Positions 1 through 49,307 of a stretch of 49,307 nucleotides of DNA are shown here, piece by piece. The translations under genes were made by a program, and so were the position numbers. The stretch comes from an uncultured Clostridia bacterium. Its GTDB lineage: Bacteria > Bacillota > Clostridia > Christensenellales > Borkfalkiaceae. Location: assembly GCA_964615285.1 (NCBI GenBank), contig CAZTND010000004.1:1233-50539 (forward strand), read 5' to 3'. How positions within the stretch are numbered: position 1 is the first letter of the stretch; each line of letters begins with the position of its first letter. Under the pieces are notes generated by a model. The model was given only the letters and a program-made list of their open reading frames with translations. It ran no database searches and was not told the origin of the DNA.

Positions 1-33
1 CGGAAAAATCATAAAGAACCGGAGGGGAATCAT

Positions 34-1755
34 ATGCTCAAACGTCTGATCGATGGGGCGGCAGGCCGCATCAAGGCGGACGTCGTCCTCAAAAACGGCT
101 CGTATGTCAACGTATTCACGGGCGAGGTCGCAAAGGGCGACATTGCCGTCGTCGGCGGCCGCATCGCGGGCGTCGGCGATTATGCAGGGGAAGAGGAGTT
201 CGACATTGCCGGCATGGTCGTCCTGCCGGGGCTCATCGACGGGCACGTACACATCGAAAGTTCCCAGCTTTCGCCCGAAGAATTTGCCCGCCTCGTCGTG
301 CCGCGCGGCACGACGGCCGTCATCGCCGACCCGCACGAGATCGTCAACGTCTGCGGCATGGCAGGCGTCGATTATATCAGAAAGGCATCGGAAAACCTGT
401 CGCTGGACGTGCACATCATGCTGCCTTCCTGCGTGCCCGCCACGCCCTTTGAAACGAGCGGCGCGGTGTTGGGCGCCAAAGAGATCGAAGAGAACATCGG
501 CCGCGGGGAGATCCTCGGGCTGGGTGAATTCATGAACTATCCCGGCGTCGTAAATGCCGACGGGGAGGCGCTGGCAAAATTGCAGGCGGCGGCAACTCTC
601 GGCAAGATCGTGGACGGGCACGCGCCCGGCCTGACGGGGAAGGCTCTGAATGCCTACATCGCGGCGGGCATTGCCACCGATCACGAATGCGTGACGCCCG
701 CAGAGGCGGCGGAAAAGGTATCGCGCGGCATGTACTGCCACCTCAGGCACGGCTCGACGACGCGCAATCTCGTCGCCAACGCGCAGGCGGTCAACGACAA
801 AAATTTCCGCCGTTTTCTCCTCTGCACGGACGACCGCCACGCCGCCGACCTGAAAAACAAGGGACACATCGACGACGCCCTGCGCACGCTTGCGGGCAGC
901 GGGTTCGACCCCGTGCGCGCCGTCATTTTGGCGACCCTCAACGCGGCAGAGTGCTACGGCCTGCAGGGGCGGGGCGGCATCGCGCCCGGTTATTTTGCCG
1001 ACCTGGTCGTCGTGGACGATCTGAAAAATTTCAACGCGCGGTACGTATTCAAGGACGGCAAGCTCGTCGCGGAAAACGGAAAGCCGCTCTTTGCGGCGAA
1101 ACATTATCTCCCGCCGTCCGTCCTGCACACCGTGCATCTGCCCGAAGAGATGCGTGCGGAAGATTTTCGCCTGTCCCTGCGGGGCAGGAAGGCGCGGGTC
1201 ATCCGCGTCCGCCCCGGCACCATCGTCACCGAATGCGCCGTGCGCGCGGTGGAAAGCAGGGACGGCGACGTGGTATTGCAGGACGGCCTTTTGAAGTTGG
1301 CGGTCGTCGAGCGGCACAAGGGCACGGGCAACATCGGCAGGGGGCTTTTGGAAGGGTACGGCTTTCGCGGCGGGTGCCTCGGCATCACCGTGTCGCACGA
1401 TTCGCACAACATCATCCTGCTCGGCGACGACAATGAGGACATGGCGATCGCTGCCAACGAGCTGGCAAAGATGGGCGGCGGCATGGTCGTCGTGCGGAAG
1501 GGCGAATGCGACGGCGTGCCCCTCGAGATCGGCGGAGTGATGAGTGCCGAAAGCGCCGAAACGTTCATCGAAAGTTCCGAACGCCTGATGCAAAAGGCGT
1601 ACGCCATGGGCGTGCATCGGGATCTGGATGCCTTCCTGTCGTTGGCGTTTTTGTCCCTCGCGGTCGTGCCTGCACTCAAATTGCTGGATACGGGTCTGTT
1701 CGACGTCGGAAAATTTGCGTTCACGAGCATCGACGCCGACGGCGAAGAGGCGTAA
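34..1755 (+). CDS. ade: adenine deaminase
   Basis: 573-aa ORF with the amidohydrolase metal motif LPGLIDGHVHIESS near the N-terminus and a full-length Ade-like sequence. GGAGG lies upstream of ATG 34. Confidence 0.9.
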   Translation: MLKRLIDGAAGRIKADVVLKNGSYVNVFTGEVAKGDIAVVGGRIAGVGDYAGEEEFDIAGMVVLPGLIDGHVHIESSQLSPEEFARLVVPRGTTAVIADPHEIVNVCGMAGVDYIRKASENLSLDVHIMLPSCVPATPFETSGAVLGAKEIEENIGRGEILGLGEFMNYPGVVNADGEALAKLQAAATLGKIVDGHAPGLTGKALNAYIAAGIATDHECVTPAEAAEKVSRGMYCHLRHGSTTRNLVANAQAVNDKNFRRFLLCTDDRHAADLKNKGHIDDALRTLAGSGFDPVRAVILATLNAAECYGLQGRGGIAPGYFADLVVVDDLKNFNARYVFKDGKLVAENGKPLFAAKHYLPPSVLHTVHLPEEMRAEDFRLSLRGRKARVIRVRPGTIVTECAVRAVESRDGDVVLQDGLLKLAVVERHKGTGNIGRGLLEGYGFRGGCLGITVSHDSHNIILLGDDNEDMAIAANELAKMGGGMVVVRKGECDGVPLEIGGVMSAESAETFIESSERLMQKAYAMGVHRDLDAFLSLAFLSLAVVPALKLLDTGLFDVGKFAFTSIDADGEEA

Positions 1756-1789
1756 GCGGGGAAAAACCGCTGCGAAAAGGAGGCCCGCC

Positions 1790-2786
1790 ATGCGGTACGA
1801 TTTGAAAATTTTTACCGAAAACATCGAGCCGGAGGCGGTGCATCAGATATACACCCTTTTGGAGCAGCCCGCATTCGCGGGCGCAAAGGTGCGCATCATG
1901 CCCGACGTGCATTACGGCACGGGCTGCGTCGTCGGGTTTACCGCCACGGCGGGGGATAAAATGATCCCCAATGTGCCGGGCGTCGACCTCGGTTGCGGCA
2001 TGTACACGGCGGAGATCGGCAGGGCGGAGTTTTCGTTGTCCGCGCTGGACGATCATTCACAGCGGTTCGCGCAATCTCGGACTGCAGGTGGCAAAAATTT
2101 ATCAGAAAATGGCGGTCGAAAGCTGTAAGTCCTGCGCGCAGGACGAGCGGAAGCGGGTCACCGAAGAACTGAAAGCGGCGGGCAGGCAGGGCGAGATTCC
2201 CGCCGCCGTCGATGCGGTGACGGCAAAATATGCCCACAGGACAAAGATCCCCGCCGAGCTTTGCTACCTGGAGGGGGAAGAGATGCGGGCGTATCTCGAC
2301 GACCTGCGGCTCTGTCAGCAGTTTGCCTCTCTCAACCGCCGCAAAATGGCGGAGGAAATTCTGAAATTCCTGAAAATTTATCGGTATTCGGACTTTGAAA
2401 CGGTGCATAATTTCATCGATGCCGATAACATCGTCCGAAAAGGCGCCGTTCCCGCGCATAAGGGGCAGCGCGTGCTCATTCCCATGAACATGCGCGACGG
2501 CTGTCTGATCGCCGTCGGGAAGGGCAACGAGGACTGGAACTTTTCGGCGCCGCACGGCGCGGGCAGGGCCTGCCGCCGCAGCGAGGCAAGGGAACTGTTC
2601 ACGGTCGAAGAATTTCAGGAGAGCATGCAGGGCATTTATACGACGACGGCAAACCGGTCGACGCTCGACGAATCGCCGATGGCGTATAAGCCCATGCGGG
2701 AGATCGTCGGCCTGATCTCTCCCACGGTGGAGATCGAACGCGTCATAAAGCCCGTCTACAACTTCAAGGCGGCGGAATCGAAATAA
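1790..2786 (+). pseudogene. rtcB: RtcB-family RNA ligase, disrupted by an internal deletion plus frameshift
   Basis: N-terminal part (MRYDL..IMPDVHYGTGC..VDLGCGMYTAEIG..SALDD) starts at ATG 1790 in one frame and stops at 2126-2128. The remainder (IIHSGSRNLG..FASLNRRKM..SAPHGAGR..SPMAYKP) is in another frame and ends at 2786. The frames join near 2050-2058. The segment carrying the GxGNHF metal-binding motif, expected between GCGM and HSGSR, is absent. Confidence 0.8.
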
Positions 2787-2815
2787 ACGACACAAAACGG
2801 AGACAAGGAGAAAAA

Positions 2816-3415
2816 ATGGATCTTTCCAAGAAAAAGACGTTGGTCGTTGCCACGGGCAACGCGCATAAACTCAAAGAGATCGCGGAAATTTTTCCGCAAT
2901 ACGAGGTGATCTCTCAAAAACAGGCGGGGTTTGCGGGGGAAGCCGAGGAGACGGGCAAGACCTTCGCGGAGAACGCCGTCATCAAGGCGGAAACGGCCTG
3001 CAGGGCGCTGGGGCTGCCCGTGCTGGCGGATGACAGCGGCATCTGCGTTCCCGCGCTCGGCGGCGCGCCCGGCGTGTACAGCGCGCGCTATGCGGGCGAG
3101 CACGGCAACGACAAAAAGAACCGCGCGCTGCTTCTCAAAAATCTGGAGGGGGTCTTAGACCGCGCGGCGTATTTTGAATGCGCGGCGGCTCTGGCGGTGC
3201 CCGGCGGCGAAACGCTCGTGGCGACGGGCAGGACGCACGGCAGCATTTTGACGGAGGAGCACGGGGAGGGCGGCTTCGGCTATGACCCCGTCTTTTTCAG
3301 CGACGACCTGCAAAAGTCCTTCGGCGAGGCGACGGCGGCGGAGAAGAACGCCGTTTCGCACCGCTTCCGCGCCCTGACGGCATTGAAAAAATTGGCGGGA
3401 GGAGCTATGGCATGA
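2816..3415 (+). CDS. rdgB: dITP/XTP pyrophosphatase (RdgB/HAM1 family)
   Basis: 199 aa. Contains VVATGNAHKLKEI, SGICVPALGGAPGVYSARY and GFGYDPVF motifs. AAGGAG RBS. Confidence 0.9.
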   Translation: MDLSKKKTLVVATGNAHKLKEIAEIFPQYEVISQKQAGFAGEAEETGKTFAENAVIKAETACRALGLPVLADDSGICVPALGGAPGVYSARYAGEHGNDKKNRALLLKNLEGVLDRAAYFECAAALAVPGGETLVATGRTHGSILTEEHGEGGFGYDPVFFSDDLQKSFGEATAAEKNAVSHRFRALTALKKLAGGAMA

Positions 3416-3891
3416 AGACAGTCATTGTGCTTTCGGACACGCACGGTCACCGCGCGGCGATCGAAAAACTGTTTCCGCTCTTTGCCGAAAACGATTGCAT
3501 CATCCACCTCGGGGACGGCAACCGGGATATGGCGCAGGTGTACACGGCATTTCCCGACAAGACCTTCGTCTGCCGCGGCAATTGCGATTTTTCCGCGCCC
3601 TACGCGCGGGACGAGTGGGAGATCCAAGTGGAAGGCGTAAAGATATTTGCCTGCCACGGGCACGCCTACGGGGTCAAGTCCGACCTTGCGAAACTGCGTT
3701 CGGAGGCGGCGCGCCGCGGCGCGCGCATTGCGCTCTACGGGCACACGCACATCGCTTCCGCCGAGGAACAGGACGGCGTTTTGCTGCTCAACCCCGGTTG
3801 TGCGGGGCTGTATACGTCTGCCCCGAGCTATGCCTATCTGGTCATCAACGGGGATAAGATCACTTCGACCGTCGTGCCGCTGTCGATATAA
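3412..3891 (+). CDS. YfcE/MJ0936-type metallophosphoesterase
   Basis: 159 aa. Contains VLSDTHGH, GDG, GNCD and GHTH motifs. Start overlaps the rdgB stop (ATGA). Confidence 0.85.
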   Translation: MKTVIVLSDTHGHRAAIEKLFPLFAENDCIIHLGDGNRDMAQVYTAFPDKTFVCRGNCDFSAPYARDEWEIQVEGVKIFACHGHAYGVKSDLAKLRSEAARRGARIALYGHTHIASAEEQDGVLLLNPGCAGLYTSAPSYAYLVINGDKITSTVVPLSI

Positions 3892-3916
3892 TAAAGAAGG
3901 CAAGGAGAGGAGAACA

Positions 3917-4504
3917 ATGGAATTTTTGAAGGGAGAATTGTTTTGGGTCAGGCGGCCCAAGGAATTTTTCATCGGCGCGGACCGAGCGGAGATCGTCACC
4001 GAGCCGCACACCGACCTCTGGCAGCGGACGTATTACGGCTTTTGCAACGACAACGCGCCCCTGCTTTTGACAAAGACTTCCGAGCAGTATTTTTCGTTCA
4101 CCGTCCGGACGGCGTTTCAGGGCAAGACCCGCTTCGACCAATGCGGCGTGGCGGTCTATCAGGACGGCGAAAATTGGCTGAAGGCCTCTTCGGAGTATGA
4201 GAACGACAAATTCCAGCGGCTCGGCAGCGTGGTGACCAACGGCGGATATTCCGATTGGGCGACGACGGACATCCCCGCATCCGTCAGTGAGATGTGGTAC
4301 CGCCTCTCCCGCCGCGGCCCGGACTTCTGCGTGGAGTGCAGCGAGGACGGAAAAATTTTCCGCCAGATGCGCATCTGCCGTTTGCACGCGGGCGCGGGGG
4401 AGATAGCCTTCGGCGTCTATGCCTGCAGCCCCGAAAATTCCTCCTTCCGCGCCGTGTTCACCGACATGACGGTCGGCGAATGCATGTGGAAGGAACATCA
4501 TTGA
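3917..4504 (+). CDS. DUF1349-like protein (concanavalin-like fold, unknown function)
   Basis: 195 aa starting at MEFLKG, with GGAGAGGAG upstream. Resemblance to the DUF1349 family is from memory of its sequence pattern (DLWQRTYYGF, FDQCGV.VY). The upstream part of the 3647 ORF overlaps the previous gene and is not used. Confidence 0.65.
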   Translation: MEFLKGELFWVRRPKEFFIGADRAEIVTEPHTDLWQRTYYGFCNDNAPLLLTKTSEQYFSFTVRTAFQGKTRFDQCGVAVYQDGENWLKASSEYENDKFQRLGSVVTNGGYSDWATTDIPASVSEMWYRLSRRGPDFCVECSEDGKIFRQMRICRLHAGAGEIAFGVYACSPENSSFRAVFTDMTVGECMWKEHH

Positions 4505-4515
4505 AAAAAGCCTAT

Positions 4516-4558
4516 AAAAAAATGCCCGTCGGTAAAGAAGTCCGACAGGGCATTTTTT
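4516..4558. terminator. bidirectional rho-independent terminator between convergent genes
   Basis: Stem ATGCCCGTCGG / CCGACAGGGCAT (one bulged A), 9-nt loop. An A-run lies 5' and a T6 run lies 3', so it can terminate both strands. Confidence 0.65.
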
Positions 4559-4567
4559 CATGTCTTG

Positions 4568-7225
4568 TTATACCTTGCTCCTCGAAAGGAAATAATAGGC
4601 GACGGCGAACACGATGATGTTCAATAGATAGACGAAGGGGATGACGATGAATTTGACGACCGTAACGGCGTCCGTCAGATTGACGTCTGCGATCAGGTCG
4701 ATCGCGACCAGCAGTATGAACGCGGCAAGGAAAGCCACGATGCCGTTATAGATGGAAGAATTGTTCTTCAATCGTCTGCAGCAGGGCTGGAATTTTGCAA
4801 AATACAGCACCGCGCATACGGCGGGCGGAAGGAGCGCGCAGACCAGCATCGTGACCAGGTATCCGACGCCGAGGCCGAGCTGTCCCCGGAACACGGCGGC
4901 GATCACCGTTTCAACGATGGCGACGGCAAAAAACAGCAGGCTCGCCCGCAGAAGTGCCAGACCCTTGTTGAAGAAATCTTCGGGCATTTCCCGTTTCTGC
5001 GCCGCGCCGCCGGCCGTCCACACGCGGAGACCGTCGTAGCGCGCCTGTTCTTCGATGTCCTGAAAATCGATCCTGCCGGGCGTCAGGGGCCGGGTAGGCT
5101 CGTAGGCGGCTTCGTTGTATTTTACGGCGGGTTCTTCCGACCGCGCATAATTTTCCGCCTGTGCGGGGCCGTTCATGCGATATTCTTCGCCGACCGTTGC
5201 CGTCTCCGCTTCCGCCTGCGGCGGGGGCGGCGTTTCACGGAAGGACGGCGTTTCGTGTTTTTTGAATCCCGCGCGGTAAATGCGCGAAACGATCTCTTTG
5301 TAATTGCGTTCTTCGTCCGTGCGGGAAATGTAGAGGGGCGGAATGGACCGTTTGTCCGCCTGTCCGCGGTATTCCTCCGGGGTGTCTGCGCTCCGTTCGC
5401 TTCCGCCGTAGAGATTTGACGCCGCGTTTTGCGGCTGTGCCTGTGGCAGCGGCTGTGCCTGCATCGGTTGGGGCGGCCGGGCGGGCATGGAGTACAGGTT
5501 GCCGGCCGGGTAGGCGCTGCCGGTATAAACATTTTGCGGCACGCTCTCGTTCTGCGTCGGTCCGACGGGGGGCTGCGGGACGGTATATCCCGGATCCTGG
5601 GGCGCGAGGTACGGTTGCGCAGGGGCTTCCTCCGCTGCGACCGGCCCGTTTTGCGCCGCTTCGGGAGCCGGAGGGACGGCAAATCCCAAGGGCATGCGCT
5701 GCGGCAGGATGGGGGCGTCCTCCGCTCTCGGTTCGCCCTGCACCGGGGCAGGAGGCTCCGGGGGAGCGGGATATTCCGTTTGCTCGAAGGGCGGCGGAAC
5801 GACGGGGATCTCCTCTGCCGCGGTCGGTCCGCTCTGCGTTTCTACCGAAATATTTTCAGAGTGTGCGGAATAGCCGGGCGGCATGGGACGGGGCAGAATG
5901 AAATCTGCCGCCGCGTCCGATCCGGTCGGAACGGCCGTTTCCGTCTCTTCGGGGACCGCACCGTTTTCTGCCGCCTCCGCCGTCGGTGTTTCCGCATTTT
6001 CTGCGGATATTACCGCTTCGTCTGCCGCCGCGGCAGATGCGTCCGGAGTTGCTACGGCAAAGGCCGCCGCGTCCTCCGCTTCCGTCTTTTCGGCTTCGGC
6101 GACCGGTTCGGCCGTCGTTTCCGTTTCGTTTTCAGTTTCAGCTTTGGGTTCGGCCGTGGGTTCGGTTTCGGCGGCGGATCCCGTTATCGGTGCGCCGCTT
6201 TCCGCTTCCGCGGGTTCTGCGGTCTCGGTTGTTTCGGCGCTCGCTGTCGTTTCCGCGGCGATGGGCCGGCTTTCCCGTGCGTCGGAGATGAGGACGGAAT
6301 AAGGTTCGGCAAATTCCTCTTCCACGATGGGCGTGCGGGAAGTCGCCTGGCGCAGGATGCGGAAATCGAGTTTTTCGGGCGGCGGATTGGAAAAGTCAAA
6401 ATCGTTCTCGGAGATCAGACTGTCGATGATGGTGCGGGAATATTCCCATTCCGCCTGGTTCTGTTCGGCGATCGCCCTGCCCGATTCGGTCAGGGAAAAG
6501 TACCGCCGCCTGCCGCCGTTGGAAACGCCGCCCCAGTAAGATTTGACGTATCCCTGCGATTCCAGCCTTTTGAGCGCGCTGTAAAGAGTGGGCTGTTTCA
6601 GAGTGTACTGCCCGTGCGATTTTTTTTCGATCTCGCTGATGATGTCGTAGCCGTAGCGATCGCCCTCGTACAGGGTGCGCAGAATGATGGTGTTGATGTG
6701 CCCGCGGATGAGATCGGAACTGATGGAATTTTTCTTGGGTTTTTCGGCGTCCGGTCTGCCGTTCTCTTCTGCGCTGTCAGCCGTGTCGTAGACCTCTTCA
6801 CCTGCGTCCTCATCTGCGTCTGCGTCGGGTTCTTCCTCGTCTGCGTCCGCATCGGCTTCATCTTCGGCGGGGATTTTGGCTTCTTCGGCGCCGCTGTCGC
6901 CCGAGGGCTCTTCCGTTGCGGGTTCCTGCCCGTCGGCGGGGTCGGGCGCGTGCCCGGCGGTTTCCGCGGCGGGCGCGGTCTCGACGGAACTTTCCCCGGC
7001 TGCGCTTTCGCCGATCGCATATGCGCGGGTGTCGGGGAAAGCGGCAGGGGCGTCCGCTTCGTCGCGCTCGGCGGAAAAAACGATGTCCGTCTCTTCGCCC
7101 GCGCCGCCCGTTATCGCACCCTCAACGGGTTCGTCATCGTCGTCCGCAAAGGGGAAACCCGTCGATGCCTTTTCGTCGGTTTCTTCCGTGAAGGGGAAGA
7201 AGTTTTCTCTTTTTTCGTTATCCAT
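4568..7225 (-). CDS. membrane-anchored PadR-family winged-helix protein with long acidic and Pro/Gln-rich low-complexity regions
   Basis: Start chosen at MDNEK (ATG 7225, GGGAG 12 nt upstream). The PadR core is INTIILRTLYEGDRYGYDIISEIEKK..LKQPTLYSALKRLESQGYVKSYW..RRRYFSLTESG. Four hydrophobic helices occupy the last ~150 aa. Confidence 0.8.
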   Translation of the reverse strand: MDNEKRENFFPFTEETDEKASTGFPFADDDDEPVEGAITGGAGEETDIVFSAERDEADAPAAFPDTRAYAIGESAAGESSVETAPAAETAGHAPDPADGQEPATEEPSGDSGAEEAKIPAEDEADADADEEEPDADADEDAGEEVYDTADSAEENGRPDAEKPKKNSISSDLIRGHINTIILRTLYEGDRYGYDIISEIEKKSHGQYTLKQPTLYSALKRLESQGYVKSYWGGVSNGGRRRYFSLTESGRAIAEQNQAEWEYSRTIIDSLISENDFDFSNPPPEKLDFRILRQATSRTPIVEEEFAEPYSVLISDARESRPIAAETTASAETTETAEPAEAESGAPITGSAAETEPTAEPKAETENETETTAEPVAEAEKTEAEDAAAFAVATPDASAAAADEAVISAENAETPTAEAAENGAVPEETETAVPTGSDAAADFILPRPMPPGYSAHSENISVETQSGPTAAEEIPVVPPPFEQTEYPAPPEPPAPVQGEPRAEDAPILPQRMPLGFAVPPAPEAAQNGPVAAEEAPAQPYLAPQDPGYTVPQPPVGPTQNESVPQNVYTGSAYPAGNLYSMPARPPQPMQAQPLPQAQPQNAASNLYGGSERSADTPEEYRGQADKRSIPPLYISRTDEERNYKEIVSRIYRAGFKKHETPSFRETPPPPQAEAETATVGEEYRMNGPAQAENYARSEEPAVKYNEAAYEPTRPLTPGRIDFQDIEEQARYDGLRVWTAGGAAQKREMPEDFFNKGLALLRASLLFFAVAIVETVIAAVFRGQLGLGVGYLVTMLVCALLPPAVCAVLYFAKFQPCCRRLKNNSSIYNGIVAFLAAFILLVAIDLIADVNLTDAVTVVKFIVIPFVYLLNIIVFAVAYYFLSRSKV

Positions 7226-7255
7226 AGCTTTCGTACACTCCCGAAATTCTTTTTT

Positions 7256-7284
7256 ATTATACAATAAAAAAAGATACTTGTCAA
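7256..7284 (-). promoter_or_regulatory. sigma70-type promoter of the PadR-like gene
   Basis: Minus strand reads TTGACA-17 nt-TATAAT (consensus), about 30 nt upstream of ATG 7225. Confidence 0.6.
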
Positions 7285-7322
7285 TGCTTTGTCGCAAAAT
7301 TCATTTTTCAAAAATAAATTCA

Positions 7323-7343
7323 GTATTATGTCAGACATAAAAC
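7323..7343. repeat. 21-bp palindrome copy A (GTATTATGTCAGACATAAAAC)
   Basis: Matches the ideal GTATTATGTC-A-GACATAATAC at 20/21 positions. Lies in the divergent intergenic region between the PadR-like and thioesterase genes. Confidence 0.8.
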
Positions 7344-7417
7344 AGGGGAAAATGGCGGGAGAAGAGGGGGAAGCATAAAAATTTGATAGCCTTGAAAGGT
7401 TCCCCGTCTTTCGATCC

Positions 7418-7446
7418 TTGACTTTTTCCGACGGGGGCGATATAAT
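7418..7446 (+). promoter_or_regulatory. sigma70-type promoter of the thioesterase gene (possible leaderless transcript)
   Basis: TTGACT-17 nt-TATAAT. The -10 ends 6 nt before ATG 7453. Confidence 0.6.
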
Positions 7447-7452
7447 GGAAGC

Positions 7453-8208
7453 ATGGAAAATTTTTACATGTGCGATCTGGAATTTGAGACCCGATATTCC
7501 GACTTCGATTGCTATGACCGGCTGAAGCTGTCCTCCCTTCTGAATTTCATGCAGGAGGCGGCGGGGGTCAGCGCCGACGAACTCGGCTGCGGTTCCTCGT
7601 TCCTTTGGCCGAAAGGATGGGGGTTCATCGTCACCAATAACTACCTGGAAGTGTATCGGCCCATTGCGGTCGGCGAAAAACTGCGCCTGAAGACCTGGCC
7701 CCTGCCGCCGAAACACATCGTCTTCGAGCGGCATTACGAACTGTGCTCTTCGTCGGGGGAAAAAGTCGCCGCCGCGGTGTCCCGCTGGTGCCTGCTCGAT
7801 CTGAAAAACAAAAAGTTCCTGCCTTCCGCCGCACTGGAAGACCAGGACTACTCGCGCTATAATCCGAAAAAAACCATCGATTTCAAGGCGTGGAAGATCC
7901 GGCCCGCCTGTCTCGAGGGGGCGGCGCCGGCGTTTGCCATGAAGGTATACGGCAGCGAGTGCGACCACTACATGCACGTCAACAATACCCGCTATGCGGA
8001 TTTTTGCATGAATTGTTTTTCTTTGGAGGAATTGAAAGAACGTGCCGTGCGCTCCTTTCATATCGTCTACGAGGAGCAGTGCATTGAAGGGGACGAGCTC
8101 TCTTTTTATCGCTTGCCCTTACAGGAAGAAGCCTTTCTCATTGTCGGCGTAAAGAAGGATGGCGGGCAATGTATGCGCGCGGAAATCACGTTTTCAAAAG
8201 AAAAATGA
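7453..8208 (+). CDS. acyl-ACP thioesterase
   Basis: 251 aa. The N-terminal hot-dog pattern (FETRYSDFDCYDRLKLSSLLNFMQEAA) and the second hot-dog half (ECDHYMHVNNTRYADF) are typical of the acyl-ACP thioesterase family. An alternative start at 7468 is possible. Confidence 0.8.
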   Translation: MENFYMCDLEFETRYSDFDCYDRLKLSSLLNFMQEAAGVSADELGCGSSFLWPKGWGFIVTNNYLEVYRPIAVGEKLRLKTWPLPPKHIVFERHYELCSSSGEKVAAAVSRWCLLDLKNKKFLPSAALEDQDYSRYNPKKTIDFKAWKIRPACLEGAAPAFAMKVYGSECDHYMHVNNTRYADFCMNCFSLEELKERAVRSFHIVYEEQCIEGDELSFYRLPLQEEAFLIVGVKKDGGQCMRAEITFSKEK

Positions 8209-8209
8209 A

Positions 8210-8230
8210 GTATTATGCCAGACATAATAC
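8210..8230. repeat. 21-bp palindrome copy B (GTATTATGCCAGACATAATAC)
   Basis: 20/21 match to the ideal palindrome. Begins 2 nt after the thioesterase stop codon (8206-8208). Confidence 0.8.
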
Positions 8231-8317
8231 GCCCAAAAAGACCGAAAAATGGCCTGATTTTTTGAGATTTAGATGAAATATAAAGCGGAAAAAATATTTC
8301 AAGGAGGAATAGCAAAA

Positions 8318-8875
8318 ATGAAGAAAAATCTGAACGCGTCTACTTTGCTTGCGCCTGTGCCCGTGGTGATGGTCACCTGCGGGGACGAAGAGAGGTCCAA
8401 CGTCATCACCCTCGCCTGGGTGGGGACGATCAATTCCGACCCGCCGATGGTCAGCATTTCCGTCCGGTACGGCAGATATTCCTATCCCATCATCAAGGAG
8501 ACGGGGGAATTTACCGTCAATCTGGTGGACAAGAGTTTGGTGGAAGCCACCGATCTGTGCGGCGTGCTCTCCGGGCGGAACGGGGATAAGTTTGCGCGGG
8601 CACATCTCACCAAATGTCCCGGCGTCGCCGTCAAAGCGCCGTACATCGGGGAGAGCCCCGCGGCGTTGGAATGCAAAGTGGTGCGGCAGATCGACCTCGG
8701 TTCGCACGCCGTTTTTTTCGGCGAAGTGGTCAACGTCATCGCGGATGAAAAATATGTCGGGACGAACGGCTCTTTGCAGCTGCCCGACGGGCTGCTCGTC
8801 GCCTATACGAACGGCAAATATGTTGCGACGGGCGAAACGCTGGGAACGTATGCCTATACGGCGAAGAAAAAATAA
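8318..8875 (+). CDS. flavin reductase-like FMN-binding protein
   Basis: Start at MKKNL with AAGGAGG upstream. PVPVVMVTCG..NVITLAWVG..S.DPPMVSISV is the typical flavin reductase domain pattern. Confidence 0.8.
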   Translation: MKKNLNASTLLAPVPVVMVTCGDEERSNVITLAWVGTINSDPPMVSISVRYGRYSYPIIKETGEFTVNLVDKSLVEATDLCGVLSGRNGDKFARAHLTKCPGVAVKAPYIGESPAALECKVVRQIDLGSHAVFFGEVVNVIADEKYVGTNGSLQLPDGLLVAYTNGKYVATGETLGTYAYTAKKK

Positions 8876-9100
8876 TCCGATTGCGCGCCCGGCGCGCCGG
8901 CCTCTTTCATATATGGCGGCGTTCGGTATGAATGAAAAATAAAATATTATTATATTTCGGATTATATTCGGATCGTTCGCGCCCTCGGCTGTTTGGGCGC
9001 GGGACGGGGATTCCGGTTTCGGATATTCCGATTTCCGCAAACAGTGCCGCCTGCGGGCGGCGCTTGTCTTGTCCGCAGCCGGCCGGCGTTTATGCGCATT

Positions 9101-9190
9101 TTTTCAATTTTATTCATTTATTCATAAAATATTGAATATATGCATAAAATATTCGCTGATCGTTTCAAAAAAATGATAAATTTGCATAAA
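9101..9190. promoter_or_regulatory. AT-rich region with ARG-box-like half sites (putative ArgR/AhrC operator)
   Basis: Multiple TGAAT/ATTCA/TGCAT half sites (TTTTCAATTTTATTCATT, TATTCATAAAATATTGAATA, TGCATAAAATATTCG) lie directly upstream of the arg operon promoter. None is a perfect 18-bp ARG box. Confidence 0.35.
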
Positions 9191-9207
9191 AAAGGGATTT
9201 CATTCGC

Positions 9208-9236
9208 TTGACAGCGCGCGGCTGCGGTGCTATAAT
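9208..9236 (+). promoter_or_regulatory. sigma70-type promoter of the arg operon
   Basis: TTGACA-17 nt-TATAAT, a perfect consensus. About 100-nt leader to argG ATG 9345. Confidence 0.7.
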
Positions 9237-9344
9237 TTATCGGAAAAGAAAAAGATGCCGCGCCGCACGCCGCAAGCGGTAAAGAGCGGGGCATCGCGGT
9301 CGATCGATCAAAGAAAAAATAAAAAACCTGCGAGGTAAAGAATT

Positions 9345-10574
9345 ATGGAAAAACAGATCAAGAAAGTGGTTTTGGCTTATTCGGGCGGGTTGGATACTTC
9401 CATCATTATCCCCTGGCTGAAAGAGAACTACAACGGCTGCGAAGTCATCGCCGTTTCGGCGGACGTCGGGCAGGGCACCGAATTGGACGGGCTGGAAGAA
9501 AAGGCCAAAAAGACGGGCGCCTCCAAACTGTACATTCTCGACCTCAAAAAGGAATTCATCGAGGACTATATCTATCCCACCATGCAGGCGGGCGCCAAGT
9601 ACGAGGATAAATATCTGCTCGGCACGTCGTTCGCCCGTCCCGTCATCGCCAAGCGCATCGTTGAGATCGCCAAGAAAGAGGGCGCCGACGCCATCTGCCA
9701 CGGCTGCACGGGCAAGGGCAACGATCAGGTGCGGTTCGAGCTGACCATCAAGGCGTTCGCGCCCGAAATGACCATCATCGCGCCCTGGCGCATCTGGAAC
9801 ATCAAGAGTCGCGACGAGGAGATCGACTACGCTGAGGCGCACAATATCCCCCTGAAGATCAGCCGGGAGACCAACTATTCCAAGGATAAGAATCTGTGGC
9901 ATCTCTCCCACGAGGGCCTCGACCTCGAGGACCCCGCCAACGAGCCGCAGTACGAAAAGCCCGGCTTCCTCGAAATGGGCGTGTCGCCCCTGCAGGCGCC
10001 AGACAAGCCCACCTACGTCACCATTCACTTTGAAAAGGGTATCCCCACGGCGATCGACGGCAAGGAGATGGGCGCGGTCGAACTCATGGAAAAACTCAAC
10101 AAGCTCGGCGGCGAAAACGGCGTGGGCTTGGTCGACATGGTCGAAAACCGTCTGGTCGGCATGAAGAGCCGCGGCGTGTACGAGACCCCCGGCGGTTCCA
10201 TCCTGTACGCGGCGCACGAGAATCTCGAAATGATCTGCCTCGACAAGGCGACCGCGCACTATAAGCAGCTTGTCGCCGTCAAGTTCGGCGAGATCGTCTA
10301 TGACGGGCAGTGGTTCACCCCCCTCAGGGAAGCCCTGCAGGCGTTCGTCGAAAAGACGCAGGAAACGGTCACGGGCGACGCCAGGGTCAAACTCTATAAG
10401 GGCAACATCATCAACGCGGGCGTCACTTCGCCGCACTCCCTGTACAGCGAGAACATCGCCACCTTTGAGGACGACGGCGGCGCATACAGCCAGAAGGACG
10501 CCGAAGGGTTCATCAACTGCTTCGGTCTGCCCATCAAAGTCAAGGCGATGCTCGAAGCGCGCAAACTGAAATAA
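9345..10574 (+). CDS. argG: argininosuccinate synthase
   Basis: 409 aa. Contains AYSGGLDTS, the ATP pyrophosphatase motif, and is ArgG-like over its full length. Confidence 0.95.
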
Positions 10575-10580
10575 AATTTT

Positions 10581-11507
10581 ATGTATAACGTATTCATAGA
10601 CGGCAAGGAGGGCACGACGGGGCTGCAAATCTTTGACCGCCTGGGCAAAAGACAGGACGTGCGCGTCATCGCGCTGCCCGAAGAAAAGCGAAAGGACGTC
10701 GCCGCCCGCAAAGAAGCGATCAACGGCGCGGACGTCGTATTCCTGTGCCTGCCCGACGTGGCGGCGAAGGAATCGGTCTCCCTCGTCGAGAGCGACAAGG
10801 TCAGGGTCATCGACGCCTCCACGGCGCACCGCACGGCGGCGGGCTGGGCATACGGCTTCCCCGAACTTTCGGCGGAACACCGAAGGGCGATCGCCTCCTC
10901 CCGTTTCATCGCCAATCCCGGCTGTTATGCGAGCGGGTTCATCGCCCTCGTCTATCCCCTGGTAAAGCGGGGGATCGCGGCGGCGGGTTATCCCTTCGTC
11001 TGCCACGCCGTCAGCGGCTATTCGGGCGCCGGCAAGAAGGGCATCGCGCAGTACGAAGGGGCGGACAGGGACGTCTCCCTCGAAACGCCCCGCCTATACG
11101 GCCTGACGCTCTCGCACAAGCACCTGCCCGAAATGGTCGCGCAGTGCGCTTTGACGCGCAAACCGGTGTTCAACCCGTACATTTGCGACTATTACAGCGG
11201 CATGTCGGTCACCGTTCCGCTCTTTGCGGGACTTTTGGAAAAGCGGGTGACGCCCGCGGACGTCAAGGAACTCTTTTCGGAACACTATGCGGGCGCAAAG
11301 TTCGTGAAGGTGGGGGAAGAGCCGAGCGGCTACATCGCCGCCAACCCCTTCGACGGGACCAATCAGATGGAGATCCTCGTCAACGGCAACGACGAACAGA
11401 TATTGCTCACGGCGCGGTTCGACAATCTCGGCAAGGGCGCTTCCGGCGCGGCGGTGCAGAACATGAACATCGCCCTCGGGCTGGACGAAAGCACGGGGCT
11501 CTTATAA
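10581..11507 (+). CDS. argC: N-acetyl-gamma-glutamyl-phosphate reductase (short type-2 form)
   Basis: 308 aa. Contains GKEGTTGLQI and the active-site region NPGCYASG. Arg operon context. Confidence 0.9.
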   Translation: MYNVFIDGKEGTTGLQIFDRLGKRQDVRVIALPEEKRKDVAARKEAINGADVVFLCLPDVAAKESVSLVESDKVRVIDASTAHRTAAGWAYGFPELSAEHRRAIASSRFIANPGCYASGFIALVYPLVKRGIAAAGYPFVCHAVSGYSGAGKKGIAQYEGADRDVSLETPRLYGLTLSHKHLPEMVAQCALTRKPVFNPYICDYYSGMSVTVPLFAGLLEKRVTPADVKELFSEHYAGAKFVKVGEEPSGYIAANPFDGTNQMEILVNGNDEQILLTARFDNLGKGASGAAVQNMNIALGLDESTGLL

Positions 11508-11544
11508 GCTCTTATAATAAGGCGCGTAAAATAAGGCGCGTAAA
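11499..11544. repeat. two adjacent tandem micro-duplications at the argC 3' end
   Basis: CTCTTATAAG/CTCTTATAAT (10 bp x2, spanning the TAA stop) is followed by ATAAGGCGCGTAAA x2 (14 bp, exact). Confidence 0.85.
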
Positions 11545-11610
11545 CGTATTTTCCGCTCCGCGGAAGGACATTTTTCAATTACGATCGAACGAAGGCAAGG
11601 AAAGGCAAAC

Positions 11611-12828
11611 ATGACCATGAAACAGATCGAAGGCGGCGTCTGCGCGGCAAAGGGATTCCGCGCAAGCGGCGTGCACTGCGGCATACGCAAGAACAAGACC
11701 AAAAAAGATTTGGCGCTCATCGTGAGCGACGTGCGCGCCGCCACGGCGTGCGTCTATACCAAAAACCTCGTCAAGGGCGCGCCCATCCTCGTCACGCAGA
11801 AGAACGTGGCGGACGGCTATGCGCAGGCGGTCATCGTCAACAGCGGCAACGCCAACACCTGCAACGCGAACGGCGTGGAGATCGCCGAGGGAATGGCAAA
11901 ACTCGTCGAGGAATATACGGGCATCCCGTCGGGCGACGTGGTCGTCGCCTCCACGGGGGTCATCGGGCAGAAGTTGTCTTTGGAACCCATCCAAAGCGGT
12001 ATGCCCGCCCTCAAAGCGGAGCTCGGCGATCACTCCCGCGACGCGGCGGAGGCCATCATGACGACGGATACCGTCCCCAAGGAGATCGCCTATGCCTTCG
12101 AACTCGGCGGCAAGGAGTGCCATATCGGCGCCATCTGCAAGGGCGTCGGCATGATCTGCCCCAATATGGCGACCATGCTCATGTTCGTCTGCACGGACGC
12201 GGCCATCTCTCCCGCCATGCTGCAAAGGGCGCTCGACCTCGACGTGAAGGACTCCCTCAACATGGTCAGCGTGGACAGAGACACGTCCACCAACGACACC
12301 CTCTGCCTGATGGCGAACGGCCTGGCGGGCAACGCCCGCGTGGAAGAGGACGGCGCGGACTTCCGCAAGTTCCGCAAAGTACTGCACGCGGTCACGACGT
12401 ATATGTGTCGTCAGATCGCGGGGGACGGCGAAGGGGCGACCAAGCTCATCGAATGCCGCGTGACGGGCGCGAAGAGCAAAAAGAGCGCCAAACTCGCGGC
12501 GAAAGCTGTCGTGTGCAGCGACCTTCTGAAGGCGGCGATGTTCGGCGCGGACGCCAACTGGGGGCGCGTTTTGTGCGCCGTCGGCTATTCGGGCGCGGAC
12601 GTCGACCCCGACAAGATCGGCGTTTCCTTCCGTTCCAAGGCGGGGGAGATCGAGGTCTGCCGCGGCGGCAAAGGGGTGGACTTCTCCGAGGAAGAGGCAA
12701 AAAAGATCCTCTCGGAGGACGAGATCGACATTCTCATCGATCTCGGCGAGGGGAATTACAAGGCGACCGCCTGGGGCTGCGACCTCACTTACGATTACGT
12801 CAGGATCAACGGCGATTACCGCACCTGA
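11611..12828 (+). CDS. argJ: bifunctional ornithine acetyltransferase / N-acetylglutamate synthase
   Basis: 405 aa. ArgJ-like, including the autoprocessing site region (ATMLMFV) and the C-terminal INGDYRT. Confidence 0.95.
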   Translation: MTMKQIEGGVCAAKGFRASGVHCGIRKNKTKKDLALIVSDVRAATACVYTKNLVKGAPILVTQKNVADGYAQAVIVNSGNANTCNANGVEIAEGMAKLVEEYTGIPSGDVVVASTGVIGQKLSLEPIQSGMPALKAELGDHSRDAAEAIMTTDTVPKEIAYAFELGGKECHIGAICKGVGMICPNMATMLMFVCTDAAISPAMLQRALDLDVKDSLNMVSVDRDTSTNDTLCLMANGLAGNARVEEDGADFRKFRKVLHAVTTYMCRQIAGDGEGATKLIECRVTGAKSKKSAKLAAKAVVCSDLLKAAMFGADANWGRVLCAVGYSGADVDPDKIGVSFRSKAGEIEVCRGGKGVDFSEEEAKKILSEDEIDILIDLGEGNYKATAWGCDLTYDYVRINGDYRT

Positions 12829-12855
12829 GCGGGAGACAGTACGGATAAAAAAATT

Positions 12856-13728
12856 ATGACCAAACAAGATATGATCACCAAGGAGCAACAGGCAGAGTTC
12901 CTCATCGAGGCGATGCCCTACATCAAAAAATACCAGGACAAGATCCTGGTCATCAAATACGGCGGCAACGCCATGCTCAACGACGAGCTGAAAAATTCGG
13001 TCATGCGCGACCTCACCATGCTGCGCATGGTCGGCATCAACGTCGTACTCGTCCACGGCGGCGGGCCCGAGATCAACGCCCTTCTGAAAAAGGTCGGCAA
13101 GGAGAGCAAGTTCATCGACGGACTGCGCTACACCGACGAAGAGACCGTGGAATACGTGGAAATGGCGCTCGCGGGCAAGGTGAACAAATCGCTCGTCAAC
13201 CTGCTGCAACAGAACGATGCCAAGGCCATCGGGCTGTGCGGCATCGACGGGCACATGCTCCTCTGCGAAAAGCAGGATGAAAAGCTGGGTTTTGTCGGCA
13301 AGGTCGTCAAGGTCAATCCGGGCATCATTCTCGACTGTCTGGAAGCGGGCTACATTCCCGTCATCTCCACCGTCGGGTACGGCAAGGACGGGGAGATATA
13401 CAACGTCAACGCCGATACGGCGGCGTCCGTCATCGCGGGCGCGCTGGGCGCGGAGAGCCTCATTCTCATGACGGACATCAAGGGGCTTTTGGAGAACAAG
13501 GACGACGAAAACACCCTCATCAAAAAGGTATATGTTTCGGACATTCCCTCGCTCGTCAAGCAGGGGATCATTTCGGGCGGTATGGTCCCGAAAATAGAAT
13601 GCTGCAAAGAGGCCATCCGCCGCGGCGTGAACCGTGTGTTCATCACCGACGGCAGGATCAACCATTCCATTTTGCTGGAATTGCTGTCCGATTCCGGTAT
13701 GGGCACCATGTTTGTAAACGAAGACTGA
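12856..13728 (+). CDS. argB: acetylglutamate kinase
   Basis: 290 aa. Contains VIKYGGNAM, VHGGGP and NVNAD motifs. Confidence 0.95.
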   Translation: MTKQDMITKEQQAEFLIEAMPYIKKYQDKILVIKYGGNAMLNDELKNSVMRDLTMLRMVGINVVLVHGGGPEINALLKKVGKESKFIDGLRYTDEETVEYVEMALAGKVNKSLVNLLQQNDAKAIGLCGIDGHMLLCEKQDEKLGFVGKVVKVNPGIILDCLEAGYIPVISTVGYGKDGEIYNVNADTAASVIAGALGAESLILMTDIKGLLENKDDENTLIKKVYVSDIPSLVKQGIISGGMVPKIECCKEAIRRGVNRVFITDGRINHSILLELLSDSGMGTMFVNED

Positions 13729-13754
13729 TATTTTACCATATCAGTCCTTTTTCT
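13723..13754 (+). terminator. AT-rich hairpin plus T-run after argB (weak internal terminator or processing site)
   Basis: GACTGATAT-tttacc-ATATCAGTC followed by CTTTTTCT. The argB TGA lies inside the 5' arm. Confidence 0.35.
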
Positions 13755-13795
13755 AATATAAACGAAATCAAAGTATTAAGGATCACGGATAGAAA

Positions 13796-14961
13796 ATGGA
13801 TTTTGAGACGATCAAATATAAGGACAAAGAATACATCGAACCGACATACGCGCGCTTTCAGGTGGGCATCGCCTACGGCAAGGGCGCCACGCTGACCGAC
13901 TTTTCGGGAAAGGAATACATTGACTTCACGAGCGGCATCGGCGTGAACATCTTCGGCATAAACGACGAAGTGTGGAAAGAGGCGGTCACCGCGCAGCTGA
14001 ACAAAGTGCAGCACGCCTGCAACCTCTACTACACCCGGCCGCAGACCGAACTTGCCGAACTCCTCTGCCAAAAGAGCGGCGCCAAAAAGGTCTGCTTCTC
14101 CAACAGCGGCGCCGAGGCGAACGAGTGCGCCATCAAGGCGGCAAGGAAGTACAACGCCGACAAATACGGCGAGGGCAAGCGCTATGAAATACTCGTGTTG
14201 AACGGCAGTTTCCACGGCAGGACGCTCGCCGCGCTCTCGGCCACGGCGCAGCCCGCCTTCCGCAAATATTTTTCGCCCTTCCTCGAAGGGTTCCCGTCCT
14301 TCGACCCGGACTATGACAGTTTCCTCTCCGCCGTCACGGATAAGACGGGGGCGGTGATGATGGAGCTCGTGCAGGGCGAAAGCGGCGTCAACCTTCTCGA
14401 TTTCGATTTCGTGCGCAAGGTGGAAGAGTACTGCAAGGCACACGACATCCTGTTCATCGTCGACGAAGTGCAGACGGGCAACGGCAGGACGGGCAGGATG
14501 TACTCCTATCAGCAGTTCGGCGTGCAGCCCGACCTCGTCACCACGGCGAAGGGGTTGGGCGGGGGGTTGCCCATCGGCGCCTGCCTGTTCTTTGACAAGA
14601 CGGAATACGTCTTTCACTACGGCGACCACGGTTCGACGTTCGGCGGCAACCCCGTGTGCTGCGCGGGCGGCGCGGCCATCGTAAAGCGGCTGGACGACGA
14701 GTTGTTCGGCGAAGTCACCCGCAAGGGCTGGCATCTCTACACCGAACTGAACAAACTTTCCAAGGTGTCCAAGGTCTCGGGGATGGGGCTGATGATCGGC
14801 GTCAGGACGGACAAACCCGCCCGCGCCGTCGCCGAGCGCTGCATCGAAAGGGGGCTGTTCGTCCTGACGGCGCACGACAAAGTAAGGCTGCTGCCCCCCC
14901 TCAACATCACGAAAGAAGAACTGGAAAAAGGTTTGAAAATATTGAGTGAGGTCATCGAAGA

Positions 14962-14965
<4 letters not shown>
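13796..14965 (+). CDS. argD: acetylornithine aminotransferase
   Basis: 389 aa class-III aminotransferase. Contains DEVQTG..RTG and the PLP-lysine region TTAKGLGGG. Confidence 0.9.
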
Positions 14966-15873
<908 letters not shown>

Positions 15874-15895
15874 AAACAAGGCGGGAACATATACA

Positions 15896-16972
15896 ATGAG
15901 CGAAGAAAGAGTATACGTTACTTTACAGAACGGCAAGGTTTTCAAGGGCTACCGTTTCGGCGCAAAGGGGGACAAGATCGGCGAACTCGTCTTTACGACG
16001 GGCATGACGGGCTACATCGAAACGCTCACCGATCCCAGCTATTACGGGCAGATCGTCGTGCAGACCTTCCCCCTCATCGGCAATTACGGCATCATCTCCG
16101 AGGATTTTGAAAGCCGCAAGTCCTTCGTGTTCGGCTACATCGTGCGCGAAAAGTGCGACGAGCCCTCCAATTTCCGCTGTGAAGAGACGCTGGACGCCTT
16201 TTTGAAGGCAAAGGGCATCGTGGGGGTCTACGGCATCGACACGCGCGAACTCACCAAGATCGTGCGCGAGGCGGGCGTCATGAACGCCGCCATCACCTCC
16301 AAGCCCTTCAAGGATTTTGAAAAACTGACGGCGTACCGCGTGACGGACGCCGTGAAGAGTACCACGGTCCCCGTGCCCGAAGTGCAGAACGAGGGGGGCA
16401 AATATAAAGTCGTGCTCTACGATTTCGGCGCCAAGGAGAACATCGAGCGCGAACTCGTCAAGCGGGATTGCATGGTCATCCGCGTGCCCTCCCGGTATAC
16501 GGCGGAGGAGGCGCTCGCCCTCGATCCCGACGGCATCATGCTCACCAACGGGCCGGGCGACCCCGAAGAGAATACGGAAGTCATCGAAAATCTGAAAAAG
16601 CTTGCAGGCAAAAAGCCCATCTTTGGCATCTGCCTGGGGCACCAGCTTTTTGCGCTCGCCATGGGCGGCAGGACCAAGAAGATGAAGTACGGGCACCGCG
16701 GTTCCAACCAGCCCGTGCGCGACACAGCGACGGGGCGGGTATACATCTCCTCGCAGAACCACGGGTACGAGGTCATCTCGGACAGCGTCAAAGGGCGGGT
16801 GAGTTTCGTCAACGCCAACGACGGCACCTGCGAAGGGGTCGATTACGACGACATCGGCGCCTACACCGTGCAGTTCCACCCCGAAGCCTGCGGCGGCCCG
16901 CACGACGCCAATTTCCTGTTCGACAAGTTCATAGCCGATATGCAGAAGCAGAAGGAGAAAAGGAATGCCTAA
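15896..16972 (+). CDS. carA: carbamoyl-phosphate synthase small (glutaminase) subunit
   Basis: 358 aa. Contains the GICLGHQ catalytic Cys motif and the HGYE/QFHPE region. Confidence 0.95.
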   Translation: MSEERVYVTLQNGKVFKGYRFGAKGDKIGELVFTTGMTGYIETLTDPSYYGQIVVQTFPLIGNYGIISEDFESRKSFVFGYIVREKCDEPSNFRCEETLDAFLKAKGIVGVYGIDTRELTKIVREAGVMNAAITSKPFKDFEKLTAYRVTDAVKSTTVPVPEVQNEGGKYKVVLYDFGAKENIERELVKRDCMVIRVPSRYTAEEALALDPDGIMLTNGPGDPEENTEVIENLKKLAGKKPIFGICLGHQLFALAMGGRTKKMKYGHRGSNQPVRDTATGRVYISSQNHGYEVISDSVKGRVSFVNANDGTCEGVDYDDIGAYTVQFHPEACGGPHDANFLFDKFIADMQKQKEKRNA

Positions 16973-19900
16973 GAGAAGTGATATTAAAAAAGTATTGGTC
17001 ATCGGGTCGGGGCCCATCGTCATCGGTCAGGCCGCCGAATTCGACTATGCGGGCGCGCAGGCGTGCCGCGTCTTGAAGAGCGAGGGCATCAACGTCGTTC
17101 TCTGCAACTCCAACCCCGCCACCATCATGACGGACAGCGCGCTCGCCGACGAGATATACCTCGAACCGCTCACCGAGGAGACCTTAAAGCGCATCATCAT
17201 CAAGGAAAGACCGGACTCTCTCCTCGCCTCCCTCGGGGGACAGACGGGGCTGACCATGGGCTGCAAGCTGGCGAAATCGGGCTTCCTCGCCGAGCATGGC
17301 GTCAAACTCATCGGCACCAGGCTCGACGCCATCGACAGGAGTGAGGACAGGGAACTCTTCAAGGAGACCATGGAGAAGATCCGTCAGCCCGTCGTGCCTT
17401 CGGACATCGCCTACACGGTGGACGAGTGCGTGGCGGTCGCAAATAAGCTCGGCTATCCCGTCATCGTCCGTCCTGCCTACACGCTCGGCGGCGCGGGCGG
17501 CGGCGTGGCGCACGACGAGGAGGAGCTCCGGCTCATCTCCCACAACGGGCTCATGCTCTCGCCCATCACGCAGGTGCTCATCGAAAAGTACATCGGCGGC
17601 TGGAAGGAGATAGAGTTCGAAGTGCTGCGCGACGGCGCGGGCAACGTGCTCACCGTCTGCTCCATGGAGAACTTCGACCCCGTCGGCATCCACACGGGGG
17701 ATTCCATCGTCATCGCGCCCGCCGTCACGCTGGCGGACAAGGAATATCAGATGCTCCGCTCGGCGTCCCTCGCCATCATCACCGAATTGGGGATAGAGGG
17801 GGGGTGCAACTGCCAGTTCGCGCTCAATCCCGACAGCTTCGAGTATTCGGTCATCGAGGTCAATCCCCGCGTTTCCCGCTCCTCGGCGCTCGCCTCCAAG
17901 GCGACGGGCTATCCCATCGCCAAGGTGGCAACCAAGATCGCCCTCGGCTACAACCTCGACGAGATCAAAAACGACGTCACGGGCAAGACGTACGCCTGCT
18001 TCGAGCCGGCGCTCGACTATGTCGTCGTCAAACTGCCCAAGTGGCCCTTCGATAAATTCCTGTACGCCAGGCGCGAGCTGGGCACGCGCATGAAGGCGAC
18101 GGGGGAGGTCATGGCGATCGGCTCGACCTTCGAGCAGGCGATCATGAAGGCGGTGCGCGGCGCGGAAATTTCCATGACGACACTGAACCACAAGAAATTC
18201 ATGCCGCTGCCCACCGAGGAGATCGTGCAAAAGCTCCATGAAAAGACGGACGAACGGCTGTTTGTGGTGTACGAGGCCATCAAACGCGGCGTGTCGCTCG
18301 ACGAGATCTTCGACATCACCAAGATCGACCGCTGGTTCCTCTCCAAACTGCGCAACCTCGCCCGCTACGAGTACAAACTCAAAACGGTCCGCGAATACGC
18401 CGAAAACCTGTCCGAAGAGGAGATGGACGACCCCGATCTCTCCGTGCTCATCGACGGGGAGGAATATCCCGTCAAAGACATCAGAAGGGGCGTGCTGTCG
18501 CGCAGGCTCTACGAAGAGGGCAAGCGGTACAGCTACCTGGACAAGGACATAGAGGCGCTTTCCGGGCAGAAAATACCCTATCATAAAAGGGCGGCGTTCA
18601 AAATGGTCGACACCTGCGCGGCGGAATTCTCGGCGCAGACGCCCTATTTCTATTCGACCTACGACGAGGACGACGAGGCGAAGCCCTTCGTGGCAAAGAG
18701 CCGCAAAAAGCGGGTCATCGTCATCGGGTCGGGACCCATCCGCATCGGGCAGGGCATCGAGTTCGACTATTCTTCCGTGCACTGCGTCTGGACGCTGAAA
18801 GAGCTCGGGTACGAGGTCATCATCATCAACAACAACCCCGAAACGGTCTCCACCGACTTCGACACGGCGGACAGGCTGTACTTTGAGCCGCTGACGGCGG
18901 AGGACGTGCAGCACGTCATCGACGTGGAAAAGCCGTACGGCGTCATCATCACCTTCGGCGGGCAGACGGCCATCAACCTCTGCGCCTACTTCCAGAGCCA
19001 CGGCATCCGTATCCTCGGCACGCCCGCGGACAGCGTGGACATCGCCGAGGACAGGGAACGCTTCGACGTACTGCTGGAAAAATACGGCATTCCCCGCCCG
19101 AAGGGCATCACGGTCATGACCAAGGAAGAGGCGTTCCGCGCGGCGGACGAACTGGAATATCCCATTCTCCTGCGCCCGTCCTACGTCATCGGCGGGCAGA
19201 ACATGACCATCGCCTTCACGCCCGACGACGTCAACCGCTATATGGACGTCATTCTCGCCCAGGGCATCGAGAACCCCGTCCTGTGCGACAAATACCTCAT
19301 GGGCAGCGAGCTGGAAGTGGACGCCATCTGCGACGGCACGGACGTGCTCATCCCCGGCATCATGCAGCACATCGAGCGCACGGGCGTGCATTCGGGCGAC
19401 TCCATCGCCGTCTACCCGCCCTACAATCTCGACGACGCCATGCTCAGACAGATCATCGAAGTTTCCACGCAGCTGGCGCTGGAACTGAAGACCAAGGGGC
19501 TCATCAACATTCAGTACCTCATCTACCGCAACCGCCTGTACGTCATCGAGGTCAACCCCCGCGCTTCCCGCACGGTGCCGTACATCTCCAAGGTGACGGG
19601 CGTGCCCATGGTGGAGCTCTCCACCAAGATCATTGCGGGCGCCAAGCTCAAAAAACTCGGCTACGGCACGGGGCTCTATCCCGATTCTCCCTATGTGGCG
19701 GTCAAGGTGCCCGTGTTCAGTTTTGAAAAGCTCAACGACGTCAATTCCCAGCTCGGTCCGCAGATGAAGTCCACGGGCGAAGTTTTAGGGATCGGCAAGA
19801 CCATGGAGGAGGCGCTCTTCAAGGGACTCGTCTCCGCCGGATTCAAGATGTGCCACCCCACCAAAAAGAAGCCCGTCGGCGTGTACATCACGGTCAACGA

Positions 19901-21122
19901 GCAGGATAAATTCGAGATCGTCTCCGTGGCGAAGAAATTCGCCGACCTGGGCTGCAACATCTACGCCACCAAGGGCACCGCAGCGGTCATCTCCAAGCTC
20001 GGCATCCAGGTCTCGGTCGTGGACAGGCTGTCCGCCACCGACACGGTCATCAAGCTGATGGACGAGGACAAGATCGACTACATCATCTATACGGGCAAGA
20101 CGGACATGGAGTCCATCAATGACTACATCCGCCTGCACCACCACGCCATTCTGCTCGGCATCACGGTTTTGACCTCGCTCGACACGGCGAACGCCCTCGG
20201 GGACATCATCGCCAGCAAATTCACCGAGGACAATACCGAGCTGGTGGACATCAACCACCTGCGCAAGGAAAAACTGCAGCTTGAATTCACCAAGATGCAG
20301 GCGTGCGGCAACGACTATATCTACTTCAACAACTTCGACGGCAAGATCACCTGTCCCGAATCGCTCGCCATCAACTTTGTCAGCCGCCACTACGGCATCG
20401 GCGGCGACGGCATCGTGCTCATCGAAAAGTCCGACGTCGCGGACGCGAAAATGAGCATCTACAACCGCGACGGTTCGGCGGGCGGCGTCGGCGGCAACTC
20501 CATCCGCTGCGTCGGAAAATACCTCCTGGAAAAGGGCATCGCCAAGGACAAGGATGTCGTGCGCATCGAGACCGAACACGGCGTGAACGAAGTCAGGCTC
20601 TATTCCATCAACGGCAAAGTGCGTTCGGCGAGCGTCAACCTCGGCGAAGTGCGGCTCAGGGGCGCGGAAATTCCCTGCGTTTGGAAGGATGAGGAGAAGA
20701 TCGTCGGCAAGGAGATCGAGATCGGCGGGCAGAAGTACGCCGCGACCCTCGTCAACATCGGCAACCCGCACTGCGTGGTGTTCTGCGACAAGGTGGACGA
20801 CGTGGACATCGAAACGGTCGGCCCGCTCTTTGAGCACAGCGAATACTTCCCCAACCGCATCAACACCGAGTTCATCCGCGTGGTCAACCCGGTCACCATC
20901 AAGATGCGCGTCTGGGAGCGCGGCAACGGCGAAACGTGGGCTTGCGGCACGGGCGCGGCGGCGGCCGTCGTGGCATGCGTGCTGAACGGCTGTTGCCGGA
21001 GGGACACCAGCATCACGGTCAAACTGCGCGGCGGCGACCTCACCGTCAACTACAAATCGGACAACACCGTCGAGCTGATGGGGTCCGTCAAGACGACCTT
21101 TGAAGGCAAGATCGAATTTTAA
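16965..21122 (+). CDS. carB: carbamoyl-phosphate synthase large subunit fused in frame to a C-terminal DapF-like (diaminopimelate epimerase fold) domain
   Basis: 1385 aa. Residues 1 to ~1105 are a full CarB (two ATP-grasp halves and an MGS-like end). Residues ~1106-1385 (nt 20280-21119) carry FTKMQACGNDY, GNPHCV and ERGNGETWACGTG. There is no stop codon between the two parts. Confidence 0.9.
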   Translation: MPKRSDIKKVLVIGSGPIVIGQAAEFDYAGAQACRVLKSEGINVVLCNSNPATIMTDSALADEIYLEPLTEETLKRIIIKERPDSLLASLGGQTGLTMGCKLAKSGFLAEHGVKLIGTRLDAIDRSEDRELFKETMEKIRQPVVPSDIAYTVDECVAVANKLGYPVIVRPAYTLGGAGGGVAHDEEELRLISHNGLMLSPITQVLIEKYIGGWKEIEFEVLRDGAGNVLTVCSMENFDPVGIHTGDSIVIAPAVTLADKEYQMLRSASLAIITELGIEGGCNCQFALNPDSFEYSVIEVNPRVSRSSALASKATGYPIAKVATKIALGYNLDEIKNDVTGKTYACFEPALDYVVVKLPKWPFDKFLYARRELGTRMKATGEVMAIGSTFEQAIMKAVRGAEISMTTLNHKKFMPLPTEEIVQKLHEKTDERLFVVYEAIKRGVSLDEIFDITKIDRWFLSKLRNLARYEYKLKTVREYAENLSEEEMDDPDLSVLIDGEEYPVKDIRRGVLSRRLYEEGKRYSYLDKDIEALSGQKIPYHKRAAFKMVDTCAAEFSAQTPYFYSTYDEDDEAKPFVAKSRKKRVIVIGSGPIRIGQGIEFDYSSVHCVWTLKELGYEVIIINNNPETVSTDFDTADRLYFEPLTAEDVQHVIDVEKPYGVIITFGGQTAINLCAYFQSHGIRILGTPADSVDIAEDRERFDVLLEKYGIPRPKGITVMTKEEAFRAADELEYPILLRPSYVIGGQNMTIAFTPDDVNRYMDVILAQGIENPVLCDKYLMGSELEVDAICDGTDVLIPGIMQHIERTGVHSGDSIAVYPPYNLDDAMLRQIIEVSTQLALELKTKGLINIQYLIYRNRLYVIEVNPRASRTVPYISKVTGVPMVELSTKIIAGAKLKKLGYGTGLYPDSPYVAVKVPVFSFEKLNDVNSQLGPQMKSTGEVLGIGKTMEEALFKGLVSAGFKMCHPTKKKPVGVYITVNEQDKFEIVSVAKKFADLGCNIYATKGTAAVISKLGIQVSVVDRLSATDTVIKLMDEDKIDYIIYTGKTDMESINDYIRLHHHAILLGITVLTSLDTANALGDIIASKFTEDNTELVDINHLRKEKLQLEFTKMQACGNDYIYFNNFDGKITCPESLAINFVSRHYGIGGDGIVLIEKSDVADAKMSIYNRDGSAGGVGGNSIRCVGKYLLEKGIAKDKDVVRIETEHGVNEVRLYSINGKVRSASVNLGEVRLRGAEIPCVWKDEEKIVGKEIEIGGQKYAATLVNIGNPHCVVFCDKVDDVDIETVGPLFEHSEYFPNRINTEFIRVVNPVTIKMRVWERGNGETWACGTGAAAAVVACVLNGCCRRDTSITVKLRGGDLTVNYKSDNTVELMGSVKTTFEGKIEF

Positions 21123-21134
21123 GTTTTTGGTTCT

Positions 21135-22271
21135 ATGATATATTTCGATAATGCGGCGACCACCCGTCCGAACGGACGGGCGGTCAAACGCGCTATGAGC
21201 TGGATAGAGGAACGCTGGTTCAACCCTTCGGCGCTCTACCGTGAGGGGCTGGAAGTGCACGGCGACCTCAAAGAGGCGCGCGCGTTTTTCATTTCCCGCG
21301 TCGCTTCTCCCGCCGAGGCGTCCTTCGTCTTTACCGCCTGCGGCAGCGAGGCGGACAATCAGGCGCTCTTCTCCTTTGCAAAGCGGGGCAATCTCGTCAT
21401 CACGGGCGGCGAGCACGCGGCGGTCTTTGCCGCGGCGAACGAGCTGAAAAACCGCGGCGTCGAACTGCGCGTCGCGCCCCTGAACGGGGACGGCGGCGTG
21501 AACGGAGAGGCGCTCCTGTCCCTGGTGGACGAAAAGACGAGCCTCGTCTCCGTCATCCACGTCAACAACGAAACGGGCGCCGTCAACGACGTCAACGCCC
21601 TCGCGGCGGCGGTCAAAAAGAAAAACCCGCGCGTTATATTTCACAGCGACGGCGTGCAGGCGTTCGGCAAAATTCCCTACAAGATGGGGGCCGCAGTCGA
21701 TCTGTATTCGGTTTCCGCCCATAAAATCGGCGGGCTGAAGGGGGTCGGCGGGCTGTTCGTGCGCAAAAAAGCTTATGCCGCCCTGCGCCCGCACGTCTAC
21801 GGCGGCGGACAGGAGGACGGCAAGCGGAGCGGCACGGAAAACACCTTCGGCATCATGCAGTTCCGCTTTGCGGCGGAGGATAAATTCTCGGCGTTGGCGG
21901 AAGATCTTTCGCGCGTGCGCGGCTACCGCGAAACGCTTTGGGACGGGCTGGACAAAGATATTTTCACCCGCATTTCGCCCGCGGACGGCTCGCCATACAT
22001 TCTCACCGTATCGGCGGCGGGACTGCGCGGCGAAACGCTGCTGCACCTGCTGGACGATCGCGGTCTTATCGTCGGCACGGGTTCCGCCTGTTCTTCCAAT
22101 GCCAAAAAGCGGTATTCCCGCGTCATTCTCGCGTGCGGCAGGAGCGAGGCGGAGGCGGACGGCGTGCTGCGGCTGAGCTTTTCGTCCGAAACGACGCAAG
22201 AGGAGATAACGGCGGCGACGGACATTCTGAACGGCTGCGCCGCCGAACTCAAAAAAAGGATGGATCTCTGA
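21135..22271 (+). CDS. cysteine desulfurase (NifS/IscS family), thiI-associated
   Basis: 378 aa. Contains IYFDNAATT, the PLP lysine in SVSAHKIGG and the catalytic Cys in GTGSACSS. Confidence 0.9.
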   Translation: MIYFDNAATTRPNGRAVKRAMSWIEERWFNPSALYREGLEVHGDLKEARAFFISRVASPAEASFVFTACGSEADNQALFSFAKRGNLVITGGEHAAVFAAANELKNRGVELRVAPLNGDGGVNGEALLSLVDEKTSLVSVIHVNNETGAVNDVNALAAAVKKKNPRVIFHSDGVQAFGKIPYKMGAAVDLYSVSAHKIGGLKGVGGLFVRKKAYAALRPHVYGGGQEDGKRSGTENTFGIMQFRFAAEDKFSALAEDLSRVRGYRETLWDGLDKDIFTRISPADGSPYILTVSAAGLRGETLLHLLDDRGLIVGTGSACSSNAKKRYSRVILACGRSEAEADGVLRLSFSSETTQEEITAATDILNGCAAELKKRMDL

Positions 22272-23431
22272 TGGAAAACAAATCGGTCATCATCATCCGT
22301 TATGCCGAGATCTATCTCAAAAAGAAGAACCGCGGCTATTTCGAACGGATATTCAGGAACAACATAGAGTCGGCGCTCCAAGGTATTCCGCACAGACTCA
22401 CGACGGCGGCGGGGCGGTATTACCTCGAAGATTTCGCCGAAGAGGACATCGAAGAGTTGCTTTCCCGCCTGAAAAAGGTATTTGGCATCCACACAATGAG
22501 CGTGGGCAGGCGGGTCAGAAGCGACATGGACGAAATTTTCCGCGCCGCGCTCTCCGTCTGCCGCGGAAGCGGCTCCTTCAAGGTGGAAACACACCGCGCC
22601 GACAAGGCTTTTCCGCTCAATTCCATGGAAGTTTCCCGCGAGATCGGCGGCAGACTGCTCTCCGTGCGGAAAGATCTGACGGTGGACGTGCACGAGCCGG
22701 ACTTTTACGTCTATCTCGACCTGCGCGAGGACGGCACGACGCTCGTCTTTTCGGAATTTTTCGACGGTGCGGGCGGCATGCCCGTCGGTTCGGCGGGCAA
22801 GGGGCTCTTGATGCTCTCGGGCGGCATCGATTCGCCCGTGGCGGGCTATATGATGGCAAAGCGCGGCATGCACGTCCATTGCCTGCACTTCCATTCCTAT
22901 CCGTATACCAACATGCAGGCAAAGGAGAAGGTGGAGGAGCTTGCCAGGATCCTGTCGCCGTACACCTGCGGCACGCGGCTCTACTGCGTGTCCGTCACGC
23001 ACATCCAGGAGGAGATCCACCGCAAGTGCGCCGAGGAACTGATGGTCACGCTGCTGCGCCGTTTTATGTTCCGCATTGCCGAGATCGTTGCGTCGCGGCA
23101 TGGCATCCAGTGCCTCATCACGGGCGAGAGCCTCGGGCAGGTCGCCTCGCAGACCATCGAGGGCATGACCTCCTCCAATTCGGTCGTCAAAAAACTGCCC
23201 GTTCTGCGCCCGCTCGTGGGCTTCGACAAGAACGAGATCATCGAGCGTTCCCGCGCGATGGACGCCTATGACGTGTCCATTCAGCCCTTCGAGGACTGTT
23301 GCACGGTGTTTTTGCCTCGCCACCCCGCCATTCGCCCCAAATTGGACTATATCGAGGCGGAGGAGGCGAAACTCGACGTTTACGGGCTCATCGAAGAAGC
23401 GTTGAAAACGGTCGAAAAAATCGATTTTTAA
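22271..23431 (+). CDS. thiI: tRNA 4-thiouridine synthase ThiI (no rhodanese domain)
   Basis: Starts at MENKSVIIIRYAEIYLKKKN, overlapping the upstream stop (TGATG). THUMP N-terminus and the PP-loop SGGIDSPVA. Confidence 0.9.
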   Translation: MENKSVIIIRYAEIYLKKKNRGYFERIFRNNIESALQGIPHRLTTAAGRYYLEDFAEEDIEELLSRLKKVFGIHTMSVGRRVRSDMDEIFRAALSVCRGSGSFKVETHRADKAFPLNSMEVSREIGGRLLSVRKDLTVDVHEPDFYVYLDLREDGTTLVFSEFFDGAGGMPVGSAGKGLLMLSGGIDSPVAGYMMAKRGMHVHCLHFHSYPYTNMQAKEKVEELARILSPYTCGTRLYCVSVTHIQEEIHRKCAEELMVTLLRRFMFRIAEIVASRHGIQCLITGESLGQVASQTIEGMTSSNSVVKKLPVLRPLVGFDKNEIIERSRAMDAYDVSIQPFEDCCTVFLPRHPAIRPKLDYIEAEEAKLDVYGLIEEALKTVEKIDF

Positions 23432-23453
23432 GGAAAAGCGGGAGAGGGAAAGG

Positions 23454-23681
23454 ATGATCGTCTATCGTTCGCCGTTCTCCAAGGCGGAAATTTTGCGCAC
23501 CCTGCCGCAGGCGGCAAAGTGTTTTCCGGAACGGGAATTCTTATACCGGGAGTTTTCGGACGGCAGTTCTTTGAAATCCGTGCATAAAATAATATTTGAC
23601 TTTATATCTGCGTCATACAGAGAACTCATCTTGCGGGATGAGTTCTCTGTGCTTTTATCCAAAAAATTGTTTCAAAAATAA
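23454..23681 (+). CDS. hypothetical small protein (75 aa), doubtful
   Basis: Purine-rich RBS (GGGAGAGGGAAAGG) lies before the ATG. The first half uses GC3-rich codons like its neighbours. The second half is AT-rich and contains the thiI terminator hairpin. I recognise no family. Confidence 0.3.
   Translation: MIVYRSPFSKAEILRTLPQAAKCFPEREFLYREFSDGSSLKSVHKIIFDFISASYRELILRDEFSVLLSKKLFQK
23618..23660 (+). terminator. rho-independent terminator of the desulfurase-thiI operon
   Basis: Perfect 13-bp stem CAGAGAACTCATC / GATGAGTTCTCTG with loop ttgcgg, followed by tgcTTTTATCC. Confidence 0.75.
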
Positions 23682-23748
23682 GTCGCTCAAACTGCGATGA
23701 GGCAGAATGGAATTTTTCAAAAAGAGAAACGGAAGGGGCTTATTTCGG

Positions 23749-26226
23749 CTAAGGAGAGAGGCGCAGCGGGAATGGCTTTCGCCGAAAGGGAAAAAATATT
23801 CGCAGCCAATCGATGAAGATGGCTTGTCGGTGGATATCCTTTTTTTCGTTACGTCCGCTTTCCAGAATATATGTGTCTGAAAGGGCAGGGACGTTTGTTC
23901 GGGCGGCACGGGCGGTCGTGCTGCATTGTTTCGGCATCCGCCACCATTCTCGGGGGATATACCCGCCTTTATCCTCGTTTTCCTGGTATTCTGTCAGACA
24001 TAATATATTGATCATATCGCTTTTTATCTCGTTTTCAGTCGCATTTTCCGTCTTTGTGCTTCCGGCAAAGCGCACTTTCGGTAAAAGAATAGTCTTTCCG
24101 ACAAATTCGTTGTAGTAGGGGGTGACGGAATAAGTGTATGTCTTTCCGGGTTGGACATCCGTATCTGTGAATCGATCGAGGCATTTCCCTTGATAGACCG
24201 TCCGAAATCCGTATTCATCCTCTCTGTTTATAATTATTGCATAGTAATCTGTTTGACATAATTCTATGCAAATTCCGTCAGATGCCGTCGAGATGCCGAT
24301 ATTTGACAGGGCCGGACGGGAGAAAAACGTGGACTGTTCCCGCGGGCGGCTGCTTTTTTTGAAGAGGTCGTGCACCGTCTTTTCCTGTACGGGGGCGTTG
24401 GGGTCGCAGAGCACGAGCCTGTGATTTTTTTCATATTCCGTCTTGTCCAAGGTATATTCGCAGACCTCGGGGGATCTTTGCAGGGCGGGGGGCGGCGCTT
24501 CCGCGTACAGTTTTTCCAGGATTTTTGCGTTGATGTTGGCGGGCAGCCCGCCGCCCGTTATCTTTTCCATGGACGTATTGTCCGCGTTCCCCAGCCATAC
24601 GCCCACGGTGTCGCCGGCGGTATACGAGATGCAGTAGGCGTCGGTGTTGCCCGTGTCAGTGCCGCCCGTCCCCGTCTTGGCGCACAATTCGTATCCGGCG
24701 GAAACGCTTTTGAGTTTTCTCGCCGTGCCGTCCTGCACGGCGTCCGAAAGCATGTCGTTCAGCAGGGTCACGCTGTCCTCGCCAAAGACCCGCCGTTCGC
24801 TTGTTGCCCGTTCGTATATCGTGTTGCCGTTGGCGTCCGTGATTTTGCGGACGAACGCGGCGGGGGCATACAGCCCGCCGTTTGCAAAGGTCGTGTAGGC
24901 GGCCGCGATGTCCTGCAGCGGGTATCCCTTTTTCATGCCGCCGAGCGCCAGGGCAAGGGAACGGTCGTCCTTTTCCACGGGCAGTCCCATTTTTTCGAGG
25001 TATGCGGCGGCTTTTTTCACGCCCAGGGCGTTCAGGATCTTGACGGCGGGCACGTTGTAGCTCTTGGCAAGCGCTTCCCGCGCGCTCACATAGCCGTGGT
25101 ATTCCCCGTCGAAATTGCGGGGGGCGTAGCCCGAAAAGTCCGTCTTTTCGTCTAAAACGGGGGTGGCGGGCGCGATCAGATTCTCTTCGAGCGCGGGGGC
25201 GTAGACCAGGAGGGGCTTGATGGCGGAAGCGGGCAGCCGCGGTGCGCTGCCGATGGTCGAATAAAACGCCTTCACTCCCCGTTCGGCGTTGCCGATGACG
25301 CAGAAACTTTTGTCCGTTTCGCTCATGGAGGACAACTCTTCCAGCTTCTTTTGCAGTCCGCCGTCCAGGTAGGTGTAAATTTTCAGCCCGCCATAGGCAT
25401 TTTCCCCGATGTATTCCTCTGCTTCGGAAAATACGCCGCTCAAGTAGCTTTCGGCAAATCCCCGGCGGCTGTGTCCCTCTGCGGGCAGCTCTTCCGCCGC
25501 GGCTTCCCGCCGCTCTTCTGCGTCGATGTATCCCTCCTTTTCCATGACGTTCAGAATAAAATTCCGCCGCGCCAGGCAGTTTTCGGGATTTTTGAAGGGG
25601 GAATAATTATTGGGGGATTTTACCATTCCCGCCAGCGTCGCCGACTGTGCGACGGTCATTTCTTCGGGGGCGCAGCCGAAGTAAAAGCGCGCCGCGCTTT
25701 CCAGCCCGTAGCAGTTGTGCCCGAAATAGATGGTGTTCAGGTACATCTCCAGGATCTCTTCTTTGGAATACCGTTTTTCCAGCTGTCGGGTGAGCTTGAT
25801 CTCCTTGAGTTTTCGGTCGATGGTCTTTTCGGGGGAGAGCTGCGTATTTTTGACGAGCTGCTGGGAGATGGTGGAGGCGCCCTCCTTGAAGGAAAGGGTG
25901 GTCACGTTGCGCCAGAGCGCTTTGGCCATGCGCCTGTAATCCAGCCCCTTGTGCGAAAAGAAGCGCTTGTCCTCCGCCGCAAGAAAGGCGTCTACGGTGT
26001 ATGCGGGCAGCGCGTCGTATTCCGTGCCGTTTTCGCCCGAAGCGGAACATTCGGCGATCAGCCCGCCCGCCCCGTCGTAGACGGAGACGTTGTTTTTGAC
26101 GGGATGCAGGGCGGAGGGGTTGAGGGAGGCGGAAGCGGTCGCCGGCAGGTAATATATCATGCACCCGACCGCCGCGACAAAGAGGGCGGCGAGGGTGACC
26201 AACACTATTTTTTTCACGATCCTCAT
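23749..26226 (-). CDS. class A penicillin-binding protein (glycosyltransferase + transpeptidase) with Fn3-like C-terminal domain and an atypical tail
   Basis: 825 aa. Signal-anchor helix at the N-terminus. GT51 motifs EDKRFFSH.G and GASTISQQ. Transpeptidase motifs SAIKP and KTGT. PGKTYTYSVTPY Fn3-like segment. The last ~103 aa are W/R/C-rich and unlike any domain I recognise. Confidence 0.85.
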   Translation of the reverse strand: MRIVKKIVLVTLAALFVAAVGCMIYYLPATASASLNPSALHPVKNNVSVYDGAGGLIAECSASGENGTEYDALPAYTVDAFLAAEDKRFFSHKGLDYRRMAKALWRNVTTLSFKEGASTISQQLVKNTQLSPEKTIDRKLKEIKLTRQLEKRYSKEEILEMYLNTIYFGHNCYGLESAARFYFGCAPEEMTVAQSATLAGMVKSPNNYSPFKNPENCLARRNFILNVMEKEGYIDAEERREAAAEELPAEGHSRRGFAESYLSGVFSEAEEYIGENAYGGLKIYTYLDGGLQKKLEELSSMSETDKSFCVIGNAERGVKAFYSTIGSAPRLPASAIKPLLVYAPALEENLIAPATPVLDEKTDFSGYAPRNFDGEYHGYVSAREALAKSYNVPAVKILNALGVKKAAAYLEKMGLPVEKDDRSLALALGGMKKGYPLQDIAAAYTTFANGGLYAPAAFVRKITDANGNTIYERATSERRVFGEDSVTLLNDMLSDAVQDGTARKLKSVSAGYELCAKTGTGGTDTGNTDAYCISYTAGDTVGVWLGNADNTSMEKITGGGLPANINAKILEKLYAEAPPPALQRSPEVCEYTLDKTEYEKNHRLVLCDPNAPVQEKTVHDLFKKSSRPREQSTFFSRPALSNIGISTASDGICIELCQTDYYAIIINREDEYGFRTVYQGKCLDRFTDTDVQPGKTYTYSVTPYYNEFVGKTILLPKVRFAGSTKTENATENEIKSDMINILCLTEYQENEDKGGYIPREWWRMPKQCSTTARAARTNVPALSDTYILESGRNEKKDIHRQAIFIDWLRIFFPFRRKPFPLRLSP
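23986..24006. repeat. 21-bp palindrome copy D (GTATTCTGTCAGACATAATAT)
   Basis: 19/21 match to the ideal palindrome. Lies inside the 3' tail of the PBP ORF. Confidence 0.7.
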
Positions 26227-26268
26227 ATTGACAGTATCTTCTTTTTTAGTAATTTTATTATTAAACGG

Positions 26269-26297
26269 TTGCTAAAAATGTAAAAAAATGTTAGAAT
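26269..26297 (+). promoter_or_regulatory. candidate promoter of miaB
   Basis: TTGCTA-17 nt-TAGAAT, about 30 nt upstream of ATG 26328. Confidence 0.4.
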
Positions 26298-26327
26298 AAC
26301 ATCAAAATATTCGACGACGGGACTTGC

Positions 26328-27665
26328 ATGAACGGAGAAAGCGTAAAAAAATATTACATCGTAACATACGGCTGTCAGATGAACCTGCACGAATCGGAAA
26401 AGATGGCGGGCATCCTGCGCCGCAAAGGGTACGTCGCCGCGCAGGACAAGAGCGAGGCGGACGTTATTCTTTTCAACACCTGCTGCATCCGCGAGAACGC
26501 CGAAAATCACGCCTTCGGCAATATCGGGGAACTCAAAAAGCTCAAGCGGCAGCACCCCGACCTCATCATCGCCGTGGGCGGCTGCATGACGCAGGAACAG
26601 GGCAAGGCGGAACTTCTGAAAAAGCGCTTTCCCTTTGTGGACATCGTGTTCGGCAACCTCAATTTGGAGGAGCTCGGCGACCTCATCGAGGAGCGCCGCC
26701 GGCGCAAAAAGAAGATCGTCTCCCTCCGCGGCGAGGCGGGGCCGGTGATCGAGTACGATCCGCCTTTCAGGAACAGCTATCCGAACGCCTGGGTCAACAT
26801 CATGTACGGCTGCAACAACTTCTGCAGTTACTGCATCGTGCCCTACGTCCGCGGGCGGGAGCGGTCGAGAAAGCCCGAAAATATTCTGGAAGAATGCCGT
26901 TCCCTCGTGAAGGAGGGGTACCGCGAGATCACCCTGCTGGGGCAGAACGTCAACTCCTACGGCAGCGACGGCGCGACGGACATGCGCTTCCCCGAACTGC
27001 TCGAAAGAGTGGCGCAGATCGAGGGAGATTTCCGCGTGCGTTTCATGACTTCGCACCCCAAGGATTTCACGGAGGAGCTCGTGGACGTCATCGCGCGCAA
27101 CCGCAGGATCTGCCATCTCGTCCACCTGCCCGTGCAGAGCGGCAGCGACCGCATCCTGCACGCCATGAACCGCCGCTACACGGCGGGGCAGTATCTGGAA
27201 AAGGTACAGATGCTCAAAGCGCGCATTCCCGACGCCGAACTGACGTCGGACATCATCGTGGGCTTTCCCGGGGAGACGGAGGAGGACTTCGAAGCCACGG
27301 TAAAACTGGTGCGGGAAGTGGGGTTTGCCTCGGCGTTCACCTTTGTCTATTCCCCCCGCACGGGGACGAAGGCGGCTTCGATGCCCGATCCGGTCCCCGA
27401 GGACGTGCAGAAGCGGCGCATCATGCAGCTCATCGAGGTCGTCAATGGGTTGACGCGGGAAAAGAGCGCAAGGTACGTCGGGCGGGAAACGGAGATCCTT
27501 TGCGAGGACTTCGACCCCAAGCGGAATTTGTACTTCGGCCGCGACGAGTACGGCAGGATGGGGTATTTCCCGTCCGAAAAGAATGAGATCGGCAAATTCG
27601 TGACGCTGAAAATAGAGAGCGCGAACGGCGTATCCCTCTTCGGGACGGCGGTGCGGGCGCGCTGA
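26328..27665 (+). CDS. miaB: tRNA-2-methylthio-N6-dimethylallyladenosine synthase (radical SAM methylthiotransferase)
   Basis: 445 aa. Contains the UPF0004 N-domain YGCQMN, the radical SAM motif CNNFCSYC and a TRAM C-terminus. Confidence 0.9.
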   Translation: MNGESVKKYYIVTYGCQMNLHESEKMAGILRRKGYVAAQDKSEADVILFNTCCIRENAENHAFGNIGELKKLKRQHPDLIIAVGGCMTQEQGKAELLKKRFPFVDIVFGNLNLEELGDLIEERRRRKKKIVSLRGEAGPVIEYDPPFRNSYPNAWVNIMYGCNNFCSYCIVPYVRGRERSRKPENILEECRSLVKEGYREITLLGQNVNSYGSDGATDMRFPELLERVAQIEGDFRVRFMTSHPKDFTEELVDVIARNRRICHLVHLPVQSGSDRILHAMNRRYTAGQYLEKVQMLKARIPDAELTSDIIVGFPGETEEDFEATVKLVREVGFASAFTFVYSPRTGTKAASMPDPVPEDVQKRRIMQLIEVVNGLTREKSARYVGRETEILCEDFDPKRNLYFGRDEYGRMGYFPSEKNEIGKFVTLKIESANGVSLFGTAVRAR

Positions 27666-27699
27666 AGGACAGAGGATAAAGACAAAGAAGGGGAAACGT

Positions 27700-30324
27700 A
27701 TGGCACTTTCGCAGATGATGCAGCATTATTTCAAAGTCAAAGAGGCGCACAAGGATTGTATCGTATTCTATCGCCTGGGCGATTTTTACGAGATGTTCTT
27801 CGACGACGCGGTCAAGGTGTCCCGCCTTTTGGACCTGACCCTGACGGGCAGGGACTGCGGGCTTTCCGAGCGCGCGCCCATGTGCGGCATCCCGTACCAC
27901 GCCGCCGACGGCTACATTGCAAAACTGGTCGGAATGGGGGAAAAAATCGCCGTCTGCGAACAGCTATCCGACCCTTCGCAGAAGAACAAGGCGTCCGAAC
28001 TCGTCGAACGGGACGTCATCCGCATCATTTCGGCGGGCACGCTCACCGAGGACAGCATGCTCGACGAGAAAAAGAACAACTTCATCGCCGCCGTCTGCAG
28101 GCACGGCGAGGTCTGCGGCGCGGCGTGGGCGGACATCACGACGGGGGAGTTCTGCGCGGCGGAGTTCGCGGGCGCGGACGGCGTGCAGCGCACGGCGGAC
28201 CAGCTGGTCAAGCTCTCCGTGGCGGAGATCGTTTCGGACGACGACATGCTCTTTGCGGGGCGGGAACTCAAAGAGGCGAAGCATAAGATCCTGCCGCCCT
28301 TCTCATCCTATTACGCCTGGGCGTTCAACGAAAAGCATGCCGAGAAAAATCTTTGCGAACAGTTCGGCGTGCAGTCTTTGGCGGCGTTCGGTATCGCGGG
28401 GCATCCGGCGGCGCTCGGCGCGGCGGGCGCCCTCATAGAGTATCTGCGGGAAACGCAAAAACATGCGCTGAAGAACATAACTTCGGTCAAAATGCTCCGC
28501 AGCGAGCGGTATATGACCCTCGATCCCATTGCCGTCCGCAACCTCGAGCTCGTGAAGAGCAATTCCGAAAATAAGAAATACGGATCCCTTTTGTGGCTCC
28601 TCGACCGGACGGCGACGGGGATGGGCGCAAGGAAAATGTATGAAACGATCCTCTCGCCGCTGAGCGAAAAAGAGACCATCGAATACCGCCTGGACGGCGT
28701 GGAGGAGCTGGTAAACGGGACGGTGGTGCGCCTCAGCATCGCCGACGAACTCAAGGGGATACGCGACGTCGAGCGACTGACGGGCAAAATTTCCAACGGC
28801 AACCTGACGCCGCGGGACTGTTTGGCGCTGGCTTCCTCCCTCCGCGCGGTCCCGGCCGTCAAATTTCAGCTTTCGGGCTTTTCCTCCGCCGTGTTGAAGG
28901 ACGTCGACGCGGGGCTTTTCGATATGAAGGAAGTTTACGAACTTCTGGAGCGCGCCATCGCGCCCGAAGCCTCTTCGGTCATGAAGGACGGGGGATATAT
29001 CCGCGCGGGTTACAGCGCCGAGCTGGACGAAGTGCGCGCCCTGCATGAAAACTCCAACGCGCTCAAGGCGGAAATGGAGGAGCGCGAGCGGGAAACGACG
29101 GGCATTTCCAAGCTGAAAATCGGTTTCAACCGCGTGTTCGGCTATTACATCGAGATCCCCAACTCCTTTAAGGACCGCGCGCCCGAACGGTATATCCGCC
29201 GCCAGACCCTGGCGACGGCGGAGCGGTTCGTCACCGAGGAGCTCAAAGAGCTGGAGGGGCGGATTTTGGGCGCGGAAGAGACGGCTTTGCGCTTGGAGGC
29301 GCAACTCTACGGGGAACTCAAAGAAATTTTGGGGCGGAACATCGAGAAATTGAAGAGCATCGCCCGTGCGGTCGCGTCGCTGGACTGTCTGGTCGCCTTT
29401 GCGACCGTGGCGAAGGAAAACAAATACTGCCGCCCGAAAATCGCCGAACGGGGCGGAGAACTGAAAATATCCGAGGGCAGGCATCCCGTGGTGGAGGCGA
29501 TCTCCCGCGAGCGGTTCGTGCCCAACGACACGATGATGGACGGCGGCGAAAACCGCACCATGATCCTCACGGGACCCAACATGGCGGGCAAATCCACCTA
29601 TATGCGGCAGACGGCGCTCATCGTGCTCATGGCGCACCTCGGCTCTTTCGTGCCCGCGGCGCGCGCCGTCGTCCCTCTGACGGACAGGATATTCACCCGC
29701 GTGGGAGCGAGCGACAACCTGATTTTCGACCAATCCACCTTCATGGTGGAGATGACGGAAGTCGCCTCCATTCTCCTGCACGCCACGAAGGACAGTTTGC
29801 TCGTTCTGGACGAAGTGGGGCGGGGGACAAGCACTTACGACGGGCTGTCCATCGCCTGGGCGGTCGTGGAATTTCTGACCAGGAACACCCGCGCCAAGAC
29901 GCTGTTTGCGACGCATTACCATGAACTGACCGAACTGGAAGGCAGGTTGGAGGGCGTGAAGAATTACAAGGTGACCGTGCGCGAGATCGGCGGGAGCATC
30001 GTATTCCTGCGCAAGATACAGCGGGGCGGCGCCAACAAGAGTTTCGGCGTGGAAGTCGCGGCGCTCGCGGGCGTGCCCAAAGAGGTCACAAACCGCGCGC
30101 GGCAGATATTGAAAAAACTCGAAAAGAACGACGTCAATCGTTCCGGCATGGATTTTGCGGAAGAGGCGGAACGGAAAGAGGAGCGGCGGGAGCTTACCCG
30201 CACGGAGCGCATTCTGCGGGATACTGACATCAACGGGCTTTCGCCCGTGCAAGCCCTCCTGCTCCTCTCCGAACTGAAATCGGATATAGAAAAGGAACTC
30301 GAAGAACAATCGGCAGGAGCGTAA
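27700..30324 (+). CDS. mutS: DNA mismatch repair protein MutS
   Basis: 874 aa. N-terminal mismatch-binding region (LGDFYEMFFDDA), Walker A GPNMAGKST and the DEVGRGTSTYDG motif. Confidence 0.95.
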   Translation: MALSQMMQHYFKVKEAHKDCIVFYRLGDFYEMFFDDAVKVSRLLDLTLTGRDCGLSERAPMCGIPYHAADGYIAKLVGMGEKIAVCEQLSDPSQKNKASELVERDVIRIISAGTLTEDSMLDEKKNNFIAAVCRHGEVCGAAWADITTGEFCAAEFAGADGVQRTADQLVKLSVAEIVSDDDMLFAGRELKEAKHKILPPFSSYYAWAFNEKHAEKNLCEQFGVQSLAAFGIAGHPAALGAAGALIEYLRETQKHALKNITSVKMLRSERYMTLDPIAVRNLELVKSNSENKKYGSLLWLLDRTATGMGARKMYETILSPLSEKETIEYRLDGVEELVNGTVVRLSIADELKGIRDVERLTGKISNGNLTPRDCLALASSLRAVPAVKFQLSGFSSAVLKDVDAGLFDMKEVYELLERAIAPEASSVMKDGGYIRAGYSAELDEVRALHENSNALKAEMEERERETTGISKLKIGFNRVFGYYIEIPNSFKDRAPERYIRRQTLATAERFVTEELKELEGRILGAEETALRLEAQLYGELKEILGRNIEKLKSIARAVASLDCLVAFATVAKENKYCRPKIAERGGELKISEGRHPVVEAISRERFVPNDTMMDGGENRTMILTGPNMAGKSTYMRQTALIVLMAHLGSFVPAARAVVPLTDRIFTRVGASDNLIFDQSTFMVEMTEVASILLHATKDSLLVLDEVGRGTSTYDGLSIAWAVVEFLTRNTRAKTLFATHYHELTELEGRLEGVKNYKVTVREIGGSIVFLRKIQRGGANKSFGVEVAALAGVPKEVTNRARQILKKLEKNDVNRSGMDFAEEAERKEERRELTRTERILRDTDINGLSPVQALLLLSELKSDIEKELEEQSAGA

Positions 30325-30330
30325 GGGAAC

Positions 30331-32349
30331 ATGGCAAAGATCAACATTTTAAGCCCCAACGTGTACAACCGCATCGCGGCGGGCGAAGTCGTCGACCGTC
30401 CCTATTCGGTCGTCAAGGAATTGACGGAAAACGCCCTCGACGCGGGGGCGAGCGAGATAGAGATCCGCATCGAAAAGGGGGGCAAGAGCTATATCTCCGT
30501 CCTCGACAACGGCGGCGGCATCGAATATGCCGATTTGAAGAGCGTCTTTCTGCCGCACGCCACGAGCAAGATCTCCAAGGCGCAGGACCTCGAAAATATC
30601 TGCACACTCGGTTTCCGCGGCGAGGCGGTCGCGTCCATTTCGGCGGTCTCGCGCATGCGCTATACTTCCAAGTGCGCGGGGGCGGAGTGCTATCGCATCG
30701 AGTGCAACGGCGGGGAGATCGGCGAACCTGTCCGCGCGGCGGGGGCGGACGGCACGTTGGTCGAGGTGGAGGACCTGTTTTACAACACGCCCGTGCGGCT
30801 GAAATTCCTGAAATCGGACAAGGCGGAAGAGGCGGACATCTCCACCTTCGTCAACCGCTTCATTCTTTCCCACCCCCGGGTGCGCTTCCGTTACTTTGCG
30901 GATAACCGCCTTGTCGCCCGGTCCTTCGGCGGCGGGGAAGAGGAGGCGCTCGTGTCCGTCTACGGCGCGTCCGTCCGCAAGGATACCTACCACATCGACG
31001 CGACAAAGAACGGCATAAAGATACACGGCTATATCGGCAATCAGAATTTTTTCAAGCCCAACCGCAGCTATCAGAGCATGTTTCTGAACGGGCGGTACAT
31101 CGTCAACAGTACGATCTCCGCCGCGCTGACCAATGCCTATGCGAGCTACGCCATGAAGCGGCAGTATCCCTTCTACGTCCTGTACGTCGATATGTCCCCC
31201 GAGCTGGTGGACGTCAACGTGCACCCCAACAAGGCGGACGTGCGCTTTGCCGACAACCAGGTCGTCTACGGCGCGCTGTACAGCGTGGTTTCCTCCGTGC
31301 TGGACGGCAATTCCCGTGCGCTCGAATACGTTGCGCCTGACGTCTCCGTGCATGCAGACGGCAAACCTGCTCCTTCATCAACCGCGCCCTCCGCTCCCCG
31401 GACGGAAAGACCGGGCGGGGCAAAATCATTTTCTTCGACCGCGCCCGGTGCGCCCGCCTTCCCGTATGCGCCCGCCTTTACCTATGAACAGGCGAAGAGC
31501 GAGATAGAGGCGGCGAAGGCAAAGATCCTCGGCGATGCGCCCGCAGAGGACGACGGGGAGGGGGAACTCCCCTTCGAAGAGGTGCGCCGGAAGGGGGCGC
31601 CTGCGGCGGGAAAGCCCGAAGGGCAGCCGTATGCCGACCTGTTCTTTGAGGAAAATACGATGGAGGTCAAGGCGCCCGCGGAAAAGGCAGAGGACTTTTT
31701 CGAGGAGAACAAAAAGTTCCTGGCGGCGGAAGAGGCGCGCAGGCAGGAACGGGATGCGCAGATGCGCATCGATACGGAGCGCTGCGAATACAAGGGCAAT
31801 CTCTTCAACACCTTCCTTTTGTACGAATGCGGGGACAACGCCTACATCATCGATCAGCATGCGGCGCATGAACGGCTCATCTTCGACCGTCTGCAGCGCA
31901 GGATGGAGAAACGCGAGACCGCGCGGCAGCCCATGCTCGTGCCCTATGAACGGCGCGTGACGCCCGCCGAGGCCGTTTTCCTCGAAGATTGCCTGCCGGC
32001 GCTGCGGGAGATCGGATTTGAAGTAGCGGGGGACGGAGACTGCACGTTCACCGTGACCGCCGTGCCCCTCGATCTGCAGTCTATCTCGTTGGACGAGTTT
32101 TTTGACGGCGTCCTGCACGACATTTCCGGCCTGCGCGGCATCAAGCTGGGCGACCTTTTGCGCGACAGGCTCGCCATGGCGGCGTGCAAGGCGGCGATTA
32201 AGGGCGGGATGCGCCTGACCGAAGAGGAAGTAAAAACGCTTCTTGCCGATATGGACGGCAACGCGGGGCTCAAATGTCCGCACGGCCGCCCCGCCGTGGT
32301 GCGGCTGACCAAATACGAGATCGAAAAGATGTTCAAGAGGATCGTATGA
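30331..32349 (+). CDS. mutL: DNA mismatch repair endonuclease MutL
   Basis: 672 aa. GHKL ATPase N-terminus (IAAGEVVDRPYSVVKELTENALDAG) and the endonuclease motif DQHAAHERLIF in the C-terminal domain. Confidence 0.95.
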   Translation: MAKINILSPNVYNRIAAGEVVDRPYSVVKELTENALDAGASEIEIRIEKGGKSYISVLDNGGGIEYADLKSVFLPHATSKISKAQDLENICTLGFRGEAVASISAVSRMRYTSKCAGAECYRIECNGGEIGEPVRAAGADGTLVEVEDLFYNTPVRLKFLKSDKAEEADISTFVNRFILSHPRVRFRYFADNRLVARSFGGGEEEALVSVYGASVRKDTYHIDATKNGIKIHGYIGNQNFFKPNRSYQSMFLNGRYIVNSTISAALTNAYASYAMKRQYPFYVLYVDMSPELVDVNVHPNKADVRFADNQVVYGALYSVVSSVLDGNSRALEYVAPDVSVHADGKPAPSSTAPSAPRTERPGGAKSFSSTAPGAPAFPYAPAFTYEQAKSEIEAAKAKILGDAPAEDDGEGELPFEEVRRKGAPAAGKPEGQPYADLFFEENTMEVKAPAEKAEDFFEENKKFLAAEEARRQERDAQMRIDTERCEYKGNLFNTFLLYECGDNAYIIDQHAAHERLIFDRLQRRMEKRETARQPMLVPYERRVTPAEAVFLEDCLPALREIGFEVAGDGDCTFTVTAVPLDLQSISLDEFFDGVLHDISGLRGIKLGDLLRDRLAMAACKAAIKGGMRLTEEEVKTLLADMDGNAGLKCPHGRPAVVRLTKYEIEKMFKRIV

Positions 32350-33221
32350 GCGGCAAGGTCATCGTCGTGGGCGGCGCGACCGCCAGCGGCAAGACTTCTC
32401 TTGCCGTCCGCCTGGCGGAAAAATATGACGGCGAAGTCATCTCGGCGGACGCTCTTCTCGTCTACCGCGGGCTGGACATCGGCACGGCGAAGCCGACGGC
32501 GGAGGAGATGCGGGGCATTCCGCATCACATGATCGACGTGGCGGATCCGACCGAAAATTTTTCCGCGAGCGATTACGAGCGCCTGGCGCTGCCCGTCTTG
32601 CGGGACGTGCTTGCGCGCGGCAAGACGGCGATCGTCTGCGGCGGCACGGGGTTCTACATGCAGTCCCTGCTCTTTGCCCGCAGCCTCGGCGGCGCGGCGG
32701 CGAGCGAAGAAGTGCGGGAAAAATACAAAAAGATCGCCGCAGAAAAGGGGAAGGCTTACCTGCATTCTTTGCTGGAAGAGCGCGACGAAGAGAGCGCGGC
32801 GAAGCTGCACGAGAACGATGTGAAGCGCGTCGTCCGCGCGTTGGAAATTTACGAGCTGACGGGCAAAAAGAAGTCCGAACAGCATGACGGATGGACGCCG
32901 CGCTTTCCCTACGAGGCGTATGCGATCGATATGCCGCGCGAAGAGCTGTACGGGCGCATCGACCGCCGCGTGGCGGAGATGTTTGCGCGCGGACTGGTCG
33001 GCGAAGTCGAAGGGCTTTTGTCCCGCGGGATCGGAGAAGGCTGTCAGTGCATGCAGGCGATCGGCTACAAGGAGATCGCCGAGGGGCTGCGCACGGGACA
33101 GACGGAAGGAGAGATGCAGGAGAAGATCAAGAAAAACACGCGCAACTACGCCAAACGGCAGTTGACGTTTTTCCGCAAATTCCCCGCTTTGCGGTGGATC
33201 GATAAGGATTTTTTGCCATGA
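32346..33221 (+). CDS. miaA: tRNA dimethylallyltransferase
   Basis: Starts at MSGKVIVVGGATASGKTSLA (P-loop), overlapping the mutL stop (ATGA). 291 aa. Confidence 0.9.
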   Translation: MSGKVIVVGGATASGKTSLAVRLAEKYDGEVISADALLVYRGLDIGTAKPTAEEMRGIPHHMIDVADPTENFSASDYERLALPVLRDVLARGKTAIVCGGTGFYMQSLLFARSLGGAAASEEVREKYKKIAAEKGKAYLHSLLEERDEESAAKLHENDVKRVVRALEIYELTGKKKSEQHDGWTPRFPYEAYAIDMPREELYGRIDRRVAEMFARGLVGEVEGLLSRGIGEGCQCMQAIGYKEIAEGLRTGQTEGEMQEKIKKNTRNYAKRQLTFFRKFPALRWIDKDFLP

Positions 33222-34444
33222 ACGAGAAGATAGAAAAACGGATACGGGAGAGCGAGGAAGGGCTGTCCGCGGCGTTTTGCCGCCTGGACGACATCGCTTT
33301 TTACAATCAAAAGAAGGTGCTGGAAGCCTTTTTGCACAACCGCGTGGCAGCAATGCACTTTCTGCCCTCCACGGGCTACGGCTACGGCGACGCGGGGCGG
33401 GAAACGCTCGGCAAGGTCTATGCCGACGCCTTCGGCGCAGAGGCGGGCGTCGTGTCGCCCGCCCTGCTTTCGGGTACGCATGCTCTGACCGTCGCGCTCT
33501 TCGGCATTCTGCGGCCGGGCGACGGGGTGCTCTGCGTTTCGGGACAGCCGTATGACACCTTACAGGGGGTCATTTTCGGCGAGGGGAACGGGTCGTTGCA
33601 CGATTTCGGCGTTTCCTTCGACGTGCTGCCCCTGACGGAGGAAGGAAAATTCGATTATCCCGCCGTCGCGGACGCGCTGCAGAAAAAGAAATATAAAATG
33701 CTCTACATCCAGCGTTCGCGCGGGTACGAACTGCGCGACGCCTTTTCGGTCGCCGAAATCGGGGAGATGTGCCGCTTTGCCCGCGAAGAGGGCTTTACGG
33801 GATGTATCTTTACGGATAACTGCTACGGCGAATTCGTCGAAAAGCGCGAGCCGACCGAAGCCGGGTGCGACGTGATGGCGGGCAGCCTCATCAAGAACCC
33901 CGGCGGCGGGCTTGCCCCGACGGGCGGTTATGCCGTCGGAAAAAAGGAATACATCGACCTCATCGAAAAGCGGCTGACCGCGCCCTCCGTCGGCGGGGAA
34001 ATCGGATCGTATGCCTTCGGCTATCAGTATTTTTATCAGGGCTTTTTCCTCGCGCCGCACGTCGTGTGCCAGGCACTAAAAGGCAGCCTGCTCATCGGCA
34101 AGTGTATGGACGGCCTGGGGTATGAAAATTTTCCCAAACTCGACAAGGAGCCTTCCGACATCACGCGCGCCATTCGTTTTGACACCGAAAAGCAACTTTG
34201 CGATTTCATTCAGTCCGTGCAGGAGGCTTCGCCCGTGGACGGTTTCGTGCACCTCGAGGCGTGGGATATGCCGGGGTACGACGACAAAGTCATCATGGCG
34301 GCGGGGACATTCGTGGGCGGGGCGTCCATAGAGCTCTCCGCCGACGCGCCCATCCGCGAGCCGTATACGGCGTATTTCCAGGGCGGGCTGACCTATGAAC
34401 ACTGCAAATACGCCCTGACGAAAATTCTGGAAAAACTCTTGTAA
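33218..34444 (+). CDS. PLP-dependent YnbB-like protein (aluminium-resistance / Met gamma-lyase-like family)
   Basis: 408 aa. Contains STGYGYGD.GRE and SLIKNPGGG.AP.GGY patterns. Start overlaps the miaA stop. Confidence 0.75.
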   Translation: MNEKIEKRIRESEEGLSAAFCRLDDIAFYNQKKVLEAFLHNRVAAMHFLPSTGYGYGDAGRETLGKVYADAFGAEAGVVSPALLSGTHALTVALFGILRPGDGVLCVSGQPYDTLQGVIFGEGNGSLHDFGVSFDVLPLTEEGKFDYPAVADALQKKKYKMLYIQRSRGYELRDAFSVAEIGEMCRFAREEGFTGCIFTDNCYGEFVEKREPTEAGCDVMAGSLIKNPGGGLAPTGGYAVGKKEYIDLIEKRLTAPSVGGEIGSYAFGYQYFYQGFFLAPHVVCQALKGSLLIGKCMDGLGYENFPKLDKEPSDITRAIRFDTEKQLCDFIQSVQEASPVDGFVHLEAWDMPGYDDKVIMAAGTFVGGASIELSADAPIREPYTAYFQGGLTYEHCKYALTKILEKLL

Positions 34445-34543
34445 CGGAGAGGCGGAGAATGTCGCCGCGCGGAAGCGGCGGCCGGACGTTTCTCTCTGCG
34501 GAAAGAAATTTGAATGATCGATATTAAAAAAGGAGTGTGCAAT

Positions 34544-35035
34544 ATGGTAAAATTTGAAAGGGTCAGGACGGAGTCCGATTGGAACCTGCTCGCCGAGAAG
34601 GCGGGGGAGGTTTGGCGGGAATATTTCCCTTGCATCCTGGCAAAGGACGAGATCGAATATATGATCGATAAGTTTCAAAGCCCCCGCGCCTTTGCCGAGC
34701 AGAAAAAAGAGGGATACGAATATTACTTCATCGAAGTGGACGGCGCGGTCGGGGGATATGTCGGCATAAAATTCTATGACGACCATCTCTATCTGTCCAA
34801 ATTTTATATATTGAAGGAGTACCGCTCGAAGGGGTACGGCAGAGCGGCATTTGAATTTTTGAAGAAAAAGGCGCTCAAAGCGGGACTGCACAAAATTTCC
34901 CTGAGCGTCAACAAGTACAACGAGCCGACGATCGCCGTCTACGAAAAACTCGGGTTCCGCCGTGTCGGCGCCGACGTGAAGGACATCGGCGACGGCTATG
35001 TGATGGATGATTTCACCTACGAAGTCGAATTTTAA
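34544..35035 (+). CDS. GNAT-family N-acetyltransferase
   Basis: Start at MVKFERV with AAGGAG 8 nt upstream. Acetyl-CoA binding motif YRSKGYGRAAFEFL and the C-terminal YEKLGF. Confidence 0.8.
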   Translation: MVKFERVRTESDWNLLAEKAGEVWREYFPCILAKDEIEYMIDKFQSPRAFAEQKKEGYEYYFIEVDGAVGGYVGIKFYDDHLYLSKFYILKEYRSKGYGRAAFEFLKKKALKAGLHKISLSVNKYNEPTIAVYEKLGFRRVGADVKDIGDGYVMDDFTYEVEF

Positions 35036-35048
35036 TAAGATTTACGCT

Positions 35049-35069
35049 GTATTATGTCAGACATAATAT
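35049..35069. repeat. 21-bp palindrome copy C (GTATTATGTCAGACATAATAT)
   Basis: 20/21 match to the ideal palindrome. Lies 14 nt after the GNAT stop, at the start of a 325-bp non-coding gap. Confidence 0.8.
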
Positions 35070-35360
35070 ACTTGATTTGCCCGATTTTTTGACCGTTTTT
35101 TCAATTTTTGCAATGAAACGGGCAAAAATAAGTTTGATATTTATCGCAAGAAAAAAGCCTTCCGAAAAGATCCCGGGAGACTTTTATGCTTCAAAAAATG
35201 CGTTTGTATTCGGCCGAAAGGTTCCGGCTCCCTTGCGTGCGGCAGGAGAAACAAAGGGGCTTATGTTCATATAAACTTCCACGCGCATATGCTCATACGA
35301 AAATTTTATGCGAAAAATCGGATGCGTGCGTTTCCCCGTGGCTTGTCCGACGCGCGGGCA

Positions 35361-36140
35361 TCAGGTCTCGGACGGGGGGATGCCGATGATCTTGCGGTAG
35401 GCGCGGAAGAAGGTGGAATAATCCGAAAAGCCGCATTGTTTATAGGCGACCGTCGGTTTGACGCCTTCCTTGATGAGAGAGTCGGCGAGCAGAATCTTCT
35501 TTGTGCGCACATATTGAATGATCGGCACGTCCATACAGCGCAGAAATTCCTTGCATATGTAAGATTTTGAATAATGGAAGTGCTCGCATATATCCGAAAT
35601 TTTGAGCGGCAGGGCGATGTTTTCGTTGATGTAATCGACGACTTCCGCCATCTTTTTGCTGTAAAAGACGATGTCGGTGTCGACCATTTCCTTGCTGCAG
35701 AAGTAGGTGATGATCTCGCGCAGGACGCTCTCCATGAGATAATGCAGGTTGTTGCCCGTATAATTTTCATAATGCCAGTCCATGCGTTCAAAGAGCTGCG
35801 GTATGATCGTCTGGGAGACCGAACAGCAGGTATTTTTTTCCTTGAGGACGTGCAGAAGGTCCTTGGGGATCTCATACTCCGGGAATTTGATGACGTAGCG
35901 CTCGTATTTTTTATCGGACAAGGGATTGATGTGGTGGTGCTGCCCGGGCTGGATGAATGCAAGGTCGCCGACCGCCATGGTGAATCTCTTGTTTTCCAGA
36001 ATGAGTTCCACGTCGCCCTCGACGAGATAGAGCATTTCATAGACGATATGATAGTGCTCTTCAAACTTTTCGGTATAGTCGGGCCCGCAGTCCGATTTGT
36101 GCGCAAAATTCATGTTGGGATAAACCAAATCGTATTCCAT
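35361..36140 (-). CDS. AraC-family transcriptional regulator (cupin sensor + HTH)
   Basis: N-terminal cupin-like half and a C-terminal AraC HTH (ISDICEHFHYSKSYICKEF...GFSDYSTFFRAYRK). Start chosen at MEYDL (36140), because the upstream ATG 36158 lies inside the predicted promoter spacer. Confidence 0.85.
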   Translation of the reverse strand: MEYDLVYPNMNFAHKSDCGPDYTEKFEEHYHIVYEMLYLVEGDVELILENKRFTMAVGDLAFIQPGQHHHINPLSDKKYERYVIKFPEYEIPKDLLHVLKEKNTCCSVSQTIIPQLFERMDWHYENYTGNNLHYLMESVLREIITYFCSKEMVDTDIVFYSKKMAEVVDYINENIALPLKISDICEHFHYSKSYICKEFLRCMDVPIIQYVRTKKILLADSLIKEGVKPTVAYKQCGFSDYSTFFRAYRKIIGIPPSET

Positions 36141-36146
36141 AACTGC

Positions 36147-36175
36147 ATTATAACACATTGATGGAAAAAATGCAA
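36147..36175 (-). promoter_or_regulatory. promoter of the AraC-family gene (possible leaderless transcript)
   Basis: Minus strand reads TTGCAT-17 nt-TATAAT. The -10 ends 6 nt before ATG 36140. Confidence 0.55.
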
Positions 36176-36290
36176 TATTTTTTGGGAAATAAATGCAATT
36201 GATATTTTTATTTTTTTGTGCTACAATATAAGAAATAAATTTTTAGATTACCTTTTTTGAAAATATTTTTCATTTTTTGACAAATGCAAA
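36168..36290. promoter_or_regulatory. three AAATGCAA(T/A) direct repeats (candidate AraC-regulator sites)
   Basis: Copies at 36168-36176, 36191-36199 and 36282-36290. The first two are 23 bp apart. One overlaps the araC -35 and the other abuts the uxuA -35. Confidence 0.4.
36199..36227 (+). promoter_or_regulatory. promoter of the uxuA-gus operon
   Basis: TTGATA-17 nt-TACAAT, with a TG two nt upstream of the -10 (extended -10-like). About 100-nt leader. Confidence 0.6.
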
Positions 36291-36333
36291 AACGGATTCA
36301 GGAAGGACAAAAAACAAGGAGTGTATCGGAGAC

Positions 36334-37419
36334 ATGAAAATGACCTTTCGGTGGTACGGCGAAAAGGACAGCATCCCTTTGGAGTACATCCGTCAGATCC
36401 CCAACGTGCAGAGCGTGGTGACTGCCGTGTACGATGTGCCGGTGGGCGAAGTCTGGAGCGACGCTTCCGTGCAGAGGCTCAGAGACCTTGCGGCGGAGAA
36501 GGGCTTGAAGGCGGAAGTCATCGAGTCCATTCCCGTGCATGAGGACATCAAGCTCGGCAGGGGCGACAGGGACAGATACATTGCCAACTACTGCGAAAAC
36601 ATCCGCGTGGTGGCAAGGAACGGCGTGAAGTGCATCTGCTACAACTTTATGCCCGTGTTTGACTGGCTGCGCACGGAGATGGCGCATCCCAATCCCGACG
36701 GCAGCACGTCGCTGGCCTATTCGCGGGAAGATTTCCTGAAAATCGATCCCGCCAACCTGCATCTTCCCGGCTGGGACGAGAGCTATACCCCGGAGGAATT
36801 GCAGGGGCTCTTAAAGGCTTATCGGGACGTCAGCCATGAACAGCTCTTTGAAAATCTGGTCTATTTCCTGGAAAGGGTCATTCCCGTCTGCGACGAGGTG
36901 GGCGTTGCGATGGCCATTCATCCGGACGATCCCCCTTGGGATGTGTTCGGGCTGCCGCGCATCGTCTCCTGCGAAGCCGATCTCGACAAGCTCTTCGCCG
37001 CGGTGCCTTCCAAAAACAACGGCCTGACCCTGTGCACGGGTTCTTTTGGCGCGGGGCGGAAAAACGATCTCGTTCATATGGCGGCAAAATATGCCGCGCA
37101 GGGCAGGGTGCATTTTGCGCATCTGAGAAACGTCCTCTGGACGGACGATACCGATTCCTTCTGCGAAGTGGGGCACTGCTCTTCTTACGGCAGCCTGGAT
37201 ATGGCGGCGATCGTGCGCGCGCTGGTAGAAAACGGATTTGACGGCTATGTCCGTCCCGACCACGGCAGAAGCATCTTCGGCGAAACGGGCAAGGGCGGTT
37301 ACGGGCTCTACGACAGGGCTCTGGGCGCGGCGTATCTCAACGGCCTCTTCGAAGCGACCGAAAAGGAGCTGCAGAAGAAGGCGGAGACCAAACCGATATA
37401 CATCGAAGTAAAAATTTAA
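36334..37419 (+). CDS. uxuA: mannonate dehydratase
   Basis: Starts MKMTFRWYG, the typical UxuA N-terminus. About 361 aa. The upstream 19 codons of the tracked ORF are not used. Confidence 0.9.
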   Translation: MKMTFRWYGEKDSIPLEYIRQIPNVQSVVTAVYDVPVGEVWSDASVQRLRDLAAEKGLKAEVIESIPVHEDIKLGRGDRDRYIANYCENIRVVARNGVKCICYNFMPVFDWLRTEMAHPNPDGSTSLAYSREDFLKIDPANLHLPGWDESYTPEELQGLLKAYRDVSHEQLFENLVYFLERVIPVCDEVGVAMAIHPDDPPWDVFGLPRIVSCEADLDKLFAAVPSKNNGLTLCTGSFGAGRKNDLVHMAAKYAAQGRVHFAHLRNVLWTDDTDSFCEVGHCSSYGSLDMAAIVRALVENGFDGYVRPDHGRSIFGETGKGGYGLYDRALGAAYLNGLFEATEKELQKKAETKPIYIEVKI

Positions 37420-37440
37420 TTTTTTAGATACGGAGCAATT

Positions 37441-38289
37441 ATGGAGGCAAGTATAACCATGAAAACACCTTTTACTGTGGATCTGAGCGATAAAGTCGTT
37501 GCGGTCACGGGCGCCGGCGGCGTCCTGATGAGTGAATTTGCGCGCGCTTTGGCGGTCAACGGCGCCAAAGTCGCCCTGCTGGACCTCAACGAAGAGGCGG
37601 CGAAGAAATACGCCGACGAAATCGGCGCAAACGCCGTGGGCATTCAGTGCAACTGCTTGGACAAACAGAGCATCATCGGCGCGAAGAAAATCATCAACGA
37701 AAAATTCGGCAAAGTCAACTTCATCATCAACGGCGCGGGCGGTAACAAGGCGACCGCCAACACCGACAACGAATACATGACCCCCGACGCCGAGGGCATC
37801 AAGGATTTCTTCAAGATCGAAGAGAGCGGGCTGCGCTTCGTATTCGACCTGAACATCGTCAGCACCTTCCTCGTCACGCAGGTATTTGCCGAGGATATGG
37901 TCAAGACGGGGGGCAACATCATCAATATCTCTTCGATGAACGCTTTCCGCCCCCTGACCAAGATCCCCGCGTACAGCGCGGCAAAGGCGGGCGTCTCCAA
38001 CTTCACGCAATGGCTCGCCGTGCACTTTGCGCCCTGCAACATCCGCGTGAACGCCATCGCGCCCGGGTTCTTCGTGACCAAGCAGAACAAGGATCTGCTC
38101 TTCAATCCCGACGGCACGCCGACGGCGCGCACGGGCAAGATCCTCGCCGCGACGCCCATGAAGAAGTTCGGCGAAGCCTCCGACCTCATCGGCACCCTTC
38201 TGTGGCTGGCAAGCGACGAGGCGAGCGGTTTCGTGACGGGCGTCGTCGTTCCCGTGGACGGCGGTTTCAACGCTTACAGCGGGGTTTGA
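37441..38289 (+). CDS. uxuB: SDR-type D-mannonate oxidoreductase (fructuronate reductase)
   Basis: Rossmann motif VTGAGGVLM and YSAAK catalytic motif. Context between uxuA and uxaC. An alternative start at 37459 (MKTPF) is equally plausible. Confidence 0.8.
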   Translation: MEASITMKTPFTVDLSDKVVAVTGAGGVLMSEFARALAVNGAKVALLDLNEEAAKKYADEIGANAVGIQCNCLDKQSIIGAKKIINEKFGKVNFIINGAGGNKATANTDNEYMTPDAEGIKDFFKIEESGLRFVFDLNIVSTFLVTQVFAEDMVKTGGNIINISSMNAFRPLTKIPAYSAAKAGVSNFTQWLAVHFAPCNIRVNAIAPGFFVTKQNKDLLFNPDGTPTARTGKILAATPMKKFGEASDLIGTLLWLASDEASGFVTGVVVPVDGGFNAYSGV

Positions 38290-38307
38290 TCGGGGAACGG
38301 AACGGCC

Positions 38308-39636
38308 ATGAAGGATTTTTTTGCGGACGACGTATTGTTGAAAGGGGAGAGCGCGCCTCTGCTGTATCAGGCGGTCAAAGACCTTCCCATCATCGATTAT
38401 CATTGTCATCTGAACCAGGACCTCATCGCCGCGGACGCGGCTTTGGAGGACATCGGCACGCTTTGGCTGGGCGGCGACCATTATAAATGGCGCGCCATGC
38501 GCATGTGCGGCGTGGACGAGTATTACATAACGGGCGGCGCGTCCTGGAAGGAAAAATTCCGGAAATATGCCGAGATCGTGCCGCAATTGGCGGGCAACCC
38601 CCTCTATTACTGGACCCATCTCGAACTCAAACAGGTCTTTGGTATCCGAGGGCCGCTCAACGGGGACACGGCGGACAGGATTTTCGACGAAGCGAATGAA
38701 AAATTGAAGTCGCTCACCGTGCGCAAACTCCTGAAAAAATTCAAAGTGGAGTTTGTGGCGACGACGAACGATCCGACGGAGGACCTTGCGGCGCACGGCA
38801 CCTATGACGGCGTTCTGGTCTCTCCCACGTTCCGGCCCGACAAGCTCTATCGCCTCGACCCCGCCTATATCGAAGAACTCGGCAAGGCGGCGGGAATGGA
38901 GATCGGCACGCTTGCCGACCTGCAAAAGGCGATCTGCGCCCGCCTGGATTTCTTTGAATCCAAGGGCTGCCGCATTTCCGATCACGGTTTTGCGGATTTT
39001 CCCGCATCCTATGCCACGGAAGAGGAGATGGAAAAGCTCTTTTCTCGCCGCGGCGGACTGACGGCGGCGGAAGAGGACGCCGCGTTCGGCTATCTCCTTC
39101 TGTTCCTGATGAAGGAATACAAGAAGCGGGACATCGCCGTGCAGCTGCATTTTTCCGTCACGCGCAACATCAACACGCCGATGTTCCGAAAGATCGGCGT
39201 AGACGCGGGCTTCGACGTCATCGGCAAGGAACCCGATCCGGAGAACGTCATGAAGTTTTTGGACCGGATTCCGGACGAAGAGCGTCCCGTCATCATCCTA
39301 TATACGCTCAATCCGAACGCCGTTGCGCCCCTCGCGTGCATCAGCGGCGCGTTCCGCAACGTATACATCGGCGCGGCGTGGTGGTTCAACGATACGTTGA
39401 ACGGCATCGTCCGCAACCTCGACTGGGTCGCGGAATATGCGTGCCTCGGCACCAACCTCGGCATGCTGACCGATTCGCGTTCCTTCTCCAGCTATTCCCG
39501 CTTCGACTTTTTCCGCCGCATTCTCTGCACGTTTGTCGGCGAAAAGGTGGACAAAGGGGAATATCCTCCGGAGGAGGCAAAGGAACTCGTCAGGAACATC
39601 AGTTATTACAACATCAAGAAATTGCTGAAACTCTGA
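38308..39636 (+). CDS. uxaC: glucuronate isomerase
   Basis: 442 aa. N-terminal LPIIDYHCHL and WLGGDHYKWRAMR motifs are typical of UxaC. Confidence 0.9.
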   Translation: MKDFFADDVLLKGESAPLLYQAVKDLPIIDYHCHLNQDLIAADAALEDIGTLWLGGDHYKWRAMRMCGVDEYYITGGASWKEKFRKYAEIVPQLAGNPLYYWTHLELKQVFGIRGPLNGDTADRIFDEANEKLKSLTVRKLLKKFKVEFVATTNDPTEDLAAHGTYDGVLVSPTFRPDKLYRLDPAYIEELGKAAGMEIGTLADLQKAICARLDFFESKGCRISDHGFADFPASYATEEEMEKLFSRRGGLTAAEEDAAFGYLLLFLMKEYKKRDIAVQLHFSVTRNINTPMFRKIGVDAGFDVIGKEPDPENVMKFLDRIPDEERPVIILYTLNPNAVAPLACISGAFRNVYIGAAWWFNDTLNGIVRNLDWVAEYACLGTNLGMLTDSRSFSSYSRFDFFRRILCTFVGEKVDKGEYPPEEAKELVRNISYYNIKKLLKL

Positions 39637-39679
39637 TTATTTTAAGGAATTCAATAATATTTAAGAAGGTATAAAGATC

Positions 39680-40297
39680 ATGGAGATTATGGAACAAATC
39701 AAAAAGCTCAAAATCGTTCCCGTCGTGGTTCTGAATAAAGCGGAAGACGCTCTTCCCACGATGGGTGCGCTGGTCAGGGGCGGTCTGCCGGTGGCGGAGA
39801 TCACCTTCCGCACGGCTTGCGCGGCGGAGTCCATCCGCCTGGCGGTGAAGGAATACCCGGATGCGCTCATCGGCGCGGGTACGGTCATCACGGCGGAGCA
39901 GTGCGAAGAGGCCATCGCGTGCGGGGCGAAGTTCATCGTCAGCCCGGGGCTTTCGGCGGCGGTCGCCAAGGTGTGCAAGGAGAAGAACGTGCCGTACATT
40001 CCCGGCATCGTGACGCCGACGGAGATCATTGCGGCGCTCGATCTGGGCCTGACGACGCTCAAATTCTTCCCCGCTTCCAATTTCGGCGGCTTAAAGACCA
40101 TCAAAGCCCTCTGCGCGGCGTTCCCGCAGATCAAAATCATGCCGACGGGCGGCGTCAGCGAGGACAACGTGCTGGAATTTTTGAGCTATGAAAAGATCGT
40201 CGCGTGCGGCGGAAGCTGGATGACCAAGGGCACGCCGGAAGAGATTGAAACCAGGACGAGAAGCGCAGTTGCGCTTGTAGGAGGAATAAACAAATGA
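39680..40297 (+). CDS. eda: 2-dehydro-3-deoxyphosphogluconate (KDPG) aldolase
   Basis: 205 aa. Contains VAEITFRT, GAGTV and KFFPA (Schiff-base Lys region). Confidence 0.9.
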   Translation: MEIMEQIKKLKIVPVVVLNKAEDALPTMGALVRGGLPVAEITFRTACAAESIRLAVKEYPDALIGAGTVITAEQCEEAIACGAKFIVSPGLSAAVAKVCKEKNVPYIPGIVTPTEIIAALDLGLTTLKFFPASNFGGLKTIKALCAAFPQIKIMPTGGVSEDNVLEFLSYEKIVACGGSWMTKGTPEEIETRTRSAVALVGGINK

Positions 40298-41319
40298 AAG
40301 TAGTAACATTCGGGGAACTGATGCTGCGGCTTGCGCCCAACGGATACCTGCGCATCGTGCAGAGCAATCAGTTGGAAGCGACGTTCGGCGGCGCGGAGGC
40401 CAATGTGGCGGTGTCGCTGGCGAACTACGGCGCGGACGTCGATTTCGTGACCAGGCTGCCCGCGCACGAAGTGGGACAGGCGGCGGTGAACAGTCTGCGG
40501 CAATTCGGCGTGAACACGTCCAACATCGTCCGCGGCGGCGACAGGGTCGGCATTTACTATTGCGAGAAGGGCGCATCCCAGCGTCCGAGCAAGGTCATCT
40601 ACGACCGCGCGGGTTCGGCGATCGCGACGGCGAAGAAAGGGGATTTCGATTGGGACAAGATCTTCGAGGGAGCGGACTGGTTCCACTTCACGGGTATCAC
40701 GCCCGCGCTCTCGCCCGAAACGGCGGAGATCTGCATCGATGCCTGCAAAAAGGCGAAGAAAAAGGGCGTCACCGTTTCCGCCGACCTCAACTTCCGCAAG
40801 AAACTGTGGACGCGGGAACAGGCGAACAAGACGATGACCGAGCTCTGCAAATACATCGACGTTTGCATCGCGAACGAAGAGGACGCGAAGGACGTGTTCG
40901 GGATCGAGGCGGAGAACACGGACATCGACAGCGGCAAGCTCAACCGCGAGGGGTACATCTCCGTCGCCAAACAGCTCACCGACAGGTTCGATTTCCGCTA
41001 TGTGGCGATCACGCTGCGGGAATCCATCTCGGCGAACGACAACAACTGGTCGGCGATGCTGTACAGCGGCAAGGAAAAGAAGGCCTACTTCTCGCGTAAA
41101 TACGCGATGCACATCGTGGATCGCGTGGGCGGCGGGGACAGTTTCGGCGGCGGACTCATCTACGCGTTGCGGAGCGGCCGCGACGAACAGAAAGCCATTG
41201 AATTTGCGGTGGCGGCAAGCTGTTTGAAGCATTCCGTGGAAGGGGACTACAACATGGTTTCCGTGTCGGAAGTGGAGGCGCTTGCGGGCGGCAGCGGCAG
41301 CGGCAGGGTTCAGCGGTAA
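40294..41319 (+). CDS. kdgK: 2-dehydro-3-deoxygluconokinase (PfkB family)
   Basis: 341 aa. Contains FGGAEANVA and DRVGGGDSFGGGLIY motifs. Start overlaps the eda stop. Confidence 0.9.
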   Translation: MKVVTFGELMLRLAPNGYLRIVQSNQLEATFGGAEANVAVSLANYGADVDFVTRLPAHEVGQAAVNSLRQFGVNTSNIVRGGDRVGIYYCEKGASQRPSKVIYDRAGSAIATAKKGDFDWDKIFEGADWFHFTGITPALSPETAEICIDACKKAKKKGVTVSADLNFRKKLWTREQANKTMTELCKYIDVCIANEEDAKDVFGIEAENTDIDSGKLNREGYISVAKQLTDRFDFRYVAITLRESISANDNNWSAMLYSGKEKKAYFSRKYAMHIVDRVGGGDSFGGGLIYALRSGRDEQKAIEFAVAASCLKHSVEGDYNMVSVSEVEALAGGSGSGRVQR

Positions 41320-41416
41320 GCGTATCGCCGGGCAAGGCCGCACAGGGATAAGTTCCGGATGATCGATTGGATCGTTTGATTATATTCGGTAAAAAGAAAA
41401 AGGAGAGTTTGAAATT

Positions 41417-43426
41417 ATGTCACAACAAGCAACAGCAAGCGCGGGCACGGGCAGCACCCTTGCCGTCAACCGCGCGAAACAATGGCAGATCGCGCTGTTC
41501 CCGTTCAACAACGCGGCGACGAACGTGTATTTCGCGTTCTACAACTACTTTGTGTACTGGGCGGTTCTGTATCTGACGGGAAGCACCGCGGCGGCAATCG
41601 GCGGCGTGATCGTGAGCAGCGCCACCGCCATCCTCGTCAGCACATTTGCAGCTATTTATGCGCCGATCATGCGTGTGTTCGACGGCATCACCGACCCGAT
41701 TCTGGGCGGCATCATGGACAAGACCAAGACGAAGTTCGGAAAGTTCCGCCCGTATATGGTCATCGGAAACATCATGCTGGCGTTCTCCGTGATTTTGATG
41801 ATGGTGATTGCACGGGTCGTTCCGAACGATATGGCGCCGTTGCAGTGGTTCCTGTACTGCATCAGCTATATCATCTACGTTTTGGGCTACACCTGCCAGT
41901 GCGCGGTGACCAAAGCGGGGCAGACCTGCCTCACGAACGATCCGCAGCAGCGTTCGCAGTTCGTCATCTGGAACATGATCGGCATGATCGGTTCCATCGT
42001 CCTCGTCAACGTCATGGCGGGCGGCATTCTCACGATTCCCGCCGTCTGTCAGAAGGGACTCATCATTTACGAAGCGACCATAGCGGATGGGGGAATGTCC
42101 TACGATGCATTGATTGCTGCGTTGGAGAGCGCCGGGCTGAATTATGACCATATCGCCGAAAGCCTGGATCCGGATGCAACTTATACTTATCTGAGCGGCG
42201 CGGCATACGGCGTTCAGTTCTATAACATCATGGTGCCGTTCGTCATCATCGTGTCGGCGATCTATACCGTCATGGCGGTCGCGGCAATTGCGGAGAAGGA
42301 CAAACCGGAATTCTGGGGCGTCAACACCGAAAAACCCGCAAAGTTCCGCGATTACATCGACATTTTGAAGAGCAACAAGGAAATACGCTGGTTGGTGCTT
42401 TCTTCGGGGTTCAACAAGCTGGCGTCCACCGTTTCGACGTCCGGCGCCGTTGCCTTCCTCGTCTACGGTTGTCTGATGGGGGACTATAACGGTCTGTACA
42501 TCCCGTTCTATGCGCTCTGCTTCATCTTCATGGGCATCTTCTTCCTGTGGGGATCCATGACGGCGGGCAGAAAAGGACAGAAACGGGGCGTTGCGCAGTT
42601 CACGGCGTTTGCTTTCCTCTTCTACATCGGCGTTTTGGTTTTGCTGTGCATTTATGATCCCGACAATATCGATACGCATTTGTCGTTGTATTCCACGGAA
42701 GGGGGATTCCACCTGACCATCAACGCCTACACCATCATCTTTATCGTTCTCTACGGCTGCGGTTACGGCGCGTTCAACTGCTGCGACAACCTGACCATCC
42801 CGATGGTCGCCGACTGTACAGACTATGAAACGTACCGTTCGGGGAACTATCTGCCCGGCATCATGGGCACCATCTTCTCGTTGGTAGACAAGTTGATCTC
42901 CTCCTTGCAGTCATTGTTGTTGCAGCTCTTCATCGTTCTGCTCGTGCCCGGGTTGAATGCATTGCCCGGTGAAAGCACCCCTTACATGGACGGCATGCAG
43001 CTTTCCGCAATCATCTGCTTCTGCCTGCTGCCCATGGCGGCTTGGGCGATCACCATCTTCGCCATGACCCGTTACGGCCTGTCCGGCAAGAGATTGCAGG
43101 AGATCCAGGCGGTCAACGCCGTCCGTAAGGCGGCCGTTTCCGGCGGTATGAGCATGGAACAGGCGATGGAGACCTGGAAGACCATCGACCAGGTGCCCGC
43201 GGCGTTCGTCTACAACAAGCCTCCGCGCATCAACAAAAAGACGGGCGAGGTCATCGTCGAAAAGGACAACATCCTCGACAAGATCTATAACTTCATCTTC
43301 ACGCGGCGCGAGAAAGTTTCGGGCGAGCCTTCCTCCAATGCCATCGATATTCCCGAAGAATATCTCACCGACGAGGTTCGGGCGATGCTCGAAGAGGCGA
43401 ACGCAAAGAACGCCGTCGGGTCTTAA
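41417..43426 (+). CDS. glycoside-pentoside-hexuronide (GPH) family cation symporter, probable glucuronide transporter, unusually long
   Basis: 669 aa. GPH signature GITDPILGGIMDKTKTKFGKFRPY and many TM helices. Also has a hydrophilic central insert and a ~120-aa hydrophilic C-terminal extension. Confidence 0.8.
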   Translation: MSQQATASAGTGSTLAVNRAKQWQIALFPFNNAATNVYFAFYNYFVYWAVLYLTGSTAAAIGGVIVSSATAILVSTFAAIYAPIMRVFDGITDPILGGIMDKTKTKFGKFRPYMVIGNIMLAFSVILMMVIARVVPNDMAPLQWFLYCISYIIYVLGYTCQCAVTKAGQTCLTNDPQQRSQFVIWNMIGMIGSIVLVNVMAGGILTIPAVCQKGLIIYEATIADGGMSYDALIAALESAGLNYDHIAESLDPDATYTYLSGAAYGVQFYNIMVPFVIIVSAIYTVMAVAAIAEKDKPEFWGVNTEKPAKFRDYIDILKSNKEIRWLVLSSGFNKLASTVSTSGAVAFLVYGCLMGDYNGLYIPFYALCFIFMGIFFLWGSMTAGRKGQKRGVAQFTAFAFLFYIGVLVLLCIYDPDNIDTHLSLYSTEGGFHLTINAYTIIFIVLYGCGYGAFNCCDNLTIPMVADCTDYETYRSGNYLPGIMGTIFSLVDKLISSLQSLLLQLFIVLLVPGLNALPGESTPYMDGMQLSAIICFCLLPMAAWAITIFAMTRYGLSGKRLQEIQAVNAVRKAAVSGGMSMEQAMETWKTIDQVPAAFVYNKPPRINKKTGEVIVEKDNILDKIYNFIFTRREKVSGEPSSNAIDIPEEYLTDEVRAMLEEANAKNAVGS

Positions 43427-43444
43427 AAAGAGGAGAACGGAATT

Positions 43445-45358
43445 TTGAGAAAAGTCATAGAATTTAATGAAAATTGGCAGTTTACGATGCCGGGCAAACA
43501 GCCCGTCATCGTGAACCTGCCGCATACCTGGAACGGCACGGACGGGCAGGACGGCGGCGACGACTACAAGCGCTGCCCCTGCACCTATACCAAGACCTTT
43601 TCAATGCCCGAACTCGGCGAAGGGGAGAAGTGCGTCGCGGTATTCCGCGGGGTCAATTCCGAGGCGGACGTTTCCCTCAACGGGAAACATCTCGCCCGCC
43701 ACGAGGGCGGTTACTCGACCTTCATCGTCGACCTGACGGACGCGCTGGAGGCGGAAAACACCCTCGAAGTCATTGCCGACAACACGCCCACCGATAAGGT
43801 GTACCCGCAGAAGGCGGACTTCACCTTCTACGGCGGCATTTACAGGGACGTAACACTGGAAATTTTACCCGAAAATCATTTCGCATACGGCGAATACGCC
43901 GCGCCGCCCCTCAAAGTCACGCCCTCCGTGACGGGGAATGACGGGGAACTGCTCGTCAAAGCCAATGTGCAGGGCGGCGGGGAAGTGAAAATTTCCCTCG
44001 TCGACGCGGACGGAAACACAGTCGCAAGCGGGAAGCCGGGCGAAAAGATCGAGGTGCCGAATGTGCATCTTTGGAACGGCGTGAAGGATCCCTACCTCTA
44101 CACCGTCGTCGGCGAACTGACCGTAAACGGCGAAGTCGTCGACCGCACGGAGTGCAAAACGGGTTTCCGCACCTTCAAGGTGGACCCGGACAAGGGCTTC
44201 TTCCTCAACGGAAAGTCCTATCCGCTGCGCGGCGTCTGCCGCCACCAGGACCGTCCGGGGCTGGGTAACGCCATCACCAAAAAAGAGCACGAAGAGGATA
44301 TGGCGCTCATCCGCGAGATCGGCGCGAACACCATTCGTCTGGCACACTATCAGCACGATCAGTATTTCTACGACCTGTGCGACAAATACGGCATGGTCAT
44401 CTGGGCGGAGATTCCTTACATCTCCAAACACATGCCGGCGGCGAACGGCAACACCGAAACGCAGATGTGCGAACTCATTGCGCAGAATTACAATCATCCT
44501 TCCATCGTGGTGTGGGGCGTTTCCAACGAGATCACCATGTTCCACGTCCACAAGGAGGACATGCTGGAAAATCACAGGCGGCTGAACGATCTGTGCCATC
44601 AGCTCGACCCCACCCGTCTGACCACGCTTGCGTGCTTTGCAATGTGCACGCCCATGAACCGTTCGGCGCACATCACGGACATCGTTTCCTGGAACCTCTA
44701 TCTCGGCTGGTACGTTCCCGGGCTCTTCCTTAACGATCTGTGGTTCGGACTTTTCCGTTTCCTGTATCCCGGGCGTTGCATCGGCATGTCCGAATACGGC
44801 GCGGAAGCGATGACCAAATATCACAGCGTGCATCCCCGCCGCGGGGACAACACCGAAGAATATCAGGCGGTCTACCACGAGTATATGCTGAAATTCTTTG
44901 CCAAACGCCCGTATCTTTGGGCGACGCACGTCTGGAACATGTTCGACTTTGCCGCCGATGCGCGCAATCAGGGCGGCGAGCCCGGCATGAACCACAAGGG
45001 GCTCGTCACGTTCGACAGAAAGACCCGCAAGGATTCTTTCTATCTGTACAAGGCGTATTGGTCGGCGGAACCGTTCGTGCATCTCTGCGGCAGGCGCTTC
45101 GTCAACCGCACGGGAAGCAAACTGAAAGTCAAAGTTTACTCCAACCAATCGGAAGTCAGCCTGTACCAGAACGGCAAACTCGTCGAAACGAAGAAGGGAG
45201 ATAAGGTATTCAACTTCACGCTTCCCATGCTCGATAAGAATGAGCTGGAAGTCAGGAGCGGGGATTTGAAGGACAATATCACCGTCATTCACGTCGACAA
45301 GGTCGATCCGGCTTACATTGTGCCCAAGGGCGGCAGCAATAAGAGCTGGGAGAAATAA
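43445..45358 (+). CDS. GH2 beta-glucuronidase
   Basis: 637 aa with a TTG start and GAGGAG RBS. Acid/base WGVSNE, nucleophile MSEYG. The N-x-K motif (GMNHKGLVTFDRK) aligns with E. coli GUS GGNKKGIFTRDRK. Confidence 0.85.
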   Translation: MRKVIEFNENWQFTMPGKQPVIVNLPHTWNGTDGQDGGDDYKRCPCTYTKTFSMPELGEGEKCVAVFRGVNSEADVSLNGKHLARHEGGYSTFIVDLTDALEAENTLEVIADNTPTDKVYPQKADFTFYGGIYRDVTLEILPENHFAYGEYAAPPLKVTPSVTGNDGELLVKANVQGGGEVKISLVDADGNTVASGKPGEKIEVPNVHLWNGVKDPYLYTVVGELTVNGEVVDRTECKTGFRTFKVDPDKGFFLNGKSYPLRGVCRHQDRPGLGNAITKKEHEEDMALIREIGANTIRLAHYQHDQYFYDLCDKYGMVIWAEIPYISKHMPAANGNTETQMCELIAQNYNHPSIVVWGVSNEITMFHVHKEDMLENHRRLNDLCHQLDPTRLTTLACFAMCTPMNRSAHITDIVSWNLYLGWYVPGLFLNDLWFGLFRFLYPGRCIGMSEYGAEAMTKYHSVHPRRGDNTEEYQAVYHEYMLKFFAKRPYLWATHVWNMFDFAADARNQGGEPGMNHKGLVTFDRKTRKDSFYLYKAYWSAEPFVHLCGRRFVNRTGSKLKVKVYSNQSEVSLYQNGKLVETKKGDKVFNFTLPMLDKNELEVRSGDLKDNITVIHVDKVDPAYIVPKGGSNKSWEK

Positions 45359-45441
45359 GTTTAAGCCGCTTTTTTGCCGCGGAAGCGGCGGAAAACGGCC
45401 CATCCATTCGATTATTGAATTCCTCCGATATAATTGAAACG

Positions 45442-45480
45442 GCGTCTCGGAAGTTTATTCTTTCGGGACGCACGTTTTTT
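45442..45480 (+). terminator. rho-independent terminator of the glucuronide operon
   Basis: 12-bp stem GCGTCTCGGAAG / CTTTCGGGACGC (two G-U pairs), hexaloop, then acgTTTTTT. Confidence 0.6.
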
Positions 45481-45494
45481 GGTCGGCTGAAAAC

Positions 45495-45523
45495 TTGCTT
45501 TTTTTTGCCGATTGCTATATAAT
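45495..45523 (+). promoter_or_regulatory. candidate polA promoter
   Basis: TTGCTT-17 nt-TATAAT, about 90 nt upstream of ATG 45613. Confidence 0.5.
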
Positions 45524-45612
45524 GGAAGAATGGAACGGGCAGGATACTCGTTATAAGCAAAAAATAAGCAGTACTATGCGTGAAATAAAAGCAGAGAAGT
45601 GAAGGAATTGAC

Positions 45613-48174
45613 ATGGAAAAATTAGTGCTCATCGACGGAAACAGCTTGTTGAACCGGGCGTACTTTGCTACGCCGCATTTCACGACTAAGGAAGGGCAGC
45701 CGACCAACGGGGTATTCGGGTTCATTAAATTGTTCTTGAAGATCCTGGGCGACATGCATCCGGAATATGCGGTCGTGGCGTTCGACCTGCGCGCGCCCAC
45801 GTTCCGCCACAAGATGTATGACGGCTATAAGGCGACCCGCAAGCCGATGCCCGAAGAACTTGCCGTGCAGCTGCCCGTGCTCAAAGAGTGCCTTTCGTTG
45901 ATGAATATAAAGATGTGCGAAAAGGGGGGGTATGAGGCGGACGACATCGTCGGGACTCTGTCCCGCAAATTTCCCGTGCAGAGCTTTATCTATACGGGCG
46001 ACCGGGATTCCTATCAGCTCGTCAACGAGCATACGTCCGTCTGTTACACCCGCAAGGGGGTGTCCGATCTGCTCCTTTTGAACAATGAAAATTTTCGGGA
46101 GATAACGGGCCTGCGGCCGGAGCAGATCATCGATCTGAAATCCCTGATGGGCGATTCATCGGACAATATCCCCGGCGTTCCGGGGATCGGCGAAAAAATG
46201 GCGATGAAACTTTTGGGGGAATACGACAACCTGCAGAATATTTACGACCACTTGGATTCCATCAAGGGGGCGGTGCATGAAAAGTTAGCGGCCAACCGCG
46301 ATTCGGCGTTCCTTTCGGCGCAACTTGCGACCATCGATACCCGGGTGCCCTTGGAGGTGGAACTCGAAGAATGCCGCGTAAAGATACCCTTCCCCGTTGC
46401 GCTCCGCCGCAAGTTTGCCTCCCTGGAATTCCGCATTCTCTACGGCGATGAGAGCCTGTATGAGAAGGAGGGCGGGGCGGAAGATTCCGGCAGCGCGCCG
46501 GCGCATCCGCCCGTTTCAGTGCAGTCCGTGCGTTCTTTTGCGGAGGTGCGGGAGGTTTTGGAGAACGAGCATGCGTTTTCCGTCGTATGGGGAGAAAAGC
46601 GCCGTATCTTCTCGGGCGGCGTGGAGTATGACCTGGCCGAAACGGTCGATCTCCTTTCGGGCGGGATCGATGAAACGGAAGTGCGGAAGATCTTGCGCGC
46701 CGTATTCGGCAAGAGGGAAAACACGGTCGTGCTGTACGGCGCGAAAGATATGATGCACGTTCTGGAGAGGTCGGAGGTCTCTTTTGAGGCGGCATTCGAA
46801 GACGTCTCTTTGCTGAAATACCTGACCGATTACTCGGGGCGGGAAGAGGCGTTGGCGTTTGTGCTGGACGCCTACGGGCTGCCGGGGGAAAGCATTGCGG
46901 CCTCCCTCCAACGGCTCTATGAAATACTGCGCCAAAAAGCCGAGGAAGCGGGGCTTCTTGACCTCTATTTCCGCATAGAAAAGCCTCTTTGCAGAGTACT
47001 ATGCGACATGGAAAACGCGGGGGTCTGCGTGGATTCCTCTTATCTCAACCGTCTGGGCAGGGAGTATGCCGCGCGGCTGGAAACCGTTGCCCGCCGCATC
47101 CACGAATTGGCGGGGGACGATACTTTCAACATCAATTCCGCCAAGCAGCTCGGCAACATTTTGTTTGAAAAACTCGGCATCCGCGGGGGCAAAAAGAGCA
47201 AGAACGGTTCCTATTCTTCCAGCGTGGATGTGTTGGAAAAACTTGCGCCCGACCATGAGATCGTGCGAGAGATCCTGGAATACAGAAAGATACAGAAACT
47301 CAATTCGACGTACGTCGAAGGGTTGCGCAGCTGCATCAAAGAGGGGCGCGTGCACACGACGTATACGCAGAGCGTGACCGCTACGGGGCGGCTGTCCAGC
47401 AAGAATCCCAATTTGCAGAACATTCCCATCCGCACCGAGGAGGGGCGGGAGATCCGCAAGCTGTTCGTGGCGAGCGAGGGGCGCGTGCTTCTGGATGCCG
47501 ACTATTCGCAGATAGAACTGCGGCTGCTGGCGCACATGTCCGGCTGTCCGGAGCTCATTGCGGCCTACCGTGCGGGCAAGGACATCCACAGGGACACGGC
47601 ATCGAAAGTATACGGCGTGCCGGAAGAGGCCGTGACGCCCGCCATGCGCCGCGCCGCTAAGGCGGTCAATTTCGGCATCATTTACGGGGAGAGCGCGTTC
47701 GGGCTGGCGCAGAGTCTGGGCATTTCCTCCGCGCAGGCAGCGGAGTTCATCCAGCGCTATTTCAATGCCTATCCGGCCGTCAAGGAATATTTGAACGGTA
47801 CGGTGGAATTTGCCAAAGCCAACGGCTATGTGACGACCATTTTCGGTCGCAAGCGGGAGATCCCCGAACTGAAGTCCCCCAATTACAACCTGCGGCAGTT
47901 CGGCGAGCGCGCGGCAATGAACATGCCGTTGCAGGGATCCAGCGCGGACATCATCAAGATCGCCATGATCGCCGTCTGGCAGGAACTGAAAAAGAGAAAA
48001 ATGCGCTCCGAACTCATCTTGCAGGTGCACGACGAACTGGTGATCGACGCGGTGGAAGAGGAGGCCGCGGAGGCCTCGGAAATACTCAAGACCTGTATGG
48101 AGGGCGCGGCAAGCCTCTCCGTGCCGCTGACGGTGGAAGTCGCAAGCGGCAGGAGCTGGTTCGACGCCAAGTGA
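45613..48174 (+). CDS. polA: DNA polymerase I
   Basis: 853 aa. 5' nuclease domain (LIDGNSLLNRAYFA, GDSSDNIPGVPGIGEK). Polymerase motifs A (LLDADYSQIELRLLAH), B (RRAAKAVNFGIIYG) and C (LQVHDELV). The central 3'-5' exo-like region lacks an obvious DxE ExoI motif, as in Bst/Taq-type enzymes. Confidence 0.95.
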   Translation: MEKLVLIDGNSLLNRAYFATPHFTTKEGQPTNGVFGFIKLFLKILGDMHPEYAVVAFDLRAPTFRHKMYDGYKATRKPMPEELAVQLPVLKECLSLMNIKMCEKGGYEADDIVGTLSRKFPVQSFIYTGDRDSYQLVNEHTSVCYTRKGVSDLLLLNNENFREITGLRPEQIIDLKSLMGDSSDNIPGVPGIGEKMAMKLLGEYDNLQNIYDHLDSIKGAVHEKLAANRDSAFLSAQLATIDTRVPLEVELEECRVKIPFPVALRRKFASLEFRILYGDESLYEKEGGAEDSGSAPAHPPVSVQSVRSFAEVREVLENEHAFSVVWGEKRRIFSGGVEYDLAETVDLLSGGIDETEVRKILRAVFGKRENTVVLYGAKDMMHVLERSEVSFEAAFEDVSLLKYLTDYSGREEALAFVLDAYGLPGESIAASLQRLYEILRQKAEEAGLLDLYFRIEKPLCRVLCDMENAGVCVDSSYLNRLGREYAARLETVARRIHELAGDDTFNINSAKQLGNILFEKLGIRGGKKSKNGSYSSSVDVLEKLAPDHEIVREILEYRKIQKLNSTYVEGLRSCIKEGRVHTTYTQSVTATGRLSSKNPNLQNIPIRTEEGREIRKLFVASEGRVLLDADYSQIELRLLAHMSGCPELIAAYRAGKDIHRDTASKVYGVPEEAVTPAMRRAAKAVNFGIIYGESAFGLAQSLGISSAQAAEFIQRYFNAYPAVKEYLNGTVEFAKANGYVTTIFGRKREIPELKSPNYNLRQFGERAAMNMPLQGSSADIIKIAMIAVWQELKKRKMRSELILQVHDELVIDAVEEEAAEASEILKTCMEGAASLSVPLTVEVASGRSWFDAK

Positions 48175-48205
48175 GAGGACGAGACGGCCAAGGAGAGGGA
48201 AAAAC

Positions 48206-48838
48206 ATGACGCCGACGGAAGAAAAAGGCGGAAATCGCCCGATTTCCGCCCCCGCAAATGGAAAAAATCGGATAAAGATCGCCGTGACGGGCGGCATCGG
48301 CAGCGGCAAATCCGCCGTCTGCACCATTCTGCGCGAGATGGGATACCCCGTCTTTTCCTGTGATGAGATCTACGGGGAACTGCAGACCGACCCCGCCTAT
48401 CTTGCCGCGTTGGAAGAACTCTTTCCGGGCGTGACGCGGGGCGGCAGGCTGCAGAAAGAAAAGCTATCCGCCCTCGTGTTTCGCGACCAGGCGGCGTTGG
48501 AAAAACTCAATGCGCTGGCCCATCCCGCGATCATGCGGCGGCTGTACGCGCAGATGGAGGCGCATCCCGTCTCCTTTGCGGAAGTGCCCCTTCTCTTTGA
48601 AAGCGGCAGGCAGGCGGATTTCGACGCCGTCATCATCGTCTGCCGCGCCCTGCGCGTGCGGATCGACGCCGTGCGTGCAAGGGACGGACTGTCCGAAGAG
48701 CAGGTGCTTTTGCGCATAAAAAATCAGACGGATTACGAAAAAAGGGAAAAAGAAGGGCATACTTTAATATATAACGACGGGGATATGGCGTCCCTGCGGA
48801 AAAAGGTGGCTCTGGCGGTTGAAAAAATTCTTGATTAG
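48206..48838 (+). CDS. coaE: dephospho-CoA kinase
   Basis: 210 aa. P-loop VTGGIGSGKSAV. AGGAGAGGG RBS. About 20-aa N-terminal extension relative to typical CoaE. Confidence 0.85.
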   Translation: MTPTEEKGGNRPISAPANGKNRIKIAVTGGIGSGKSAVCTILREMGYPVFSCDEIYGELQTDPAYLAALEELFPGVTRGGRLQKEKLSALVFRDQAALEKLNALAHPAIMRRLYAQMEAHPVSFAEVPLLFESGRQADFDAVIIVCRALRVRIDAVRARDGLSEEQVLLRIKNQTDYEKREKEGHTLIYNDGDMASLRKKVALAVEKILD

Positions 48839-49307
48839 CATAGCGGCGGCGGTAGCCCTGCTGCTTGTCCTCTGTACGGCCGGCGGCGTGGCTCTGCGCT
48901 GCGCATATCCCGCGACATACAGGGAAAACGTGCTTGAATATTACGGCGACTGGCGGCTGGTGCATTCACTCATCAAGGCGGAGAGCAGCTTTCGCGCGGA
49001 CGCCGTGAGCGAGGCGGGAGCTTGCGGTCTCATGCAGGTTTTGCCCTCCACGGCGGCGTTTGTCGCCCGCAAAAACGGGATAGGGAGTTATGATCTCGGC
49101 GACGCGGCGGACAACATCCGCATCGGGTGTCTGTATCTGGTCTATCTCGAAGAGCGGTTTTCCGATCTGAACACCGTTTTGGCGGCGTATAACGCGGGGG
49201 AAGGGACGGTACGGCAGTGGCTGGACGATCCCGCGCTTTCCGCCGACGGCGTGCGCCTTACGGAAATTCCGTATGCGGAAACGGCGAAATACGTGGAAAA
49301 AATACAA
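48819..49307 (+). CDS. lytic transglycosylase (SLT domain), 3'-truncated by the window end
   Basis: Not in the ORF track, because the frame has no stop in the window. TTG 48819 (AAGGTGG 9 nt upstream) opens (M)KKFLISIAAAVALLLV (a TM/signal anchor). This is followed by the SLT motifs LIKAESSFRADAVSEAGACGLMQV and AAYNAGEG. Confidence 0.75.
   Translation, partial: MKKFLISIAAAVALLLVLCTAGGVALRCAYPATYRENVLEYYGDWRLVHSLIKAESSFRADAVSEAGACGLMQVLPSTAAFVARKNGIGSYDLGDAADNIRIGCLYLVYLEERFSDLNTVLAAYNAGEGTVRQWLDDPALSADGVRLTEIPYAETAKYVEKIQ

Follow-up and report, generated by a model that had tools for sequence, protein, structure and literature searches.

The window, a 49,307-nucleotide stretch of a contig from an uncultured Clostridia bacterium, carries on its minus strand the gene for an 885-aa protein (here PadR-4TM) with a PadR winged helix and four C-terminal transmembrane (TM) helices. 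The gene was read from an ATG at 7225 to a stop codon at 4568-4570; this start was favored because the N-terminus MDNEKREN is common to the closest orthologue. The original prediction, made from the sequence, had described a giant membrane-anchored PadR-domain protein of 886 aa with long acidic disordered regions; this description was confirmed, and the exact length was corrected to 885 aa. Features are listed by coordinates and strand.

4511-4561, bidirectional intrinsic terminator between the gene and a convergent plus-strand gene (-25 kcal/mol, z -7.2)
4568-7225, minus, coding sequence of the 885-aa PadR-4TM protein (architecture kept in homologues)
4580-4969, minus, C-terminal four-helix TM domain, residues 753-882 (hydropathy, AF2 pLDDT >95)
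5006-5077, minus, juxtamembrane motif IDFxDxExxAxxDGLRVxT, residues 717-740 (invariant F, A and T columns)
5240-5305, minus, helix motif LYxxRxxxERNYKxxxxRIY, residues 641-662 (alignments A1 and A2)
5306-6334, minus, acidic low-complexity linker, T/E/A-rich then P/Q-rich, residues 298-640 (composition)
6335-6409, minus, family-specific extension SENDFDFSNPxPxxLDFxILxxxTSR, residues 273-297 (invariant columns in alignments A1 and A3)
6410-6706, minus, PadR subfamily-2 winged helix with a single C-terminal dimerization helix, residues 174-272 (Pfam, NCBIfam, AF2)
6707-7225, minus, acidic disordered N-tail, residues 1-173, net charge -46 (composition)
7256-7284, minus, sigma-70-type promoter TTGACA-17-TATAAT (12/12 consensus match)
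7311-7343, minus, polar site 1, core palindrome TTATGTCTGACATAA (7326-7340), 18-mer (7323-7340) and extension
7453-8208, plus, divergent acyl-ACP thioesterase gene, bracketed by polar sites 1 and 2 (Pfam)
8210-8227, minus, polar site 2, 2 nt past the thioesterase stop codon
23986-24003, minus, polar site 3, within the 3' part of a class-A PBP ORF
35049-35066, minus, polar site 4, in a convergent gap between a GNAT and an AraC-family gene

The consensus promoter had been predicted and was confirmed; the same perfect promoter stood in most orthologous loci. An acyl-ACP thioesterase gene was the divergent neighbor of the PadR-4TM gene in 32 of 81 loci, and in all 63 species loci with scorable skew the PadR-4TM gene lay on the lagging strand, head-on to replication. 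A minus-strand ORF (3860-4561) was rejected as an operon partner (no Pfam hit, antisense to a plus-strand ORF, terminator in between).

Protein architecture and family

The PadR domain was matched by Pfam (PF03551, residues 181-252, E value 4e-18, 65.6 bits, gathering score 27) and by TIGR03433 (residues 174-271), confirming the domain and shifting it slightly from the predicted residues ~190-290. In the AlphaFold2 (AF2) model it folds as a1-a3, a beta-wing and one long a4 (model residues 90-114), and thus shows the single C-terminal helix after the wing by which PadR subfamily 2 (PadR-s2) is defined (PMC3506622). The nearest solved structures were PadR-s2 proteins of 116-145 aa, with PDB relatives at an E value of 8e-27. 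PadR-s2 proteins are small and soluble (~110 aa), whereas this protein has 885 aa and four TM helices; it unites a DNA-binding domain and at least one TM region in one polypeptide, the definition of a transmembrane transcription regulator (TTR; PMC10269533).

Between the PadR and TM domains runs an acidic low-complexity stretch of ~440 aa with two short conserved motifs, A/E/T/P-rich at residues 331-480 and P/A/Q-rich at residues 481-640; at the DNA level these parts are free of tandem repeats. The extension directly after the PadR domain was modeled with low confidence, and the motif at residues 641-662 was modeled as a helix (pLDDT 64-73). The four hydrophobic helices predicted for the C terminus were recovered at residues ~761-882 with AF2 pLDDT >95. 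Topology was predicted as N-in/C-in with very short outer loops (~5-10 residues), which would leave little substrate for a site-1 protease if the protein were proteolytically released, as the original prediction had considered.

Searches with the C-terminal domain against Pfam, the ESM Atlas (features and fold) and, by Foldseek, the PDB returned nothing usable. DUF1129 (HAAS superfamily) did not match the window protein; it matched 12 of 53 C-terminal domains below threshold, over the TM part only (best score 22 bits, cut-off 29.1), and above cut-off the DUF1129/HAAS family was absent from the bacterium's own genome and present in 1 of 151 genomes of the phylum. A Pfam search of the protein at E values up to 1 gave no FtsK/SpoIIIE translocase motor domain.

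Far from a singular oddity, the architecture turned out to be the norm of a large family, conserved in gut Clostridia (465 species genomes, 398 clusters at 50% identity). PadR domain, long linker and C-terminal 4-TM domain occurred in one frame in 119 of the 120 best homologues. A search with a profile of the 4-TM domain gave the 398 clusters, with the domain C-terminal in every case and PadR also present in 80 of 85 full-length representatives. Family proteins are 401-957 aa long; linkers span 75-676 aa and are net negative in 81/81 representatives, N-tails are net negative in 69/81, and the recognition helix is invariant across the main family. Only the N-tail of the window protein is unusual (159-173 aa versus a family median of 16 aa). 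The two grounds for doubt named with the original prediction, a chimeric ORF and a C terminus lacking TM helices, were both removed: TM helices were predicted, and chimerism or assembly collapse was ruled out by the intact ORF and whole architecture in homologues and by the lack of sizeable DNA tandem repeats in the gene (TRF found only a 27-nt unit, 2.2 copies, at 6807-6866).

Polar sites and the replication terminus

The palindrome predicted ~40 bp upstream of the -35 element lies 41 nt from it on the upstream side. Its perfect core spans 15 bp (7326-7340) or, if one mismatched pair is allowed, 21 bp (7323-7343); relative to the gene's own promoter, its center is at about -84. A functional link between palindrome and gene was supported; the palindrome was kept upstream in 74 of 81 orthologous loci (different species), always in one orientation relative to the gene. 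Its center fell at -54 (46 loci), -65 (12 loci) or -79 to -87 (16 loci) of promoters with mostly 12/12 consensus, and the positions -54, -65 and -86 are helically phased. Orthologues from farther away within the order carried other palindromes upstream. The palindrome, with its tetrads 3 nt apart (ATGT-N3-ACAT), forms the core of an element of ~30 bp, which is asymmetric in that its conserved extension is confined to one side.

The idea of a private operator did not survive: the palindrome is one member of a replication-polar site set flanking the terminus. The doublet around the thioesterase gene recurs in loci L001, L003 and L005. Sites were often found at gene ends, 3' ends, convergent gaps or within genes, away from promoters; some lie just past stop codons, one 2 nt after the thioesterase gene and others ~30 nt after YgjP-like genes. 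Some sites of genome G000 lie upstream of P-type ATPase genes and a membrane-protein gene. Relative to adjacent genes, the extra sites are oriented opposite to the site at the PadR-4TM gene's own promoter.

Allowing up to 2 mismatches, the 18-mer gave 6-28 strand hits per related genome (0-1 for a reversed control), and the 15-mer core elsewhere in the class was at background level. Two genomes of the family without canonical sites also gave no match for the gene, and three others with 0-1 sites encode a divergent winged helix (47-65% identity); in these comparisons, site copy number tracked the presence and similarity of the winged helix.

Replication direction was taken from GC skew, a proxy, and the terminus was placed from GC skew and gene-strand bias; all genomes are fragmented MAGs, and terminus-centered placement comes from a few contigs of 200-550 kb. 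Site orientation agreed with local GC skew at 39 of 40 sites (G000, 14/14; G222, 10/11; G452, 9/9; G453, 4/4; G448, 2/2). On long contigs of G473, G472, G475, G471 and G222, one group of minus-strand sites is followed by one group of plus-strand sites, and this switch coincides with a flip in both GC skew and gene-strand bias. In 5 of 5 contigs the cumulative-skew maximum is 0.2-4 kb from an innermost site; in G472 it overshoots the nearest site by 4 kb. Contig C22 of G453 shows the reverse group order near its end. Sites around the terminus are spaced roughly 9-20 kb apart, and 12 of the 13 sites of G473 fall on one 418-kb contig, 26% of that genome. An association with oriC was rejected (dnaA on other contigs, skew switch of the terminus type). 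About 10-25 direction-sensitive sites flank the skew-defined terminus, and the upstream palindrome is one of them.

Proposed function of the protein and the sites

Known fork traps comprise only Tus-ter and RTP-Ter, which are narrowly distributed and thought to be convergent; each terminator gene is autoregulated via a ter site within its own promoter, and the Bacillus subtilis Ter site joins a weak A site to a strong B site, with forks that reach B first being blocked (PMC10331603). In the genomes analyzed here we found, computationally, the same arrangement of several asymmetric sites in two opposed groups flanking the terminus and, by position, a site at the promoter of the candidate terminator gene (74/81 loci), through which the gene would be regulated. 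That the skew maximum falls at an innermost site on 4-5 of 5 contigs suggests that forks really end there. Polarity by itself would be no proof of a trap, as avoiding a block of normal forks would select the same polarity.

Our preferred reading, which we put a little short of an even chance, is that PadR-4TM is a membrane-anchored, RTP-like Ter-binding protein that would bind the polar sites and arrest forks. It may add a third kind to the known replication terminator proteins, one tethered to the membrane; against this speaks that no terminator protein known to us is membrane-bound. The PadR-s2 winged-helix dimer would bind the ~30-bp asymmetric element TA-TTATGTCnGACATA[G/A]TAC-TnTGnAnA, in which a strong palindromic core would overlap a weaker half-site. 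The ~10-25 copies form two groups of opposite orientation, one on each side of the terminus; an origin-derived fork would meet the weak side first and pass, and a fork that had run past the terminus would meet the core first and be stopped, so that termination would be confined to the terminus region. The copy that stands in helical phase before the consensus promoter of the PadR-4TM gene itself would serve autoregulation, as for rtp and tus. The C-terminal 4-TM domain would keep the protein in the membrane, and the long acidic linker would let the winged helix reach the chromosome, tethering the terminus region to the membrane too. The analysis established the architecture of the protein and its conservation and, for the sites, their number, distribution, polarity and place at the promoter; site binding, fork arrest and the purpose of the anchor are what we infer from these. 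The full proposal, somewhat more tentative than the reading of the protein, is that gut Clostridia of the Christensenellales type possess a third, independently evolved fork trap, in which a PadR-type terminator, permanently anchored in the membrane via a long acidic tether, stops forks at polar Ter-like sites and couples the terminus to the membrane or division site.

The membrane anchor and long flexible linker, the clustering of sites around the terminus at roughly 9-20 kb and the many sites at gene ends or within genes would also suit a protein that organizes or tethers the terminus at the membrane or division site, like MatP-matS, Noc or RacA, with no physiological fork trap; polarity would then reflect no more than the need of a tight asymmetric complex to present its permissive side to normal forks. 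The nucleoid-membrane tether offered as an alternative in the original prediction comes close to what this site distribution suggests. We consider tethering without a trap unlikely, since we know of no polarity in matS, NBS or ram sites and since the skew maximum coincides with an innermost site on 4-5 of 5 contigs. An ordinary membrane-bound one-component transcription factor, whose 4-TM domain would sense a membrane or lipid signal and whose winged helix would autoregulate and control a small regulon (e.g., the thioesterase and membrane proteins), seems distinctly improbable. The phased, promoter-proximal site at its own promoter, the thioesterase as divergent neighbor, the G000 sites upstream of P-type ATPase and membrane-protein genes, the weak DUF1129 matches and the 158 PadR-type TTRs in a published census (PMC10269533 supplement) all speak for it. 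Most extra sites are nevertheless away from promoters and oriented to adjacent genes opposite to the own-promoter site, and a regulon would leave unexplained both why orientation switches at the terminus and why the sites keep to about a quarter of the chromosome. A promoter regulon for the extra G000 sites was rejected (promoter-like sequence within 140 nt at only 3-4 of 12, at unphased distances); a search for a riboswitch between the G000 sites and the ATPase genes found none.

The core spacing of the sites, ATGT-N3-ACAT, differs from that of canonical PadR operators (ATGT-N8-10-ACAT; PMC3506622), as would be expected if another protein bound them and the PadR-4TM gene just carried one upstream, with an unrelated function. 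That reading has little probability in our judgment, given the fixed orientation and helical phasing at the gene's promoter in about 74 species, the copy number that follows the winged helix, the precedent of both tus and rtp and a genome in which no RTP-family gene was matched. It is hardly to be expected that the sites serve, after genes, as polar protein-bound obstacles to transcription, their replication polarity following from the co-orientation of genes with replication: several sites do lie just past stop codons (thioesterase and YgjP-like genes), but others are intragenic, and terminus restriction and the match to the skew maximum would go unexplained.

Why fork traps exist is still debated (PMC10331603). 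If PadR-4TM is a terminator, a third system would let the purpose of fork traps be tested independently, here in a gut bacterial order rich in uncultured members, with a different, membrane-anchored protein family, and could connect the end of replication with positioning at the membrane or division site. The family is also a natural case of how a tethered DNA-binding protein finds its sites via a disordered linker of 75-676 residues. In practice, the polar sites mark the terminus and replichore orientation in fragmented MAGs of this group.

Comparison with known systems

FtsK is anchored by four TM helices, has a long linker rich in Pro and Gln, and uses a winged helix to read the polar, terminus-pointing KOPS, which are 8-mers in hundreds of copies. 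PadR-4TM resembles it in anchor, linker, winged helix and candidate polar target sequences; it differs in having no translocase motor and in its reversed domain order.

Our literature search for a described PadR protein bearing TM helices, or for a terminator of PadR type, found only a TTR census and a structural comparison of PadR-s2 with RTP. The TTRs ToxR, CadC, TcpP and BcrR likewise tether a cytoplasmic DNA-binding domain to the membrane, BcrR by four TM helices with minimal loops and CadC with a disordered linker, and share the activator-like upstream site position (PMC10269533, PMC7888679); they differ in using OmpR-type or XRE DNA-binding families, few promoter targets and no known replication-polar site arrays. 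HAAS-PadR dyads (DUF1700/DUF1129 plus standalone PadR) also couple a PadR winged helix to a helical membrane module (PMC11237479), whereas PadR-4TM is fused in cis by a long linker and no HAAS three-helix core was detected in it. The PadR-s2 regulators LmrR, bcPadR1/2, 1XMA and 9QBC are soluble repressors (~110-145 aa) with operator spacers of 8-10 nt, in contrast to a domain inside an 885-aa membrane protein with tetrads 3 nt apart and chromosome-polar sites.

In Tus-ter of Escherichia coli and relatives, too, polar sites are split into two opposed groups and the skew switches at the innermost ones, and tus adjoins an autoregulatory ter site (PMC10331603). Tus differs in being a monomer of unrelated fold with no membrane anchor, and ter is non-palindromic.

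RTP-Ter was compared by sequence, structure and site organization. The RTP family (PF02334) had no match on the protein (E values up to 1) and none in the genome, the family profile had none among RTP chains at E values up to 10, and RTP was not among the 50 best structural matches of the protein; by sequence the protein is no member of the RTP family. RTP is small and soluble (~120 aa) and its sites have another sequence, whereas PadR-4TM has 885 aa with acidic disorder and a 4-TM anchor, and its fork arrest is what we infer. PadR-s2 proteins and RTP have a common topology and dimer organization, a winged-helix dimer with a single C-terminal dimerization helix (PMC3506622). The candidate system would further resemble RTP-Ter in its composite sites of ~30 bp (about 10 for RTP), each a strong site with an overlapping weak one, in the two opposed site groups around the terminus and in the autoregulatory site in the terminator gene's promoter (PMC10331603).

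Gene, protein architecture and family

The longest minus-strand frame of the PadR-4TM gene begins with TTG at 7297; the true start is the ATG at 7225, because the consensus promoter lies downstream of that TTG, a GGGAG motif sits before the ATG, and the closest orthologue has the identical N-terminus MDNEKREN. Together, the promoter elements match the consensus at 12/12 positions.

7284-7279, minus strand: -35 element, TTGACA
7261-7256, minus strand: -10 element, TATAAT

A strong bidirectional terminator (-25 kcal/mol, z -7.2) follows the stop codon and the genes on both sides are on the opposite strand; the gene is therefore monocistronic. Directly 3' is a minus-strand open reading frame (3860-4561, 233 aa) without a Pfam match that looks like an antisense shadow, and a plus-strand frame (~3920-4504, starting MEFLKGELFW) runs convergently into the terminator. 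The RtcB-like frame at 1971-2786 (plus strand) matches its profile only over 182-425 of 426, the N-terminal half being absent from this frame.

The PadR winged helix proposed within this giant protein (885 aa) was confirmed by matches to Pfam PadR (residues 181-252; E 4e-18; 65.6 bits) and TIGR03433 (residues 174-271), and its model shows the canonical winged-helix fold of subfamily 2, followed by a single long C-terminal helix. The net charge of residues 1-173 is -46; A, E, T, and P are abundant in residues 331-480, as are P, A, and Q in residues 481-640. Four segments (~761-882) are hydrophobic. Read directly from the sequence, the positive charges that precede TM1, lie in the loop joining TM2 and TM3, and sit at the C-terminal end agree with an N-in/C-in topology whose outer loops are just ~5 to 10 residues long. 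AlphaFold2 (53-sequence alignment) likewise predicted four TM helices (pLDDT >95), bearing out the membrane anchor of the original prediction, and modelled the conserved motifs as two cytoplasmic helices with lower confidence. Fold searches gave no informative relatives of the C-terminal domain, and its DUF1129 matches were below threshold only.

A search of 5.8 billion proteins (8000 candidates scored) yielded 642 matches at E<=1e-3. The plan of the window protein is common to 119 of the 120 best. It runs from a short acidic N-tail and PadR (72-98% identity) through a conserved extension of ~25 residues and a variable linker to two short conserved motifs and a homologous 4-TM C-terminus. The objection that the gene is a chimera or assembly artefact is refuted because this architecture is family-wide; DNA-level repetition in the gene is nearly nil (TRF found only a 27-nt unit, 2.2 copies). 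Searching 1.84 billion representatives with a profile built on the C-terminal 175 residues retrieved 398 clusters, with the domain C-terminal in every case; PadR was present in 80/85 full-length representatives and the remaining 5 begin within the linker. Family linkers span 75 to 676 aa (median, 281) and are net negative in 81/81 representatives. N-tails have a median length of 16 aa, which places that of the window protein (159-173 aa) among the longest. Linkers of other subfamilies (P0082, P0088, L091, and many representatives) are E/R/Q/K-rich and also net acidic, with the look of a coiled coil or single alpha-helix rather than Pro/Thr-rich disorder.

Relatives are encoded in 465 species-representative genomes, the best matching of which carry the names Borkfalkia, Gallimonas, Christensenella, or "uncultured Clostridia". 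When 300 genomes were sampled evenly across the class, the long form was confined to the window's own order; outside it, the best matches were ordinary PadR proteins (112-148 aa).

A conserved palindrome and a set of polar sites

Upstream of the PadR-4TM gene, TTATGTCnGACATAA (<=2 mismatches) was found in 74/81 orthologous loci in constant orientation, the ...ATA[G/A]TAC end facing the gene, whose promoter is 12/12 consensus in most species. The palindrome centre occupies three position classes, offset by ~11 and ~32 nt, near one and three helical turns.

Position of the palindrome centre relative to the promoter
-54 to -56: 46 loci
-65 to -67: 12 loci
-79 to -87: 16 loci, including the window (-84)

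As a phylogenetic footprint, this conservation argues strongly that the gene is probably autoregulated. More distant orthologues of the same order have different inverted repeats in the same place with a related half-site, GTAYTATG/CATARTAC. The upstream inverted repeats of three distant orthologues are TACTATGCAAA-T-TTTGCATAGTA (L093, genome G083), GTATTATGCAA-N9-TTGCATAATAC (L094, G141), and ACTATTATAA-N13-TTATAATAGT, which spans the -35 (L091, G009); the recognition helices are likewise altered in all three. Many orthologous promoters (L009, L016, L018, L020, L024, L027, L028, L030, L034, and others) have a second GACA-type element in the -35/-10 spacer (e.g., TTGACAAATTTTGTCG and TTGACAAAnnnCGACAAA), which could be a second binding site; the window's promoter is without it.

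The palindrome occurs four times in the window (0.03 expected). The 18-mer TTATGTCNGACATARTAC (<=2 mismatches) gave 6 to 28 strand hits per related genome (reversed control, 0-1), and the 15-mer core was at background level across the remainder of the class. Alignment of 46 sites gave the ~30-bp consensus TA-TTATGTCtGACATAGTAC-TnTGnAnA, in which a strong palindromic core is extended by conserved sequence on just one flank. Site copy number tracks the PadR-4TM protein: two family genomes lacking canonical sites also gave no match to the gene, and in three genomes with 0 or 1 sites the winged helix is just 47-65% identical. Neighbouring sites are often ~11 to 12 kb apart (G453:C22 [genome:contig], at 11.4, 23.1, 35.5, 46.6, and 57.3 kb; G452:C5; G000:C4). 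In the window and its three closest relatives (L001, L003, L005), two polar sites 850 to 890 nt apart bracket the divergent acyl-ACP thioesterase gene (window 7453-8208).

Site polarity and the replication terminus

GC skew and gene-strand bias served as proxies for replication direction in fragmented MAGs, all evidence being computational. Site orientation matched local GC skew in G000 (14/14), G222:C2 (10/11), G452 (9/9), G453:C22 (4/4), and G448:C23 (2/2). Long contigs (G473:C1, G472:C1, G475:C1, G471:C1, G222:C2) carry a single "-" group followed by a single "+" group; the reverse order was found at one contig end (G453:C22). The switch in orientation coincides with a positive-to-negative GC-skew flip and a gene-strand-bias flip, together a replication terminus signature, and dnaA is on other contigs. 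In the 1.6-Mb genome G473, 12/13 sites are on a single 418-kb contig.

Cumulative-skew maximum and nearest innermost site
G473:C1: 263,582 vs 263,076
G222:C2: 78,739 vs 78,550
G448:C23: 21,314 vs 20,916
G452:C2: 30,877 vs 29,188
G472:C1: 345,009 vs 340,964

The gene is head-on to replication in 63/63 species loci with scorable skew, as expected if replication direction fixes the orientation of the promoter site. A nearly symmetric variant, GAATTATGTCTGACATAGATC, is at the GC-skew sign change in G000 (C37 end and C44 start; L085:3042 and L086:5) and at G452:C2:29188; in G000 it is at a contig break adjoining a tyrosine-recombinase gene (Phage_integrase family), which may be a Xer/dif neighbourhood.

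Candidate roles and known fork traps

An origin-derived fork reaches the extension side of a site first and, past the terminus, the core first. This Ter-like geometry, the site in the gene's own promoter, and the topology common to subfamily-2 PadR proteins and the Bacillus replication terminator protein (RTP) lead us to favour tentatively, at a little short of an even chance, a membrane-anchored, RTP-like Ter-binding protein. The protein could instead be a pure tether or organiser, polarity reflecting only selection for permissive site orientation, which we consider rather unlikely. An ordinary membrane-bound one-component regulator of a small regulon would have a candidate target in the divergent thioesterase gene, the upstream neighbour in 32/81 loci, but leaves site polarity and terminus confinement unexplained and seems less probable still. 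We give little credence to binding of the polar sites by another protein, and very little to the sites being polar transcription roadblocks.

For the RTP-like reading, the anchor and linker would most simply serve to hold the terminus region at the membrane, with the acidic linker perhaps a flexible leash repelling DNA. A census named 158 PadR-type transmembrane regulators without characterisation (PMC10269533), and a HAAS-PadR dyad concept has been proposed (PMC11237479); our literature search turned up no terminator of the PadR type, none bound to the membrane, and no account of polar terminus sites in Clostridia.

RTP and PadR proteins show no resemblance in sequence, yet RTP has the topology and dimer arrangement of subfamily 2, with its single C-terminal helix, and part of the phosphate-contact motif YGYE (PMC3506622); the window protein reads YGYD at this position. 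Sequence membership of the window protein in the RTP family was not found, nor was RTP among its top structural matches; the likeness concerns mode of action, not family membership. Bacillus subtilis Ter comprises a weak A and a strong B site, each binding one RTP dimer, and blocks B-first forks; in both RTP-Ter and the Escherichia coli Tus-ter system, the terminator gene is autoregulated via its own promoter, which contains a ter site (PMC10331603). The polar sites have the same fork-approach geometry as B. subtilis Ter and the same arrangement as Tus-ter. The membrane anchor and universally acidic linker are new for a terminator system, and the proposed fork trap would differ from the known ones in its protein family and its anchorage to the membrane.

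Follow-up and report, generated by a model that had tools for sequence, protein, structure and literature searches.

The window, which is the whole stretch of 49,307 nucleotides analysed here, contains an uninterrupted ORF of 1385 codons (16965..21122, plus strand) that passes from the large subunit of carbamoyl-phosphate synthase (CPSase), CarB, into a diaminopimelate epimerase (DapF)-like domain without a stop codon or a change of frame. We regard it with moderate confidence as an ancient CarB-DapF fusion whose C-terminal module, lacking the general base Cys73, would bind diaminopimelate (DAP) or a close analogue without catalysis on the allosteric end of CPSase. A complete CarB is joined head-to-tail to a complete DapF in an old and widely conserved fusion that is presumably expressed as the last gene of the arginine operon argGCJBDF-carA-carB::dapF*. 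The DapF module of the wider fusion family would have started out with both catalytic cysteines, and in the whole lineage of the window (Christensenellales-like gut Clostridia) Cys73 has been replaced by Ala or Gly. Located directly behind the MGS-like allosteric domain, the module could modulate the activity or the oligomeric state of CPSase. The features of the window are:

9345-10574, plus strand: argG (Pfam)
10581-11507, plus strand: argC (Pfam)
11611-12828, plus strand: argJ (Pfam)
12856-13728, plus strand: argB (Pfam)
13796-14965, plus strand: argD (Pfam)
14962-15873, plus strand: argF (Pfam)
15896..16972, plus strand: carA, CPSase small (glutamine amidotransferase) subunit (Pfam CPSase_sm_chain and GATase; ORF list)
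16965..20219, plus strand: CarB part of the fusion, residues 1-1085 (NF003671, TIGR01369, Pfam)
20220..20279, plus strand: junction, residues 1086-1105, FTEDNTELVDINHLRKEKLQ (flanked by the CarB and DapF matches)
20280..21122, plus strand: DapF-like domain, residues 1106-1385, and stop codon (TIGR00652, PDB phmmer, AF2/Foldseek, dN/dS)
20490..20492, plus strand: Gly1176, GGC, in the Cys73 column, H. influenzae numbering (phmmer and MAFFT alignments)
20943..20945, plus strand: Cys1327, TGC, in the Cys217 column, the second catalytic cysteine, which is kept (alignments)

Both profile matches lie in one 1385-aa frame, which confirms the single CarB-DapF ORF proposed in an earlier reading of the sequence alone (the sequence-only reading). 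The CarB equivalog NF003671 (NCBIfam) scored 1420 bits over residues 1-1085 (cut-off 599) and TIGR01369 scored 1384 bits in the CarB part (cut-off 1027). The Pfam modules follow the CarB order (CPSase_L_D1 x2, CPSase_L_D2 x2, CPSase_L_D3, MGS) and the CarB of the ORF is complete: two pre-ATP-grasp/ATP-grasp units are followed by the oligomerisation domain and the MGS-like allosteric domain. In an alignment covering residues 761-1016 of E. coli CarB, the allosteric domain has identical residues at K954, T974, G976 and T977, whereas Arg stands opposite K993. With E. coli CarB (1jdb/1bxr, 1073 aa) the window's CarB shares the four modules, the adjacent carA and the equivalents of K954, T974 and T977; in contrast to it, the window protein has about 300 additional C-terminal residues and is encoded in an arginine operon instead of a stand-alone carAB.

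The C-terminal part matches the DapF equivalog TIGR00652 with 247 bits over residues 1107-1383, or 252 bits with the domain scanned alone (cut-off 114.65), and contains two Pfam stretches of DAP_epimerase (PF01678). A phmmer comparison with the PDB matched the domain to 2otn (E=9e-65). A structure prediction with AF2, a step that the sequence-only reading had proposed, gave a complete two-lobe DapF fold for this part (pLDDT 88). The target-normalised Foldseek TM scores to the DapF structures 2otn, 9mro and 3ejx were 0.84-0.91, and the closest structure was the ligand-bound closed DapF 9mro_A (TM 0.91). The 3-hydroxyproline dehydratases 6r76 and 4k7g and PhzF were also among the Foldseek matches. 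The pLDDT of the junction is lower (62-74), and the model (pTM 0.65) has no defined or confident interface between the DapF-like and the allosteric domains.

The initial description of the junction as essentially no linker is roughly right, although about 20 residues (1086-1105) do separate the profile matches, and these are highly conserved. T1091, E1092, L1093 and R1100 are invariant across 63 fused sequences, and the motif NTELVDIN..R is also found in far-off fused members, for example in the full-length representative P0244. The argument that the conserved junction indicates a single origin of the fusion was judged insecure, because the junction may be the natural C-terminal tail of CarB. 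In a larger NJ tree, one fused group has stand-alone Oscillospiraceae DapFs nested next to it.

The carA gene runs 8 nt into the fusion ORF, and the pairing of carA with the fusion is kept in related loci. Most of these show the order argGCJBDF-carA-carB, with the fusion as the last gene. An Rfam scan of the window yielded nothing at the gathering thresholds, and an exact-protein look-up of the ORF product returned no record.

Collinear fusion ORFs of 1338-1385 aa are present in about 29 species-level gut Clostridia MAGs, including Ca. Borkfalkia, Gallimonas and Coproplasma; the fusion is also present in more than 140 metagenomic proteins. The architecture of MGS-like domain, junction and DapF fold was found in about 29 genome loci and in 120 plus 119 metagenomic proteins. 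The fusion family is far larger and includes Oscillospiraceae- and Ruminococcaceae-type MAGs. Literature searches for a CarB-DapF fusion or a DapF pseudoenzyme found nothing relevant; the fusion is widespread in metagenomes and, as far as these searches show, unstudied. The fusions are annotated automatically as "diaminopimelate epimerase" at NCBI and as "carbamoyl-phosphate synthase large subunit" at JGI, so that DapF activity may be assigned to these MAGs in error when their metabolism is reconstructed.

phmmer alignments to 2otn, 9mro, 3ejx, 5ha4 and 2q9h, all five, place Gly1176 in the Cys73 column and Cys1327 in the Cys217 column, and a MAFFT alignment of 270 sequences, 122 of them stand-alone DapFs, gives the same placement. 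The sequence-only reading was thus correct in assigning Gly (GGC) to catalytic Cys73 and in seeing the second catalytic cysteine as retained; its own check, a profile alignment that might put a cysteine of this protein in the Cys73 column, returned Gly there instead. Its remark that GNG becomes GNS is not meaningful as a departure, and the change was dropped as a second lesion: canonical relatives often have GNA at this site (81 of 122 canonical Clostridia DapFs). The Cys73 column holds Cys in 122 of the 122 stand-alone DapFs, all of which have both cysteines; the Cys/Cys pair occurs in none of 146 close fused relatives. The window's subgroup (clade A, 126 sequences) has Ala in 98 cases and Gly in 28, and three close relatives (P0008, P0045 and P0047) have lost both cysteines.

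In a sister subfamily of 119 members, 82 retain both cysteines and 37 have lost one or both; the replacements are G, S, A, F or N for the first (position 73) and S or A for the second (position 217). On a rough tree the state of the cysteine pair changes at least 11 times, which is most simply explained by repeated loss; these changes suggest that catalysis has repeatedly been dispensable in the fused context. Of the possibility, raised beforehand, that the fusion is widespread and already characterised as a normal bifunctional enzyme, the first half holds, and the sister group is often Cys/Cys, but no characterisation was found. A comparison of the fused sequences for a compensating base revealed neither a residue co-varying with cysteine loss nor any polar pocket residue that is newly conserved. 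Tyr1143 (Phe-to-Tyr, H. influenzae position 38) was first a candidate for a compensating residue but was rejected, as it is also present in 22 Cys/Cys fusions and many Cys73-less fusions have F, K, T or R there.

Compared with DapF (EC 5.1.1.7; H. influenzae 1bwz/2gke, B. anthracis 2otn, cyanobacterial 9mro), the window's domain has the same two-lobe fold (TM 0.84-0.91), scores above the equivalog cut-off and shares N11, N64, G74, N75, N157, N190, E208, R209, G218, T219 and Cys217. It differs in having Gly for the general base Cys73, which leaves the thiol/thiolate pair incomplete, and in forming the C-terminus of CarB with the initiator Met changed to Leu, whereas DapF is a separate protein some 280 aa long. 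Because Cys73 is replaced, the two-base epimerisation of LL-/meso-diaminopimelate should not be able to run. Since the effects of cysteine substitutions are known, the fused domain should have very low epimerase activity or none: when Ser replaces Cys in racemases of the DapF family, <0.1% of the activity is left (PMC8225329). The domain resembles a natural counterpart of such laboratory mutants (H. influenzae C73S and C217S, 2q9h and 2q9j, and M. tuberculosis DapF and PddB with Ser for Cys), in which one cysteine is replaced and the pocket is otherwise intact. The mutants are engineered and nearly inactive, whereas the change in the fused clade is fixed, maintained by selection and is to Ala or Gly, not to Ser.

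The residues N64, N157, N190, E208 and R209, which bind the carboxylate and the amine at the distal centre of DAP (roles according to PMC8225329), are kept as N1167, N1267, N1300, E1318 and R1319, and the proximal-carboxylate residues G74, N75, G218 and T219 are intact in the window's domain. Among 69 non-redundant clade-A sequences at 41-80% identity, conservation of the pocket residues is 96% or higher, and just 25% of the columns attain 95%; R209 and C217 served to define clade A, and their 100% conservation there is thus circular. Conservation of pocket residues can also have folding reasons. The dN/dS ratio is 0.04-0.13 for the DapF-like part versus 0.02-0.05 for CarB, and the DapF-like domain is under strong purifying selection. 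Together with the intact DAP-holding residues, this selection most likely points to a non-catalytic module that would bind DAP or a close analogue. The sequence-only reading had offered, as its second possibility, a repurposed one-base or ligand-binding module on the allosteric end of CPSase; this possibility fits all the evidence, and its ligand-binding form, without catalysis, is the best reading.

More specifically, the module could be an allosteric sensor that binds LL-/meso-DAP unconverted and tunes carbamoyl-phosphate and arginine synthesis to the DAP pool; we consider this possible but tentative. It would link arginine/pyrimidine to lysine/peptidoglycan metabolism, as the sequence-only reading had proposed. 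In favour of a module that acts on CPSase, a DapF fold can stimulate another enzyme through protein-protein contact: E. coli DapF binds RppH and stabilises its RNA-binding conformation (6d13; PMC6061791). However, DapF is a separate, catalytically active protein there, and its partner is RppH, not CPSase. If the sensor proposal is true, the fusion would represent a previously unknown peptidoglycan/lysine-arginine regulatory link and would clearly show that nature has recruited an amino-acid epimerase as a pseudoenzyme domain for ligand sensing.

Among allosteric enzymes CPSase is a textbook case, and in bacteria the regulation is ascribed to the MGS-like domain of about 140 residues. In an order-level group of abundant gut Clostridia a further domain of 280 residues, derived from another pathway, is located there, with a catalytic residue gone and yet kept by selection. 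If it senses DAP, this would be a new form of cross-pathway control; if it is structural, it would be a clean natural example of an enzyme becoming a pseudoenzyme domain after fusion, with sister lineages that preserve the catalytic state. Further domains behind the CPSase allosteric domain are also tolerated in the eukaryotic CAD/Ura2 proteins, but the domains fused in CAD (DHOase, ATCase) are catalytically active and serve the same pathway, whereas the window's module comes from the lysine/peptidoglycan pathway and one catalytic residue is missing.

A purely structural or oligomerisation module, which would help CarB to fold or stabilise the CPSase dimer or tetramer and have no small-molecule ligand, is a rather doubtful explanation, but several findings agree with it. 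Either cysteine can be lost under continued purifying selection, and the related clades B (N190 to Y/F, R209 to K) and C (N157 to E, E208 to S, R209 to K) have lost pocket residues as well; this pocket loss agrees more with a purely structural role than with DAP sensing. The conserved junction also speaks for a structural role, as does the fact that some DapFs are obligate dimers and that E. coli CPSase tetramerises partly via its allosteric domains. On the other hand, the DAP-binding residues of clade A are conserved far above the average column at 41-80% identity, which a scaffold would not need, and the AF2 model lacks a confident interface.

It is unlikely that the domain is still the DAP epimerase of the cell, in a bifunctional CarB-DapF in which one cysteine, together with water or another group filling the cavity next to Gly/Ala, would give a rate that is low but enough to make lysine. 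Such an enzyme would agree with the TIGR00652 score well over the cut-off and with the conservation of Cys217 and of the whole DAP pocket, and the sister fusions with both cysteines could be true bifunctional enzymes. tblastn searches of the window and of 10 kb on either side of about 35 related loci found no separate canonical dapF, and the stand-alone DapF returned by a scan of genome contigs (L030) belongs to an Oscillospiraceae-type group; in a genome without a separate dapF or a Ddh bypass, meso-DAP might still have to come from the fused domain. The cell wall of cultured Christensenella species contains LL-DAP (PMC7937921), so that only a small meso-DAP flux would be needed, provided that the organism is similar. 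However, Ala or Gly should be worse than the nearly inactive Ser variants, some close relatives are without either cysteine, position 73 varies between A, G, S, F and N, no compensating residue co-varies, and clades B and C also lack R209 and N190 or N157.

We regard a new one-base enzyme, using Cys217 alone for another reaction on a DAP-like substrate (beta-elimination, dehydration or isomerisation), as very improbable. It would have a parallel in homologues of proline racemase that lost one cysteine and turned into hydroxyproline dehydratases; one-cysteine fold relatives with new chemistry are among the structural matches (6r76, 4k7g, PhzF), and in the window's clade one cysteine and the pocket are strictly kept. 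The trans-3-hydroxy-L-proline dehydratase (6r76/4k7g), which is of the same fold superfamily and has one of the two catalytic cysteines replaced, has Thr for Cys and a documented new reaction, whereas the window's domain has gained no new functional residue and its pocket no new conserved polar one. In addition, the clades differ in which cysteine stays, if any, and the arginine-operon context points to no such substrate.

An error of sequencing or assembly can for practical purposes be dismissed, and so can a recent stop-loss with read-through into a decaying dapF, which was the first possibility given by the sequence-only reading. An artefact is conceivable only a priori; the nonsense codons and frameshifts that some related assemblies carry sit in the carB part away from the junction. 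The in-frame junction and the non-Cys residue recur in about 29 MAGs, each independent and at species level, and in over 140 proteins from metagenomes, which excludes an error, and decay is contradicted by the dN/dS of 0.04-0.13 and by binding residues that are intact down to 41% identity. The in-frame stops of relatives had suggested recoding or programmed read-through, which was rejected, as TAG, TGA and TAA are found at differing conserved sense positions. That they seem to cluster near residues 900-940 is due to ascertainment, since truncated hits had been picked. The remaining disrupted copies are explained by frameshifts, deletions or long-read indel errors.

The carB gene of the window continues without interruption into a DapF-like domain, and the main features are as follows:

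9345-21122, forward strand, same-strand run of argG, argC, argJ, argB, argD, argF, carA and carB::dapF-like, with the fusion ORF last
16965-21122, forward strand, one ORF of 1385 codons
20220-20300, DNA of the proposed junction, free of stops and frame changes
20490-20492, GGC, Gly1176
20943-20945, TGC, Cys1327
21135-23431, class-V aminotransferase (cysteine-desulfurase type), then thiI, downstream of the fusion ORF

Profile searches found CarB complete over residues 1-1085 (NF003671, 1420 bits; TIGR01369, 1384 bits) and DapF complete over residues 1107-1383 (TIGR00652, 247 bits, cut-off 114.65). Pfam matches were CPSase_L_D1/D2/D3, MGS and two stretches of DAP_epimerase. Residues 1106-1385 were aligned with phmmer to five solved DapFs (B. 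anthracis 2otn, cyanobacterial 9mro, A. thaliana 3ejx, A. baumannii 5ha4 and 2q9h, the H. influenzae C73S mutant); Gly1176 is opposite the first catalytic cysteine in 5/5 and Cys1327 opposite the second. The sequence-only reading, which had described a single CarB-DapF ORF with Gly (GGC) at Cys73 and the second cysteine retained, was therefore correct to the nucleotide. The GNG-to-GNS change that it also listed does not set the protein apart from the DapF family: among 122 stand-alone Clostridia DapFs, 81 carry GNA there. The protein passes every CarB criterion tested in this analysis and misses one defining DapF criterion, Cys73; annotation as a diaminopimelate epimerase is therefore inappropriate, and the protein is best filed as CarB with a pseudo-DapF C-terminal domain. 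Public labels of fused proteins are "diaminopimelate epimerase, partial" (NCBI) or "carbamoyl-phosphate synthase large subunit" (JGI). No description of the fusion was found in the literature searched, and the architecture is one that specialists on CPSase or DapF would not expect.

This architecture is real and conserved. Scanning one genome per species yielded 33 loci, of which about 29 have a collinear one-frame CarB-DapF-like ORF of 1338-1385 aa (58-96% identity). All of these are gut or rumen Clostridia MAGs, including Ca. Borkfalkia (assigned to Christensenellales by NCBI), Ca. Gallimonas, Ca. Coproplasma, "Christensenellaceae" and Ca. Flemingiibacterium, and most keep the order arg operon, carA, fusion, nifS-like, thiI. 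The DapF-like module is under strong purifying selection, with dN/dS (Nei-Gojobori, ten pairs) of 0.04-0.13 compared to 0.02-0.05 for the CarB part.

The comparison set comprised 146 close fused sequences, made up of the loci and 120 metagenomic proteins, and 122 stand-alone DapFs. The Cys/Cys pair is present in 0/146 of the former and 122/122 of the latter; absence of the cysteine extends across the clade and is under selection. DapF-family members with Gly in the Cys73 column, which the sequence-only reading had proposed to look for, make up 28 of the 126 sequences of the window's own clade A.

Catalytic cysteine columns and DAP pocket (H. influenzae numbering).
Stand-alone DapFs, n = 122: column 73 Cys; column 217 Cys; pocket intact
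Clade A (with the window), n = 126: column 73 Ala (98) or Gly (28); column 217 Cys; N64, N75, N157, N190, E208, R209, G218, T219 kept
Clade B (Coproplasma-like), n = 15: column 73 Ala; column 217 Cys; G74 to A, N190 to Y/F, R209 to K
Clade C (L031, L032), n = 2: column 73 Cys; column 217 Ser; N157, E208, R209 changed
Close fused relatives P0008, P0045, P0047, n = 3: both cysteines lost; pocket intact

In the window's clade the thiol/thiolate pair has lost one member and, judged by its residues (roles in PMC8225329), the DAP pocket is retained. A non-redundant set of 69 clade-A sequences, 41-80% identical in pairs, conserves the pocket residues to ≥96%, where only 25% of alignment columns reach 95%; the values for R209 and C217 are circular, because both helped define clade A. 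Asn11, which contacts the substrate (GNDY; residue 1116, nt 20310-20312) and is Asn in 122/122 stand-alone DapFs, is Asp (GDDY) in 28/126 clade-A sequences, always accompanied by Ala at position 73. The divergent clade C fusions (L031:6950-10993 and L032:6950-10993; 58% identity overall) carry the reverse lesion, Cys73 kept and Cys217 changed to Ser; carA adjoins the fusion and their flanks contain no arg genes.

An AlphaFold2 model of residues 932-1385 (alignment of 63 sequences; mean pLDDT 88.3, pTM 0.65) defines both the MGS-like and the DapF-like domain well; confidence is lower at the junction (~1086-1100; pLDDT 62-74). The top Foldseek PDB matches are DapF structures (target-normalised TM 0.84-0.91), highest for 9mro_A, an aziDAP-bound cyanobacterial enzyme, followed by O-ureidoserine racemase, PhzF and proline-racemase or hydroxyproline-dehydratase relatives. 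A DapF fold is fused to the allosteric end of a complete CPSase large subunit. The allosteric domain is identical at positions aligned to E. coli K954, T974, G976 and T977, and has Arg at K993; these positions belong to the nucleotide-effector phosphate site.

The module would no longer epimerise DAP, would still bind DAP or a close analogue, and would then serve CPSase as an extra domain that regulates or stabilises it. We give a non-catalytic ligand-binding module an even chance; a specific DAP sensor is a possible, tentative version of it. E. coli DapF binds RppH, stabilises its RNA-binding conformation and stimulates it (PMC6061791), so the DapF fold can modulate another enzyme via protein-protein contact. 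LL-DAP occurs in the wall of cultured Christensenella species (PMC7937921), and we speculate that it is a major pool and plausible signal if the organism resembles these. A purely structural domain, compatible with the lost cysteines and to be weighed against the kept pocket, is rather unlikely. That it is still the cell's epimerase is unlikely: DapF-family Cys-to-Ser variants retain <0.1% activity (PMC8225329), and no residue able to replace the base co-varies with the cysteine loss. The sole replacement-base candidate, Phe-to-Tyr at H. influenzae position 38, fails the co-variation test. In favour of this reading, the 49-kb window contains no second DapF-like sequence. The stand-alone DapF L030 from the genome scan belongs to a different, Oscillospiraceae-type group. 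A new one-base enzyme using the remaining cysteine is quite improbable. An artefact or a decaying dapF, the latter proposed earlier, is practically ruled out by one-frame fusions in ~29 collinear loci and the low dN/dS (0.04-0.13).

An exhaustive search over 1.84 billion cluster representatives identified more distant CarB-DapF fusions with both cysteines, including the full-length P0244 (1349 aa, 59% identity to the window protein). Searching with its C-terminus gave 119 fused proteins, only few with source names (Oscillospiraceae, Ruminococcaceae, Clostridiales or "Treponema" MAGs). The Cys/Cys pair is present in 82/119; one or both cysteines are lost in 37/119 (G, S, A, F or N at 73; S or A at 217). 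By Fitch parsimony on a rough NJ tree the pair would have changed state 11 times or more, and in the window's clade on this tree all 144 sequences lack Cys73. These findings make the fusion old and widespread, and the cysteines are repeatedly dispensable in the fused context. Most simply, the ancestral fusion would have carried a catalytically competent DapF, and catalysis would have been given up repeatedly since, the domain being kept; the family offers natural examples that range from the catalytic to the non-catalytic state. A small tree favoured a single fusion origin, whereas in a larger one stand-alone Oscillospiraceae DapFs nest beside one fused group. Among the 240 listed fused matches none exceeds ~600 aa, despite common full-length ORFs (1340-1385 aa) in genome loci; the word-based candidate step seems biased towards short fragments, so these lengths are not readable as gene structure.

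Three other long proteins, P0289 (692 aa), P0290 (687 aa) and P0367 (742 aa), have a Cys/Cys DapF domain at the C-terminus. The 400-450 residues at the N-terminal side match no Pfam family in P0290 and P0367, and only partial CPSase_L_D2 in P0289; they may be other DapF fusions or degraded CarB parts. A Cys/Cys-type fusion (L040:6057-11254) lies beside a purine operon (purE, C, F, M, N, H, D, L), not an arginine operon; on this 256-kb long-read contig carA, carB, purM and purD are all fragmented, a pattern typical of uncorrected indel errors.

In several relatives the carB part is broken and the C-terminal MGS plus DapF-like ORF intact, with interruptions at:

L001:5941-5943
L002:5953-5955
L037:1-1010
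L038:4800-5010
L006 and L024, opposite residues 233 and 939 of the window protein

Single-nucleotide nonsense codons are TAG at K914, TGA at G901, TAA at E939 and TAG at S233; the others are frameshifts and deletions. The unbiased genome scan gave only L006 and L024 (2 of ~31 loci), the other copies having been selected for being truncated. Genuine pseudogenes, variation between strains and errors of assembly are all possible explanations.

No Rfam matches were found in the window. The aminotransferase and thiI lie directly 3' of the fusion in nearly all clade A and B loci (matching positions, L002-L028), and in L002, L003 and L037 an ORF of ~200 aa, whose match to DUF6106 is weak or faint, is located between them and the fusion gene.
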